A stretch of 64,000 bases of DNA from Candidatus Taylorbacteria bacterium RIFCSPHIGHO2_01_FULL_46_22b (GTDB taxonomy: Bacteria; Patescibacteriota; Minisyncoccia; Phycocordibacterales; DSPV01). The position numbers and the translations under genes were made by a program. Numbering within the stretch: position 1 is the first letter of the stretch; each line of letters opens with the position of its first letter. The notes under the pieces are model-generated. The model ran no database searches, was not told where the DNA came from, and worked only from the letters and a program-made list of their open reading frames with translations. This document shows positions 1 to 64,000 of the stretch, one piece after another. The DNA is taken from positions 140,479-204,478 of the forward strand of contig MHRF01000007.1 of NCBI GenBank assembly GCA_001820875.1. The letters are read 5' to 3'.

Positions 1-395
1 AAGCAGAAAAAGAATATGGGAGACTAAAAAAATTATATGAAGAATGCACACTCGAGTTTGGGAAGCGTGTGTTCAAAGGAACTATTGTTGAAAATAGCTT
101 ACGTAATAAAGATATTCTAGAGAAAGTCAAAATTGAAAAGACATATCATTCAAATGATTGGAAATTGTATGATGTTTTTGTCGGCGAGAAACGGATTTCT
201 GAACTCCCAAAATATTTGGCCGATGGCCCGTGGTATATCCATCTTTGGGAGGAGGGGAAAGATGAGGTGAGAATCATTTTTAAGGACAAGAGTTTTACTG
301 TACAATCTTCAGATAAGTCTACATGGGTTGATGCGATTGCTTATGGGAAGTCCATCGGGATTCCAGACGAACAGTTAGATTTTTATATTAAGTAA
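1..395 (+). CDS. hypothetical protein, 5'-partial; reading frame is open to the window start
   Basis: ORF 69..395 begins with GTG, but the same frame has no stop back to position 3 and no upstream ATG. It probably continues off the window. Confidence 0.45.
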   Translation, partial: AEKEYGRLKKLYEECTLEFGKRVFKGTIVENSLRNKDILEKVKIEKTYHSNDWKLYDVFVGEKRISELPKYLADGPWYIHLWEEGKDEVRIIFKDKSFTVQSSDKSTWVDAIAYGKSIGIPDEQLDFYIK

Positions 396-411
396 TAACT
401 ATTTAAAAAAT

Positions 412-768
412 ATGAAATTAAAAATTCTGATAACGATTCTTATCTTTGTGGCGATAGTGTTTGGCTATGTCTATTTTTCAAATCAAACGACGACGCTCAC
501 CGACACTGATTTCTCTGATTCGGTAGAGTATGTCTGCGCGGAAGGGAAGACCCTCGGAGCAGCATTTGCTGATGGAATCACCCGTGTCTCTCTATCTGAT
601 AAAAGAGTGTTTACGCTTGAGCAAGTCTCAACAGACGATGAATCTGGGACAAAATTTGCAAATGATGGAGATCAGATTGTTTTCTGGGTAAAAGATGATA
701 GCGCATTTCTAGAAGAAGTTGGCGCGACTACTTATGCTGGATGCAGAGTCTCGACCCCCTCATATTAG
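412..768 (+). CDS. membrane-anchored MliC-like lysozyme inhibitor family protein
   Basis: N-terminal TM segment. Two conserved Cys residues (YVCAEGK...YAGC). Lipocalin-like pattern typical of MliC/DUF (SxxGxxYxxxDxxxxxWxKGDEA-like). Confidence 0.45.
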   Translation: MKLKILITILIFVAIVFGYVYFSNQTTTLTDTDFSDSVEYVCAEGKTLGAAFADGITRVSLSDKRVFTLEQVSTDDESGTKFANDGDQIVFWVKDDSAFLEEVGATTYAGCRVSTPSY

Positions 769-792
769 ATACGTTTCGTTGCCATATCAGAA

Positions 793-1266
793 ATGAAAAA
801 ATTCTCCCCAGAAGAATATTATAAAAGTCTGCCCAAGAAACGCATGGGTTCCGGTGTTCTGTTTTTTAATGGCAAAGGAGAAATTTTGGTAGTAAAACCA
901 AACTATAAAGAAGGTTGGATTCTTCCGGGAGGAACGGTGGATGAAAATGAATCTCCCTTAACGGCAGCAGTGCGGGAAGTAAAAGAGGAAATCGGACTTG
1001 ATATATCAAAACTTACTTTGGCGTGTGTTGATTACACTCCCTTAGTGGGAGGAATAAAAACGGAAGCGTTGCAATTTGTGTTTACTGGTGGAGTTTTGGA
1101 CGATAAGCATATTTCACAAATAAAGTTGCAGGCGGAAGAACTAGATACGTTCAAGTTTGTTTTTCCAAGCGAAGCGCTTTCGATTTTAACTCATGGTTTG
1201 AGAGCAAGACTGCCCGATTGTCTAAAAGCGATAGAAAAGGGGACCGTAATATATCGGGAATCCTAA
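793..1266 (+). CDS. NUDIX hydrolase
   Basis: Nudix box GGTVDENESPLTAAVREVKEEIGL (Gx5Ex7REUxEExGU). Confidence 0.8.
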   Translation: MKKFSPEEYYKSLPKKRMGSGVLFFNGKGEILVVKPNYKEGWILPGGTVDENESPLTAAVREVKEEIGLDISKLTLACVDYTPLVGGIKTEALQFVFTGGVLDDKHISQIKLQAEELDTFKFVFPSEALSILTHGLRARLPDCLKAIEKGTVIYRES

Positions 1267-1334
1267 CGTCCATAATGAATGAGATGAGGATTTACAATTT
1301 TGGGGCGTATACTGTTAGAGACAAGATTTGATAT

Positions 1335-2258
1335 ATGAACAAAAAATTTATTATCGGAGGAATCATCCTAGTGCTCGCACTTAGCAATGCGTTTGTAATA
1401 TTTTCTTTTTCAAAAAATAGAGCAAGTTTGACTCAAGAAGACGCTATACACTCTGTCATTGAGCTATACCCTGACTTAGCTGCATATCAGACTATATCCC
1501 TTCCACCAAGTTCGATCGAGGCGAAGCAGACAACTTCAGGATGGTCTGTTGGATTTATTCAGCGTGGGAGCGGTGTGGTAGGAATATTAAACGCAAAATG
1601 TTATCAGGTTAGTGACACAGGAAATGTAGTCTTGATTGGGACTTACCTAGGACAAGGCGGTCAGATTGCACAGCAAATCGAACTTGAAACATGTGAGCCG
1701 GTGTTTGGAGAAATATCAGAACCGCCGTTTGTTTCTTTTCTGTCCTACGGGAACGTTACGCTCAAGCTCAATGAGACCGCACCATTTAAAGACCTATCAA
1801 TTCGTACACTTTCCATTGAAGAAGATAGCCGCTGTCCGAGTGATGTGCAGTGTATCCAAGCGGGGACGGTGCGCGTGAAGGTGCAGGTAGTGTCGGGAAT
1901 GGGGACGAGTACCAGCGTTCTTAAGCTTGAAGAAGTGTTTACCACGGAAGCTGAAGTAATTACGTTGACGGATGTCAGGCCATACCCAAAATCTACGCAG
2001 ACGATTGCTTCTGCAGATTATCGTCTGGTGTTCAATGTGGTATCGAGGGGAGCTTCAGAACCTCCAGTTTCTATCGGCAAATGTTATATCGGCGGATGCT
2101 CATCACAGTTGTGTACCGATCAGCCTGATGCAGTCTCAACTTGCGAATACAGGGCCGAATATGGGTGTTATAAATCAGCAACGTGTAAAAGGCAGCCAAA
2201 CGGCCAGTGTGGATGGACACAGACGGCAGAACTTAGAGCTTGTCTTATAACACAATGA
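1335..2258 (+). CDS. secreted or membrane-anchored Cys-rich hypothetical protein
   Basis: N-terminal TM/signal anchor. Multiple Cys pairs in the C-terminal third. No recognisable catalytic motif. Confidence 0.5.
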   Translation: MNKKFIIGGIILVLALSNAFVIFSFSKNRASLTQEDAIHSVIELYPDLAAYQTISLPPSSIEAKQTTSGWSVGFIQRGSGVVGILNAKCYQVSDTGNVVLIGTYLGQGGQIAQQIELETCEPVFGEISEPPFVSFLSYGNVTLKLNETAPFKDLSIRTLSIEEDSRCPSDVQCIQAGTVRVKVQVVSGMGTSTSVLKLEEVFTTEAEVITLTDVRPYPKSTQTIASADYRLVFNVVSRGASEPPVSIGKCYIGGCSSQLCTDQPDAVSTCEYRAEYGCYKSATCKRQPNGQCGWTQTAELRACLITQ

Positions 2259-2319
2259 CACAATTTGTATATACTAGAAGTAGTTGCATAGGTAAGTTTT
2301 AATAACTAGTTTGTAATCT

Positions 2320-2733
2320 ATGGAAGTCAATTATGTTTTGATAGTAGTGGCGACAATCGCGCAATTTATTTTAGGAGGTCTCTGGTATTCGCCACTTCTA
2401 TTTGGAAAATGGTGGATGCAGTTTATGGAGTGTGACCATCTTTCGAAAGAAGAGTTGCAGAAAATGCAGAAATCGATGATGCCGTTTTATGGATTGCAGC
2501 TTCTCTTAACATTTTTCACGACTGTTTCCTTTGCAAATCTCGTTCCTTACATCAGCGCGTTTAGCATCTATCACATTGCCTTCTGGATCTGGATCGGGTT
2601 TATTGTTCCGACACAGATTGCATCAGTGGTTTGGGCAAACACCAAAAGAAAGTTCTGGCTCAAACAAATATTTGTCATGGTGTTCTACCAACTTGTTGGT
2701 ATTATGCTCACCGCGTGGATATTGTCGTTCTAG
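2320..2733 (+). CDS. DUF1761-family membrane protein
   Basis: GGLWYSPLLFGKWW motif characteristic of DUF1761. 4 predicted TM segments. Confidence 0.55.
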   Translation: MEVNYVLIVVATIAQFILGGLWYSPLLFGKWWMQFMECDHLSKEELQKMQKSMMPFYGLQLLLTFFTTVSFANLVPYISAFSIYHIAFWIWIGFIVPTQIASVVWANTKRKFWLKQIFVMVFYQLVGIMLTAWILSF

Positions 2734-2749
2734 CTATTTGTAAACAAAG

Positions 2750-3376
2750 ATGGAATCTCGCTCTGAACACAATCAATTAGATTCAGATCTTGCTCCTGAA
2801 AATGTACACGACAAACCTCCTCGTATATTTCACTTGCAAATTTCTGCTGAGGAACAAGAAGCGCTGACAAAAAAGTTTGAGTTTGATAAACCGAGGGAAC
2901 GATCTTACGTGTATTTTGACACTAGTGCGGATTCAGAACATGCGATGTTGTTTAAAAACAAGGTTCGGCTGCGAATAAAAACGAAGGGGTTAGTACATAC
3001 CTTGGAATTGAAAACGCGGGGAAATGTAAAAAATGAAGTTGAGGACACTCTTTCTGCAGAAGAGTTTCAGGCTTTGCTTGAAGGTGTCTTTCCAGATGGA
3101 AAGGTTAAAGATACACTTTCTGAACAGAACTTATTTTTTCCGGTTAAACCGATTGATAGCTCAATTTCTGTACGACGAGGACTTGCATTTCATGGCGGAA
3201 AATTAACGCTCGATCAGACCACGATTAATCATCGGCCAGAGGCAAATTATACGCTTGAATTTCACTCAAAAGGGACGTTCTCTGATGGAGAGATACAGGC
3301 TCTTTTAGAGGAGCTTGGAGTTTCCAATAATCCGGTCAAAAAAAATAAATTAGAAAAATTTTGGGAAGGGAGATAG
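2750..3376 (+). CDS. CYTH-like (triphosphate tunnel metalloenzyme) domain protein
   Basis: YFDT...VRLRIKTKG...TLELKTRG...EVEDTLSAEEF pattern of CYTH beta-barrel strands. The N-terminal ExExK motif is not obvious. Confidence 0.4.
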   Translation: MESRSEHNQLDSDLAPENVHDKPPRIFHLQISAEEQEALTKKFEFDKPRERSYVYFDTSADSEHAMLFKNKVRLRIKTKGLVHTLELKTRGNVKNEVEDTLSAEEFQALLEGVFPDGKVKDTLSEQNLFFPVKPIDSSISVRRGLAFHGGKLTLDQTTINHRPEANYTLEFHSKGTFSDGEIQALLEELGVSNNPVKKNKLEKFWEGR

Positions 3377-3442
3377 TGGACGGAAACCCCGTACTTTGTC
3401 GTAATATTTTCAGTCCTAAAATCGTGGTAAAATAGAATTACT

Positions 3443-4327
3443 ATGAAAAAAGCTATTATAGCGGTTATTGCCATTATTATTATCGCCGGGGGCATTTATT
3501 ATTTCACTCGCAGTTCTTCGCAGGATACGACGCAAGATCAGACAACTAACACAGATACAACCCCAGCACCGATAGTTGATAAGACTAAGACAGTTATCGG
3601 GAAATCTGTCCAAGGAAATGACCTAACGGCATATCACTTTGGCACAGGGACGACCACAGAGGTTTTGTTTGTCGGGGGTATTCATGGCGGATATGAATGG
3701 AACACGGCGCTGGTTGCATATGAGCTCATGGATTACTTGAAAACAGATCCTTCAGTTATTCCGGCTAATGTTTCAGTTACCGTTATTCCAGTATTAAACC
3801 CGGACGGGTTGAATAAGACTGTTGGCACGACCACTCGTTTTTCAGCATCAGATGTTCCATCATCGCAGGAAACCCAGATTGCGGGACGCTTTAATGCAAA
3901 CACCGTAGATCTCAACCGGAACTTTGACTGTGATTGGCAGGCAGAAGGGAAGTGGCAGACAAAGACCGTGAGCGGAGGGACGGCGGCGTTTTCCGAGCCG
4001 GAGAGTCTTGCAATCAAGAATTATGTTGAAATGAAGAAGCCGGCGGCAGTTGTCGTCTGGTACAGCTCTGCAGGAGGAGTTTTCGCGTCAAACTGCCACA
4101 CAGGAGTCTTACCCGAAACAAATAAAATCACCAAAGTATATGCAGACGCTTCAGGATATCCGGCATTCCAGAGCTTTGATTTCTACGAAGTCACTGGCGA
4201 CATGGTGAATTGGCTCGCAAAAAATAATGTTCCGGCAATCAGCGTACTTTTGACCAACCACACGAGCACCGAGTGGACTAAGAATCAGGCAGGCGTAAAA
4301 GCACTCCTTCAGTATTATGCTAAATAA
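3443..4327 (+). CDS. M14-like zinc carboxypeptidase family protein, membrane-anchored (paralog 1)
   Basis: N-terminal TM. GGIHGGYEWN (HxxE-like zinc motif). VLNPDG and DLNRNFD motifs conserved in the M14/peptidase fold. Confidence 0.6.
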   Translation: MKKAIIAVIAIIIIAGGIYYFTRSSSQDTTQDQTTNTDTTPAPIVDKTKTVIGKSVQGNDLTAYHFGTGTTTEVLFVGGIHGGYEWNTALVAYELMDYLKTDPSVIPANVSVTVIPVLNPDGLNKTVGTTTRFSASDVPSSQETQIAGRFNANTVDLNRNFDCDWQAEGKWQTKTVSGGTAAFSEPESLAIKNYVEMKKPAAVVVWYSSAGGVFASNCHTGVLPETNKITKVYADASGYPAFQSFDFYEVTGDMVNWLAKNNVPAISVLLTNHTSTEWTKNQAGVKALLQYYAK

Positions 4328-5208
4328 TGCAGACGGTTTCTACGAAGAAAGTTGTCGCGATAGTCGTTTTGATTATCGCGCTTGGGGTCGCTGGATTTTG
4401 GTTGCTTAGCCGGTCAAAACACACGCCCGAAGCCGTAAAAGTTGAGACGCCAAGACACACGGTGATTGGAAGATCTGTTGAAAACCGTGCGATTGATGCG
4501 TATACATATGGAAATGGAGGTGCGCAGATTTTATTTGTCGGCGGAGTTCATGGCGGATATGAATGGAACAGCGTGCTTCTCGCATACAAATTTATGGATT
4601 ACCTCGATGTATATCCTGAAATAGTTCCTCAAAATCTGACTGTTATCGTCATCCCATCTCTCAATCCTGACGGCGTCTATAAAATAGTTGGCAAAGAAGG
4701 ACGTTTTGCTCTGGCCGATATTCCCGTGGATACAGACCAATCTGCAGGGCGATTTAATGCACACGAAGTGGATCTCAACCGAAATTTCGATTGCAAATGG
4801 CAATCAAAGAGCACATGGCGCGACAAAGTGGTGAGTGCAGGATCGGCGCCATTTTCAGAGCCTGAAGCGGAAGCTCTCAAGGATTTTGTTTTAGCAAATC
4901 ATCCCTCCGCTGTTATTTTCTGGCATAGCCAGTCTAATGCGGTCTATGCATCGCAGTGCGAAAATGGGATTCTACCAATCACACTCGATATCATGAATGC
5001 ATATGCGAAAGCAGCGGGATACCCTGCAGTAAAGACATTTGACGCATACGCGACCACAGGCGCCGCTGACGACTGGCTCGCCTCCATAAACATTCCCGCG
5101 ATTACCGTTGAACTCAAAACACACGAGGACATTGAATGGGAAAAGAATCTTAAAGGTATACAAGCGCTGTTTGAGTATCTCGAGGAACACGCTAACATAT
5201 TGCCGTAG
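4327..5208 (+). CDS. M14-like zinc carboxypeptidase family protein, membrane-anchored (paralog 2)
   Basis: Tandem paralog of 3443..4327 with the same GGVHGGYEWN, SLNPDG and DLNRNFDC motifs. Its start overlaps the stop of the upstream gene (ATAATG). Confidence 0.6.
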   Translation: MQTVSTKKVVAIVVLIIALGVAGFWLLSRSKHTPEAVKVETPRHTVIGRSVENRAIDAYTYGNGGAQILFVGGVHGGYEWNSVLLAYKFMDYLDVYPEIVPQNLTVIVIPSLNPDGVYKIVGKEGRFALADIPVDTDQSAGRFNAHEVDLNRNFDCKWQSKSTWRDKVVSAGSAPFSEPEAEALKDFVLANHPSAVIFWHSQSNAVYASQCENGILPITLDIMNAYAKAAGYPAVKTFDAYATTGAADDWLASINIPAITVELKTHEDIEWEKNLKGIQALFEYLEEHANILP

Positions 5209-5249
5209 CTTTAAAGTTTTAATCTATCTAGTTTTGATATACTGGAGTT

Positions 5250-5840
5250 ATGGATTATAAAATTATAATCAGCGTTATTTCTGTTGCTCTCGTATTCATT
5301 GGGTACGGTTGGTATATCAGAGACATCTTACAAAAGAAGACCACTCCCCACGCTTTTACTTTTTTGGGGTGGTCGCTTGCAAGTTCAATTGCATGGGCAC
5401 TTCAAGTGTATGGAGGAGCAGGTGTTGGCGCATGGATAACTTTCTGGGTAACTGCCGTTTGTATATTCATCTTCTTTCTTTCTCTCAAATACGGAGAAAA
5501 AAACATCACTACCTTAGATGTTATGTTTTTGTTACTAGCTCTATCTTCCCTTTTTCTTTGGATAGTTGTAGATCAACCAGTGTGGTCAGTAATATTGGTT
5601 GTGCTCACTGACGTATTGAGTTTCGGGCCGACTTTGAGAAAGTCATGGAACAAACCACACTCGGAGACACTTTTTACTTGGTGGGTTGCGGCATTCAGAC
5701 ACGGATTTGGGATCCTTGCGTTGCAGAAGTTTAACATCCTCACGCTTCTCTATCCGATAGCGTGGACAGCGGCCAATGTTTTATTTTGTTTAATCTTGAT
5801 TGTTAGGCGCAAACAGATTAAACAGGTCCCATTAGTATGA
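5250..5840 (+). CDS. polytopic membrane protein, hypothetical
   Basis: 6 hydrophobic segments. No recognisable motif. Confidence 0.5.
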   Translation: MDYKIIISVISVALVFIGYGWYIRDILQKKTTPHAFTFLGWSLASSIAWALQVYGGAGVGAWITFWVTAVCIFIFFLSLKYGEKNITTLDVMFLLLALSSLFLWIVVDQPVWSVILVVLTDVLSFGPTLRKSWNKPHSETLFTWWVAAFRHGFGILALQKFNILTLLYPIAWTAANVLFCLILIVRRKQIKQVPLV

Positions 5841-5844
5841 GGTT

Positions 5845-6132
5845 ATGTATTTCGTCTACATTATTCGGTGTTCGGACGATACGCTGTATACCGGCATCAC
5901 GACAGACGTTGAACGCAGATTTAATGAGCACAAAAATGGAAAAGGTGGGCACTATACTAAATCGAGAAAAGCGGTAGAGTTGTTGTATACCGAAAAGAGT
6001 CCTGATCGCAGTTCGGCACTCAAACGAGAAGCAGAAATCAAGAGTTGGAGCAGGGAGGAGAAGTTAAATTTGATTAATAAAGAGGAAGCGTCGAAATCTG
6101 TTTCAGAAATAGGACAAGACAATCAGTCCTGA
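5845..6132 (+). CDS. GIY-YIG nuclease superfamily protein (UPF0213-like)
   Basis: YFVYIIRCSDDTLYTGITTDVERRFNEHKNG matches the GIY-YIG signature. Confidence 0.7.
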   Translation: MYFVYIIRCSDDTLYTGITTDVERRFNEHKNGKGGHYTKSRKAVELLYTEKSPDRSSALKREAEIKSWSREEKLNLINKEEASKSVSEIGQDNQS

Positions 6133-7503
6133 AAAATAGAGATAGAAAACAGAAGCGACAATCAGGAAGATATTGGTGATAATCCCCGGCCGCAAGGGCT
6201 TGGGGAGTTTAAAGTTGTTCATATAGAACAGAATGGGGGTGTATATGGCCATAGTGAGGCCACCGAGCACCGCGCTAATGGTGAGCAAAATCAACGGTTG
6301 TTTGAGAGGAAGTAGAAGCGCACTCAAAAATACAATGATTAAAATTAAGCCGTAGTAGAGATGGCTTAGAGAGATTTTTTTGAACGGGGATAGAATTTTC
6401 TGAAACGGTCCGGTTTGGGAATTGACGTAAATAATGTCCGAGACAATTCTCGTGAACGCATCTATCACAGTCCACATTACGGAGAAGAGCATCAGAAATG
6501 CCATAATCAAAAACAGGTTGAAACCGAATGCTCCCCAGTTTTCACCGAATATATGAGCTTGGACGACGGCGACGTCCAAGCCGTCTGGCACGAGTCCTTT
6601 TGGTCCGAGCACGGCGTATGCGTTTAAGCTCAACAAAACAAGTGTGATGAGACCCAAGAGCCAGAAAATCAAACCCTGATCGATTTTGATGAAGTGCATC
6701 CATTTTTTCCACCGGACGAGATTTTCAGGGCTGGTTTCAAACGCATACCCTTTGTACGACACGGATTCTATTTTTCCGGTTATCGGATTGATGATTCTCC
6801 CGACATATTTCCCCATGCCAACTTGTTTGTCTCGATACCAAAGGGATATACAGAGATTGAGAAGCCCTCCGGCACCGGCAAAGACAATTGCACCGAGCAG
6901 AACTTGAATATTGATATCTTGGGGTAGATAGCCGAAATTAGTGATGCCGGCAAGAAGCTCCTTTAGATTTTCTATCGAGAGTGTCATGAAGCTCGAGATT
7001 ACGAGCAATATGAAAAATGTCGGGACAATAAATTTAAGCGATTTTTCAAGGAGCGAGTAGGCGACTTTGCCGCTGAACGTCAAAATTAAAACTAACAAAA
7101 GACTCATTACTGCCCACCAGAGATAGTGTCCGAACCCGAACAATTCTTTGAGTGTTGTGCCGATTGCAGCCGCCCATCCAGGCCAGATGTAGAGTAGGAG
7201 TGCCGAGAGCATCCAGAACGGTGCAAACCATTTAAAGATACGTGAGGAAGAAGTGAAGAAACTTTCGCCAGTGGCAAGTGAATGCCGTGCAACCTCTTGA
7301 TTGATGAAATATTGAAACGTGATTCCAAGGAGCGCTGTCCAGATGATGCCGAGCCCGTGTTTGGTGATCAGATGCGGCCACATAATAAGTTCGCCTGTGC
7401 CGATTGCAAGTCCTGTAACCACCACACCGACTCCGAGCGCCTTCGTCCAATGAGGGGGTTTAGGTAATTCCCTGATTTCTCGTTCGCCGTAATGCTGATC
7501 CAT
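6103..7503 (-). CDS. NRAMP-family-like divalent metal transporter (divergent)
   Basis: 11-12 TM segments. TM1/TM2 region aligns by eye with MntH, but the DPGN motif is replaced by GTGE (LGVGVVVTGLAIGTGELIMWP...HSLATGES). Confidence 0.5.
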   Translation of the reverse strand: MDQHYGEREIRELPKPPHWTKALGVGVVVTGLAIGTGELIMWPHLITKHGLGIIWTALLGITFQYFINQEVARHSLATGESFFTSSSRIFKWFAPFWMLSALLLYIWPGWAAAIGTTLKELFGFGHYLWWAVMSLLLVLILTFSGKVAYSLLEKSLKFIVPTFFILLVISSFMTLSIENLKELLAGITNFGYLPQDINIQVLLGAIVFAGAGGLLNLCISLWYRDKQVGMGKYVGRIINPITGKIESVSYKGYAFETSPENLVRWKKWMHFIKIDQGLIFWLLGLITLVLLSLNAYAVLGPKGLVPDGLDVAVVQAHIFGENWGAFGFNLFLIMAFLMLFSVMWTVIDAFTRIVSDIIYVNSQTGPFQKILSPFKKISLSHLYYGLILIIVFLSALLLPLKQPLILLTISAVLGGLTMAIYTPILFYMNNFKLPKPLRPGIITNIFLIVASVFYLYFSGLIVLSYF

Positions 7504-7592
7504 GAGAAAAGTATATCAGGTTTTGGATTTGCTATACTAGATGGGAATTTGGATAAACAACTAACTTTCCAAGTTTTCAACAAAAAACAGCT

Positions 7593-8015
7593 ATGAATAT
7601 GTTCAAACCAGTTAAAGCGAAATCCATCAAAGCATATTTCGAAATGCTTCCGGAGGAACGCCGAGTGCCGATGGAATTTTTGCACGCCTTTATTCAGAAG
7701 TCATCGCCCAAACTCAAGCCTATTTTTTCCTACAACATGTTAGGGTACGGAAGTTTCAAATACAAAAACTACAAAAAAGAGATTATCAATTGGCCGGTCA
7801 TCGCGCTTGCAAGCCAGAAAAATTACATAAGCGTGTATGTTTGCGCGGTGGATAAGGGGAAATATATCGCCGAGAAATATAAAAAGGAATTGGGGAAGGT
7901 AAGCGTTGGCAGGAGTTGCATTCGTTTCACGAAGCTTGAGGATTTAGATCTCAAAGTTTTCAAAAAGGTCATACAGCTTGCCTCAAAATCACCAGGACTT
8001 GTAGAAAATAAATAA
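7593..8015 (+). CDS. DUF1801 (YdhG-like) domain protein
   Basis: Size and pattern typical of the DUF1801 family (PEFLHAF...NMLGYG...YISVYV). Confidence 0.55.
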   Translation: MNMFKPVKAKSIKAYFEMLPEERRVPMEFLHAFIQKSSPKLKPIFSYNMLGYGSFKYKNYKKEIINWPVIALASQKNYISVYVCAVDKGKYIAEKYKKELGKVSVGRSCIRFTKLEDLDLKVFKKVIQLASKSPGLVENK

Positions 8016-8181
8016 TCTCTGGCGGGGTGTGCGACGGGCATTGGGAGTGGTTTAGGAAAGACGGCACCAAGATGCGTTCTGGATACTTTAAGAAAGGCAA
8101 GCAAGTCGGAAAATGGACGACATATGACGGGAAGGGAAAAGTGTATAAAATTACTCAAATGAAATAAGTTGTCTCGCATAT

Positions 8182-8838
8182 ATGCACAAGCCGAAAATAA
8201 TAGAAAAAACAGTTTATTTTGTCCGACATGGACAAAGCGAAGCAAATGTTTCCCACATATTCCAGCCTGTTGATTCGCCATTGACTGAAGTAGGGAAACA
8301 ACAGGCAAAACAAATTGCGGAGCGTATTGGGAAACTTTCTTTCGAAACGCTCATTGTCAGTCCATTTCCGCGGACAAAAGAAACTGCGGAATGTATCACA
8401 CAAAAAACGGGCAAAGCACCTGAATATTGCGATTTGTTTATTGAACGGGGCAAGCCGAGTGGGCTTGGTGGGAAATCATATGACGATCCGGAAGCAGACG
8501 GACTGTGGAAGGAATGGGAACACAGTTTGTATACATCTGGGGTGAGAGCAGGAGATGGAGAGAATTTTGATGATATCATCGCGCGTGCAGACAAAGCATT
8601 GGACTTTCTTCGACAGCGCAAAGAAAAAGTTCTCGTGGTGGTGACGCATGGATTTTTCCTACGAACGATAATCGCACGCGTTATTCTTGGCACGTTGCTC
8701 ACTCCCGAATCATTTCGAAATTTTCATGCTACGGTTGGTATGGAAAACACCGGCCTTTCTGTACTTACGTATGGCACCGTATATGAAGGTACATCATGGC
8801 GTTTGTGGATATATAATGATCACGCGCACTTGGGTTAG
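8182..8838 (+). CDS. histidine phosphatase family protein (phosphoglycerate mutase-like)
   Basis: VYFVRHGQSEAN (RHG catalytic motif) and VVVTHGFFLR. Confidence 0.75.
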   Translation: MHKPKIIEKTVYFVRHGQSEANVSHIFQPVDSPLTEVGKQQAKQIAERIGKLSFETLIVSPFPRTKETAECITQKTGKAPEYCDLFIERGKPSGLGGKSYDDPEADGLWKEWEHSLYTSGVRAGDGENFDDIIARADKALDFLRQRKEKVLVVVTHGFFLRTIIARVILGTLLTPESFRNFHATVGMENTGLSVLTYGTVYEGTSWRLWIYNDHAHLG

Positions 8839-8908
8839 GACTTAACGAGGCGATCCAGCAGAATAAATACAGAAAGTCTCCATAACAGCCTATATATTTT
8901 GTGATACT

Positions 8909-9721
8909 ATGGGGATATTCAACGCTTCCATTATGTATACACGGAAGACAAAATACGGTTTTACACTCATTGAACTTCTGGTGGTAATATCCATTATCAG
9001 TTTAATGGCTTCTATCGTATTGGCTTCTGTAAATTCCGCACGGGATAAGGCGCGGGTTGCCGCTGGACTCACTTTTTCTAATCATATTTTTCATGCCTAT
9101 GGGGCTGATGCGACTGGCGTATGGAATCTTGATGAGGGATCAGGTTCAATTGTATACAATACTTCAGGATATGGAACAAATAACGGTTCGATCACTGGTG
9201 CGACATGGACAACCGGCCCGAATAAAAAGCCCGCGTTGCATTTTGTGGATGGTAACTTTGTCAATGTCGGATCGGTAACTTTGCCGATTAATGTAAGCGT
9301 TGCTGCGTGGATTAAGACTTCATCAAGCGTGCAGAAACCCATATTTAGCAATCGCGGTACCGGCATTTATTTTGGCATTACCGGTGGGAAATTCTTTACC
9401 TATTACACGACTGGTTCGCCTCAAAACATGGTTTCGGTCATTTCGGTAAATGATAATGGGTGGCATCACGTAGTGTGGACATCAAATGGGTCTGTGTCTC
9501 GTATGTATGTTGATGGACGACTTGATTCAAGAATCAATCAATCGAGAGGTGCGCAAACAGGTACCGCCTATATTGGGTGGGACGCGCCCAATTTCAATGA
9601 GTATTTTGCAGGTGATATAGCTCAAGTTGCAGTGTATAATAATGTATTGAGCGCAGGGGATGTAGAACAGCTGTATGCTCAAAACGCGGGACGATTTCTT
9701 GCGGATAGGACTATTAAATAA
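8909..9721 (+). CDS. type IV pilin-like protein with C-terminal LamG/concanavalin-like lectin domain
   Basis: Prepilin N-terminus [26 protein letters not shown]-terminal DIAQVAVYNNVLSAGDVEQLYAQNAG is the classic LamG-jellyroll signature. Confidence 0.7.
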   Translation: MGIFNASIMYTRKTKYGFTLIELLVVISIISLMASIVLASVNSARDKARVAAGLTFSNHIFHAYGADATGVWNLDEGSGSIVYNTSGYGTNNGSITGATWTTGPNKKPALHFVDGNFVNVGSVTLPINVSVAAWIKTSSSVQKPIFSNRGTGIYFGITGGKFFTYYTTGSPQNMVSVISVNDNGWHHVVWTSNGSVSRMYVDGRLDSRINQSRGAQTGTAYIGWDAPNFNEYFAGDIAQVAVYNNVLSAGDVEQLYAQNAGRFLADRTIK

Positions 9722-9739
9722 TAATGAAATATCATTTAT

Positions 9740-10117
9740 ATGAGTAAAATAAATATTATAGGAGGAATTATTGTTGTTCTTGCCGTTGTCGGTGCGGTCT
9801 ATTACACGAATCGACCGGCAGAATATCCAATTGATCCGGTTACTGCTACTTCCACAACAACGCAAAGTGGTGAGGAACAGAGCTACACATTTGCGGAAGT
9901 AACAACGCACAATTCCAGCGCAAGCTGCTGGAGTGCCATCAATAGCAATGTCTATGATTTAACGAGTTGGATTGGCAAACATCCGGGTGGCCCAAGCGCA
10001 ATCAAGAGTATTTGTGGTAAAGATGGATCTGAAGCGTTTAATGGACAACACGGCGGCCAACCACAGCAGGCGAGCGTATTGGAAGGATTCTATATCGGGA
10101 AACTCGATACACAGTAA
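9740..10117 (+). CDS. membrane-anchored cytochrome b5-like haem-binding domain protein
   Basis: N-terminal TM. FAEVTTHNSSASCWSAINSNVYDLTSWIGKHPGG (HPGG haem-binding motif). Confidence 0.65.
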   Translation: MSKINIIGGIIVVLAVVGAVYYTNRPAEYPIDPVTATSTTTQSGEEQSYTFAEVTTHNSSASCWSAINSNVYDLTSWIGKHPGGPSAIKSICGKDGSEAFNGQHGGQPQQASVLEGFYIGKLDTQ

Positions 10118-10311
10118 TGGAAACATCTCTTGAAAGGATAGAGAAAAAACTTGCCGAGCTTGAGGCCACTCTCGCTGCTGTGCATCAGTCATCTGAACAG
10201 ATGCGCAAATATTTCTTGTGGACACTGATTGTTACTGTTGCAGTTATTGTGTTGCCACTACTCGCCTTTCCATTTGTGATCCCAGCATTCCTGCAATCAG
10301 TAGCTTTTTAG
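10117..10311 (+). CDS. small membrane protein, hypothetical
   Basis: 64 aa. C-terminal TM. Start overlaps the upstream stop. Confidence 0.35.
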   Translation: METSLERIEKKLAELEATLAAVHQSSEQMRKYFLWTLIVTVAVIVLPLLAFPFVIPAFLQSVAF

Positions 10312-10349
10312 GCAGGGATGTTTAGTTTTATAAGCGTAATACAGATTTC

Positions 10350-10964
10350 ATGAAAAAGAAGGACATCGTTTTATTATCGGTGGGAATACTTGTGGCTGTA
10401 GGCGCTTTGTTGTTTGTTATTAAGGGTGATGAGGATGCATGGCTGTGTATTGATGGAAATTGGGTGGCCCACGGCACACCACGGACAGAACGCCCTGTAA
10501 GCGCGTGTGGGCAAGTTGCCGGAGGGAGTTTTGAAGATTGTGTGAGCGCCGGTAATCCGATTATGGAGAGTTATCCGCGCCAGTGTCGTGATACAGAAGG
10601 ACATCTTTTTGTCGAATCACTGGGGAATATTATCGAAAAGCAAAATCTCGTCCAATTAACTTCTCCAGAGCCCAATGCATTCATCCAGAGCCCAATTACC
10701 ATAACCGGACAGGCACGGGGCGTATGGTTTTTTGAAGCAAGTTTCCCTGTGTTTTTGGTAGATTGGGATGGGAAAATTATTGCACAGGGGATTGCGCAGG
10801 CAAAAAGCGATTGGATGACTGAAGAGTTTGTTCCGTTTGAGGCGGTGCTTACATTTGAGAAACCGAGTTATGGAGAACGTGGCGCGCTCATCTTGCGCAA
10901 GGATAACCCCTCGGGTTTGCCCGAACATGATGATGCGCTTGAAGTTCCAATTAGGTTTAAGTAG
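10350..10964 (+). CDS. membrane-anchored hypothetical protein
   Basis: N-terminal TM followed by a soluble domain. No motif. Confidence 0.5.
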   Translation: MKKKDIVLLSVGILVAVGALLFVIKGDEDAWLCIDGNWVAHGTPRTERPVSACGQVAGGSFEDCVSAGNPIMESYPRQCRDTEGHLFVESLGNIIEKQNLVQLTSPEPNAFIQSPITITGQARGVWFFEASFPVFLVDWDGKIIAQGIAQAKSDWMTEEFVPFEAVLTFEKPSYGERGALILRKDNPSGLPEHDDALEVPIRFK

Positions 10965-10972
10965 AAACTTTT

Positions 10973-12457
10973 GTGTCGGATTCGCACCCATTTTCGTTTT
11001 CTGATCCTGCGGTGCTCAAAGTGCTTCGCGGCGCTTCGGGCACAAGTATTAATTATATTGGAAGCGCACTCTCGCATTTTCAGGCGGAGCCCGTAATGTA
11101 TGGAACGGATCAGCATATGCTTCCTCCTGTTTCTGACTGGGAGTTTGAGCTTCGGCGAAGTTTATCAGGCAGGCCATCGCATATCAAAGCACCAAAACAA
11201 TTGGAAGAATTCCCGCGTTTTCTACAGAAGAAAGACTTGTATCTTTCTCGTTCGCATGCGCTCGGTGAGACCATGTTTCGGTTTTCTTTTGATTTTCCTC
11301 GTCTCTCGCCACGCGCGGGCGAGTTCAACCGGACTCTTATGCGCAAATATGTTCAGTTGTTGGCGCGTGTCCGAGCAAACGGCCAAGAACCCATGGTGAC
11401 GCTGTACCATTTTACACTTCCGCTTTCACTCACACGCCGTAACTCGCAGGATGGTATTAGTCATGGCGCGTGGGAGGACGATCGGATACTGGAGCATTTT
11501 CGATTTTATATCGGCGAAGTGGTTAAGGCCTTGCGTGATACGGATTTTTTACGCAGCGCAATGGATGAAGAGCAAATAGGTCTTGATATGCAGGAGCGTT
11601 TTTTGTCGGAAGGATTAGTGCGGTATTTTATGACGCTCAACGAACCTATGAATGTGTTTGTGAATGGTTATTTGACTGGCTTATTTCCACCATTTCGGCG
11701 TCTTAATTTCTTCCGCCGGCGGAAAATTATAGATCGGATGGTGTATGCACATGATATGGCGTTTGCTGAACTCAAAAATTTGAGTATGTCTTTGCCGATT
11801 GCGCGTCAAGTGCAGGTGGGCATTGGTCACAGTTGGCAATATTTTGATGGAACATTTGGAGGCATTCTCCATAGGTTCGGCAATGAATATAGTTTCAAGC
11901 GGTTTGAACGTAACGGATTGTACTCTGATTTCTTGGGCTTGCACTACTATTTTCGCTTTACCGCATCAGTTTTCAACTGGGATTTCAAATCGAGAGATTT
12001 CAGCAATCGGCCTGATTTCGGTGACGTCTACCCTCCGGGGATTCTTTCTGTTCTTGAGCGAATGCACACTGTACACCCATCAAAAAACATTATAGTTTCT
12101 GAATTTGGTTTTGCAGGACGAACAGATCGCCGCCGGCCGTACTGGCTTTTAGAAACATTGCGATATGTGATTGAAGCGAAGCACCGCGGTGTGCCCGTGA
12201 CAGGTCTTTTGTTGTGGTCACTCGTGTCCAATTTTGAATGGGATGTGGGCATGGGACTCGCGAAATTTGGTTTGTTTAGTGAAAAGGAATTGAGTGCACC
12301 ACTTACGCCTCCAGAGACAGGGGTACGTAGTTGGGAAGTGTGGTGTGCAGTCACACAAGCTCTGACACACCCAACACCCGAATCGCTTGCGGTGCTCGAG
12401 ACTTACTATAAGAAAGCCAAACAGCAATATAATGAGGCGAAATCACACAAAAGCTAG
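10973..12457 (+). CDS. glycoside hydrolase family 1-like protein (divergent beta-glucosidase-like)
   Basis: TLNEPMNVFVNGYLTGLFPP (GH1 acid/base TLNEP region). IVSEFGFAG (nucleophile region, ITENG-like). N-terminal FQAEP resembles the GH1 QxEG signature. GTG start. Confidence 0.5.
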   Translation: MSDSHPFSFSDPAVLKVLRGASGTSINYIGSALSHFQAEPVMYGTDQHMLPPVSDWEFELRRSLSGRPSHIKAPKQLEEFPRFLQKKDLYLSRSHALGETMFRFSFDFPRLSPRAGEFNRTLMRKYVQLLARVRANGQEPMVTLYHFTLPLSLTRRNSQDGISHGAWEDDRILEHFRFYIGEVVKALRDTDFLRSAMDEEQIGLDMQERFLSEGLVRYFMTLNEPMNVFVNGYLTGLFPPFRRLNFFRRRKIIDRMVYAHDMAFAELKNLSMSLPIARQVQVGIGHSWQYFDGTFGGILHRFGNEYSFKRFERNGLYSDFLGLHYYFRFTASVFNWDFKSRDFSNRPDFGDVYPPGILSVLERMHTVHPSKNIIVSEFGFAGRTDRRRPYWLLETLRYVIEAKHRGVPVTGLLLWSLVSNFEWDVGMGLAKFGLFSEKELSAPLTPPETGVRSWEVWCAVTQALTHPTPESLAVLETYYKKAKQQYNEAKSHKS

Positions 12458-12674
12458 AGCAGGTCTAAATTGACACCTACAAGATTTTCCTGTACTATAA
12501 GTCTCTACCGCCTCGTTTCGGGGCAGTTTTTGTTTAGGAAAATAACGTAGCGAAGCGAAGTATATTTTCCTTAATCCCGTGTAATAGACGATAACAGGGT
12601 GAGGGGAGATTATAGGGGTTTGATGTCAACATAAATTAGCGCAGAATTACGAAAATTAAACGGGGTTTTTAAAA

Positions 12675-14462
12675 ATGGAAATTCGAAATATAGCTATTAT
12701 TGCCCACGTCGACCACGGAAAAACGACGATTACGGACGCGTTGCTTCGCCAGACTGGTGTTGCGGCAGAAGGGGTTTCAATGGATTCAAACGCGCTCGAA
12801 CTTGAGCGTGGCATTACTATTTATTCAAAAAATGCGAGCATCCCCTACAAGGGGACAAAGATAAACATTGTGGACACTCCGGGGCACGCCGATTTCGGTT
12901 CTGAAGTCGAACGCGTTATCCGTTCCATTGACTGTGTGCTTTTGGTAGTGGATGCACAGGAAGGACCGATGCCGCAGACACGTTTTGTATTGAAGAAATC
13001 ACTTGAACTTGGTTTGCGACCGATTGTAGTTATTAACAAACTCGACAAACCAGCGGCAGATCCGAAACGCTGTGAAGAGCAAGTACTCGAGTTGTTTCTC
13101 GAGTTGGGTGCTTCAAATGAACAAGCTGAATTCCCAGTGGTATACGCGATTGGGCGCGAAGGAGTGGCAAAACGGCATTTGACGGATGAATCAAAAGATC
13201 TCACTCCACTTTTGGATATGATACTTGAGAAAGTGCCGGTTGCGTCGAAAGCGGATTCGTCTGCCGTGCTTCGCTTACAGCCGTTCAATCTCGCTTACGA
13301 TAATTTCCTTGGTAGGCTTGCGGTGGGACGCGTGTATGAAGGCACTGTGCGTGCAGGTATGAACGTGTGGGTAAAAAAGCCGAACGGCGAAACGCGTACG
13401 GGGAAAATTACCAAAGTATTTACGTTTGAGGGCTTGCGCCGCATTGATGCACCGGAAGCGACTGCAGGAGATATTGTGCTGATTGCCGGCCTTCCTGATA
13501 TTGATATTGGAGAGACAGTGACGAGTGGTGCCGAGGCACCAGCACTTCCGGCAATCGCCGTAGATGAACCGACCATCACCCTGAACTTTTTAGTGAACAA
13601 CTCGCCTTTTGCAGGACGTGAGGGAAAGTTTGTAACCTCGCGTCAGTTGCGTGAGCGGCTTGAACGCGAACTTGAAATAAATGTGGGATTGCGCATTGAA
13701 TTTGGAACAGGCGATGTATTCAAAGTGTCCGGCCGCGGAGAGCTTCACATCTCTATATTACTTGAGAATATGCGGCGCGAAGGGTATGAAATGCAGGTGT
13801 CCCAGCCGCACGTGATTATTCGTGAGGAAAATGGCGTAAAAATGGAGCCATTTGAAGAAGTGGTGATTGATACCCCGCAGGAATATCAGGGAGTAATCAT
13901 TGAGCGCCTCGGTAGCCGAGGGTTTGTTATGACTAATTTGATTTCTCATGCGGATACTATGCGTATTTTCTTTGAAGGTCCCACGCGAGGGCTTTTGGGG
14001 TATCGCAATAAGTTTATTATTGATACCAAGGGCGAGGGAATTTTGTCCGCGCGGGTAATCGGATTCCGTACACATATCGGTGAAATCAAAAAGCGCCCAG
14101 AAGGATCAATGATTTCGATGGCGACTGGGAAAGCACTAGGATTTTCTCTGTGGAATTTGCAGGAGCGTGGAGTGCTCTACATTATTCCTGCAACTGAAGT
14201 GTATGAGGGAATGGTAATAGGTAATACCACCAAAGGTGAGGAACTCAATGTAAATCCGACCAAGGGTAAGACGCTCTCAAACGTTCGTGCATCAGGCACA
14301 GATGAGGCGATTATGCTTGTACCTCCTTATATCTTGTCGATTGAGCGCGGACTTGAAACGATGATGGAGGATGAATATTTGGAAATCACACCGAAAAGCG
14401 TTCGTCTGCGCAAACAACAACTAACCGAGACCGACCGCGCCCGTTCCCGCCGCACCCTTTAA
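12675..14462 (+). CDS. typA: translational GTPase TypA/BipA
   Basis: IRNIAIIAHVDHGKTT, DTPGHADF and NKLD G-domain motifs. Full-length BipA architecture. Confidence 0.9.
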   Translation: MEIRNIAIIAHVDHGKTTITDALLRQTGVAAEGVSMDSNALELERGITIYSKNASIPYKGTKINIVDTPGHADFGSEVERVIRSIDCVLLVVDAQEGPMPQTRFVLKKSLELGLRPIVVINKLDKPAADPKRCEEQVLELFLELGASNEQAEFPVVYAIGREGVAKRHLTDESKDLTPLLDMILEKVPVASKADSSAVLRLQPFNLAYDNFLGRLAVGRVYEGTVRAGMNVWVKKPNGETRTGKITKVFTFEGLRRIDAPEATAGDIVLIAGLPDIDIGETVTSGAEAPALPAIAVDEPTITLNFLVNNSPFAGREGKFVTSRQLRERLERELEINVGLRIEFGTGDVFKVSGRGELHISILLENMRREGYEMQVSQPHVIIREENGVKMEPFEEVVIDTPQEYQGVIIERLGSRGFVMTNLISHADTMRIFFEGPTRGLLGYRNKFIIDTKGEGILSARVIGFRTHIGEIKKRPEGSMISMATGKALGFSLWNLQERGVLYIIPATEVYEGMVIGNTTKGEELNVNPTKGKTLSNVRASGTDEAIMLVPPYILSIERGLETMMEDEYLEITPKSVRLRKQQLTETDRARSRRTL

Positions 14463-14543
14463 GCACACAGTCTCCGCTTGCCACTTCTGAATATGGTACA
14501 ATTTAGCCCTTACGAGGGATTACATTATGTAACTATTACAACC

Positions 14544-15017
14544 ATGACTTCACACACCAAACGATCGGGATTTACCTTAATTGAACTCTTAGTGGTTATT
14601 GCTATTATCGGGATATTGGCTTCGGTGGTGCTTGCATCTCTCAATACTGCGCGAGGAAAGAGCGCTGATGCAGCGGTCAAAGCTGATCTCGATGCAATTC
14701 GCAAACAAGCAGCAATTTTTTCTGATGATCATAACGGTTACTTTACTGATGACACCACTGATTGTGCAAGTGGAATGTTTGGTTCAGATGCTACGATCTC
14801 ATCTGCGGTGACTCATGCCGCCACGGTTTCTGGGGGAACAGTGGTGTGTATTGCTGATGACGGAGATGTTGCAGACGGCACGCAAGCAACGAGCTGGGCG
14901 GTGTCAGTTCCCTTGAAGACCAATCCTGCGCAATCGTGGTGCGTGAATTCTGAAAGTGTTGCAATGATTGGAGTTGCGGATAACACCACTGTTGCCAACG
15001 TCGCCAGTTGCTACTAA
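14544..15017 (+). CDS. type IV pilin (prepilin-type N-terminal cleavage/methylation domain)
   Basis: [29 protein letters not shown]. Start moved to the internal ATG at 14544. Confidence 0.75.
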
Positions 15018-15030
15018 CTATTATCTTGGG

Positions 15031-15072
15031 TTTTTGCCCCGCGCCGCTTTGCGGCGCGGGGCTTGCCTTTAT
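15031..15072. terminator. rho-independent terminator, bidirectional
   Basis: gccccgcgccgc-ttt-gcggcgcggggc hairpin flanked by T-runs on both sides. Confidence 0.7.
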
Positions 15073-15178
15073 ATGGGGTGTCGGTAGTATGAAGCCAGTT
15101 TAGAAACAGCGCTGATACGCGCCGCTCATACGGCGTCCCGTATGTCAGTTGAACATCGAAAGAAGAAAGGGTTTGGCT

Positions 15179-16655
15179 ATGCCAATTATCCCCGAAGCTG
15201 TAAACAGTGTTGGATTGCCTGGACTCGAGAGAGTCTCCCAAGGCAAAGTCCGAGAAATGCACAGGCTCAAGAAGAAAGGGCACCGTTTAACGGTGACGTC
15301 ACCTCGCGTGAGCGGGTTTGACTTCGTCTTGAACGCTCGCGTCCCAAAGAAAGGCGAGGTGTTGTGCGCGATGAATCACTTCTGGGTTGAGCAGTTTCGA
15401 AATTTCTGTCCGCAAGACGTGCTAGCGGTGGGAAGTGGGGTTGATGCGTATCTTCCTACGGCGCTTCGTGGCAACCCCGACCTATGGAAAATTGCGTCGG
15501 TCATTCGGGTTTGTGAACGGGTCAATTTGGAGTCCGTGGTTCGCGGGTATCTCACCGGCGGCGGGTGGAAGACCTACCTGAAGACCGCTCCGCGTCATCG
15601 TCTCTGCGGCCACCGTCTCGAAGCAGGTCTTTCAGACGGCGTTCAGTTTGAGACGCCTCTATGGACGCCGACCACAAAGTCAGAAATTGGGCACGACCTC
15701 GACATTCCTGTTCAGCGCGCCCGCCGATCTCCCTTTGGGAACAAGGTTGAGCACTTGTCGCTTGCACTCTACAACCACGCACAACTCATTGCGAAAGGGC
15801 GCGGTATTATCATCGCCGACACAAAGTTCGAGTTCGGGATCTGGAATGGGAAGCTTGTCCTCATTGACGAGCGATTCACTCCTGACTCGAGTCGGTTCTG
15901 GCCGGCTGATGAATGGAATCGCTTGCGGGGAAGCGGAAAGAGTCCGTCTTCGAAAGACAAACAATGGGTTCGAAAGTTCCTTATCCGCTACAACGTGGAT
16001 TGTCTGGATCCGGAAAATCCCGATCACGTGAAGCGAGTGCATGCACTCGAGATTCCCGAAGATGTCATCCAGCAGACGACGCGCATCTACCGCGAGATCT
16101 TCTGGTGGCTCACTCGTGTGAGGCTTGAGCAGTACCAACAGGTGAACTTCGGAGTCAAGTTGTCGGACAGTGTGCCACCTCCTGTGGAAGTACTCCTTGG
16201 AAGTGAGTCAGATCTGCCACAGGTTGAGAGTGGATTCGCAGAATTGCGGAAATGCCACGTTCCGTTTCGGGTGCACATTGTCAGTTGCCATCGCAACCCT
16301 GAAGTACTTCGGCGGTATGCTGAAGACCTATCACCAAACACAGGACTGGTAATTGCCGCTGCAGGCAAGGCCGCGGCACTTCCTGGGATGCTTAACAGTT
16401 GGCTTCGGCATTTCGGTAAATGGTACATTCCAGTTGTCGGGGTGGCCTTGCAAGGCAATACCCAGAACGCAAATAACGCTGCCCTCCTCTCCATATCGGA
16501 GTTACCGGGTAACCCCTGTCTTGGTTCCCGAGGATGGTGTGTACTTCGGCCCCGAGGGCTTCTGGCAGGCCTGCTACGATACTGCTCGCAAGGAGTTCAT
16601 TTCGCATTCGGGATCACCAAAGCCGGCGCAGATGAACCTCATTGTCAACGAGTGA
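15179..16655 (+). CDS. purCE: bifunctional SAICAR synthetase / AIR carboxylase (PurC-PurE fusion); the 3' end appears frameshifted
   Basis: PurC motifs GKVREMH...TSPRVSGFDFVL..KGEVLCAMNHFW. PurE motifs VLLGSESDL...VSCHRNPE...IAAAGKAAALPGM...PVVGV. The PurE-homologous frame runs on to 16855, passing through a terminator hairpin. Frame +1 stops at 16655, just before it. Confidence 0.6.
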
Positions 16656-16660
16656 ATTCA

Positions 16661-16702
16661 GGGCCGACAGCGCGCATGCGCGCTGTCGGCCCTCTTCTTT
16701 TT
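16661..16702 (+). terminator. rho-independent terminator
   Basis: Perfect palindrome gggccgacagcgcgc-at-gcgcgctgtcggccc followed by tcttcttttt. Confidence 0.8.
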
Positions 16703-16746
16703 CCCGCATTGCACACGTTCCTTATTTTGTTACACTGTCCTCATCT

Positions 16747-17313
16747 ATGGCGGACAAAGGCAAATTTGTGGTTATCACTGGACCGTCTGCATCAGGCAAA
16801 TCAACATTGGCTGAAGCTCTACTTTCCCGCCTCTCTGACGCGGTACGATTGGTAACGCTCACGACTCGCACTCCTCGTGTGGGAGAGCAAAATGGCGAAC
16901 ATTACACTTTTGTAACAGTTCAGGAATTCAATCAGAAAATTGATTCGGGCGAATTGTTCGAGCACGCCGAAGTATACGGCAATTTATACGGTTCCTCTCG
17001 TCTGACACTTGAACAACTCTTGTCGTCTCATAAATTTGTGCTTGCGGTGGTTGATGTGCAAGGAGCAGTGACTATGAAAGAAAAAATTCCTTCGGCATTT
17101 GTGCTATTTGTAAAACCCAGCTCGCTTTCCGATATTGAGCGCCGGTTGCGCACCGAGCGTCCGGACAGCAGCCTCGAAGACATTACTCGTCGTTTAGAGA
17201 CCGCACAAAAAGAAATGGCGATCGCAAAACAGTTTGATGCAACACTTGATAATATCGAAGGACAATTTGATGCAATGGTTGAACGCGCGCTCTCATTACT
17301 CGAAAAGAACTAG
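16747..17313 (+). CDS. gmk: guanylate kinase
   Basis: GPSASGKST P-loop. Gmk size and pattern. Start placed at the internal ATG after the terminator. Confidence 0.85.
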   Translation: MADKGKFVVITGPSASGKSTLAEALLSRLSDAVRLVTLTTRTPRVGEQNGEHYTFVTVQEFNQKIDSGELFEHAEVYGNLYGSSRLTLEQLLSSHKFVLAVVDVQGAVTMKEKIPSAFVLFVKPSSLSDIERRLRTERPDSSLEDITRRLETAQKEMAIAKQFDATLDNIEGQFDAMVERALSLLEKN

Positions 17314-17315
17314 AT

Positions 17316-17750
17316 ATGAAGCCGCTTTCTCCTAAAAAACGAGAAGCGATACACTTAGTGCCTTTTCGGAAAGATAGCGAATCTGTATATTTCTTTCTCC
17401 AGAAGCGTGATGCCCATGCGAAATTGCTTCCCAATTGGTTTGGTTTTTTCGGTGGCGGACTTGAATTGCCAGAGGCTCCTGAAGAGGGGATACTCCGAGA
17501 AATAGAGGAAGAACTTGCATTTATTCCCGATAGACATGAGTTTTTCTGCTACTATGAATTTTGGGATCGCATTTCCCACGTATTTATACTTGAAGTTGAT
17601 GTGGGTTTTGAATCTAAAATTGAGGTGCGCGAAGGTCAATATGGCAAATTCTTTTCTGAAAAAGAAATGCAGAATGAACCATTGCTTCGTGATGAAGCGA
17701 AACTTATTTTGAAGCACCTAGCAGAGCACGTTAAGCAAAAAGGTATATGA
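17316..17750 (+). CDS. NUDIX hydrolase
   Basis: GGGLELPEAPEEGILREIEEELAF Nudix box. Confidence 0.65.
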   Translation: MKPLSPKKREAIHLVPFRKDSESVYFFLQKRDAHAKLLPNWFGFFGGGLELPEAPEEGILREIEEELAFIPDRHEFFCYYEFWDRISHVFILEVDVGFESKIEVREGQYGKFFSEKEMQNEPLLRDEAKLILKHLAEHVKQKGI

Positions 17751-18154
17751 CATTGCAAGTTGGAGTGAAAATATTTTTGAGAAACCCCGAAGGGAAGTTT
17801 TTACTTCTCAAGCGCTCCGTTGCATATGGCAAGACGAAAGGAAGTTGGGATATTGTTGGTGGACGCATTGAAGCAGGAACGGGACTTATCGAAAACCTTC
17901 GCCGTGAAGTCTTGGAAGAAACAAAGCTGACGATTACTTCTGAACCAAAATTACTCTACGCACAGGATATTTTCGTGCCCTCAAAAGATTTACACGTTGT
18001 TCGACTTTCGTTTGTGGGAGACACCACTGGTGAACCAGTACTTGATACAAAAGAAAACACCGATTACAAATGGTTGTCACTTGAGGAACTTTCCAAACAA
18101 GAAGATTTAGATGTGTATGTCAAAGAGATTTTGGACAAGAATCTCCTCGTTTGA
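17747..18154 (+). CDS. NUDIX hydrolase
   Basis: GGRIEAGTGLIENLRREVLEETKL Nudix box. Overlaps the upstream stop. Confidence 0.75.
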   Translation: MTLQVGVKIFLRNPEGKFLLLKRSVAYGKTKGSWDIVGGRIEAGTGLIENLRREVLEETKLTITSEPKLLYAQDIFVPSKDLHVVRLSFVGDTTGEPVLDTKENTDYKWLSLEELSKQEDLDVYVKEILDKNLLV

Positions 18155-18227
18155 CTTTTGAGTATATCTCGAGCAATATCGCTCTAGGTTCGCGGGATAA
18201 CCTCGCGACGAACAATAAGGACATTGA

Positions 18228-19859
18228 ATGAAGACTGCTCTACTGTCAGCATTCCGTAAAGAGGGATTGCCTGACTTCGCACGGCGGCTTGTCGCCCGAG
18301 GCTGGAATCTGCTTGCTTCAGGTGGGACTGCAAAATGTCTCGCTGAGGCCCGCATTCCAGTTACGGATGTGGCTACCATTGTTGGTCCACCCATCTTGGG
18401 GCACCGTGTAGTTACACTTTCGCGGGAAATCCATGCGGCGCTTCTTGCCAAGGATACGCCCGAAGACGCCGCCGAACTCACTCGGATTGGCGTTCCTCGT
18501 ATTGATCTCGTGTACGTTGACCTATATCCGTTGGAAAGAGAAACCCTGCGGGAAGGTTCGACACTTGACTCGGTACTCGAGCAAGAGGATATTGGAGGAC
18601 CGACGATGTTAAGCTCTGCTGCAAAAGGCAAGCGCATCGTCATCTCTGATCCTGCTGATTGCGGGCCTGTACTCCAGATGCTCGAATCCGATTTGCCGTT
18701 TGACACCGAGTACCGTGAACATTTAGCGGCGAAAGCGGATTTCATTGTGAGCCGCTATCGTATGCTCACGGCACGGTTCCGCGGTAATGGAGCTTTTGAG
18801 GCAATTCACGGCATACTGCATCTTCCGGTTGCTTATGGTGAGAATCCCTGGCTGGCTTCCCTCGGGTTATTTTCAACTCAAACGGATTACCCACTCGCAC
18901 TCGATAAATACGTGTTGATGAACGGGGAGGACATACTCCCGAGTTACAACACGTGGGGAGATCTCGATCGTGCACAGTTAACCCTGCTTCACATCATGGC
19001 AGGACTCGAACGAAACGGACTGTTGCAATCAAACAACTTCTGCACCGTAGGGGTCAAGCACGGGAATGCCTGCAGTGTTGGGATTGGCAACGATTCTGGG
19101 ACGTCTCTGAAACGGGCGATGGAAGGTGACATTACCTCTATCTTTGGCGGCTTGGTGATTCACAATGGAGGTATTACCGCTCAAGGTGCAGAGATCTTGC
19201 TGCATCACGTGGAACCGTCGGGCAAGAGAGTGTTGGATGCAGTTGCTTCAACTGTGTTTTCCTCTGATGCAATTGATCTCTTGAGGCGCAAGACGGGGAA
19301 GTGTCGCATTCTCCGAAATCCCGCACTGTCTGCTGCTTCCTTGCGTACATTGGTGCCGTCGCTGACGTCAAAGAGGATCAAGTCGGTTGCCGGTGGATTC
19401 CTGCCACAGGCCGACCGAAACTTCGTCCCGTGTTTTGGTGATGGAGGTGGTATTGCCATTCACGGTTCTGTTAGGCCTCTCCTGCATGCTTCAACACGTA
19501 TCGCTGACCTCGTTCTCGCATGGGCGATTGGTTCTACTTCAACGAGCAACACAATCACGTTGGTGAAAGACGGGCAGTTAATCGCCAACATGGTGGGACA
19601 GCAGTCACGGGTACGTGCGGCGAAGTTCGCGGTGTTGCTTGCCGGTGAGAATGGACACAGTACTCATGGGGCAGTTGCGTACAGTGACAGCTTCTTCCCG
19701 TTTCCTGATGGCCCCAAAGTCTTGATTGACGCAGGGGTGAAGGCAATCTTCACCTCAAGCGGATCGATTCGGGATCAGGAGACCATTGACCTCTGCCTGG
19801 AGAACAATGTCGCGCTCTTCATGGTTCCCGACAAGGTTGGCCGTGGTTTTTACCATTAG
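18228..19859 (+). CDS. purH: bifunctional AICAR transformylase / IMP cyclohydrolase
   Basis: MGS-like N-terminus (ALLSAFRKEGL...SGGTAK). DLVYVDLYPL. C-terminal SGSIRDQE and RGFYH (RHFRH-like) end. Confidence 0.85.
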   Translation: MKTALLSAFRKEGLPDFARRLVARGWNLLASGGTAKCLAEARIPVTDVATIVGPPILGHRVVTLSREIHAALLAKDTPEDAAELTRIGVPRIDLVYVDLYPLERETLREGSTLDSVLEQEDIGGPTMLSSAAKGKRIVISDPADCGPVLQMLESDLPFDTEYREHLAAKADFIVSRYRMLTARFRGNGAFEAIHGILHLPVAYGENPWLASLGLFSTQTDYPLALDKYVLMNGEDILPSYNTWGDLDRAQLTLLHIMAGLERNGLLQSNNFCTVGVKHGNACSVGIGNDSGTSLKRAMEGDITSIFGGLVIHNGGITAQGAEILLHHVEPSGKRVLDAVASTVFSSDAIDLLRRKTGKCRILRNPALSAASLRTLVPSLTSKRIKSVAGGFLPQADRNFVPCFGDGGGIAIHGSVRPLLHASTRIADLVLAWAIGSTSTSNTITLVKDGQLIANMVGQQSRVRAAKFAVLLAGENGHSTHGAVAYSDSFFPFPDGPKVLIDAGVKAIFTSSGSIRDQETIDLCLENNVALFMVPDKVGRGFYH

Positions 19860-19876
19860 CCGTTTCTTTCAGTTCA

Positions 19877-19908
19877 GCCGCCCCGTATCCTCGGGGCGGC
19901 TTTCTCTT
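19877..19908 (+). terminator. rho-independent terminator
   Basis: gccgccccg-tatcct-cggggcggc followed by tttctctt. Confidence 0.75.
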
Positions 19909-19988
19909 GCGAAATCTTTTTAATAAGCGCATACTATCGGCATACTTTTGGGAAATGTATACATTATAAGTTTGTAAGCAATTTTTGT

Positions 19989-20552
19989 ATGAATAAAAAT
20001 GTGCTTGGTATTATTGTTGCGATAGTAGTGATTGGCGGTGGCGCGTGGTATTTCAGTGCGTATGCGCCGACTCAAAATGAGTCAGGAGATATGACTGCAA
20101 CCACGACCGATTCGACTGCCACAACGGCATCAACTTCGTCGACATCTTCAAGTGAAGTATCGTTCCGCGGTTCAATGAGCGAATTGATTAAACGAGGAGG
20201 AAGTTACAAGTGCACGGTAACGTTTAACAGTCCTGCAGGTAATTCTGATGGGACTGTGTATGTATCAGGCGATCGGTTGCGCGGAGATTTCAAGACTGTG
20301 GTTGCAGAGGCTGGTTTGACTGTCGAGAATCACATGCTTGGGGTTGGCGGATACCTGTATAACTGGAATTCAATGACGAGTCAGGGGTTCAAGTCAAAGA
20401 TGTCGACTGATAAAGCGATCGATGAGAGCAAGCCAACTAGTGCATCAGAATCACTTGATTATAATCAGGCGCTTGATTACAAGTGTGTGGCATGGGACGG
20501 AGACGCATCTCTCTTTGAGTTTCCGAAGGGGATTGTATTCAGCACGATTTAA
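19989..20552 (+). CDS. membrane-anchored or secreted hypothetical protein
   Basis: N-terminal TM. Thr/Ser-rich linker. Two Cys residues. Confidence 0.5.
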   Translation: MNKNVLGIIVAIVVIGGGAWYFSAYAPTQNESGDMTATTTDSTATTASTSSTSSSEVSFRGSMSELIKRGGSYKCTVTFNSPAGNSDGTVYVSGDRLRGDFKTVVAEAGLTVENHMLGVGGYLYNWNSMTSQGFKSKMSTDKAIDESKPTSASESLDYNQALDYKCVAWDGDASLFEFPKGIVFSTI

Positions 20553-20626
20553 CTTTTAGTTTCACTATTGAAAATAGGCTGCGCCGCGCATTTTGCGGGG
20601 CGCGGCCTATCGTGTAATATAGCCAT

Positions 20627-21367
20627 ATGGCAATTTTTCGAACACGAATCAAGAAAGAAATAGTGTCTGAAGTCTTGGCGCCTAACCGTAAATCACGCAA
20701 GGTGGTTATTCTCTGTATTGGCTGTCCTACAAATCCTGCTCGGCGGGAATCGATAGAATTCTTTGCGAAAAAAGGGTTTTGGGTCTTTCTTCCTCGATAT
20801 CGAGGAAGTTGGGAAAGTGATGGAAAATTTCTTAAAAGATCTCCGCATCTTGATGTTATCGATGTGATTGATTCTTTACCGAAAGGTTTTAAGGATCTCT
20901 GGAGCGGAAAAACATACAAAATTAAAAATCCAGAAGTATTTGTTATTGGCGGGAGTTTTGGTGGGACGGTTGCGGTGTTGGCTTCGCGTGATAAGCGAGT
21001 AAAAAAAGCAGTCGCATTTTCGCCCGTAATTGATTGGACTGTTCCCAGCAAGGAAGAGCCGATGGGAAAGCTTGGAAAATTTATGCAGGATGGTTTTGGG
21101 AACGGCTATCGTTTCAAGATGTCAGATTGGAAAAAACTCTCACGAGGGGGATTCTTTGATCCATCCGCAGAAGTCAAATCCATTGATGGACGTAAACTCC
21201 TTATCATTCATGCTAAAGATGACGGCATTGTTCCGTTTGTGCAGGTTCCGCCGTTTGTCAAAAAGACCAAATGCACACTCATTTCTCCTCGCACTGGGGG
21301 GCATTTTGGTGTTGCAAAATCAATTTCCCCACGCTTTTCCAAAGCGGTTCTTAAATGGATTCGATAA
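20627..21367 (+). CDS. alpha/beta hydrolase (dienelactone hydrolase/peptidase S9-like)
   Basis: VIGGSFGG nucleophile elbow (GxSxG). Confidence 0.6.
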   Translation: MAIFRTRIKKEIVSEVLAPNRKSRKVVILCIGCPTNPARRESIEFFAKKGFWVFLPRYRGSWESDGKFLKRSPHLDVIDVIDSLPKGFKDLWSGKTYKIKNPEVFVIGGSFGGTVAVLASRDKRVKKAVAFSPVIDWTVPSKEEPMGKLGKFMQDGFGNGYRFKMSDWKKLSRGGFFDPSAEVKSIDGRKLLIIHAKDDGIVPFVQVPPFVKKTKCTLISPRTGGHFGVAKSISPRFSKAVLKWIR

Positions 21368-21368
21368 C

Positions 21369-21902
21369 ATGATTGAAAAAGTAGTATTTGGCGGAGGATG
21401 TTTTTGGTGTACCGAGGCGGCTTTTTCGATGCTCAAAGGGGTTACATCAGTTGTCTCTGGGTATGCAGGAGGAAAACGAGAGGCGCCCACGTACGAACAA
21501 GTAAGCGGCGGGGGAACAGGACATGCCGAAGTAATTGAGGTGACATATGACCCTTTAGTTATCACCTTCGATGATTTGCTCGCTGTCTTTTTTAATGTAC
21601 ATGATCCGACACAGTTGAATGCACAGGGGAATGATATTGGAACTCAATATCGATCGGCTATTTTCTATACAACCGATTCACAAAAGATTTCAGCGGAGAA
21701 ACTTGTCAAGGAATTTGCTGAAACAAACGCTTATGATAAGCCGGTGGTGACTGAAGTTATGCCACTGGAGCAATTTTATCCTGCGGAGCAATACCACAAA
21801 GACTATTACAAACGAAATCAGGATGCGCCGTATTGCCAGATTGTTATTACGCCAAAACTTGAGAAATTGCAACGCCGTTTTGCCTCTCTGATCCAATCTT
21901 GA
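21369..21902 (+). CDS. msrA: peptide methionine sulfoxide reductase MsrA
   Basis: GGGCFWC active-site motif. Start placed at the ATG at 21369 immediately after the upstream stop. Confidence 0.85.
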   Translation: MIEKVVFGGGCFWCTEAAFSMLKGVTSVVSGYAGGKREAPTYEQVSGGGTGHAEVIEVTYDPLVITFDDLLAVFFNVHDPTQLNAQGNDIGTQYRSAIFYTTDSQKISAEKLVKEFAETNAYDKPVVTEVMPLEQFYPAEQYHKDYYKRNQDAPYCQIVITPKLEKLQRRFASLIQS

Positions 21903-21989
21903 TCCACAGAGTATATATTTAGATTTTGCTAGGTTATAATAGAAATCTCTCGGAATTTCCGAGGTATTAGTATTTTATATATATATCGT

Positions 21990-22352
21990 ATGAATTCTTC
22001 AGAAAAATTGACTTCTTTCTTGCTCCGCGCAGGCCTTGCGGTAGTATTTTTATACGCTGCAACCGCATCATTATTTGATCCGATGGCGTGGGCCGGTTTT
22101 ATGCCGCAGTTCTTCAAAGACCTTGTTCCGGTGACTATATTGCTGACTGCGTTCTCGATATTTGAAATTCTACTGTCTTTGTGGCTCTTGTCAGGCATTA
22201 AGCCCTTTGGCGCTGCGGTGATTGCGTCTCTTGCACTTTGTGGAATCATACTCGCGACGATTTCATTGTTTGATATTGTCTTCCGCGATATCGCAATTCT
22301 CTTTGCCGCACTTGCACTTGGGACACTCCATTACAAACGATCGACTGTGTAA
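21990..22352 (+). CDS. DoxX-like membrane protein
   Basis: 120 aa, 4 TM segments, DoxX-like topology. Confidence 0.4.
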   Translation: MNSSEKLTSFLLRAGLAVVFLYAATASLFDPMAWAGFMPQFFKDLVPVTILLTAFSIFEILLSLWLLSGIKPFGAAVIASLALCGIILATISLFDIVFRDIAILFAALALGTLHYKRSTV

Positions 22353-22386
22353 TTTTGCCGGACGCTGGGCGTCTCCCACTACGTAG

Positions 22387-22791
22387 ATGGATTTTTCAGT
22401 TACATTTCTCATTCTCACACTGCTCGGCCTTATAAATGCCGGCCATCTTGCGTATACGCGCATACGTCACAAACCTCTTGTCTGTCCGATGGATCACGAT
22501 TGCACGTTGGTAACTGAAAGCCGATGGTCAAAAATGTTTGGGGTACGTAATGAATACCTAGGCACACTGTATTTTATCGTTATGCTTTTGGGAGCTCTCA
22601 TACTCCTTATCTCGCCGGCTACTATTCCACAACTGGGAATTATCCTCTTTGTCGTTTCGCTTTTCGGTGCACTGTACTCGATCTTTCTGATTTATCTGCA
22701 GGCGTTTGTGATCAAAAACTATTGTTTCTACTGTATAGTTTCAGCGGTGATCAGTATTATTTTATTCTTAAACGGATTGATGATCCGCTAA
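22387..22791 (+). CDS. vitamin K epoxide reductase (VKOR) family protein
   Basis: Loop Cys pair (CPMDHDC) and active-site CFYC in the last TM. Confidence 0.65.
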   Translation: MDFSVTFLILTLLGLINAGHLAYTRIRHKPLVCPMDHDCTLVTESRWSKMFGVRNEYLGTLYFIVMLLGALILLISPATIPQLGIILFVVSLFGALYSIFLIYLQAFVIKNYCFYCIVSAVISIILFLNGLMIR

Positions 22792-22792
22792 T

Positions 22793-23119
22793 ATGGCCAC
22801 TACGCTTTCAGCTCAAAAATGCGTTGCCTGCGAAGGGGATATGCCCCCTCTCAATCCTACTGAAGCAACTATCCTGATGCGTCAATTAAAACCGGAGTGG
22901 AAACTTTCTGGCAACGAAATTGTCCGTGATTTCAAATTTAAAGATTTCAAACAGGCGATGGTATTTGTAAACAAAGTTGCTGATATTGCCGAAGAGGAAG
23001 GTCATCACCCTGATATTTTTATTTCCTACAATCGCGTCAAAATAACACTTACGACGCACGCAATAATAGGGCTTTCAAATAACGACTTTATCGTCGCGGC
23101 GAAGATAGATTTGCTCTAA
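22793..23119 (+). CDS. 4a-hydroxytetrahydrobiopterin dehydratase (pterin-4-alpha-carbinolamine dehydratase)
   Basis: EEEGHHPDI motif. Confidence 0.8.
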   Translation: MATTLSAQKCVACEGDMPPLNPTEATILMRQLKPEWKLSGNEIVRDFKFKDFKQAMVFVNKVADIAEEEGHHPDIFISYNRVKITLTTHAIIGLSNNDFIVAAKIDLL

Positions 23120-23431
23120 AACGAAACGCCGCTGTGTAAAAACAGGGCGTTGTTTGGGTGCACGCGAAGTGCAAGCCCTTACCAAGGCCAGAAGCAACTC
23201 GCGTCATAGCGGAAATTCGGTAAGGACTCGAATTCAAGGATTCTGTCGGTGGGATTTGGGTCGTTGCTGATAGTCAAAGCACTTGTCGTGCTGATGGTCC
23301 CTGTTGGGTCTCTCCAGTTTTCTAACGGTGAGATGGGCAAGGCTTCAGTGATAGGCACACAAAGTGCGCCTTTACGGAATTGAGTGTGCATAGTTTCTCC
23401 TATGCCTAGATTATGAAAAAGTAGAGTTTTG

Positions 23432-25118
<1,687 letters not shown>

Positions 25119-25160
25119 TTATGATATAGAATCCTAAATTCTGGATTCGTTATTCTATAT

Positions 25161-26090
25161 TCATGTTGCTAACGCTTCTCTCCCTGCGGTGATCTCGGTT
25201 AATTCTTTGGTGATAGCCGCTTGGCGTGTTTTGTTAAACAAAATGTTGAGCGTATCTACGAGTTCCGCGGCGCTTTCAGATGCATTTTTCATCGCCATCA
25301 TGCGCGACGAGTGCTCGGATGCGTTTGCTTCAAGAATCGCATGGAAAATTTCGACTGCGAGCAAGTGAGGGAGGAGTCGATCCAAAAGCACAGTGGGGCT
25401 TGGTTCAAGTAAAAGGGTGCTTGATGGCGCTTGTATTTTTTCAAAAGAGCTTGGCATGTTAGTGTATTTGCCGCGCAACGGGGTGATGCTATCGATAATT
25501 TCCTGCAGAGATTCGGATGAGAAAGGGAGGAGTTTGCGGACAACAACCTCCTGCTTGAGAGCGGAGAGGAAGTTGGTATACACGAGCACCACCTCGTCGC
25601 ACTTCTTTTCCGTAAATAATTTCACTAGAAAATCGGAGATTTTTTTCGTTTCATCAATCGCACCAAGGTCTCCGGTACCCAAAAATTCAGCCACAGGTTT
25701 TTTACCGCGGCGGGTGAAGTAATCGCGGCCTTTCTTTCCAATTGCCACGAGTGAAACTTGGGATTTTGTTGACGCGAGTATTTTTTCAGCTTTTTTGATA
25801 ACAGATACATTAAATGCACCCGCAAGTCCTTTGTCGCTGGTGACCACCACAAGACATATCGTCGAAAGAGGACGTTTGAGTGTTAGTGCTGAAGGTTGTT
25901 CCATGCCACCAGTTGCTTTCTGTGCTTCGCGCAAAATAGCGAGTGCAGTCAGGGCGTAGGGGCGGGCGGCAAGCGCAAACATCTGGCTTCGTCGCATTTT
26001 TACTGCCGAGACCGCCTCCATCGCGCGTGTCATCTGACGGATGTTTTTGGTCGAGCGTATTCGGTTTTTCAGTGCTCTAGAGCCGGCCAT
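25161..26090 (-). CDS. atpG: F0F1 ATP synthase subunit gamma
   Basis: N-terminal ALKNRIRSTKNIRQMTRAMEAVSAVKMRR. Confidence 0.9.
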   Translation of the reverse strand: MAGSRALKNRIRSTKNIRQMTRAMEAVSAVKMRRSQMFALAARPYALTALAILREAQKATGGMEQPSALTLKRPLSTICLVVVTSDKGLAGAFNVSVIKKAEKILASTKSQVSLVAIGKKGRDYFTRRGKKPVAEFLGTGDLGAIDETKKISDFLVKLFTEKKCDEVVLVYTNFLSALKQEVVVRKLLPFSSESLQEIIDSITPLRGKYTNMPSSFEKIQAPSSTLLLEPSPTVLLDRLLPHLLAVEIFHAILEANASEHSSRMMAMKNASESAAELVDTLNILFNKTRQAAITKELTEITAGREALAT

Positions 26091-26123
26091 ATAAGTGTGA
26101 ATAATGAATGACGAATAAAGAAT

Positions 26124-27665
26124 TTAGGACTTTTTGAAATAATTTTTGGCAAAGTCGTCGCAAGCCGCTTTCAGTGCTTCATCAACTTCCTTAGTGAGTT
26201 CTGCACCTTCGCGCAGTTTCTTCATTAGTGCATCATGGCGTCCGCGCAGGAAGGCGATAAGTTCTTTCTCAAATCGTTGTACATCTGAAACTTCCACTGT
26301 GTCGAGCACACCGCGCACTGCAGAGAAAATAGAAGCCACTTCCTCTTCAAAGGGCATGTTGTGATACTGGTTTTGCTTGAGCAGTTCAGACAATCGGCGT
26401 CCGCGATCCAGCTTTTGTTTGGTTGACGCATCAAGTTCTTGGCCGAATTGCGCAAATGCGGCGAGTTCTCGATACTGTGCGAGCTCAAGACGCATAGTTC
26501 CTGCCACTTTTTTCATCGCTTTGGTTTGTGCAGATGAACCGACGCGAGAGACGGAGAGACCAACGTTGAGTGCAGGTTTGGTTCCCTGATAGAAGAGTTC
26601 TGGTTCAAGATAAATCTGGCCGTCGGTGATCGAGATGACGTTTGTGGGGATGTAGGCCGACACGTCAGAAAGTTGTGTTTCAATGATCGGAAGGGCGGTC
26701 AGCGATCCTCCGCCGTGCTCCGGTGAGAGACGAGCGGCGCGTTCGAGGAGTCGTGAGTGCAAATAGAAGATGTCTCCAGGGTAGGCTTCGCGTCCTGGTG
26801 GGCGGCGGAGAAGCAAAGACACTTCGCGGTAGGAAACTGCGTGTTTTGAGAGATCATCGTAGACGATGAGTGCGTCACGGCCTTGATCCATGAAATATTC
26901 GCCGATTGCAACGCCAGTATATGGCGCGAGGAATTGAAGGGGAGCAGGAGCTGAAGCCGGTGCGGTGACCACGATAGTATATTCCATCGCTTTCGTCTTT
27001 TTGAGTTGCTCGACGATTTGTGCGACTTTTGATTCCTTTTGTCCGATTGCCACATAAATACAGATGACCGGTTTACCGCCGCGGACATCTTTTCCTTGGT
27101 TGATAATGGTATCAATTGCAATCGCAGTTTTTCCCGTCTGGCGGTCGCCGATGATGAGCTCTCGCTGTCCGCGGCCGATCGGGATCATTGCATCAATTGC
27201 CTTAATGCCGGTTTGCAGAGGAACGTTGACTGATTGGCGGGTGATAACCCCTGGGGCGATTTTCTCGAGAGGATAACGCTTCATGGTCTCTGCCTTGAAT
27301 GATGGACCTCCATCGACAGGATTGCCTAAGGCATCAATCACGCGTCCGATGAGCGCATCAGAGACAGCCACGGACAAAATATTTCCCGTTCCTTTTGCGG
27401 TTTGACCTTCGCGCACGGCTTCGCGATCTCCTAAAATAACGGCTTTGACTGAGTGCTCTTCGAGGTTGAGCGCTTGGCCAAGTACGGCGCCTTTTTCTGT
27501 TTCAAATTCGATCAATTCCGAATACATGACCTGTGAGAGTCCGCGGATTTCCGCGACACCGTCAGAGACGCGAGTCACGGTGCCCACATGTTCAAGTTTG
27601 GGACCTGCAGTGATGCCGGTTATCTCTGATTTGAGTTGTTCTAAAATGGTGTCTTTGTCGGTCAT
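26124..27665 (-). CDS. atpA: F0F1 ATP synthase subunit alpha
   Basis: GDRQTGKT P-loop. Confidence 0.95.
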
Positions 27666-27687
27666 GATTTTTTCTTTTTATTATCCT

Positions 27688-28068
27688 TTATTTTGAAATT
27701 GTTCCTTTCATATCGGAGAATCGTCTCGACAGGGTGTTGTCGATTCTCCAGTCTCCAACGCTGATACGCACTCCTCCTTTCACGTTCTCATCAATTTTTT
27801 CTATGAGCGCAATTTTAGTCCCCACGAGTTTTTCGATGTCTTTTGGGTGTACCGCATTTTTAGTTGCTGATACGACGGTGACCGGCGTGATCTCTTGGTG
27901 TTTATACCAGAGCCGTTCGAACTCGTTCATAATGTCACGCAACTTTCCCGCATGGCGATTTTTCACCAAGAGGGCTGCAAACTTTGCGATCAGCTTTTCG
28001 TGACCCTCTTTTTTAGAGAGAAGTAGATCCAAGAGTGCCGCGGCGTAATGTGTAGGGGAATAGGTCAT
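27688..28068 (-). CDS. atpH: F0F1 ATP synthase subunit delta (truncated OSCP-like)
   Basis: Position between atpF and atpA. Size 126 aa. Confidence 0.6.
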   Translation of the reverse strand: MTYSPTHYAAALLDLLLSKKEGHEKLIAKFAALLVKNRHAGKLRDIMNEFERLWYKHQEITPVTVVSATKNAVHPKDIEKLVGTKIALIEKIDENVKGGVRISVGDWRIDNTLSRRFSDMKGTISK

Positions 28069-28577
28069 GTTCGTGCAGTAACTTGTACTTTTTGCATCGC
28101 CTGTTCGACCAGTTTCCCTTTAGCTTTTTCATCAAGCACGTCTCCGACACTCTGTTCCACAGCCCTGATGACCGTGGCGCCGAGTGATCGGGTGGCTTCC
28201 TGCATCAGTGCATCATGCTCGCTCGCGAGCTTTTTGCGTTCGTCAGCAGCGATACGTTTTGCTTCTGCTTGTGCATCTGTCATGATCTTTTCTGCTGCGC
28301 CAGTTGCCTGCGTCTCGGCTTTTTTGATCATCTCGGACGAAGTGGTACGCGCTTTGGCGAGCACTTCTTCTTTCTGTCGCTCGATTTCAGCAACGAGTTT
28401 GTCTGCGGCCACTGTTTTCTCCGCAGATTTTTTGATCTCATCTCGGCGGCGGTTGAGCATGCCCAACAGCGGTCGGTAGAGGAACTTGGTCAGCACAAAA
28501 ACAAGAATCGTGAAATTGACGATTTGTGCCACGAGTATCTTCCAGTCGATACCGAGATTGTGGAAGAGATCCTCCAT
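28065..28577 (-). CDS. atpF: F0F1 ATP synthase subunit b
   Basis: Single N-terminal TM plus a long charged coiled coil. Confidence 0.8.
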   Translation of the reverse strand: MEDLFHNLGIDWKILVAQIVNFTILVFVLTKFLYRPLLGMLNRRRDEIKKSAEKTVAADKLVAEIERQKEEVLAKARTTSSEMIKKAETQATGAAEKIMTDAQAEAKRIAADERKKLASEHDALMQEATRSLGATVIRAVEQSVGDVLDEKAKGKLVEQAMQKVQVTART

Positions 28578-28580
28578 TGC

Positions 28581-28811
<231 letters not shown>

Positions 28812-28940
28812 CTACTAATTACTAACTGCTAATAATACTGATAAAGGGGGTCAACCCTGCTTGATCACAAAGACAAAAACAGGGGCACCATGCCTCATGT
28901 GGGCTATCATACTACAAGCCTGCTGCTTGTTCAACGGCCG

Positions 28941-29687
28941 CTAATGGCTATCTGCCCTCGTGAAAGAGGAGAAGGCAACCATGGCGAGGACGCCAAATAT
29001 AGCGGCTTGAATGAGGCCAACGAAGAGCTCAAGTCCAAGGAACGGTATAGTCGCGATATAGGGGACGAGAGATCCAATAATGATGAGCAATACTTCGCCT
29101 GCAAAAACGTTTCCGAACAATCGGAACGAAAGCGAGATGACTTTTGACAGTTCCCCAATAATTTCGAGTATGCCAGTGAAGAAGAGCACAGGTCCTTTGA
29201 AGGTGATGAATTTGCCAAGATGATGTCGGACACCGACGGTGATGAGTCCGTAGACATGAGAGAGCACCACGACGATGAGTGCGAGTGCAAGTGTCATGTT
29301 CAGATCGGAATATACCGATCGGAAGAGGGGAACGAATGCTTCGTGTCCGTCGTGTCCCACGGTGTGCATGCCGATAGAGCCAACACCGGGGAGAATCCCG
29401 AGCCAGTTTGAGGCGAGGACGAAGAGGAAGATGGTTGCAACGATCGGGAAGAATCGCTCGGCGGTTTTACGATCGCCGGCGATGGTTTCAAGGAAGCCTA
29501 TAATAATTTCAATAACGGCTTCTGCGAAGTTCTGCAGTTTACTCGGGATGTAGCTGACGCGTCTTGAGATGATGAACGCAAATATGATGAATCCGAGCGA
29601 GACAATCCATGCCGTGAGCATCGTGTTAGTCACGGGCAATGGTCCGATGTGAAAGAGAGTGTCTGCTACTATTGATATGTGGTCCAT
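28941..29687 (-). CDS. atpB: F0F1 ATP synthase subunit a
   Basis: LSFRLFGNVFAGEVLL with the conserved Arg. The ORF could extend to 29795, but a plus-strand promoter lies in that extension. Confidence 0.8.
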   Translation of the reverse strand: MDHISIVADTLFHIGPLPVTNTMLTAWIVSLGFIIFAFIISRRVSYIPSKLQNFAEAVIEIIIGFLETIAGDRKTAERFFPIVATIFLFVLASNWLGILPGVGSIGMHTVGHDGHEAFVPLFRSVYSDLNMTLALALIVVVLSHVYGLITVGVRHHLGKFITFKGPVLFFTGILEIIGELSKVISLSFRLFGNVFAGEVLLIIIGSLVPYIATIPFLGLELFVGLIQAAIFGVLAMVAFSSFTRADSH

Positions 29688-29743
29688 GTAGGCCGATATG
29701 GTAGCGTATTTTTCCGTTTTTTGCCAGTCTTCCGATTGGTTGC

Positions 29744-29771
29744 TTGACAGAATGAATTTTACGAGTATACT
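29744..29771 (+). promoter_or_regulatory. sigma70-like promoter (TTGACA-16-TATACT)
   Basis: TTGACA at 29744-29749, TATACT at 29766-29771. Confidence 0.5.
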
Positions 29772-29777
29772 CTTGTG

Positions 29778-30051
29778 CAGTATTGAAAACAGCAATGTCT
29801 ACCGCTTTGGTCCTCTGCACTGCAGAGGGTTGGGCCTTGGCGAGTCTCCCTTCGGGCGAGACAGGACGATTCTTGCAAATCTCAACAGAGAGGCGTGAGA
29901 ATCCGGCATCCTCCGTAATCATAGGAAAACCGATGTCTTCTCGAAAGAGAGCCATGAGTCGGTATGAGGTCTGCTTTTTGAGCAGATAGAGCAAGGTGGC
30001 ACCGCGGAAATGAATCCCGCCCTTGTTGCACAATTTTTTGTGCATCGAGGG
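29778..30051 (+). ncRNA. candidate small RNA of unknown family (about 270 nt) between a canonical promoter and a hairpin terminator
   Basis: The promoter above. Terminator aatcccgccc-(26-nt loop with an internal hairpin)-gggcgggatt followed by TTTTT at 30003-30051. Only a low-complexity 68-aa ORF lies inside. Confidence 0.35.
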
Positions 30052-30104
30052 CGGGATTTTTACGTGTCCGCTTTTCAACTCTAAACCTCAAACCAAGGAG
30101 CTTT

Positions 30105-30314
30105 ATGACAGTCTCACGGAGGACGTATTTCTGTCCGCTCTGTCGCAAGTTTACTCGTTTGTCTCTTCCGACCGAGATTCGGTCTTGTGAACACTGCAAG
30201 GCATCCTTGATTCCTCCGTATGCGGAGGATGATTTCAAGGATACAGACGATCCAGAGGTAATTCGCCGTTGGGTTGCTCTGACCAAGACTCGGCACTTTG
30301 GATTACGCAGGTAA
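30105..30314 (+). CDS. small zinc-ribbon protein (CxxC...CxxC)
   Basis: CPLC...CEHC pairs. Lies in a GC-elevated island. Confidence 0.3.
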   Translation: MTVSRRTYFCPLCRKFTRLSLPTEIRSCEHCKASLIPPYAEDDFKDTDDPEVIRRWVALTKTRHFGLRR

Positions 30315-30367
30315 GCTTTCTTCATGTTCTTTAACAAAAACAAACAACCTTCAACCCAAGGATTTGT

Positions 30368-31165
30368 GTGAACACACAGACCAAAGAAAACAGGTTGTCG
30401 GCAGTCGACCTGAGAATGAAAGAAAACAATCTGCCGGTGATCAATTGGGAGCGAATTGAGAGATCTCTTCGTCAACAGACACGTGCAAGTGGGCAAGAGG
30501 ATGCATGTCCTGCGTTGCTCGGCACACTTCGATCAATCGTTTCTTGTTGTGGGAGTTTTACTGCCAGCAGGAAGAAATTGCTTGCCATCGGTAAGGCACT
30601 GTTGAATCCGGACAAGAAGATTGTTTGTCCGATTTGCCTCGATCCGAGCGATCTTTTAGTGCCAAACACGGTGCCAGAGCTTGTGAGAGAACATGAACGT
30701 TTTCTGGAGAGTATCAGCGACGCGTTTGGCAATCCGCCGGTGATGATGCTGGTTCCGACACATGACAATGTCTCGACGAGAAAAGAGACGCTCGAGCTTG
30801 TTCAGACCATTCACAGGCATGTGCAATCGAGAGGATGGCAAGCTCTGCCTATGGAAGATGTTTTCTCCAGCGTCCACGAGCGTGAGCATTTTTGGATGCA
30901 GACGCTTGGAGATACGGAGGATTCTCGGCGCTGTGTGCGAGCTTTTGCTCGCGCGCGAGCTGCAGCAGGTCTCTATGCGCGGAGAAATCCGGGGGCATCG
31001 GAGACAGAGATTGTTGATCTGGCTCTGCGCACTAGCGCGCAATATTTGGCGCTTGGCGAATTGGTGCGTCAGAACAATTGGTTCATTTGCAATCACACAA
31101 CTCTTAACCTTTCGTGGTACGGGAAAATGGAGGTTGCACTTCTTCACAACCCAATCAAGTTGTGA
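30368..31165 (+). CDS. hypothetical protein (GC-elevated island)
   Basis: 265 aa. CPICLD. No recognisable family. Confidence 0.45.
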   Translation: MNTQTKENRLSAVDLRMKENNLPVINWERIERSLRQQTRASGQEDACPALLGTLRSIVSCCGSFTASRKKLLAIGKALLNPDKKIVCPICLDPSDLLVPNTVPELVREHERFLESISDAFGNPPVMMLVPTHDNVSTRKETLELVQTIHRHVQSRGWQALPMEDVFSSVHEREHFWMQTLGDTEDSRRCVRAFARARAAAGLYARRNPGASETEIVDLALRTSAQYLALGELVRQNNWFICNHTTLNLSWYGKMEVALLHNPIKL

Positions 31166-31207
31166 TCAGGACGGCGGCGAGTGTTTTACACTCGCTGCCT
31201 CTTCTTT

Positions 31208-31432
31208 TTATTTTAAAAACTTGGAGACTTTGCGAAAGACAAGATAGGTTGAGGCGACCGCGGCGAGAATGACGCCGGCGACAAGAAGCCATGGGGAAGT
31301 TTCGAAATATCGGTCGGCGTAACGGCCGAGAAGTGCAAACGCAACAAGCGGGATGGCAATTTGCCAGCCGAGCTCGAACGCGAGTCCCCACGGGTTGAAT
31401 TCTTTCTCTTTTTGATCTTGCAGTTCGGGCAT
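31208..31432 (-). CDS. AtpZ/AtpI-like small membrane protein (ATPase_gene1 family)
   Basis: 74 aa. Two TM segments with the WQIAIPLVAFALLGRYADRYF pattern. Lies upstream of the atp operon. Confidence 0.45.
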   Translation of the reverse strand: MPELQDQKEKEFNPWGLAFELGWQIAIPLVAFALLGRYADRYFETSPWLLVAGVILAAVASTYLVFRKVSKFLK

Positions 31433-31471
31433 GTGTTTACAAACTAATACTATCTTTTAGTAGTTTCGATT

Positions 31472-32740
31472 TTAGTGAGTACTTTTTCCAACAATATTTG
31501 AAATAGTTACTGATGCATGACCTGGTGCAAAAGAATCAAGGCGAAAACCTACTACATGGGTCTTATTGTCAGGTCTTGTGCTCGTGGAGAAAAAGAAAGT
31601 TTTATTTTCTGTAGATGTATTCAAAAACCTACCATCTATTTGACCAATACTTTGGCTATCCCAGTATACTGTTAATAATGATTGTGTCACCGAACCATTT
31701 GAGAACGTGGCATCAAAACTTATCCCTTGCCAAGCTAAGGTACTTGTAGGAGTTACGCTAAGTGCTATCCACGTCACTCCTGATTTCACCCCTTCCGTTT
31801 TCGATGAAGAGAGGAGTATTTTTGACCCATCGATTTTTGCAGTCCCTTCCCGATCCAGTACAGCGTCCAAATTTACAGGATATCTCTCTTCAATTGGGTA
31901 GCCGCGTAGGTTTATGTGACACTGGGTTTTTAGGAACTCATCTGAAATCTTGTCACACCAAAATGAATCTTTATTGCTTTCCGCACTATAGTAGAGCGCA
32001 GTATCGGAGGGAACTATTGGAATTTTCCTTACGGAAGAGACAATTTTTCTTAACATAGAATCATCTTCTGGTTGCATGTCGATTCTGAAAAGACGATTTG
32101 GTTGTGGTTTGCCAAATATCGGCTCAGTGGGACGGAGATAGTATATTTGTATTGTACGCCCGCCAGTATTAGTGAAATCGTAGATAATTGCTGGGAGATT
32201 TTGACCCTCAACCGTGTATTTGGTGAAGGTTTCACCAATCCCACGAGATTTAAGACCTTCTGTGGTAGAAGCAACAACAGTCTTTACTTGTTTCTCTAAA
32301 GTATCGAGGTCTCTAGGGACTACAGGGAGTAGTACTACTTGCAAGTATCTTTTTATGGTAGAAGTACCGATATCGGCGATCTCCAAGAGCTTACTGGAAT
32401 AACCAGATTTTTCATACGGTTCCTGTGGAACGATGTAATGTTCTGGGCCTTCCAAATTTTCCTTTGCACTTAAGAAATGATATTCAAGAGGGTAAGAGAT
32501 TTGGAATCCCCACTCAGTGTCGCTATAGGTTTTCCAGTTGTCAGGCACCAGAGATGGAGGAGTATCAGATTGGGTCCTTGTTATTCTATTTTGGTTATAC
32601 AAAAAATAGACACCTAGAATTATTCCTATAGTTATCAACAAAGATATTGAGACTAAAACTAACTGTTGGGAAGATTTCTTCGTTGGTAATGAAGCAAGAG
32701 GTTCCCGAATTTCCCCTTGAATTTCCGGATCTGTTTCCAT
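31472..32740 (-). CDS. secreted hypothetical protein with a C-terminal domain shared with the divergent neighbour
   Basis: Start set to the internal ATG (METDPE...) just before the TM/signal anchor. C-terminal about 90 aa (ISFDATFSNGSVTQSLLTVYWDSQSIGQIDG...VVGFRLDSF) is homologous to the C-terminus of 32910..35255. Confidence 0.6.
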   Translation of the reverse strand: METDPEIQGEIREPLASLPTKKSSQQLVLVSISLLITIGIILGVYFLYNQNRITRTQSDTPPSLVPDNWKTYSDTEWGFQISYPLEYHFLSAKENLEGPEHYIVPQEPYEKSGYSSKLLEIADIGTSTIKRYLQVVLLPVVPRDLDTLEKQVKTVVASTTEGLKSRGIGETFTKYTVEGQNLPAIIYDFTNTGGRTIQIYYLRPTEPIFGKPQPNRLFRIDMQPEDDSMLRKIVSSVRKIPIVPSDTALYYSAESNKDSFWCDKISDEFLKTQCHINLRGYPIEERYPVNLDAVLDREGTAKIDGSKILLSSSKTEGVKSGVTWIALSVTPTSTLAWQGISFDATFSNGSVTQSLLTVYWDSQSIGQIDGRFLNTSTENKTFFFSTSTRPDNKTHVVGFRLDSFAPGHASVTISNIVGKSTH

Positions 32741-32909
32741 AGTGATCTCTTTATTATACATTGAACCGAGAGCATAGAATAACAGGAACATAACATCATT
32801 CTTTGAATGTAAACCGTTTTGGCGGTATCGTTTATTGTAGGGAAATCTATTCGAGTGAATGGATTTCAGAACAAGGAGAACAGAGAACATTTACAACCGA
32901 ATACACTGT

Positions 32910-35255
32910 ATGAAAAACACACTGACCATTAGTATTGCAACTCTCGTTGGAGTGTTGCTTTCCGACACGCGGCACATCGTCGCACAATCAGTTACACCAG
33001 TACCGAACATGATTTGGATCAACTCTGGAACGTTTGTGATGGGAAGTCCGTTGAACGAGGAAGGTCACACTATTTATGAAGAGCAACAAACTCGCGTTAC
33101 GCTGACGTACGGCTTCTACATGAATAAATTCGAGGCCACACAGCAGGAGTATCTCGATTTAACAGGTCTCAATCCAAGCACTACTACCAATCTCGATGCG
33201 CCGGTCACCAAGACTTCGTGGAATGGCGCAGTGAATTACTGCTTCTTGTTGACAGAGCGAGAACGTAGTGCAGGACGTATCCCAAGCAATTGGGAATATC
33301 GTTTGCCGACTGATGCCGAGTGGGAATATTGCTGTCGTGCGGGGACAACCACGCGATACAGCTTTGGCGACGATCCGACCTACACACTCATCAATCAGTA
33401 CGAGTGGTACATTGGGAATACCGGAACTAACGGACTTTTTCCGCGTTCCGTGGGAATTAAATTGCCCAATCGGTGGGGTCTCTATGACATGCAGGGGAAT
33501 GTTTCGGAGTACGCCCTAGACTGGTTTATAGACAATCCTTTCAGAGGAAGTCTTCCGGGCGGATCTCTTGTTGATTCGCATGGGCCCACAACTGGAGTTT
33601 GGCGCGTGTTTCGTGGAGGATCCTTTTTTGAAGGGGTCTCATCTTGTCGAGCGGCAGTACGAGGAGGTATTTCGCCGACTAGCACTTCAGGTTTGATTGG
33701 TTTTCGGGTTGTGCTTGCGCCGGCTACGCCTGAATGGAGACAGGTGATTGAGACGCAACTCGAAAGACCGAAGTATAGTTCGGGTCCAGTTAAGGAAGTT
33801 GGGAAGAGCAAATTGGTGTTGGTGACGCATGGGTGGATTCCTTCGTGGGATATACCTCAATTATCAACGGCATGGGTTGACGAGATGACAAACAGCATTG
33901 ATCGATATCTAACAGATAAGGGTCTGGACGGATGGCAAGTGGTTGGATACAAGTGGATTGAGGGAGCACATCCTTTGGACTTACTTTCTATTGCTTTTCC
34001 CACTCGTGCTGCCCAAACAGCGCTCGAAAATGCCAAGAGAGAAGGAAGAAAACTAGGGGAGTATCTTGCTGGGCAGGGGTGGAGTGAAATACATTTCATC
34101 GCACACAGTGCAGGCTCTGGACTCATCCAAGCTGCAACGGAAGCAATCAAGGATATTTCTCCTAGCACAATTGTTCATGTTACCTTTCTTGATCCGTTCG
34201 TGGGACTCGACTACTCGGGTGTCAGTAGTTATGGCAACAGGGCAGACTGGGCAGAAAATTACTACAGCAGGGATCTGGATACTGGAGGTGAGAATTGGCC
34301 GTTTACACAGGGACTTTTCGATTACTGCTACAATATCGAAGTCACTTGGGTTGATGACAACAAGATCCTCGGACCTGTTTACATCAGCACTCCGTTGGGG
34401 ACACAGAGGTGCACCCAAACGGTGTCTTCTCACGGATGGCCAATTCAGTTCTACCAAAACACGATACCGCCCAATACCCAGCTAGGTTCTGCAGGTTTTG
34501 GTTTTCCGCTAAGCAGGGCGGGTGGGAACTGGGACTATGCCATCAGTAACTACATGGTTAGTCCCAATGCGCTCTGGGTGCTCGGGACACCAGATGATCC
34601 GCAGTGCAACCAGCTCTACACAAGCACCCCGCCTATGATTGGTGAAAGGGTAGACTTCAGTAATTCACCGATCGAAAAGAGTTCAACTGGAGAGGTGAAA
34701 ATTCACGGAATAGATTCCTTCTCTCTAATCACTGGTTCACCTGTGTGGCTTGCAGCAGTCATCAACCCCACTAATTCGGTCAACCTCGTATCTTTTGATG
34801 CGAAGTTTGTGAACGCCAACGGATCCGAAGGGTTGTTGTCCTTGTACTGGGATACCAATAGCATTGGGTCTGTGGATGAGCCGGCTATCCAACTAGGATT
34901 CAAGCGCTACGCATTCATGTTTCCTCGCGCGGCAAGTAATACCTTGCACATACTTGGATTTCGTCTCGATGCGTTCACGAATGTACCCTCTAGTGTGTTG
35001 GTGACAAACGTGTCGCTTGTGTCCATGGGAGTGTCAGAACCGTTCACGCTTTCGTTTGCGGGAGTGTACACGAATATGTTACCAATCTTCGAGCTCACTG
35101 GACCAACCGGTGTTGTGTATACCATTGAGACCAGTTCGAATCTTGTTGATTGGACAACATCAGTTGTCCTTGTGAACAATAGTGGAAAAGTCAGGTTTTC
35201 GGATCTGGCATCAACAAACGCCCTGCAGAGGTTTTATCGTGCGGTTGCGCCTTGA
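32910..35255 (+). CDS. secreted multidomain protein: FGE-sulfatase (SUMF1-like) domain + alpha/beta-hydrolase (lipase-like) + shared C-terminal beta domain
   Basis: Signal peptide MKNTLTISIATLVGVLL. FGE motifs MIWINSGTFVMGSP...WEYCCRAG...RWGLYDMQGNVSEY...FRGGSF. Lipase-like LVLVTHGW and FIAHSAGSG (GHSxG-type). C-terminal LLSLYWDTNSIGSVDE...ILGFRLDAF. Confidence 0.7.
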   Translation: MKNTLTISIATLVGVLLSDTRHIVAQSVTPVPNMIWINSGTFVMGSPLNEEGHTIYEEQQTRVTLTYGFYMNKFEATQQEYLDLTGLNPSTTTNLDAPVTKTSWNGAVNYCFLLTERERSAGRIPSNWEYRLPTDAEWEYCCRAGTTTRYSFGDDPTYTLINQYEWYIGNTGTNGLFPRSVGIKLPNRWGLYDMQGNVSEYALDWFIDNPFRGSLPGGSLVDSHGPTTGVWRVFRGGSFFEGVSSCRAAVRGGISPTSTSGLIGFRVVLAPATPEWRQVIETQLERPKYSSGPVKEVGKSKLVLVTHGWIPSWDIPQLSTAWVDEMTNSIDRYLTDKGLDGWQVVGYKWIEGAHPLDLLSIAFPTRAAQTALENAKREGRKLGEYLAGQGWSEIHFIAHSAGSGLIQAATEAIKDISPSTIVHVTFLDPFVGLDYSGVSSYGNRADWAENYYSRDLDTGGENWPFTQGLFDYCYNIEVTWVDDNKILGPVYISTPLGTQRCTQTVSSHGWPIQFYQNTIPPNTQLGSAGFGFPLSRAGGNWDYAISNYMVSPNALWVLGTPDDPQCNQLYTSTPPMIGERVDFSNSPIEKSSTGEVKIHGIDSFSLITGSPVWLAAVINPTNSVNLVSFDAKFVNANGSEGLLSLYWDTNSIGSVDEPAIQLGFKRYAFMFPRAASNTLHILGFRLDAFTNVPSSVLVTNVSLVSMGVSEPFTLSFAGVYTNMLPIFELTGPTGVVYTIETSSNLVDWTTSVVLVNNSGKVRFSDLASTNALQRFYRAVAP

Positions 35256-35272
35256 TCTGTTCTTCAGTTCAG

Positions 35273-35306
35273 AGCTCGCTACACTTGTGGCGGGCTCTTT
35301 CTTTTT
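35273..35306. terminator. bidirectional terminator between convergent genes
   Basis: gagctcgc-(loop)-gcgggctc with a G.U pair, followed by tttcttttt. Confidence 0.55.
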
Positions 35307-35581
35307 ACTAATTTACCGTATACCGATCCTAGTCCTGTCCCTATGATAATTGCAACGAGGAAAAGAATAATTTGTTGAGCTTGCAACGGCAGATTCATGT
35401 TTATTCCCAAGATAGCGTAAGGAAGACCAAGCAACCAAATAACAGGCCACATGGGTACGGTTAATGGCCAGAGGATTAAAGCAGAATCTTGTCCAAGTAG
35501 TTGAACGAATATGAAAGGGACGTAGAAAATTAAACTTATTACACCGCCTTTCACCCAATGTGGCCACTTGCTGGAATTCAT
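35279..35581 (-). CDS. small membrane protein, paralog A (M.SKWP.W..GGVI family)
   Basis: 100 aa, 3 TM segments. N-terminus MNSSKWPHWVKGGVI. Confidence 0.5.
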   Translation of the reverse strand: MNSSKWPHWVKGGVISLIFYVPFIFVQLLGQDSALILWPLTVPMWPVIWLLGLPYAILGINMNLPLQAQQIILFLVAIIIGTGLGSVYGKLVKRKSPPQV

Positions 35582-35586
35582 GTTAG

Positions 35587-35877
35587 CTACTGTGCAAACT
35601 TTATTTTTTTGATCCTATCAATGAAAATACCAATTATTGAACCGATTAGAAAACTCAATAAAAGACTAATAAGAGTTATCGAAAAGAGAGGAGGGTAGTT
35701 ATTGAGAATTGGAAGAACAGAAAGAAAGATACCAGAAAAAATCATTGGACTTATATTAATACAAAGAAATCCTCCTACAAATAGATAGCACAGTAAAGGA
35801 GGAATATCCAAGATAACGCCAATTATAGTTCCTATTACTCCTCCTCTTAACCAGTATGGCCACTTGCTAAATTTCAT
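35587..35877 (-). CDS. small membrane protein, paralog B
   Basis: 96 aa. N-terminus MKFSKWPYWLRGGVI, homologous to the downstream neighbour. Confidence 0.5.
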   Translation of the reverse strand: MKFSKWPYWLRGGVIGTIIGVILDIPPLLCYLFVGGFLCINISPMIFSGIFLSVLPILNNYPPLFSITLISLLLSFLIGSIIGIFIDRIKKIKFAQ

Positions 35878-35997
35878 AATGGTTTTATTGTACTCCCTTT
35901 AAGAGAAGTGTTATACACAGTAAACAGGTTTGAGACTAAAACCCAGTTTAAGAGGTTTTTTCTGGTATGATATAAGGTATATCCTAGGATTACTATC

Positions 35998-36474
35998 TTG
36001 AAAAGACATATTGTAGTTACTAAAGGCATTGGAAAAGCCAACACAGAGCTTTCAGCTTTTGATAAGGCTCTTATTGATGCTGGGATTGCCGATCATAATC
36101 TCATTCATTTGTCGTCAATCATTCCTCCGAAATCAGAAATAAGAAAAGAGAAGTATGAATTAAAGGCAGAGGAATTTGGTAATAAATTATATGTTGTTAT
36201 CGCAGAAATGAGAGAAAGTAGAGTAAGTAAAAAGGCGTGTGCAGGTCTTGGGTGGGTGTTATCAGAAGACGGAAGTCAAAAAGGCCTTTTTGTAGAACAT
36301 GAAGGGGAGAGTGAGGAAGAAGTCCAAGGTTTAATTGAAAAGAGTTTGTCAGAGATGAAGAAAAATCGTGCTGATAATTTTGGTCCTGTGCAGTCTGAAA
36401 TAGCGAGTATTTTGTGCGAAAGTTCTCCGGTGTGTGCTGTAGTAGCAGCTGTGTATAAGAGTGAAGCTTGGTAG
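35998..36474 (+). CDS. pdaD: pyruvoyl-dependent arginine decarboxylase (PdaD-like)
   Basis: IVVTKGIGKANTELSAFDKALIDAGIADHNLIHLSSIIPP matches PvlArgDC, including the Ser-Ser self-cleavage site. Confidence 0.65.
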   Translation: MKRHIVVTKGIGKANTELSAFDKALIDAGIADHNLIHLSSIIPPKSEIRKEKYELKAEEFGNKLYVVIAEMRESRVSKKACAGLGWVLSEDGSQKGLFVEHEGESEEEVQGLIEKSLSEMKKNRADNFGPVQSEIASILCESSPVCAVVAAVYKSEAW

Positions 36475-36480
36475 TAAGAT

Positions 36481-37404
36481 ATGGATACATTCATTAATCA
36501 TGTTTGGAACATAAGCAACTCGCTTTCCAGCGAGTACAACCTTGATGTTCAATGGTTTTTTGTTATCTATCTGATTTCATTTGCCCCCTTCTATTTTGGC
36601 TATTTTTTGATGGCTTATGGAACCACACGCAATCTCAAATTTACTGATCTGATACACTTACGGTTTCGGCATAAACTCCAGTGGCACTCCTATTCAAACT
36701 GGGGCTTGTTCATACATCTATTCGGTCGAGTGATGCCCTATGTATATATTTTAATTATTGGCAGGAATTTACCTCTTTGGGTTTATTTTCTGATTGTCAG
36801 TATTATCGGATTTTCTGTCGGATACCTTTTATATAAAATCTTGCAAAAGGGGAATCGTAGTGAAACCAAAAATGATTTTTCTGTAATAAAAAAGGATAAT
36901 ATTTCTGATCCTGTCGAGATTGAGACAATATGGGAGATTTATAACCATACATTTGAGAAAGTAAATCGCTTAAGTCCTTGCCGACAGAGTTTTGATCATG
37001 ATCATTTCGTTGAAGCACTTCGGGATTCAACGATACATAAATATCTTTTGCAATCAACAGTTGATGGCACGGTTGGAATTGGTCTTATAACTAATGACTT
37101 TAAGAATGCACCGTGGATTAGCAGTGATTATTTCAAGGCTCATTTTCCAGAAGCGTTTGCAAAAAACACAATTTATTATTTTCTTGGACTGGCTATAAAA
37201 GAGCATTTTAGGGCTAGACGCTTATCTCTCTTATTGATTGAAGATATTATTGATGAAATTCCCCATGATGCTATTATGGGTTTTGACCACTCGAGAAATA
37301 TAAATCCGCTTCTCCATCATTTTACAAAAGTGGTTCGTCAGGCACGCTCACTCATGAGAACTCACATAGACAGGCAACATTACCATATTGTGCAACGCAA
37401 ATGA
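36481..37404 (+). CDS. membrane protein, hypothetical
   Basis: 3-4 N-terminal TM segments plus a soluble C-terminal domain. Confidence 0.5.
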   Translation: MDTFINHVWNISNSLSSEYNLDVQWFFVIYLISFAPFYFGYFLMAYGTTRNLKFTDLIHLRFRHKLQWHSYSNWGLFIHLFGRVMPYVYILIIGRNLPLWVYFLIVSIIGFSVGYLLYKILQKGNRSETKNDFSVIKKDNISDPVEIETIWEIYNHTFEKVNRLSPCRQSFDHDHFVEALRDSTIHKYLLQSTVDGTVGIGLITNDFKNAPWISSDYFKAHFPEAFAKNTIYYFLGLAIKEHFRARRLSLLLIEDIIDEIPHDAIMGFDHSRNINPLLHHFTKVVRQARSLMRTHIDRQHYHIVQRK

Positions 37405-39038
37405 CGTTTTCTATCTTCAATATTTTTTCGATTATGACACTTGGCTTGTCACTATTACTGGCATCCTATGTGTACGAAAACAACAAGAATAGTAAAGTGA
37501 ACAGGACGTTCTTGTTCTTGATTTTCAGCTCTATGTTTTGGATCTTTGCCAATTTTATGACTGATTTGGCATCGGATTTATTTTCGATATTACTGTGGAG
37601 TAAGTTGACCCTGATAGGACCTATCGGTATCGGCTACTTTTTTTATCGAATGTCGATTTTTTTTCCGAAAGAGAAAAAGGTTAATAAATTGTATGGGGTG
37701 TTTGCTCTCTTGGGCGGGCTGCTCTTACTAGCATTTGTTCCAACGAGATTTAATATTCTTAGTGTTTTTATAGGAGAAAATAATATCCCTGCAATTATTC
37801 CGGGCCCTTTGTACTTTTTCTTTCTCCTATATTTTCTGACAGTCCTTTTACTTTCATTTGTAAACTTATTTCGTGGGTATAAAACTCTTAATCATCTCGA
37901 AAGGCTTCAAATATCTTATATCTCTCTAGGAGTTGGTTTGTCAGCTTTGTTTGGGAGCATTACTAACTTGGTGTTGCCGTTGCTAGGTTATTCAGAATTT
38001 GTTAATTTTGGGCCGTATTTTATTCTTATTTTTATTTTCTTTAGTTCGTACGCGATCATTAAATATAAACTCTTTGATATCAAGATTCTTACGACTCAAC
38101 TGCTTGTATTCTCTCTTTCCATCTTTATTTTCTTAAGGGCTCTCCTAGGGGATTCTCTGCAAGAGAAGATAATAAACGGAGTGCTATTTGTTCTTGTTGC
38201 AGTTGTGGGATATTTTCTTATTAAGAGCGTGTTTCGCGAAGTGGAGCAGCGAGAGAAGATTGAGACATTGGCGAAGGATTTGGAGGAGACGAATGATCGG
38301 CAGGAGAAATTGATTCACTTTATCGGACATGAGGTGAAAGGGTATCTGACAAAAGGCGAATACGCGTTTTCGGAAATGGTGGAAGGGGACTATGGAGAGC
38401 TCTCACCTGACGTGAAGGTGCTCTCAACCACTGCGCTTGCTGAATTGCGCAAGGGGGTGGCGTCGGTGACGGATATTTTGAAAGCGGCGAACCTGAAGCG
38501 CGGGACGGTGGCATATGAATTGAAACCGACTGATTTGAAAGGAATCGTTGAGGAGGGAATTATTAAATTGAAACCTTCGGCAGAAGAGAAAGGGCTTAAG
38601 CTTCTAACTGCGGTAAGTGAAGGGGAATGCATGGTGAATCTTGATCGTACACAGTTTGGTGAGCATGTGATCAGGAATTTGATAGACAACTCGATTAAAT
38701 ACACGCCGACAGGAAGCGTAACCGTTGGACTCTCTGTGAAGGATGGGAAGGCTATATTTAGCGTGAAAGATACTGGTGTGGGAATCACGGAAGAAGACAA
38801 AGCACGTCTCTTTACCGAGGGCGGCCGCGGGAAGGATTCGCTCAAAGTAAACGTGCATTCAACCGGATATGGCCTCTATATCGCCAAACAACTGGTCTTG
38901 GCTCATGGCGGGAGAATTTGGGTAGAGTCTGAAGGTTCGGGGAAGGGATCAACATTTTTGGTGGAATTACCTCTGACGTCTTCTGTTCCAGTTTCTGTTG
39001 CAACTGCACCGGTCATGCCTCCTGCGCCGCAGGCATAA
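37401..39038 (+). CDS. sensor histidine kinase with polytopic (7TM-like) N-terminal sensor domain
   Basis: H-box LIHFIGHEVKGYL. N/G boxes NLIDNSIKYT...GYGLGLYIAKQLVLAHGGRIWVES. Confidence 0.8.
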   Translation: MTFSIFNIFSIMTLGLSLLLASYVYENNKNSKVNRTFLFLIFSSMFWIFANFMTDLASDLFSILLWSKLTLIGPIGIGYFFYRMSIFFPKEKKVNKLYGVFALLGGLLLLAFVPTRFNILSVFIGENNIPAIIPGPLYFFFLLYFLTVLLLSFVNLFRGYKTLNHLERLQISYISLGVGLSALFGSITNLVLPLLGYSEFVNFGPYFILIFIFFSSYAIIKYKLFDIKILTTQLLVFSLSIFIFLRALLGDSLQEKIINGVLFVLVAVVGYFLIKSVFREVEQREKIETLAKDLEETNDRQEKLIHFIGHEVKGYLTKGEYAFSEMVEGDYGELSPDVKVLSTTALAELRKGVASVTDILKAANLKRGTVAYELKPTDLKGIVEEGIIKLKPSAEEKGLKLLTAVSEGECMVNLDRTQFGEHVIRNLIDNSIKYTPTGSVTVGLSVKDGKAIFSVKDTGVGITEEDKARLFTEGGRGKDSLKVNVHSTGYGLYIAKQLVLAHGGRIWVESEGSGKGSTFLVELPLTSSVPVSVATAPVMPPAPQA

Positions 39039-39096
39039 AAAACAAAGAAAGAAAGCGCGCGAGGCAGGAGCCTCGCGCGCGGATTTGTTTCCGATC

Positions 39097-40044
39097 TTAC
39101 TGTTGTTCACGCGTCGCTCGCCGGAGAGCATCGAGTGCTCCACCAAGCGGGTCGAAGAACCAATGACGTCCTGTCTCCCATTCATCAGGGTTTTCCAAGC
39201 AGACTTCCTCGATGATCCAGTCCTTCCTGACGATCAATCCGAACGCGGTTGGACTCATGGGTCGTGGGAACTCATCTCGAAGAGCTTCCTCAAGGAGAGA
39301 CAGCAATGTACGGAGCTGTTCTCCGAGGAACTTTGATTGAGCCACCTTATCCCCAATGTCCCCAATGGTTTGCTTGAGCAGCCATTGCTTGAACTCAGGT
39401 TCTCCTCGCGGAACCAGTTCTTTGGCAACATCGCCAAACACTTTGCATAGGCACCACAGTGCTTGGGTGCGCGGATCCCTCACCATTCCCAACGTCTTCC
39501 GTCTGGGGTTGTGGTGGGCGGTCGGACCTTCTGTGTCGGGAGTGGAGAGGTTTCGAGCAATTTTCCCCAGCTCAGCAAAGAGTTTGTTGCTCATGTGGTC
39601 GGCAGGGAAGATTGATCGCGTGTCCCATGTGTTGTGGGCAACGACCTGCCAATCTTTGCGGAGTGTTCCTGTGGCGCCAGCGAGGGTGAGGAAAGAATTG
39701 CCTACTCCCCACCACGTCAGTTTTCCGAGGAGATCACTTCGTTGTTTGAGGCGATCCAGTTTCTCGCACAACTCACGATGTTCCTCGTGGTGTGATTCGA
39801 GAGCCTTTAACGAATTGCATCGGTGTACCAGCGAGTTGTGTTCTCTGACGAGTTGGCAGTGCAGTCTCAAGAGAGATCTTGTTACCGAACAAACAAGTGT
39901 TCCGAGCACGACCTCTGTCTCGGGGACTACCTCGTGGTTTTGGAGTTCAGCCGGCGGCTGATCAATGACTTCCTGTTCTGCCGCACTGAATGCGATTTGC
40001 AGGATATCGAGGATGGGTAAGTGTCCGACCTTTTGGGGTGGCAT
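39097..40044 (-). CDS. hypothetical protein (GC-rich island)
   Basis: 315 aa, about 56% GC. No recognisable family. Confidence 0.4.
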   Translation of the reverse strand: MPPQKVGHLPILDILQIAFSAAEQEVIDQPPAELQNHEVVPETEVVLGTLVCSVTRSLLRLHCQLVREHNSLVHRCNSLKALESHHEEHRELCEKLDRLKQRSDLLGKLTWWGVGNSFLTLAGATGTLRKDWQVVAHNTWDTRSIFPADHMSNKLFAELGKIARNLSTPDTEGPTAHHNPRRKTLGMVRDPRTQALWCLCKVFGDVAKELVPRGEPEFKQWLLKQTIGDIGDKVAQSKFLGEQLRTLLSLLEEALRDEFPRPMSPTAFGLIVRKDWIIEEVCLENPDEWETGRHWFFDPLGGALDALRRATREQQ

Positions 40045-40220
40045 AGGCTAGCGGTCTTGGGTTTGGGGTGATGTGGAGAACGGATACAAAAGCAGGATGC
40101 CTTCGTTTGGACCTATATTAGCGATAAATTGACTAGAGTCAATACGGGTATATTGACTAATTGTTATTTACATGATAAAAATCCATTTTAGATTTTTAGT
40201 CTCTCAAACCGTTATGCCGC

Positions 40221-40640
40221 TTGACATTTCGGTCACGCACTTCAACCGCCTTCTTTAGAGACAGGAGGCATTTACGGAGGATTCAGATGACCTTGAAAAA
40301 GTCAGAGAATTTAGTGGCTCGCAAACCTGCATCCTATCCCACCGGTCGTCTTGGCTGTGGGATGCATGTGGCAACTGCAATCGCGGATGGATTCGATAAA
40401 GGGAAGGTGAATGATGCCCGATCCCTGCCAGAACGTGTGTCGGGGTTCACCCGACCGGAAGTGCTTGCGGGAATGCTCTACGCACTCGGTTTTCCTGCCA
40501 AGATCCGCCGACTGGGGAAGTTTCCGGACGAAGTCCTGATTGGAGTTGTTACGCGTCAGATTCGTAACGCCACCCCGATCGTCCTCTTGGTCGGCGCCGG
40601 TCCGTGGAATAGGGCTCGGTCGCTTGCGACCGAGCCCTAA
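40221..40640 (+). CDS. hypothetical protein (GC-rich island)
   Basis: 139 aa. Ends inside a strong terminator hairpin. Confidence 0.3.
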   Translation: MTFRSRTSTAFFRDRRHLRRIQMTLKKSENLVARKPASYPTGRLGCGMHVATAIADGFDKGKVNDARSLPERVSGFTRPEVLAGMLYALGFPAKIRRLGKFPDEVLIGVVTRQIRNATPIVLLVGAGPWNRARSLATEP

Positions 40641-40651
40641 TCCATTTTTTT
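40611..40651 (+). terminator. rho-independent terminator
   Basis: agggctcggtcgc-tt-gcgaccgagccct then aatccattttttt. Confidence 0.75.
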
Positions 40652-40666
40652 GGTAAAATAAAGCTA

Positions 40667-41932
40667 ATGAATATTCTTGTGGTCGGCGGGGGAGGAAGGG
40701 AACATGCGTTTGTATGGAAACTTAAACAATCTCCACACGTTGAGAAAATTTTTGTAGCATCCGGAAATGCGGGAACTGCAGGCATTGCCACTAACCTACC
40801 TATTTCAAAAACAGGCGAGATTTTACAGTGGCTCCAGAAAAACCCAGTTGAGCTTGTCTTGATTGGTCCTGATAACTATTTAGCCGAAGGAATTGTCGAT
40901 AGTATTCAGAAACTTGGTATACCAGTGTTTGGCCCCACAAAAGCGGCGGCAGAAATCGAATGGTCTAAATCGTTTGCAAAACAACTGATGCGTGATGCAA
41001 GAATTCCTACCGCGTCTTTTGAGACGTTTACTGATTTAGAAATTGCTCGCACATATGTACGCAAACAAGTATATCCCTTAGTGATCAAAGCGAGCGGGCT
41101 CGCTTTTGGGAAAGGCGTGGTGATTGTAGAAACTTCTATCGAGGCCGAAAAAGTTTTGGAAGAGATCATGGGAAATAAAATTTTTGGTTCAGCGGGCAGT
41201 GAAGTTGTTATTGAAGAGTTTCTGCAGGGAACCGAGATTTCGATTCACGCATTTTGCGATGGCGAGGATGCAGTGCTTTTTCCTTCATCTCAAGACCACA
41301 AAAGAATTTTTGACGGGGATAAAGGGCCGAATACCGGAGGAATAGGAACTATTGCTCCCGTTCCGCGCGTAACTGCTGAACAAATGCAAGAAATAAAAAA
41401 TAAGATAGTTTTGCCGACACTTGCTGCACTGAAAGAGAAAGGGCGGGAATTTAAGGGACTGCTCTATCCGGGGATCATGCTTACTGCTAGCGGTCCGAAA
41501 GTTATTGAATTTAATGCGCGATTTGGTGATCCTGAAACTCAAGTCTACATGCGTCTCCTTGAAACGGATTTAGTTGATATTCTCTTTGCGTGTATAAAAG
41601 GAACGTTGCAGAAACAGAAAATTGTCTGGTCAAACAAGTTTACCTGCTGTGTTGTTCTTTCTTCTGGTGGCTACCCCGACTCGTATCAGAAAGGAAAAGT
41701 GATTAAAGGACTGAATCACTCATTTGAAAAAGACATTGTTATTTTCCATGCAGGAACGACTATGAAAAATGGGGAAGTAATTACTAATGGTGGGCGTGTT
41801 CTTGGAGTGAGTGCTACTGGTAGCAACCTTTCTGAGGCACTGTCGAAGGCATATGACGCGATTACGTATATATCTTTTGAAGGAATGCAGTACCGAAAGG
41901 ATATTGGAGCTAAAGCAGTAAAGCGTTCCTAA
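40667..41932 (+). CDS. purD: phosphoribosylamine--glycine ligase
   Basis: MNILVVGGGGREHA N-terminus. ATP-grasp pattern. Confidence 0.9.
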   Translation: MNILVVGGGGREHAFVWKLKQSPHVEKIFVASGNAGTAGIATNLPISKTGEILQWLQKNPVELVLIGPDNYLAEGIVDSIQKLGIPVFGPTKAAAEIEWSKSFAKQLMRDARIPTASFETFTDLEIARTYVRKQVYPLVIKASGLAFGKGVVIVETSIEAEKVLEEIMGNKIFGSAGSEVVIEEFLQGTEISIHAFCDGEDAVLFPSSQDHKRIFDGDKGPNTGGIGTIAPVPRVTAEQMQEIKNKIVLPTLAALKEKGREFKGLLYPGIMLTASGPKVIEFNARFGDPETQVYMRLLETDLVDILFACIKGTLQKQKIVWSNKFTCCVVLSSGGYPDSYQKGKVIKGLNHSFEKDIVIFHAGTTMKNGEVITNGGRVLGVSATGSNLSEALSKAYDAITYISFEGMQYRKDIGAKAVKRS

Positions 41933-41940
41933 AACTATTT

Positions 41941-43365
41941 TTGAGTGGTATAGTGATGAATATGACACGAACGCATATAGGAGATTTGAAGGAGAAAATA
42001 GGACAAGAAGTCATGATTTGTGGCTGGGTTGACGTGCGGCGCGACCACGGCAAGCTTATTTTCATTGACTTGCGCGACGCATCCGGCAAGGTTCAGATGG
42101 TTGCGCTCCCAAACCATGCCGAAGCGCATACCGCTACGAGTGCCGTTCGCAGTGAATGGGTGCTTGAAGTAACTGGAAAGGTGAACGAACGACCGTCAAG
42201 AATGATCAATGTAGATGAACCGAATGGAACAGTTGAAATTGAAATTCTTGGAATCAAGGTCTTGAACGAAGCGAACACTCCACCTTTTGATGTGCGGAGC
42301 GATGGAAAAGAAATTGGTGAAGAGTCGCGATTAACACATCGTTATCTTGATTTACGCCGTCCGCGCATGCAGAAAAATATCCGCAACCGATCCAAAGCCA
42401 CGAAATTTATCCGCGATGAGTTCACCAAGCGCGGATTTGTAGAAATCGAAACTCCACTTTTGTCTGCAACCACTCCAGAAGGGTCGCGCGATTATGTCGT
42501 GCCATCGCGACTTGATAAAGGAAAATTTTACTCGCTTCCACAATCACCTCAACAATATAAGCAATTGCTGATGGTTGCAGGATTTGAAAAGTATTTTCAG
42601 ATTGCGCGCTGCATGCGCGACGAGGATACGCGTGGCGATCGTCAGCCGGAATTTACCCAGCTTGATATGGAAATGAGTTTTGTTGCGCGCGAGGAGGTGA
42701 TGCAAGTCAATGAAGAGATTCTCATCAATCTCGTGCAGACACTTTATCCAGAGAAAAAGATACAGGAGATTCCGTTTCCGAGAATTTCATACAAAGAAGC
42801 GATGGAGAAATACGGAGTGGATAAGCCGGATTTGCGCAAAGACAAAGAAGATCCAAACCTTCTTGCCTTTGAGTGGGTGATTGACTGGCCATTTTTTGAG
42901 AAGGATGAAGAATCCGGCGGATGGACGTTTTCTCATAATCCGTTTTCTGCTCCGCAACCAGAGCACATGACATCGTTGCTTGCGAAGAAAGATATTCCAA
43001 ATATTTTGACAACCCAGTATGACATTGTGATGAATGGCAACGAAATCGGTGGGGGAAGTATCCGCAATCATCAGCCGGAGGCGCTGAAAGCAGTTTTCCA
43101 GATCATGGGATATGACGATGAGCGAATCGAACGGAATTTTGGTCACATGCTTGAGGCCCTTTCCGCGGGTGCCCCGCCGCACGGCGGGATTGCGTGGGGG
43201 TTTGACCGACTGATGATGTTGCTTGAAAACGAACCGAATATCCGCGAGGTTATCGCATTTGCAAAAACTGGTGAGGGACGCGATCTGATGATGCATGCCC
43301 CGTCCGAACTTGATTCAAAGCGTTTGAAGGAATTGGGGATTAGCCTTACGAAAGGAAAGTCCTAA
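41941..43365 (+). CDS. aspS: aspartate--tRNA ligase (short, GAD-insertion-less type)
   Basis: Class II motifs. FQIARCMRDEDTRGDRQPEFTQLDMEMSF. GGGSIR. 474 aa, so it lacks the bacterial GAD insertion. Confidence 0.9.
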   Translation: MSGIVMNMTRTHIGDLKEKIGQEVMICGWVDVRRDHGKLIFIDLRDASGKVQMVALPNHAEAHTATSAVRSEWVLEVTGKVNERPSRMINVDEPNGTVEIEILGIKVLNEANTPPFDVRSDGKEIGEESRLTHRYLDLRRPRMQKNIRNRSKATKFIRDEFTKRGFVEIETPLLSATTPEGSRDYVVPSRLDKGKFYSLPQSPQQYKQLLMVAGFEKYFQIARCMRDEDTRGDRQPEFTQLDMEMSFVAREEVMQVNEEILINLVQTLYPEKKIQEIPFPRISYKEAMEKYGVDKPDLRKDKEDPNLLAFEWVIDWPFFEKDEESGGWTFSHNPFSAPQPEHMTSLLAKKDIPNILTTQYDIVMNGNEIGGGSIRNHQPEALKAVFQIMGYDDERIERNFGHMLEALSAGAPPHGGIAWGFDRLMMLLENEPNIREVIAFAKTGEGRDLMMHAPSELDSKRLKELGISLTKGKS

Positions 43366-43570
43366 AAAAAGATTGCCCACCCAGCTGAACACTTGCTGGG
43401 TGGGCGTAAGTCGGCTGGCGGCCGACGTGCAGGAGGAACTTCAATCGTTGTGGTTTCGACAAGTATCATAATTCTTTTATTTAATTTGTCAATAGAGGTG
43501 TTTGATTTCTAGTTTGGCCAAGTGTTATTTTGTTGAAATTAACTTGTAATAAAAGGACTTTTGACAAGAT

Positions 43571-44158
43571 ATGTCATTTAAGGTGCTAGATAATTCAATA
43601 GATATTAAAAAAGTCGCCCGCTTGGTGCATGAGGGCGAGATTGTTGTGATGTCAACCGACACAGTCTATGGGGTTGTTGCATCGGCATTGCGTTCTGATG
43701 CAGTCGAACGTGTGTATAGTCTGCGCGAACGAAACATGCATAAACCCTGTATTGTATTGATTGCGAGCATCGAAGCAATCAAGTTGTTTGGAGTAGTTGT
43801 TGATGTTGAATCGGAAAAAAAGATACATGAGATTTGGCCTGCGGCAGTGAGCATTGTCCTATCTTGTCCGGATGAGAGATTTTCGTATTTACATCGAGGG
43901 ACACAGACGATTGCATTTCGAGTGCCCGAAGAAAAAGCACTACGTGATTTTTTAGAGGAGAGTGGGCCGGTGATTGCTCCGAGTGCAAATCCAGAAGGGA
44001 AATCTACGGCAAAAACGACTGCTGAAGCACGTGATTATTTTGGTGGAAAGATTTCTTTGTATATTGATGGTGGGATGCAGGATGGAGAACCCTCTACACT
44101 CATTTCAATTAATAGAGGAGAAATTTCGGTATTGCGGCAAGGTAGAGTTAAGGTATGA
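43571..44158 (+). CDS. tsaC: L-threonylcarbamoyladenylate synthase (YrdC/TsaC)
   Basis: VVMSTDTVYGVVASA...R..LRER YrdC signature. Confidence 0.85.
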   Translation: MSFKVLDNSIDIKKVARLVHEGEIVVMSTDTVYGVVASALRSDAVERVYSLRERNMHKPCIVLIASIEAIKLFGVVVDVESEKKIHEIWPAAVSIVLSCPDERFSYLHRGTQTIAFRVPEEKALRDFLEESGPVIAPSANPEGKSTAKTTAEARDYFGGKISLYIDGGMQDGEPSTLISINRGEISVLRQGRVKV

Positions 44159-44165
44159 TGACACT

Positions 44166-44936
44166 ATGCATAAAAAGGACACTTCATGGAACGCAGTCGC
44201 GCCGTGGTACGACACATTAGTGGAAGGTGCAGGTAGCTATCAGCAAGAAGTTATTTTGCCAAATATTCTGCGGCTTGCAGGAGATATAAAAGGAAAAAAG
44301 ATTTTTGATCTTGCCTGCGGCCAAGGGTTTTTTGCACACAAATTTTCTGCAGCCGGTGCAGTGGTAACCGGTCTTGATGCATCTGATAACCTCATAGAGA
44401 TTGCAAAGAAAAGTTCAGGGGGAAAAGGTGTTCCGCATTTTTTAACCGGAACTGCTGAATCTCTTCCAAAAGAACTCATAACGGGATCATTTGATTTGGT
44501 TGTTTGTATTTTGGCGCTACAGAATATTAAAGAACTTGATGCGACCTTGGGAGGAGTGGCGCGAGCACTTTCTGCCAAAGGGAGATTCTTAATCGTATTG
44601 AATCATCCTGCATTTCGCATTCCGCGCCGAAGCGAATGGGGAGTTGATGAAAAAACAAGCACGCAATATAGGCGCATTGACGGGTATCTTTCTGAATCAG
44701 CGGCTGAAATCAGCATGAACCCGAGCAAAAAAGAAAGCGCCGTTACCTATTCTTTCCACCGTCCGTTGCAAGTGTATATGAAGATGCTTGCAAAGCACGA
44801 CTTTTCCATTACACGCCTAGAGGAATGGATTTCGCATAAAACGAGCGAATCAGGGCCGCGAAAGCAAATGGAAGACCGCGCGCGTAAAGAATTTCCTCTC
44901 TTTCTCTTTTTGGAATGTACTAAAGGCAAAATATAA
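44166..44936 (+). CDS. class I SAM-dependent methyltransferase
   Basis: FDLACGQGFF (motif I). Start set to the ATG after the tsaC stop. The TTG-initiated extension in the ORF track overlaps tsaC. Confidence 0.75.
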   Translation: MHKKDTSWNAVAPWYDTLVEGAGSYQQEVILPNILRLAGDIKGKKIFDLACGQGFFAHKFSAAGAVVTGLDASDNLIEIAKKSSGGKGVPHFLTGTAESLPKELITGSFDLVVCILALQNIKELDATLGGVARALSAKGRFLIVLNHPAFRIPRRSEWGVDEKTSTQYRRIDGYLSESAAEISMNPSKKESAVTYSFHRPLQVYMKMLAKHDFSITRLEEWISHKTSESGPRKQMEDRARKEFPLFLFLECTKGKI

Positions 44937-45077
44937 TTTTGTTTCCAATACTTGCCTATGAGTCGTTTTTTGTGTTCCACTTTGTTTTTTTGACTTATAC
45001 ACACTTGAAACCAAAAAACACATCTATATAATTTGTGCACGACGAATTATAAGTAGAATCTGTAATTTGAATCTCGT

Positions 45078-45272
45078 ATGCAGCATTACGTGTGTACCGG
45101 AGATTGTGGGGGTGAGTCGGAACGTTCCAAAGTGTGTGAATCAGAAGGGTGTAAAAACGAAGGCCAACCACTCTCGGAGTGCTCGTGCACCGATGGTTTC
45201 CACAAAGGGGTTTTAGACACTGATCATGAAATTGATCTTGCCGAACCCATGGACGATGAAGACGCACTGTAA
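45078..45272 (+). CDS. small Cys-rich acidic protein (possible metal-binding)
   Basis: 64 aa. CxxxC...C....C...CxC pattern. Followed directly by a terminator. Confidence 0.35.
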   Translation: MQHYVCTGDCGGESERSKVCESEGCKNEGQPLSECSCTDGFHKGVLDTDHEIDLAEPMDDEDAL

Positions 45273-45289
45273 CAAACACCGTTTAGAGA

Positions 45290-45325
45290 AACCCCGCCTT
45301 CCTGAAGAAGGCGGGGTTTTCTTAA
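45290..45325. terminator. bidirectional rho-independent terminator
   Basis: aaccccgccttc-ctgaa-gaaggcggggtt followed by ttttctt. Lies between convergent genes. Confidence 0.8.
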
Positions 45326-46510
45326 TTACCGAGTATCGACAAGTTGGAAAGATTTAAATACTCCATAGAGCATAATGACTGCAAGGATAATGAAAAGATA
45401 TTGGATTCCTGAAAAGGGAAGTAGTACCGTTGCGACAATCGGTGCAACAATGTATGCCCACGGACGTGTCGTGCGGAAAATTCCGATAAGCGCCACATCG
45501 CTGTCGTGTACGTGCTTGAAAAAATAAGTCTCGCTCATCACTTCTGTAGTGGCAGCGCCGATACGGCTCACAAAGAGCAATCCCATCCATATCCAGAATT
45601 CTGGAGTCGGCAGAAATGACATTACTCCTGTCGCGATTGCCATAATAGAGAACCCTCCTATGAGAAACTCTTTCTCTCCGAATTTGCGATCGGCAAGTTT
45701 CCCTAATGGTCGCTGAATGAGGGCAAAGGGTAGAAGCATAACTGCAAACAAAATGGCAATTTGATTCCACTGAAAGCCAACGTAATTATATAGATACAGC
45801 GGGGTGTAGATTACCATCCATGAGTAGAAGAAGCACAGCAAGAAATTAATAATATAAATTGAAATAACTTCTTTGCTATGCCCGCTTGTTTTTTTGAACA
45901 AAGTCAGTATTTGCAATGCACGATAGTGGGGATCGTGAAATCTCTTGAAACGATTCAAAATGACCATCATGGGAAGCGCAACGAGAGAAGCGACTATAAA
46001 AACAGTGTTGTACTGATTATTTGCAATGATAAATACAAGTAAGACTTCCGCAATGACCCACGCTATGCTTCCGAACATCAGGTAGGTGCCTCGTATTTCG
46101 CCAGTTACCTTATTTCCTGATGAGTGTTCAAGAAAGATATCAAAATTGAATGTAAGTACTGACGTAGCTAATTGGTAGAGTATGAAAATGACAATGACCA
46201 GAAACGGTAATTTGATGAATGAGAGGAGGGCTATAGCCACAATTGTGCAGGTAAGAAATACTCCTGCGGTTACAAAATTTCCAAATCGGCGTAATATTGC
46301 TGGAAGTTTTGAGAACAGCCAGATGGTGAGCAGAGATGCGATTGAGAAAATAATCCCTATGTATTTCTCGGGAAAGAATTGGCTTAAGAAACTTGAGAAG
46401 AGATATGCGGGGAGGGCGACATGGAGAGACAAGAAGAATCCGAGTGTATAAATTGAACTCACTGAACGGGGAATGTGCTGTCCAGGCTTGGAAAATACCT
46501 CTTTTTGCAT
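45326..46510 (-). CDS. MFS transporter
   Basis: 12 TM segments. 6+6 organisation. Confidence 0.75.
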   Translation of the reverse strand: MQKEVFSKPGQHIPRSVSSIYTLGFFLSLHVALPAYLFSSFLSQFFPEKYIGIIFSIASLLTIWLFSKLPAILRRFGNFVTAGVFLTCTIVAIALLSFIKLPFLVIVIFILYQLATSVLTFNFDIFLEHSSGNKVTGEIRGTYLMFGSIAWVIAEVLLVFIIANNQYNTVFIVASLVALPMMVILNRFKRFHDPHYRALQILTLFKKTSGHSKEVISIYIINFLLCFFYSWMVIYTPLYLYNYVGFQWNQIAILFAVMLLPFALIQRPLGKLADRKFGEKEFLIGGFSIMAIATGVMSFLPTPEFWIWMGLLFVSRIGAATTEVMSETYFFKHVHDSDVALIGIFRTTRPWAYIVAPIVATVLLPFSGIQYLFIILAVIMLYGVFKSFQLVDTR

Positions 46511-46516
46511 GTCTAT

Positions 46517-48409
46517 TTATACCCCGATAAGCACTGGGATGACAATAGGACGTTTTGCAGTCTTCTGCATGAGGAAACGACTCACGTTGTCGCTGACGTG
46601 ATCTTTGACATACTCAAAGTCAATTGGACGCATGCCTACAGTGATATCCTCGATAGTTTTCTTGATAATGAGGCGAGTTTGTTGGAGAAGTTCTTGTGAT
46701 TCACGCAGATATACAAATCCGCGAGAAATAATGTCTGGCGACTTCTTGAGTTTCCCGTTTGAAATATTTACGGATGCAATAATCACAAACATGCCGTCTT
46801 GTGAGAGCATTTGTCGGTCGCGGATTACCACTTCCTGCACATCGCCCACGGAGAAGCCGTCTACGAGCACTAATCCCGAAGGGGCTTTTTCTTTCAAGCG
46901 GACGATATTTTCGCCTTTGTTTTGAATTTCAATAATAGATCCGTTGTCGGGGATAATCACATTTTTTTCCGGTGTGCCCCGAGCCATTTCAATTTCAGCG
47001 TGTACGCGTAGCATGTAATGGTAGCCGTGGACAGGAATGAAGAATTTCGGATTGATGCGCGAGTGAATCCACGCAGTTTCGTCACGGTTGGCGTGTCCCG
47101 ACGAGTGCACATCGGCGATTTTGTAGTGCAGAATTTTTGCTCCTTGGCGTGAGAGCGAGTCTTTCAATTTTTGGACTGCACGTTCGTTTCCGGGGACTAC
47201 TGAAGAAGAAAGAATAATAGTGTCTCGTTTGGTGATATGCACATATTTGTGCGTTTTGTTTGCCATGCGCATCAGTGCCGCGAATTCGTCTCCTTGTGCT
47301 CCTGTAGCCACCATGACAATTTTCTCTGGAGGATAATCATTCATAGCTTCGACGGTGATGATTGTATCTTCTTTGGTTTTCACCATGCCGAGCTTTTTGA
47401 TAATCTCGATGTTATTTTTCATACTGCGCCCCTCCACGACAACTTTTTTCCCGTATTTTTCAGAGAACTCAAGGATTTTCATGATTCGTTCAAGTAGGGA
47501 AGAGAATGTTCCGATAATCAATCGGCCGCGCGAATTTTTAATAATCTCTTCAAGATTTTTTTGCACAACCCGTTCCGGAGTCGAAAACCCGGGGACATCC
47601 GCATTGGTTGAGTCAGCCATTAACAGAAGTACTTTCTCTTTTTTGAATATCGAATATTCTTTTTCTTCTGCTTCGGTGGGGACTCCGTTGTCGTGATCGA
47701 GTTTAAGGTCGCCGGTGTGGACGATTGCGCCATACGGCGTTTCAATGATAACTCCCATGGAATCGGGGATCGTGTGGGTGACAGAGAAAAACTTGATTTT
47801 CAGGTTTCCCATGGTAACTAAAGAGTCTTTTTCAACCACTTTTATATCAAGCGGAGGTGCATGAGGAAATTCCTCTTGGCGTTTACGGATCATCACCGTG
47901 GTGAGCATGCGGGAATAGAGCGGAGGGTTTCCGATTTTCTCCATGATATAGGGAATGGCACCGGTGTGGTCGAGGTGACCGTGGGTGACGATCAAGGCGC
48001 GCACCCTGTTTTTGTGTTCCTCGAGGTATTTGGTATTAGGCAGAATATAATCGATTCCGGGGGTGTCCGCGTCTTTAAACTGAAGTCCGGCATCAATGAC
48101 AATAATGTCATTTCCGACTTCAATTGCGGTCATGTTTTTTCCGATTTCTTCTACGCCGCCCAGCGGAATGATGCGGATGGACTCACCTACCGATGGGATT
48201 TTTACGGTGAGAGGAGATTTGGTGTTGTGATGAGAAGTGTGGAGCGGCGGACGCGAGTCTCGCATGCGCGAAGGCGGAGCTCCTCGATGATTGGGGCGGG
48301 ATTTTCTATTTGGTCGCTCAAAGGGCTTTGAGAATTTTTCGGGGCGTGCGTGATATGGCTGCCGTCGGGCGCTGTGCTGAGAAGCTTTAGGAGATTCTTT
48401 TTCTTGCAT
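46517..48409 (-). CDS. rnj: ribonuclease J with about 70-aa basic N-terminal extension
   Basis: Metallo-beta-lactamase HGHLDHTGAIPY. Beta-CASP plus C-terminal domain. Confidence 0.85.
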   Translation of the reverse strand: MQEKESPKASQHSARRQPYHARPEKFSKPFERPNRKSRPNHRGAPPSRMRDSRPPLHTSHHNTKSPLTVKIPSVGESIRIIPLGGVEEIGKNMTAIEVGNDIIVIDAGLQFKDADTPGIDYILPNTKYLEEHKNRVRALIVTHGHLDHTGAIPYIMEKIGNPPLYSRMLTTVMIRKRQEEFPHAPPLDIKVVEKDSLVTMGNLKIKFFSVTHTIPDSMGVIIETPYGAIVHTGDLKLDHDNGVPTEAEEKEYSIFKKEKVLLLMADSTNADVPGFSTPERVVQKNLEEIIKNSRGRLIIGTFSSLLERIMKILEFSEKYGKKVVVEGRSMKNNIEIIKKLGMVKTKEDTIITVEAMNDYPPEKIVMVATGAQGDEFAALMRMANKTHKYVHITKRDTIILSSSVVPGNERAVQKLKDSLSRQGAKILHYKIADVHSSGHANRDETAWIHSRINPKFFIPVHGYHYMLRVHAEIEMARGTPEKNVIIPDNGSIIEIQNKGENIVRLKEKAPSGLVLVDGFSVGDVQEVVIRDRQMLSQDGMFVIIASVNISNGKLKKSPDIISRGFVYLRESQELLQQTRLIIKKTIEDITVGMRPIDFEYVKDHVSDNVSRFLMQKTAKRPIVIPVLIGV

Positions 48410-48415
48410 AATGAA

Positions 48416-50185
48416 TTAATTCTGTTCTGTTTCGTCTGGTGCAAAGATGTTCCAGACACGATCGGTTTCGATATACCATTCGTTGCTATTAATAAAACGA
48501 TCTGAAGGAATAGTGACTGATGAGAGATTGACTCCCGATATATTTTTTGGCAAGACGTATACAAAATCGGGAGAATATACAAATGCGGCCGCGTAATCTT
48601 TTTCGATTTCTTTGGCAAACTCTTGATAGAGTGCTATTTGGTCAGTACGCAATGCAGTCGAGCGAGCTTTTTCTAGGAGCTTGTCTGCAGTAATGTTTGT
48701 GTATAGTGCAACATTTAACCCAGGGTCATTCCTTTGCGAGGAATGCCAGAAAGCAAACATGTCGAGATCTCGTCCCACTATTTCTCCAAAATACAATGCG
48801 TCATACGAACGGGGACGAATCACATTTTGATTGAGATCACTTGCGTCAAAATAGGTGACCGAAACTTTCGCACCGACACGCTCCCAGTTTTCTTTTATAA
48901 TTTTCGCACCTGCTTTCAATTCGGTGGTATTTGAAGTGGCGATAGTGAATTCAAGACGCACCACGACTTTCTTGACCGTTTTCTCAAAGACGCCGTCAGT
49001 CGCGTTTGCCTTCCACCCGTTTTTTTCGAGGAGTGCGCGGGCACTTTCTATTTCTGCATTCAGATCACTTTCTGTATTTGTTGCCGCCCCGAAAAGACTT
49101 TGGGGAAGTGGAGAAGAGAGCGGTGCGCCATACCCGCTCAATACTTCTTGGACAATGCGATTTCGATCAAGCGTTTCAACAAGCGCTTTGCGAACTTCTG
49201 GGTAGGTAAATGCGGGGACTTTGTCTTGGTTAAAGAATACGGCAAATACGCGTGGCAAAGGAACGCTTTCAACGCGGGCTCCTAGAGCTTTCAGTGCAAG
49301 TGCGCTGTGCGGAGAAATACTGTTGATGCTGTTTATTTCCCCGCGTTCATATGCGTCTATCAAACCATCTTCGTTTGTATAGAATTTTGTCGTGATGGAG
49401 CTTATATACGCTTTTCCTTGTACATAATTTTTGAATGGTATCAGCGTATATGAAAGTGGAATACCTCCGGCTGTGCGTTTAACCGATGCTACTTTATAAG
49501 GTCCGGATCCAATAGGTTCGATATTAAACTGGCTGAACGTAAATTGGGTTGCGTCCACATTCTTCCAGATGTGGGAAGGAAGGATGCCTATAGTGGTATT
49601 TTCAAGAAACGGAGGATAGGGAGTTTTCAGTTTTACGACTACGGTCAAATCGTTTGTTTTTTCGATAGCGACCCCTTCCCAGCTGGCGCGGCGCGGGGAT
49701 TTGATATTTGGATCTTGCGCTTTTTTGATAGTGAATACGACATCTTCGGCGGTAACTGGGGTGCCGTCCTGAAATGTAGCATCCGGACGGATGTGGAATG
49801 TATACATCAAATTATTTTCGGAGATCTCGTAAGATTCGGCAAGATCGCCGACGAGTACTCCGGCGCCTGACACTTTCATGAGTCCCGAGTAGACCAGCGC
49901 GGTGAGATCTCGATCAGCATCAGAAATGGCAAGCAATGGATTGATGAAGCGGGGGACACCGATAACGCCTTCGGTCAGAGATCCTCCGTCTGTAGGGACG
50001 GGAATTGTCAAAGCAGTGTTGAGTTCAACCAATAAAAAGAATGTTGAAACAGCAAATATTCCTGCAACCGCGATAAAAACAATTCGTTCGGTAAGGGAAA
50101 AGGCGGTCAGCGCACGTGCCGCTTTTTCGAAACTACCGATTCGGTAGCGCATAGAGACAACTTTTTTAAACTGGTCGGAAATCAC
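48416..50185 (-). CDS. ABC transporter substrate-binding protein, family 5 (peptide/nickel, OppA-like)
   Basis: N-terminal TM/signal. Typical SBP_bac_5 length and pattern (YTFHIRPDATFQDGTPVTAEDVVFT). Confidence 0.8.
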   Translation of the reverse strand: MISDQFKKVVSMRYRIGSFEKAARALTAFSLTERIVFIAVAGIFAVSTFFLLVELNTALTIPVPTDGGSLTEGVIGVPRFINPLLAISDADRDLTALVYSGLMKVSGAGVLVGDLAESYEISENNLMYTFHIRPDATFQDGTPVTAEDVVFTIKKAQDPNIKSPRRASWEGVAIEKTNDLTVVVKLKTPYPPFLENTTIGILPSHIWKNVDATQFTFSQFNIEPIGSGPYKVASVKRTAGGIPLSYTLIPFKNYVQGKAYISSITTKFYTNEDGLIDAYERGEINSINSISPHSALALKALGARVESVPLPRVFAVFFNQDKVPAFTYPEVRKALVETLDRNRIVQEVLSGYGAPLSSPLPQSLFGAATNTESDLNAEIESARALLEKNGWKANATDGVFEKTVKKVVVRLEFTIATSNTTELKAGAKIIKENWERVGAKVSVTYFDASDLNQNVIRPRSYDALYFGEIVGRDLDMFAFWHSSQRNDPGLNVALYTNITADKLLEKARSTALRTDQIALYQEFAKEIEKDYAAAFVYSPDFVYVLPKNISGVNLSSVTIPSDRFINSNEWYIETDRVWNIFAPDETEQN

Positions 50186-50239
50186 AAATACGCCAGAGCT
50201 AAATTACTTACGAATTTCTTTCAGATGGATATAAGCGCG

Positions 50240-50476
50240 CTATCGGAGAAAGAGAGCCGACAGAGCAGTAATTGCAAAGAGAATGGAAAGAATGATGGTG
50301 CTGTAAAAAAGGATTTTCTCCGCACCGCGGCGCGCGTGGAAAAACGAGCTGAAATTTGAGCTATCGCCGAAGGCACCACCGAGTCCCGCGCTGGATCGCT
50401 GTAGGAGTACTACAGTTACCAAGAGGACGGACAGTACGATTTGTACGTAGGGCAGAAAAGAGGCTACCGTTTGCAT
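50240..50476 (-). CDS. secG: preprotein translocase subunit SecG
   Basis: LSVLLVTVVLLQRSSAGLGGAFG motif. Start trimmed to the internal Met. Confidence 0.7.
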   Translation of the reverse strand: MQTVASFLPYVQIVLSVLLVTVVLLQRSSAGLGGAFGDSSNFSSFFHARRGAEKILFYSTIILSILFAITALSALFLR

Positions 50477-50530
50477 TGGGAAAGAGTATAGCAGAAGGTT
50501 TGAGATTGCGCAACCGTGTCTATTATAGAT

Positions 50531-50571
50531 GAAAAAAAGAAGGCCGCGGTTCGCCTCAAGCGAACCGCGGC
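50531..50571 (-). terminator. hairpin terminator (minus-strand orientation)
   Basis: gccgcggttcgc-ctcaa-gcgaaccgcggc (12-bp perfect stem) with an A-run on the plus strand upstream, equivalent to a U-tract on the minus strand. Confidence 0.5.
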
Positions 50572-51435
50572 ACATGTGCAAGGAAGGGTATAAAGGATGT
50601 TCATGTATGTGTATGAATTCTCCCTCCTCTTGCAACTCTCCCCGTTGGAGAAAGGGGTTGCAGTTCGCCCAAGGCGAACTGCAACAGTGGAAACAGGTGT
50701 ACCCCGTCCCTCAGTTGTAGGTTTTTACTCTCCTGTTCGCACAATTGGGGATGTGTATACCTAGGAACTCGTTTTAGTGGCGTTCTCTCACATCCCCGAA
50801 ATTGAGGCGCGCGGTGCATGGCATCCTTCATGCGTTAATTTACTCCTCTCCGCGCACCTGAAAGAATCCTCGGATCCAATGGTGTAGGTGTCGGTCAAGG
50901 TGAGTTGAATTCTCTCCATTGAATCCGAGAAAGTATTTGTCTCAAAGAACTACGGAACGAGTATGATTTCTCTTTCGAGTTAATGCCGTTTTCTCTCGCT
51001 CCGCCCTGTCTGGTGACAGGGGAAATTGTCCGGCCAGATTGCTCTGACCGAGGAGGGTATAGTGCGCGAATCACTTTAGGTCGTTGTTCTCCCTCCTCAA
51101 AAACCACCAGTATTTCATTCTTATATTCTCAAGAATATGAGAATGAGAGTTTTCTACGGTGATGATCTGTGAGGAGGACCCGTCCTGCAAGACATTTTCG
51201 TGTTGCGGGACGGGAACGGTGAGTGTAGCGGTGCCCTCAATTTGAGCATGTTTCTCTCTCACCTATTTGCCTTGTCGAATGGCAAGGAAAGTCTTGCGAG
51301 GGAGGTTTAGCATGAAGCTCAAGCTGTAGATTCATCGTCTCCTCCCTCGAGTCCCCGTCTTGCGACAGGGAAATTGGTGTGCGGTGGTGTAAGTTCATTT
51401 TTCAAGGGGAACTCTCTTATTCTCCACCGCACTTT

Positions 51436-51547
51436 CTTCCGCCTTTCAGCAGAAGAAATTTACAAAGAACTCCGGAGCGAGTGTACGAATTGTATCTATT
51501 CAGTTTCCATCTCTCTCGCTCCGCCCCGTCCGGTGACAGGGGAAATT
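51436..51547. repeat. 112-bp sub-repeat copy 1
   Basis: Differs from 52399-52510 by two C/T transitions only. Confidence 0.85.
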
Positions 51548-62937: not shown

Positions 62938-62980
62938 AATCAAAACGCCACCCTTTAGGGGCGGCGTTTTGATTTCTTTG
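62938..62980. terminator. hairpin terminator downstream of nrdJ
   Basis: aaatcaaaacgccaccc-tttag-gggcggcgttttgattt. Confidence 0.6.
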
Positions 62981-63149
62981 TGCACATTCCTGTGCCATCT
63001 TGGACACGAGGAATGTGTCAGAGGTGTCAGGAGAAGGGAAGTTCTCCTGATGAGGAGAGCAGGCCGGCCTTTGGCGGGACGTTGAGAACCGTGGGTTCTC
63101 AAAGCACAAGGTACAAATGAAAAATTCCGCCTTTAGAGCGGAATTTTTC

Positions 63150-63505
63150 ATTTGTACCTTGTGCCTATAAGCCGAGTTCTGTATCTGTCTTGCGACAGAC
63201 GATAGCCATTTATCTAGGATGTGTGTTGCCACACATCTCAAGCGGCACTCTCCGCCAAAGGCGGAGCACGGCCTTGCAACCAAGTAAGGATTTTGCCGTT
63301 TCACTCTCTTTATTACTAAAGAGCTCGCCCGATCTTTCGATAGGGTGGTTTTCCCCTTTCGGAAAAAACCGTCTCTGTTCGCACCTCGTAGGTTTCCCTA
63401 GACGGGCGTTACCCGTTACCCGTTTATTACATCTTTCGATGCAATGGTAGCTCGGACTTTCCTCACCTCTGCTTACGCAGGGCGCGACTATCCGGCACAG
63501 GGTTG
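63150..63505 (-). ncRNA. rnpB: RNase P RNA (bacterial type A-like, compact)
   Basis: Reverse complement contains GAGGAAAGTCCGAGCTACC (P4 5' strand), GGTAACGCCCGTCTAGGGAAACCTACGAGGTGCGAACAGAGACGG (matches E. coli GGUAACGCCUGGG...GGAAACCCACGACCAGUGCAACAGAGAGCAAACCGCC), and ACAGAACTCGGCTTAT (P4 3' strand, with compensatory changes against the 5' strand). Ends in a 27-bp hairpin. Confidence 0.75.
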
Positions 63506-63630
63506 AGAAATAGTACCATATTTTTTTTCAAATGCAAGGCGTTTGTGTGTTCGAAACGTGCATTGTAAGGGTATGAGGGATGCGTTATACTTTTTGTACG
63601 TTTGTCATTTAATTTTGAGCACATTTGTCT

Positions 63631-64000
63631 ATGGAAAAACTAAAAGTGAGAATTGAGGAGTCTCTCGACAAAGTTTCTTTGCTGGAGAATATTGCCTACT
63701 ACATTCTATTAGCGACAGCATTTCTTCTCCCAATTTTTTTTATCCCCTCATCCTCATTTCAATTTCAGTTTAGTAAAGTAGTCTTCGTTTCTTTTGCTGT
63801 TCTGATCTCGTGTGTCCTGTGGCTGATTGCTCGTTTGAAAGATGGCCGATACCTGTTGCCAAACAATTTGGTGTTTTTGCTTTCGGGCGTAGTGTTGGTC
63901 ATAACGTTACTTGCAACTCTTTTTTCACCTTCAATTCACACCTCTTTCATTGGACAGGGATCTGAAGTTGGAACATGGGCGAGTCTGGTGGTACTTTTTG
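63631..64000 (+). CDS. polytopic membrane protein, 3'-partial (runs off the window)
   Basis: ATG at 63631. Frame open to the window end. Several TM segments. Confidence 0.4.
   Translation, partial: MEKLKVRIEESLDKVSLLENIAYYILLATAFLLPIFFIPSSSFQFQFSKVVFVSFAVLISCVLWLIARLKDGRYLLPNNLVFLLSGVVLVITLLATLFSPSIHTSFIGQGSEVGTWASLVVLF

What the first reader, a model, noticed from the sequence alone, without database searches (positions are those of the whole stretch)
29800..31200. GC-elevated island inserted between the atpZ-like gene and atpB carrying a zinc-ribbon mini-protein and an unknown 265-aa protein
The atpZ/atpI-like gene (31208..31432, -) is normally immediately upstream of atpB. Here it is separated from it by about 1.4 kb of plus-strand DNA at roughly 50-52% GC, against about 43-47% locally. 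That DNA encodes a CPLC...CEHC zinc-ribbon peptide (30105..30314) and an uncharacterised 265-aa protein (30368..31165). The island also includes a promoter/terminator-bounded candidate small RNA at 29778-30051. The placement and composition suggest an inserted accessory cassette of unknown function, possibly a toxin-antitoxin or defence module.
Basis: partly seen in the sequence, partly recalled or inferred. Interest (0 to 1): 0.6.

Follow-up and report, generated by a model that had tools for sequence, protein, structure and literature searches.

The report
Tryptophan T-box switch driving unknown enzyme
The DNA wedged between two ATP-synthase genes is not a defence island: it is a tRNA-sensing RNA switch (a tryptophan T-box) that turns on a tiny zinc-ribbon ORF and a member of an unannotated enzyme-like protein family, a family that candidate-phyla bacteria consistently place under tryptophan-starvation control.

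Summary
The ORFs and the 1.5-kb gap between atpB and atpZ are real. The GC "elevation" is not local: the island is 0.50, the atp operon 0.49 and atpZ 0.52.

The "candidate small RNA" (29778-30066, +) is a T-box leader that falls below Rfam's threshold. It has a UGG (Trp) specifier, a UGGC acceptor-binding bulge and a -42 kcal/mol terminator. Nine related leaders support its helices by covariation.

It controls an orphan zinc-ribbon ORF and the 265-aa gene. That gene belongs to a family of about 260 aa (114 clusters at 50% identity) with no Pfam or NCBIfam match, seen so far only in Patescibacteria. In 19 of 44 homologous loci the gene follows a Trp-Trp leader-peptide attenuator, and in 7 a Trp T-box. 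It often sits beside trpR, upstream of trpS, and in front of a histidine-phosphatase-like partner.

The predicted fold resembles PvcA/IsnA isonitrile synthases, cyclodipeptide synthases and TyrRS/TrpRS.

Close relatives show a variable atpZ-atpB junction: no insert, or the same T-box with other cargo.

There is no support for a toxin-antitoxin or defence role. The biochemical function is unknown; it is probably tied to tryptophan or tRNA-Trp supply.

The parts
29744..29771 (+). sigma-70-like promoter, TTGACA-16 nt-TATACT. It predicts a transcript start near 29778.
   Evidence: 11 of 12 consensus matches. This is a consensus match only. Comparable TTGACA...TAnnnT sites precede the leaders of L001, L002, L007, L016, L055 and L057 (by eye).
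29778..30066 (+). T-box riboswitch leader specific for tRNA-Trp (whole element)
   Evidence: Rfam RF00230 match at 29786-30027: 32.3 bits (gathering score 93), E 2.8e-5 locally and 2e-3 for the whole window. The same element lies upstream of homologous genes in L001, L002, L003, L009, L012, L016 and L023, and at the same junction in L055 and L057. Covariation is shown.
29802..29842 (+). Reduced Stem I. Lower helix 29802-29811 pairs with 29834-29842; short apical hairpin at 29812-29828; 3' bulge GUUGG at 29829-29833 carrying the specifier UGG (29831-29833), followed by G29834.
   Evidence: The minimum-free-energy fold shows the 5-nt bulge. UGG followed by G is invariant in 7 of 7 aligned leaders, while the lower helix covaries (G-C / U-A / A-U and so on). 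The same bulge is seen in L055 and L057.
29868..29903 (+). Stem II (GAUUCU / AGAAUC) with an inserted mini-hairpin
   Evidence: helix 1: 6 pairs, 100% paired in 7 sequences, 5 pairs with compensatory changes. Fold.
29904..29926 (+). Stem IIA/B pseudoknot with F-box-like CCGUAA. CGG 29904-06 pairs with CCG 29913-15; UCCU 29909-12 pairs with AGGA 29923-26.
   Evidence: helices 2 and 3: 100% paired and mostly invariant. Rfam aligns it to the T-box 'CGG......CCGUUA' element.
29930..29962 (+). Helix after the pseudoknot (CCGA 29930-33 pairs with UCGG 29959-62), enclosing a variable hairpin
   Evidence: helix 4: all 4 pairs show compensatory changes (CCGA/UCGG, UUGA/UCAA, UCAA/UUGA, UUGG/CCAA, UUAA/UUAA).
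29993..30025 (+). T-box sequence AAGGUGGCACCGCGG (29993-30007) and antiterminator. The 7-nt bulge UGGCACC lies at 29997-30003; its UGGC would pair with the 3'-GCCA end of uncharged tRNA-Trp.
   Evidence: Sequence read. The fold of 29985-30030 gives helix, 7-nt bulge, helix. UGGC occurs in most leaders and UGGU in L012 and L009. That C/U mix is typical of Trp T-boxes, whose tRNA has G73 (TBDB paper PMC7778990).
30013..30062 (+). Intrinsic terminator. Arms 30013-30025 and 30046-30058, an inner hairpin, and a U-run at 30057-30061. Its 5' arm is shared with the antiterminator.
   Evidence: -42 kcal/mol, z = -7.0, 0 of 200 shuffles reach this value. helix 5: 13 pairs, 10 with compensatory changes.
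30105..30314 (+). 69-aa Cys4 zinc-ribbon ORF (CPLC-x14-CEHC), the first ORF after the switch. Whether it is translated is uncertain.
   Evidence: SD AAGGAG at 30095-30100. No homologue apart from an identical copy. Codon score -0.025, like shadow ORFs. Absent from L001, L002 and L003. Positional analogue: in L057 a 98-aa Cys-rich double-zinc-ribbon ORF is the only cargo of the same T-box.
30368..31165 (+). 265-aa protein of an unannotated family ('family A') with a PvcA/IsnA-, CDPS- and TyrRS-like Rossmann fold
   Evidence: Conserved motifs: C90, H109, E173, R197, Y203, RTSAQYLALG (221-230), CNHTTLNLSWY (241-251), LHNP (259-262).
31173..31209 (+). Intrinsic terminator that ends the plus-strand unit, convergent with atpZ
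   Evidence: 12-bp stem with 8 G-C pairs, then TCTTCTTTTT.
28941..29687 (-). atpB (flank). First gene of the atpBEFHAG... run on the minus strand.
   Evidence: PF00119.
31208..31432 (-). atpZ/atpI-like gene (flank)
   Evidence: PF09527, E 3.4e-15.

Best explanation
The segment is one plus-strand transcription unit lying antisense between atpB and atpZ. Its parts, in order, are a promoter, a tRNA-Trp-sensing T-box leader, a small zinc-ribbon ORF, the 265-aa gene and a terminator.

Mechanism. This follows the established T-box model; the elements are shown here, the binding is inferred.
1. When tRNA-Trp is mostly uncharged, its anticodon CCA pairs with the UGG specifier bulged out of a shortened Stem I.
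2. Stem II and the IIA/B pseudoknot support this contact.
3. The free 3'-GCCA end of the tRNA pairs with UGGC in the 7-nt T-box bulge.
4. This stabilises the antiterminator and prevents the strong terminator (30013-30062) from forming, so RNA polymerase reads into the ORFs.
5. Charged Trp-tRNA cannot make the acceptor-end contact, and transcription stops at about 30062.

The 265-aa product. It belongs to an unannotated family of about 260 aa that Patescibacteria place under tryptophan-starvation control. The control takes several forms: Trp T-boxes, Trp-Trp leader-peptide attenuators, and adjacency to trpR. The gene is often co-transcribed with a histidine-phosphatase-like partner and with trpS.

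Inferred function. The predicted fold is the Rossmann-type catalytic fold of PvcA/IsnA isonitrile synthases, cyclodipeptide synthases and TyrRS/TrpRS. In all of these enzymes the pocket holds an aromatic amino acid or aminoacyl group. From this I infer that the protein is a tryptophan- or tRNA-Trp-directed enzyme whose job is to help restore Trp-tRNA-Trp, by salvaging or providing tryptophan or by protecting the charging step. The chemistry is unknown.
For: The T-box:
- Rfam hits at the same relative position in six loci.
- The canonical antiterminator with the UGGCACC bulge, and a terminator of -42 kcal/mol with z = -7.
- 30 pairs are 96% paired, 20 of them with compensatory changes; 0 of 500 shuffles reach this, and slid controls give 38-62%.
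- The Stem I helix covaries around an invariant UGG followed by G (also L055 and L057).
- The UGGC/UGGU mix matches what TBDB reports for Trp T-boxes with a G73 tRNA.

The tryptophan regulon:
- 19 of 44 homologous loci carry an upstream WW or WWW leader ORF, against 4 of 138 control genes (Fisher p = 2e-10).
- All 19 leaders checked (17 of those loci, duplicates set aside, plus L008 and L011) have a terminator-like hairpin with a U-run.
- There is a weak Rfam Trp_leader hit in L007.
- trpR (PF01371) is adjacent in 8 loci, and TrpRS (PF00579, E 5e-73) lies downstream in 4.
- A partner, family B, follows in 36 loci.

The gene is real and its fold is predicted with confidence:
- 114 representative clusters.
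- AF2 pLDDT 86 for the window protein and 96 for a canonical member.
- Foldseek hits: PvcA/PIsnA at E 7e-5 to 3e-4, CDPS at 6e-4, TyrRS and TrpRS at about 1e-3 to 1e-2.

Placement is shared with L001, where AtpB is 69% and family A 50% identical.
Against: - The Rfam score (32 bits) is far below the gathering score (93).
- Stem I lacks the K-turn and the distal platform of canonical T-boxes, so tRNA binding is assumed, not shown.
- No tRNA-Trp gene from these genomes was available to check G73 and the anticodon.
- Nothing tested here shows that the protein binds tryptophan.
- Fold similarity is modest (TM 0.41-0.54).
- There is no sequence-level link to any family. The only hint is a weak local resemblance to a TrpRS helix (E 0.25; 4% hhalign probability).
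- The window's clade lacks partner B, and two segments conserved in the rest of the family are absent.
- An enzyme resembling Trp-consuming enzymes (IsnA, CDPS) being induced by Trp shortage is not obviously logical.
Confidence: 0.8

Rival explanations
1. Resistance or detoxification module. Family A, with phospho-transfer partners in other genomes, inactivates a TrpRS inhibitor or a tryptophan antimetabolite. Induction by uncharged tRNA-Trp would then be the alarm for such poisoning, as with antibiotic-resistant auxiliary trpS genes that are controlled by attenuation.
For: The same T-box type drives a PPDK_N/PEP-utilizers kinase-like protein plus an LMW phosphatase in L055. APH-family kinases neighbour family A in 6 loci, and the partner B is histidine-phosphatase-like. 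Co-transcription with trpS occurs in 4 loci. The cargo at the junction is variable and cassette-like.
Against: No known resistance family matches. trpR adjacency and WW attenuators are the classical signature of tryptophan supply genes. Family B lacks the catalytic RHG motif. There is no direct evidence for any inhibitor.
Confidence: 0.2
2. Trp-consuming specialised-metabolite enzyme (isonitrile-, formyl- or cyclodipeptide-type chemistry on Trp or Trp-tRNA). Under starvation it would make a signal or effector, for example one aimed at the host cell.
For: The closest folds are PvcA/IsnA and CDPS. An invariant Cys directly after strand beta1 could be an acyl-enzyme nucleophile, as a serine is in CDPS; the structural correspondence is from memory and was not tested residue by residue.
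Against: Induction when Trp-tRNA is scarce contradicts a Trp-consuming role. No tailoring or export genes recur nearby. No Pfam CDPS or DIT1_PvcA match appears even at E = 10.
Confidence: 0.12
3. Non-catalytic factor: a tRNA-Trp, TrpRS or TrpR-binding regulator or chaperone built on an aaRS-like scaffold. The zinc-ribbon ORF would play an anti-TRAP-like regulatory role.
For: In B. subtilis a small zinc protein (anti-TRAP) is the product of a Trp T-box operon (PMC10327191). L057 has a T-box followed by only a zinc-ribbon ORF. The HIGH and KMSKS motifs are absent.
Against: The pattern of invariant polar residues (C, H, E, R, Y, N, H) across 70 sequences looks like an active site. No TRAP homologue is known here. 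The zinc-ribbon ORF has no CxxCxGxG motif.
Confidence: 0.1
4. One reading: a horizontally inserted toxin-antitoxin or anti-phage defence cassette with its own small RNA.
For: Content at the atpZ-atpB junction varies among relatives. There is a small Cys-rich ORF next to a larger unknown ORF. Tetranucleotide usage is mildly atypical (96th percentile).
Against: There are no PADLOC hits and no Pfam toxin or antitoxin domain. The 'sRNA' is a T-box leader. The family sits in Trp-regulated operons with trpS and trpR in dozens of genomes. GC content equals that of the flanking atp genes.
Confidence: 0.03
5. The leader is a decayed or differently specific T-box, or merely a terminator-containing UTR, so regulation by tRNA-Trp does not occur in this genome.
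For: The Rfam score is below threshold. Stem I is atypical. About 300 nt, instead of 40-60 nt, separate the terminator from the family A gene.
Against: All core elements are intact and covary across nine leaders. UGG is invariant. Independent Trp sensors sit in front of the homologues.
Confidence: 0.05

Closest known systems
T-box riboswitches (Rfam RF00230). The nearest examples are the Trp-specific ones (B. subtilis trpS, rtpA-ycbK) and the short-Stem-I class typified by actinobacterial ileS.
   Same: A specifier codon followed by a purine on the 3' side of Stem I; Stem II; the IIA/B pseudoknot with an F-box-like CCGUAA; the T-box sequence with a 7-nt UGGNACC bulge; mutually exclusive antiterminator and terminator; and the C/U choice at UGGN that is typical of Trp T-boxes.
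   Different: The score is one third of Rfam's threshold. Stem I is a 7-10-bp helix with a pure 3' bulge and a short variable cap; no K-turn, AG bulge or distal T-loop platform is recognisable. An extra covarying helix follows the pseudoknot. The host is a Patescibacteria lineage, and I found no open-access paper reporting T-boxes there. The regulated genes are of unknown function.
trp-type leader-peptide transcription attenuators (Rfam RF00513 Trp_leader; attenuation-controlled auxiliary trpS of Streptomyces, from memory)
   Same: In 19 of 44 homologous loci a 16-28-codon leader ORF with WW or WWW, followed by a terminator, precedes the family A gene. The logic is the same as for the T-box: expression is switched on when Trp-tRNA is scarce.
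   Different: It is not present in the window itself, which uses a T-box instead. The leaders are unrelated in sequence to the enterobacterial trpL.
PvcA/IsnA isonitrile synthases (Pfam PF05141; PDB 3e59, 9dh4, 9dhm)
   Same: They are the best structural match to a canonical family member (E 7e-5 to 3e-4, TM 0.44-0.54) and also match the window protein (E 1.3e-2). These enzymes bind L-Tyr or L-Trp.
   Different: There is no sequence-level match. Family A is about 40 aa shorter. It is induced by Trp shortage, whereas IsnA consumes Trp. No oxygenase partner (PvcB/IsnB type) is nearby.
Cyclodipeptide synthases and class Ic aminoacyl-tRNA synthetases (TyrRS/TrpRS)
   Same: They share the Rossmann-type catalytic fold. 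Family A is similar in size to CDPS. There is a weak local resemblance of RT..AAQYLALG...NHTT.L.W to the TrpRS segment DYHA..T...A.YLA.G...Q..HT.L.W.
   Different: Family A has no HIGH or KMSKS motif and no anticodon-binding domain. It has no Pfam PF16715 or PF00579 match. A canonical TrpRS is encoded next to family A in four loci, so family A is not the organism's TrpRS.
B. subtilis anti-TRAP (rtpA), a small zinc-binding protein expressed from a Trp T-box operon
   Same: A small Cys4 ORF is the first cistron after a Trp T-box (window; L057 has only such an ORF) (PMC10327191).
   Different: There is no CxxCxGxG DnaJ-like motif, no sequence similarity and no TRAP system known in this lineage. 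Translation of the window ORF is unproven.

Membership tests
T-box riboswitch (RF00230) | Reaches Rfam's curated gathering score | tested here: not met
   32.3 bits against 93. The related leaders score 26-37 bits.
T-box riboswitch (RF00230) | Conserved T-box sequence that forms an antiterminator with a 7-nt bulge carrying UGGN | tested here: met
   AAGGUGGCACCGCGG at 29993-30007. The fold gives helix, UGGCACC bulge, helix. The sequence is conserved in 9 leaders.
T-box riboswitch (RF00230) | An intrinsic terminator that competes with the antiterminator by sharing its 3' strand | tested here: met
   The terminator at 30013-30062 folds at -42 kcal/mol with z = -7. 10 of its 13 pairs show compensatory changes. 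Its 5' arm, CCGCCCUU, is the antiterminator's 3' strand.
T-box riboswitch (RF00230) | Stem I specifier loop with a codon followed by a purine, matching the amino-acid class of the regulated genes | tested here: met
   UGG followed by G is invariant in a 3' bulge while the flanking helix covaries. Independent Trp signals (WW leaders, trpR, trpS) occur at homologous loci.
T-box riboswitch (RF00230) | Stem I K-turn (GA motif) and a distal platform (AG bulge plus distal loop) that stacks on the tRNA elbow | tested here: not met
   The cap above the specifier is only 17-29 nt and is not conserved. No GA motif was recognised by eye. This resembles the short-Stem-I class.
T-box riboswitch (RF00230) | Stem II and the Stem IIA/B pseudoknot with an F-box | tested here: met
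   helices 1-3 are 100% paired, and Stem II has 5 of 6 pairs with compensatory changes. CCGUAA aligns to the model's CCGUUA.
T-box riboswitch (RF00230) | Binds uncharged cognate tRNA and causes read-through | not testable with these tools
   This needs in vitro antitermination or binding assays.
Cyclodipeptide synthase (PF16715) | Sequence match to the family profile | tested here: not met
   None of 70 members hits any relevant Pfam model, even at E = 10.
Cyclodipeptide synthase (PF16715) | Class-Ic-aaRS-like Rossmann fold of about 230-260 aa | tested here: met
   Foldseek gives E 6e-4 to 6e-3, probability 1.0 and TM up to 0.55 relative to the target.
Cyclodipeptide synthase (PF16715) | Catalytic Ser after the first strand, with the Tyr/Glu/Tyr set, using aminoacyl-tRNA substrates | tested here: inconclusive
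   An invariant Cys (C90) follows beta1, and E173 and Y203 are conserved. No residue-level structural superposition was available.
Class I aminoacyl-tRNA synthetase (TrpRS/TyrRS, PF00579) | HIGH and KMSKS signature motifs | tested here: not met
   Neither motif appears in the family alignment. Only a conserved KHIxF and a C-terminal LHNP are present.
Class I aminoacyl-tRNA synthetase (TrpRS/TyrRS, PF00579) | Profile match and an anticodon-binding domain | tested here: not met
   There is no Pfam match. hhalign against TrpRS gives 4% probability. The protein ends right after the Rossmann fold. A true TrpRS is encoded alongside it in 4 loci.
PvcA/IsnA isonitrile synthase (PF05141) | Profile match to DIT1_PvcA | tested here: not met
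PvcA/IsnA isonitrile synthase (PF05141) | Overall fold | tested here: met
   They are the top Foldseek hits (3e59, 9dhm, 9dh4) at E 7e-5 to 3e-4 and TM 0.44-0.54.
PvcA/IsnA isonitrile synthase (PF05141) | Conserved residues that bind the amino acid and ribulose-5-phosphate; a partner oxygenase | not tested
   No residue-level superposition tool was available. No oxygenase recurs among the neighbours.
Toxin-antitoxin or anti-phage defence system | Match to a known or candidate defence or toxin protein model | tested here: not met
   PADLOC gives 0 hits for both ORFs. Pfam shows no toxin or antitoxin domain.
Toxin-antitoxin or anti-phage defence system | Conserved two-gene pairing of the small and the large ORF | tested here: not met
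   The zinc-ribbon ORF is absent from L001, L002 and L003 and from 47 metagenomic loci. The recurrent partner is family B, located downstream.
Anti-TRAP (rtpA) | About 53 aa with two CxxCxGxG motifs, acting on TRAP | tested here: not met
   The ORF has CPLC and CEHC only, and no Pfam DnaJ_CXXCXGXG hit. Only the T-box(Trp) context is shared.

The most novel reading that the evidence does not exclude
Family A, together with the histidine-phosphatase-like family B in most genomes, is a previously unrecognised enzymatic route that supplies tryptophan or charged tRNA-Trp in Patescibacteria. These organisms are regarded as amino-acid auxotrophs. The route would be wired to three separate Trp sensors: a T-box, a WW-leader attenuator and TrpR. 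The T-box here would be a new short-Stem-I subclass in a phylum not known for T-boxes.
Probability: 0.3. Interest if true: 0.9.

Novelty: new variant of a known kind. Interest (0 to 1): 0.72.

Why it matters
1. It shows that T-box riboswitches with a stripped-down Stem I operate in candidate-phyla (Patescibacteria) genomes. They are missed there by the standard Rfam threshold, so regulons in these genomes are under-annotated.

2. It gives a strong and testable functional handle on a protein family with no annotation. Three kinds of tryptophan sensor converge on the family, and its fold is that of enzymes that hold aromatic amino acids. Tryptophan is the costliest amino acid, and these bacteria are thought to depend on hosts for it. 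An unknown Trp-starvation enzyme could therefore reveal how ultra-small symbionts cope with Trp limitation or with attacks on TrpRS.

3. It corrects a tempting 'defence island' reading.

Tried and rejected
- **GC island.** Rejected. The flanking atp genes have the same GC content.
- **Free small RNA.** Rejected in favour of a cis-acting leader.
- **First guesses for the specifier.** I considered GAY (Asp) or UGG in the segment before Stem II (RGGAUGR). I abandoned this when more leaders showed that the segment is a Stem II-proximal element, and that the invariant UGG sits in the Stem I bulge.
- **Family A as the organism's TrpRS.** Rejected. It lacks HIGH and KMSKS, and a canonical TrpRS is encoded next to it.
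- **Searches of family A against sequence libraries.** Pfam, NCBIfam, PADLOC and a PDB-sequence profile search found nothing significant.
- **Domain fusions as functional clues.** None were found. The long P0011 is an ORF over-called across a tRNA gene.
- **Partner B or a second copy of A in the window, L001, L002, L008 or L055-L060.** None found.
- **tRNA-Trp genes in the window and loci, to verify G73.** None present.
- **Homologues of the zinc-ribbon ORF.** None. Pairwise similarity to the L057 zinc-ribbon ORF is marginal (E 0.03).
- **Literature.** I found no paper on this family or on T-boxes in Patescibacteria or Saccharibacteria. The IsnA structure papers are not in the library.
Full report
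**What is in the sequence**

The minus strand carries an F-type ATP synthase operon: atpG, atpA, atpH, atpF, atpE and atpB. AtpB matches PF00119 (E 3e-42), and its likely start is the ATG at 29687. An atpZ/atpI-like gene lies at 31208-31432 (PF09527, E 3e-15).

Between atpB and atpZ there are about 1.5 kb whose features all lie on the plus strand:
- a promoter-like TTGACA-16-TATACT at 29744-29771, matching 11 of 12 positions;
- about 290 nt with no ORF;
- a 69-codon CPLC...CEHC ORF at 30105-30314, with the SD sequence AAGGAG;
- a 265-codon ORF at 30368-31165;
- a 12-bp terminator hairpin at 31173-31199 followed by a T-run.

The compositional claim is not. The island is 0.502 GC against a window mean of 0.455. 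The atp operon next to it is 0.493 and atpZ is 0.516, so there is no local step in GC.

**The 'small RNA' is a T-box leader**

A permissive Rfam scan of 29600-30450 gave one credible hit, T-box RF00230 at 29786-30027. It scored 32.3 bits, E 2.8e-5 locally and E 2e-3 for the whole window. That is well below the gathering score of 93, so the default scan missed it.

The hit carries the hallmark sequence AAGGUGGCACCGCGG (29993-30007). Folded alone, 29985-30030 forms the classical antiterminator, with a 7-nt bulge UGGCACC between two helices. When 36 more bases are included, the 3' strand of that structure is captured by a terminator. The terminator folds at -42 kcal/mol (z = -7.0; 0 of 200 shuffles do as well) and is followed by UUUUU.

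**The same leader precedes homologues elsewhere**

Homologues of the 265-aa protein were found in public data, and their contigs were fetched.

The same leader precedes the homologue in:
- L002, in an unrelated genomic context (30.6 bits);
- L016 (36.6 bits), L012 (34.5 bits) and L023 (26.5 bits);
- L001, L003 and L009, recognised by eye.

I aligned seven leaders and counted 30 proposed pairs, covering Stem II, Stem IIA, the IIB pseudoknot, a helix after the pseudoknot, and the terminator. The result was 96.2% paired cells and 20 pairs with compensatory changes. None of 500 shuffles reached this, and sliding the partners by 1-3 columns gave only 38-62% pairing.

**Specificity for tRNA-Trp**

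Stem I is short. It consists of a 7-10-bp helix, a 17-29-nt variable cap, and a 3' bulge that always reads N(0-2)-UGG followed by G. The helix around the bulge covaries: G-C, U-A, A-U and G-U occur at the same positions in different leaders. Two further leaders found later, in L055 and L057, have the same bulge.

UGG is the tryptophan codon. The variable base of the acceptor-binding UGGN is C in most leaders and U in two. The TBDB survey reports that Trp T-boxes split between these two options because tRNA-Trp has G73 (PMC7778990).

No tRNA-Trp gene was present in the window or in any locus, so G73 could not be confirmed for this lineage.

**Independent evidence that the gene family is tryptophan-regulated**

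An exhaustive HMMER search found 114 representative clusters of the family, each about 260 aa. None of them hits Pfam or NCBIfam. A metagenome scan returned 47 loci.

Regulatory signals at these loci:
- In 19 of 44 loci with enough upstream sequence, a 16-28-codon leader ORF containing WW or WWW lies 60-160 nt before the gene. Examples are MSKVNNIKSQAWWGSF... and ...VVWWWTLPL....
- Only 4 of 138 control genes in the same loci have such an ORF (Fisher p = 2e-10).
- All 19 leaders checked (17 of those loci, duplicates set aside, plus L008 and L011) show a hairpin plus U-run between the leader and the gene.
- L007 gives a weak Rfam Trp_leader hit.

Clustering the neighbouring ORFs showed:
- a second family of about 190 aa ('family B') directly downstream in 36 loci. 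It is weakly similar to His_Phos_1, keeps the SPLkR and vSHsFR motifs, and has no RHG;
- a canonical TrpRS (PF00579, E 5e-73) after A-B in 4 loci;
- a Trp repressor (PF01371, E 7e-14) adjacent in 8 loci.

Three different tryptophan sensors therefore converge on this family. The window's clade (window, L001, L002, L003, L004, L008) lacks family B nearby. It also lacks two segments that are conserved elsewhere, CPDYSHxxGxYTF and ADHEAxD.

**What the protein looks like**

AlphaFold models are confident: pLDDT 86 and pTM 0.85 for the window protein with 6 sequences, and pLDDT 96 and pTM 0.92 for the canonical member P0006 with 70 sequences.

Foldseek results against the PDB:
- For the window protein, the top hits are cyclodipeptide synthases, TyrRS and PIsnA (E 6e-3 to 1e-2, TM 0.41-0.49).
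- For P0006, the top hits are PvcA (3e59) and PIsnA (9dhm, 9dh4) at E 7e-5 to 3e-4 and TM 0.44-0.54. CDPS follows at 6e-4, then TyrRS and TrpRS.

All of these are Rossmann-type enzymes whose pocket holds an aromatic amino acid or aminoacyl group.

There is no HIGH or KMSKS motif and no anticodon-binding domain. Conserved residues include an invariant Cys right after strand 1, and also H109, E173, R197, Y203, QY225-226, NHTT242-245, W250 and HNP260-262.

A local resemblance to a TrpRS segment appeared twice, but it is not significant (E 0.25; 4% probability). I treat it as a lead only.

**Is it an insertion?**

Relatives were identified through AtpB. Their source names are Paceibacterota, Taylorbacteria and Parcubacteria; L001 is labelled Saccharibacteria.

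| Locus | AtpB identity | Content between atpZ and atpB |
|---|---|---|
| L056 | 75% | none; the genes are 18 nt apart |
| L058 | 73% | an ArsR-type HTH gene |
| L060 | 69% | an ArsR-type HTH gene |
| L059 | 74% | nothing comparable; no atpZ gene was called |
| L001 | 69% | HTH gene, T-box and family A, in the same orientation as in the window |
| L057 | 73% | the same Trp T-box, followed only by a 98-aa Cys-rich double-zinc-ribbon ORF |
| L055 | 76% | the same Trp T-box in the other orientation, driving a PPDK_N/PEP-utilizers kinase-like protein and an LMW phosphatase |

The junction is therefore a variable spot. The Trp T-box recurs there and its cargo changes. It argues against both a recent private acquisition and a defence role.

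**The zinc-ribbon ORF**

It has a good Shine-Dalgarno sequence and a Cys4 pattern. However, it has no homologue, and its codon-usage score (-0.025) is typical of shadow ORFs (mean -0.04) rather than of real genes (0.19 +/- 0.09). It is absent from L001, L002 and L003.

The L057 arrangement, a T-box followed only by a zinc-ribbon ORF, makes translation plausible. Its similarity to the window ORF is marginal (E 0.03 pairwise, limited to a CEHC knuckle). I leave this ORF as uncertain.

**Verdict**

- Regulation by a tRNA-Trp T-box is well supported by sequence and comparative evidence. It is inferred, not demonstrated.
- Membership of the 265-aa protein in a tryptophan-starvation regulon is well supported.
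- The biochemical role of the protein is unknown. I favour a role that restores Trp-tRNA-Trp, either by supplying or salvaging Trp or by protecting the charging step.
- The alternatives are a detoxifying role, a Trp-consuming metabolite role, and a non-catalytic role.
- A toxin-antitoxin or defence function finds no support.

Noticed in passing
window 31472-32890 (-) and 32859-35255 (+): Two divergently transcribed large genes share a C-terminal domain of about 93 aa (34% identity, E 7e-15) that has no Pfam model. One is a 472-aa protein of unknown function. The other is a 798-aa protein with an FGE-sulfatase/GldK-like N-terminus.
   Followed up: partly
L055 794-3953: The same Trp T-box subtype, at the same atpZ-atpB junction, drives a 755-aa PPDK_N + PEP-utilizers (rifampicin-phosphotransferase-like) protein and an LMW phosphatase instead of family A.
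   Followed up: partly
L057 3289-4000 (minus strand of the locus): A Trp T-box whose only cargo is a 98-aa Cys-rich double-zinc-ribbon ORF (CPWC..CEHC..CPECPSC). It is reminiscent of the T-box-controlled zinc protein anti-TRAP of Bacillus.
   Followed up: partly
36 related loci, e.g. L014 3751-4317, L007 5717-6361: A family of about 190 aa ('family B') directly follows family A. It is weakly His_Phos_1-like and keeps the SPLkR and vSHsFR motifs. It lacks the catalytic RHG motif, so it may not be an active phosphatase.
   Followed up: partly
L057, L055, L058, L001, L060: The ATP synthase operons of these Patescibacteria relatives are repeatedly interrupted. L057 has three genes between atpB and atpE. 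L055 has a DUF4258/DUF2283 pair after atpB. L058 has a NYN-domain gene between atpA and atpG. L001, L058 and L060 have ArsR-type HTH genes between atpZ and atpB.
   Followed up: no
window 63152-63503 (-); 58869-58957 (+): RNase P RNA class A (129 bits) and tRNA-Ser(GGA). These are the only other RNA genes detected in the window.
   Followed up: no
window 35279-35877 (-) and about 35400-38000: A low-GC stretch (0.32-0.38) contains two tandem ORFs of about 96-100 aa that look like paralogous small membrane proteins.
   Followed up: no
window 31173-31209: atpZ (-) and the family A gene (+) converge on one hairpin that has a U-run only on the plus strand. atpZ transcripts may therefore run antisense through the family A gene towards atpB.
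   Followed up: no
P0011 (protein): Its 185-aa N-terminal extension contains GGRDSNPRPPDLESGALPAELHP, which looks like a translated tRNA gene. This points to an over-called ORF and to a tRNA gene just upstream of that homologue.
   Followed up: no
L002 727-774: A perfect 46-nt palindrome scored as the miRNA family mir-5583 on both strands. The family name is spurious; the feature is probably a bidirectional terminator.
   Followed up: no
L001 5108-6133: The public gene call for the homologue P0003 (341 aa) is over-extended by 81 codons through the T-box leader. The true start is the ATG at 5351.
   Followed up: yes

Follow-up and report, generated by a model that had tools for sequence, protein, structure and literature searches.

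The region lies in a stretch of 64,000 nt of contig MHRF01000007.1 (GCA_001820875.1) from Candidatus Taylorbacteria bacterium RIFCSPHIGHO2_01_FULL_46_22b, and this whole stretch is called the window below. The host, a member of Candidatus Taylorbacteria, is an ultra-small groundwater bacterium. Two divergent genes were identified between a histidine kinase gene (Pfam domains HisKA_7TM and HATPase_c) on one side and purD (Pfam GARS domains) on the other, which is where the initial annotation had placed them. One gene encodes a protein of 315 aa on the minus strand (39097..40044), and the other encodes a protein of 117 aa on the plus strand (40287..40640). Both had been described as unrecognisable, and this was confirmed. 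Scans of the two proteins and of all 14 members of the 315-aa family against Pfam, NCBIfam, PADLOC and PHROGs gave nothing usable, and neither protein matched a housekeeping family. PDB sequence searches with both proteins, with the family profile and with a profile of the single module gave chance-level matches only.

The 315-aa protein consists of two tandem modules of ~100 aa, each with a strand, two helices and a beta-hairpin in that order, and belongs to a rare, unannotated family. It is not an orphan: 13 clusters of homologues were found among 1.8 billion representatives, with identities of 15-41% and E values from 8e-15 to 8e-4. A word-indexed profile search found no further members of the family. 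The hallmark of the module is LFWxxVrdEfP...LRkGWxVV. Alignment of the N-terminal half with the C-terminal half by hhalign gave a probability of 99.1% and an E value of 1.3e-18, indicating a tandem duplication. The coding score was positive in the frame of the gene only. Judged from its sequence, the protein is probably cytoplasmic or soluble. AlphaFold on the single sequence was unusable (pLDDT 41), and this was remedied by supplying the 13 homologues, which gave a model with a pLDDT of 83.3 and a pTM of 0.82. No PDB or BFVD neighbour of this model was found by Foldseek at E < 0.2. An H-x3-H...C motif, partly conserved in the family, was seen in repeat 1; as a speculation, it could bind metal. 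By eye, the N-terminus showed no hydrophobic signal-like stretch.

Each of the 13 homologues is encoded by a solo gene, and these genes have unrelated neighbours and no conserved partner. Most are located among housekeeping genes such as those of IF-2, RbfA, S16, SerRS and RuvB. One has genes for restriction-modification and GmrSD at a distance of ~2 kb, and another adjoins a transposase gene. Homologues P0004 and P0005 have the common position Aminotran_5 - X - rpsP, yet are 30% identical. The gene upstream of P0013, of the ABC-F type, is divergent, and so is the one upstream of P0014, which is unassigned and truncated by the end of its contig. Two pairs of homologues with a common genomic position suggest vertical descent. 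The family comes from metagenome contigs, several of them from groundwater (Rifle and Hainich), and the genes on these contigs resemble those of ultra-small (CPR) bacteria.

A promoter of the form TTGACn-N16-18-TAnnnT was present upstream of all seven homologous genes with upstream DNA (8/8 when the gene in the window is counted), and the -35 hexamer upstream of these homologues reads aTTGACa. The GC3 of the family was 0.50-0.73, compared with neighbour means of 0.41-0.48, and the family member was higher in all five loci with called neighbours. The consensus promoter, the A+C-rich leader and the high GC3 together suggest that proteins of this family would be strongly expressed. A+C-rich leaders were observed in the family members. 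In one aquifer population, the SNP density in the 315-aa gene was ~20-fold above that of the flanking genes. The family is rare and fast-evolving, and strain-level variation has a hot spot in the 315-aa gene.

For the plus strand, the initial annotation had listed an open reading frame of 139 aa at 40221..40640. This reading frame exists, but its start is better set at the ATG at 40287, giving 117 aa, because this ATG is placed after the Shine-Dalgarno motifs AGGAGG (40263-40268) and GGAGG (40276-40280). Public gene calls also start at ATG 40287. The distance of 176 bp given earlier for the intergenic spacer holds for the 139-aa start only and becomes 242 bp with the 117-aa start. Shine-Dalgarno motifs were found in 7 of 44 genes in the window, and a site as strong as that of the 117-aa gene is rare. 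The coding score of the gene was +0.139 in its own frame (median of the window genes ~0.15) and fell below zero in each of the remaining five, and its codon usage was host-like. The 117-aa protein is basic, with a pI of 10.5, and is an orphan. Among 5.8 billion clusters it had only a 100% self-match; identical copies occur in the same aquifer population, and tblastn found no relative of it beside the 315-aa homologues or in any fetched locus. Such a basic protein could be a DNA-binding protein overlooked by the profile libraries. The pattern GCG...GFT.PE.L...PIVLLV, which we took to be C39-like, prompted the idea of a truncated C39-like cysteine peptidase; this was dropped, as no profile or PDB match was found.

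Correctly spaced -35 and -10 hexamers were found on both strands of the spacer, from which we infer a divergent promoter pair. The candidate sigma-70 promoter of the 315-aa gene (40115..40142, minus strand) has the -35 hexamer TTGACT (40142..40137), a spacer of 16 nt and the -10 hexamer TAATAT (40120..40115). It is one of eight matches to the strict pattern TTGACn-N16-18-TAnnnT in the 64-kb window. The leader of this gene is ~64 nt long and A+C-rich, and has no Shine-Dalgarno site. The 117-aa gene has a candidate promoter on the plus strand with TTGACT (40153-40158), 17-18 nt and TAAAAA or AAAAAT (40176-40182), and an alternative with TTTACA (40167), 16 nt and TAGATT (40194); the two lie within 40153..40194 and both score 9/12. 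The leader of the 117-aa gene would be ~95 nt long and has no significant structure (fold z-score of -0.5). Scanning the region against Rfam and for tRNAs gave no riboswitch, small RNA or tRNA.

Three ATTGACT boxes are clustered at 40128..40158, located at 40128-40134 (plus strand), 40137-40143 (minus strand) and 40152-40158 (plus strand). Boxes 1 and 2 form the perfect 16-bp palindrome ATTGACT-AG-AGTCAAT, and boxes 2 and 3 form the inverted repeat AGTCAATA-N6-TATTGACT with 8-nt arms. The TTGACT inverted repeat of the initial annotation was thus found at 40129-40142, with a spacer of 2 nt (AG) and not the N3 of the search pattern proposed there, and its third TTGACT copy, 10 bp downstream, was found at 40153-40158. 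The true repeated unit is the 7-mer ATTGACT. None of 2000 dinucleotide shuffles of the spacer contained three copies of this 7-mer within 32 nt, so the cluster is not due to chance; three copies of a 6-mer were seen in 0.65%. On its own, a palindrome with arms of at least 7 nt appeared in 9.5% of the dinucleotide shuffles. No second site was found in the 64-kb window with up to two mismatches. The half-site arrangement is confined to this locus and does not recur before the genes of the 315-aa homologues.

Box 2 is the -35 hexamer of the candidate minus-strand promoter and box 3 that of the candidate plus-strand promoter, both correctly spaced, while box 1 sits in the spacer of the minus-strand promoter and has no usable -10 hexamer. 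The earlier claim of an operator for a divergent promoter pair was retained in part. The cluster is non-random and overlaps the promoters, but the operator reading is weakened because boxes 2 and 3 are -35 hexamers, because a -35 of the form aTTGACa stands before every homologue, and because only box 1 is left without a promoter role. The palindrome ATTGACT-AG-AGTCAAT spans the -35 hexamer and the spacer of the minus-strand promoter, and it is a possible, putative operator.

Intrinsic terminators were identified at both ends of the pair. A bidirectional terminator at 39055..39080, between the convergent histidine kinase and 315-aa genes, has the form GCGCGCGAGGC-AGGA-GCCTCGCGCGC and is flanked by an A-run and, opposite it, by a T-rich tail. 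Its stem of 11 bp contains 10 GC pairs, is 100% complementary and was scored on both strands. This terminator was missing from the initial annotation. The terminator of the 117-aa gene (40605..40651, plus strand) has a stem at 40610-40622 and 40627-40639, a TTGC loop and a run of T7. The stem has 13 perfect pairs, or 18 with one mismatch, and the fold energy was -38.2 kcal/mol (z -4.8), with none of 200 shuffles equally stable. The stop codon TAA (40638-40640) lies within the 3' arm, in agreement with the proposal that the plus-strand gene ends inside a perfect 13-bp hairpin terminator.

Downstream of this hairpin, the extended -10-like element TGGTAAAAT (40651..40669, plus strand) was found 7 nt before the ATG of purD (40667), and purD has no Shine-Dalgarno site. 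The position of this element indicates that purD is probably transcribed on its own and insulated from the 117-aa gene. The purD mRNA is perhaps leaderless; this reading concerns a single site, since the start codons of the window showed no positional peak of preceding -10-like motifs as a general leaderless signal.

The GC content of the two genes had been stated as 55-57% and taken as a sign of a horizontally acquired island. The raised GC was borne out, though the values were slightly lower: the 315-aa gene has 53.7% and the 139-aa reading frame 55.5%. The mean of the window genes was 44.9% (sd 4.5), which places the two reading frames at +2.0 and +2.4 sd. However, purC/E (54.0%) and purH (53.2%) in the same window are as GC-rich, so GC content is not decisive for transfer. 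Together with the family-wide high GC3 and the common positions, which suggest vertical descent, these genes weaken the case for the horizontal acquisition claimed at the outset. A synteny comparison through purD found the same neighbourhood in 0 of 160 loci. Among the matches listed, the nearest purD relatives in GTDB species genomes and JGI contigs were at most 68% identical and showed no synteny.

On these data, we consider it most likely that the locus holds two unrelated genes, whose functions are not assigned, with a common back-to-back promoter region and their own terminators, and not a toxin-antitoxin or defence cassette. The reading as two single-gene transcription units that are independent of each other and arranged back to back, rather than a functionally coupled cassette, is given a probability of about 0.55. 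Among the points in its favour is the lack of a conserved partner: the homologues sit in unrelated contexts, and a tblastn search with the 117-aa protein turned up nothing next to them. Each gene would be driven by its own sigma-70 promoter and closed by its own intrinsic terminator. The inverted repeat would consist largely of the -35 hexamers (ATTGACT) of both divergent promoters, 10 bp apart, and the third ATTGACT copy, within the spacer of the minus-strand promoter, may be a fossil or decoy -35, or may make the 16-bp palindrome a putative regulator site. The product of the 315-aa gene would probably be a soluble pseudo-dimer made of two copies of the ~100-aa strand-helix-helix-hairpin module. 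The 117-aa gene, probably translated, would be an orphan specific to its lineage, and purD would have its own promoter and start just past the terminator of the 117-aa gene.

A joint origin by transfer is somewhat unlikely. The pair would then be a two-gene islet from terminator to terminator (39055-40651), acquired from a GC-richer donor using Shine-Dalgarno sites. In GC, the islet exceeds the gene mean by 2.0-2.4 sd, its neighbouring genes have only 36-43% GC, and the GGAGG site is untypical of the window; joint acquisition would fit the raised GC of both genes, the terminators at either end, and the leaders and Shine-Dalgarno site, which are atypical of the window. However, purC/E and purH match it in GC, the 117-aa gene has host-typical codon usage, and the high GC3 is intrinsic to the 315-aa family elsewhere, where common positions indicate vertical descent. 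No integrase, transposase or tRNA was found near the islet. One public contig runs exactly from hairpin to hairpin (39077-40638) and two more begin in the right hairpin, but we assume that contigs ending at perfect palindromes may reflect assembly artefacts, and all contigs with this purD that reach upstream of the terminator also carry the 117-aa gene. The 117-aa unit lies between two copies of the 10-nt direct repeat AATCCATTTT, but ~1.5 ten-nt repeat pairs are expected here by chance, which puts it at chance level. Contig ends at 39926-39930 were considered as an island junction and rejected, since a SNP at 39925 falls at the same place. An islet origin is compatible with either functional reading.

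The functional alternatives concern the boxes and the two proteins. In an autoregulated pair, which we regard as quite unlikely, the 117-aa or the 315-aa protein would bind the three ATTGACT half-sites as a dimer or tetramer and shut both promoters by covering their -35 boxes. This reading is favoured by the non-random cluster, by the perfect 7+7 palindrome over a -35, which resembles a repressor site, by the 8-nt-arm repeat of boxes 2 and 3 and by the lack of a -10 partner for box 1. The locus-specific layout would suit a partner found only at this locus, for example the small basic 117-aa protein. However, no helix-turn-helix or other DNA-binding domain was found in either protein with Pfam and NCBIfam at E up to 10, the half-site is an ordinary -35 consensus, no second site was found in the 64 kb, and no member of the 315-aa family has a regulator as its partner. 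The claim of a self-regulated cassette (toxin-antitoxin, abortive infection or regulator with effector) was not supported. Searches of phage, plasmid and IMG/VR sequences were negative apart from one MerR-annotated stretch (E 0.5), judged a chance match. A toxin-antitoxin or abortive-infection/defence module is extremely unlikely and is largely refuted by the gene organisation: the genes (315 and 117 aa) are divergent, not co-transcribed, and lie 242 bp apart with their own predicted promoters and terminators. Two genes of no recognisable family in a compositionally odd patch, the fast evolution of the 315-aa gene at a strain-variation hot spot, and the one homologue near restriction-modification and GmrSD genes would fit such a module. 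Against these, neither protein matched PADLOC, Pfam or PHROG, the 14 family members gave only two isolated matches in the PADLOC and PHROG scans (E 0.005 and 0.016, one member each), the partner gene is not conserved, and most homologues have housekeeping surroundings. A type II toxin-antitoxin module in particular fails on co-orientation and co-transcription, on a toxin or antitoxin domain, and on conservation of the pair. A very unlikely reading makes the 315-aa family an undescribed CPR-type fold family with a duplicated module that may bind metal, at a hot spot of recombination or diversifying selection, possibly controlled here by a 117-aa repressor through the three boxes. The GC3 above that of the neighbours, the 30% identity at a common position and the ~20-fold SNP density fit this reading; such a signature is expected for a protein facing the host or phage.

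The reading as two independent units makes the locus an ordinary bacterial one and strikes one candidate toxin-antitoxin or defence cassette off the list. It also shows that TTGACT palindromes may be merely paired -35 boxes. The 315-aa family is new to Pfam, NCBIfam, PHROGs and PADLOC, with a clear internal duplication and a confident model that has no significant PDB or BFVD neighbour. If abundant in metaproteomes, it would be a reasonable structural and functional target in poorly understood organisms.

The top-ranked Foldseek targets with compact alignments to the 315-aa model were PhoU-like duplicated helical bundles (PDB 1t72, 2i0m and 4q25) and the helical domain 3kmi. The model resembles them in being mostly helical, with an internally duplicated helical unit in a pseudo-symmetric bundle. 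This is a structural analogy only: E values were 0.23 to 5.6, TM scores 0.26-0.31 (query) and 0.35-0.51 (target) and rmsd ~9-10 A, which is not significant, and in contrast to these proteins the modules contain beta strands and a hairpin and share no sequence similarity with them. A PhoU-like fold therefore fails for lack of a significant superposition. Like TetR- and LysR-type divergent regulator-target loci, the locus has divergent genes, a palindrome over the promoter region and one small basic product. Unlike them, it has no DNA-binding domain detected by Pfam or NCBIfam profiles, its gene pairing is kept in no other genome, and its half-site is a -35 consensus. Plain divergent promoters do not need a third identical 7-mer, which here completes a perfect palindrome in one spacer. 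In other respects the two independent units, with their predicted promoters, resemble back-to-back divergent sigma-70 promoters: two TTGACT -35 boxes lie on opposite strands 10 bp apart, each is 16-18 nt from a TAnnnT or AAAAAT -10 hexamer, and an intrinsic terminator ends each gene.

Two divergent ORFs of 315 aa (39097..40044, minus strand) and 139 aa (40221..40640, plus strand) were present in the window, flanked by genes for a seven-transmembrane histidine kinase (37401..39038) and PurD (40667..41932). The initial annotation had described them as a GC-rich island that looked horizontally acquired, and its observation held as a whole: the ORFs, the repeat cluster, the terminator and the raised GC were all checked in the sequence. 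The most likely start of the plus-strand gene is the ATG at 40287, giving 117 aa, because it is used in public gene calls and has AGGAGG and GGAGG upstream. The strong terminator of this gene was recovered at 40610-40639 plus T7 (very stable, z -4.8), and a bidirectional terminator at 39055-39080 (both strands) closes the other side of the region. The most likely reading of the locus is a pair of unrelated genes that are transcribed independently, from promoters whose -35 boxes are paired, and that end in strong terminators. Several public Rifle-aquifer contigs match the window at 99.7-100% identity. The window also carries a class A RNase P RNA (63152-63503, minus strand, 129 bits) and a tRNA-Ser(GGA) (58869-58957, plus strand).

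The 315-aa protein matched nothing in the curated libraries Pfam, NCBIfam, PADLOC and PHROGs. When 1.84 billion representative proteins were searched exhaustively with phmmer, 13 distant homologues were identified, of 208-358 aa (E 8e-15 to 8e-4), with pairwise identities of 15-41% within the family. The motif LFWxxVrdEfP...LRkGWxVV occurs twice in the family alignment, and the two halves of the 315-aa protein, compared as profiles, matched with 99.1% probability (E 1.3e-18); the protein is therefore a tandem duplication of a module of about 100 aa. AlphaFold, with the 14-sequence alignment as input, gave a model (pLDDT 83, pTM 0.82) in which each module is built from one strand, a pair of long helices and a beta-hairpin. 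Foldseek found no significant neighbour of the model in PDB or BFVD; the best matches, 3kmi (E 0.23) and PhoU (TM 0.26-0.39), were not significant. PDB searches with a sequence profile, whether built on the full protein or on a single module, also gave nothing. Between the helices of repeat 1, H-x3-H-x7-12-C occurs in 8 of the 13 homologues and, speculatively, might bind metal. The 315-aa gene is a member of a rare, unannotated, internally duplicated family with no assigned function. A 201-aa antisense ORF inside it (39356-39961, plus strand) was ruled out as a real gene by its negative coding score, being an artefact of the GC-rich sequence. On one public scaffold with an N-gap (L002), automatic annotation places a plus-strand ORF of 220 aa here and misses the 315-aa gene.

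Strain-level variation is concentrated in the 315-aa gene. Near-identical contigs (L002, L005, L182) showed 6 SNPs within the gene, over 2458 compared bases, versus 4 in 34,600 bases outside; four of the six lie close together towards the end of one contig and could reflect one event or an error, and the gene is SNP-enriched even when events are counted. The SNP at 39925 accounts for contig breaks at 39926-39930 in three assemblies and coincides with an N-gap in a fourth. A further allele, P0001, differs by three amino acids (V114E, T139S, D170E).

The homologues lie on metagenome contigs, several from groundwater samples, and were single genes in every locus seen. Their surroundings include IF-2, RbfA, S16, SerRS, RuvB and type IV pilin genes, and the examined loci contained neither a conserved neighbour nor a 117-aa relative. 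A toxin-antitoxin or defence cassette, suggested earlier as a possibility, was not supported. Two homologues only 30% identical, P0004 and P0005, share the position aminotransferase-X-rpsP, and P0013 and P0014 each have a divergently transcribed upstream gene (ABC-F-type in the former, cut by the contig end in the latter), which indicates vertical descent with fast divergence. Exactly one TTGACn-N16-18-TAnnnT promoter precedes all eight family genes with upstream DNA, followed by a leader of 30-116 nt that is rich in A+C and, in the homologues (loci L010-L017), poor in G; this strict promoter pattern has only 8 matches in the whole window. The GC3 of the family gene was 0.50-0.73 versus neighbour means of 0.41-0.48, higher in each of the five loci where neighbours were called and above the highest neighbour in four. 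Taken together, promoter, leader and GC3 form a pattern that looks typical of strong expression.

The 117-aa gene is an orphan. A Candidatus Taylorbacteria genome bin from the Rifle aquifer encodes a hypothetical protein identical to its product; 5.8 billion clusters contained only identical copies, and no match was found in Pfam, NCBIfam, PADLOC, PHROGs, PDB, phages, plasmids or IMG/VR. By codon log-odds, with the genes of the window as training set, the ORF scored +0.139, near the median of real genes, and the other five frames were negative. The gene has a strong Shine-Dalgarno site; any such motif was found in only 7 of 44 window genes and a strong one in only 3. It probably encodes a real, lineage-specific, basic protein (pI 10.5). 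An exact 10-nt direct repeat, AATCCATTTT (40180-40189 and 40639-40648), brackets the leader, ORF and terminator; chance alone would give about 1.5 such pairs here. Excision of the bracketed segment would bring the TTGACT-N17-TAAAAA promoter immediately in front of purD.

The two-gene block may be of foreign origin, but this is unproven. The GC content was indeed raised, at 53.7% (315-aa gene) and 55.5% (plus-strand ORF) rather than the 55-57% first given, where genes of the window average 44.9% (sd 4.5), and this local contrast, the atypical Shine-Dalgarno site and the terminators at both ends favour acquisition. However, purC/E (54.0%) and purH (53.2%) are equally GC-rich; in this genome, high GC is associated with purine genes of the housekeeping kind. 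These genes (15149-16855 and 18228-19859), the former a 568-aa PurC-PurE fusion of SAICAR synthetase and AIR carboxylase, form the window's other GC-rich stretch. Since GC3 exceeded the neighbour mean in all five family loci, high GC is a property of the 315-aa family and not a mark of this locus. Furthermore, no mobility gene or tRNA lies nearby, and all contigs with this purD that extend past the terminator on its upstream side also have the 117-aa gene. Ends of public contigs fall within the two hairpins (39077, 40608, 40614, 40638), which counts in favour of acquisition, but breaks at perfect palindromes may, on our assumption, be assembly artefacts; these ends could be such an artefact or the junction of a variable segment. 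One 1562-bp public contig runs exactly from hairpin to hairpin (contig ends: L009, L183, L184). Among the matches listed, the nearest purD relatives were at most 68% identical and shared no common neighbourhood.

At purD itself, TGGTAAAAT (within 40651-40669) lies 7 nt before the ATG and suggests an extended -10 promoter with a leaderless mRNA; across the 44 window genes, -10-like motifs did not peak at any particular distance ahead of the start codon. In the divergent spacer, the reported inverted repeat was found as TTGACT-AG-AGTCAA (40129-40142), with a spacer of 2 nt and not 3, as was the third half-site (40153-40158). The real repeat unit is the 7-mer ATTGACT, and three copies within 32 nt occurred in none of 2000 dinucleotide shuffles of the spacer. 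No comparable half-site cluster was found upstream of any homologue. The idea of an operator survives for box 1 (40129-40134) alone, which lies inside the spacer of the minus promoter and has no usable -10, because TATATT comes after only 14 nt, yet completes a perfect palindrome with box 2. This reading is unproven. Pfam and NCBIfam gave neither product a candidate DNA-binding domain, and the window holds no further site. For the two genes read as independently transcribed, box 2 (40142..40137, minus strand), with TAATAT 16 nt further, would give the 315-aa gene a good promoter, and box 3 (40153-40158, plus strand), followed after 17-18 nt by TAAAAA/AAAAAT, is a plausible one for the 117-aa gene. 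As -35 boxes, these two are 10 bp apart, a gap that matches that of back-to-back promoters.
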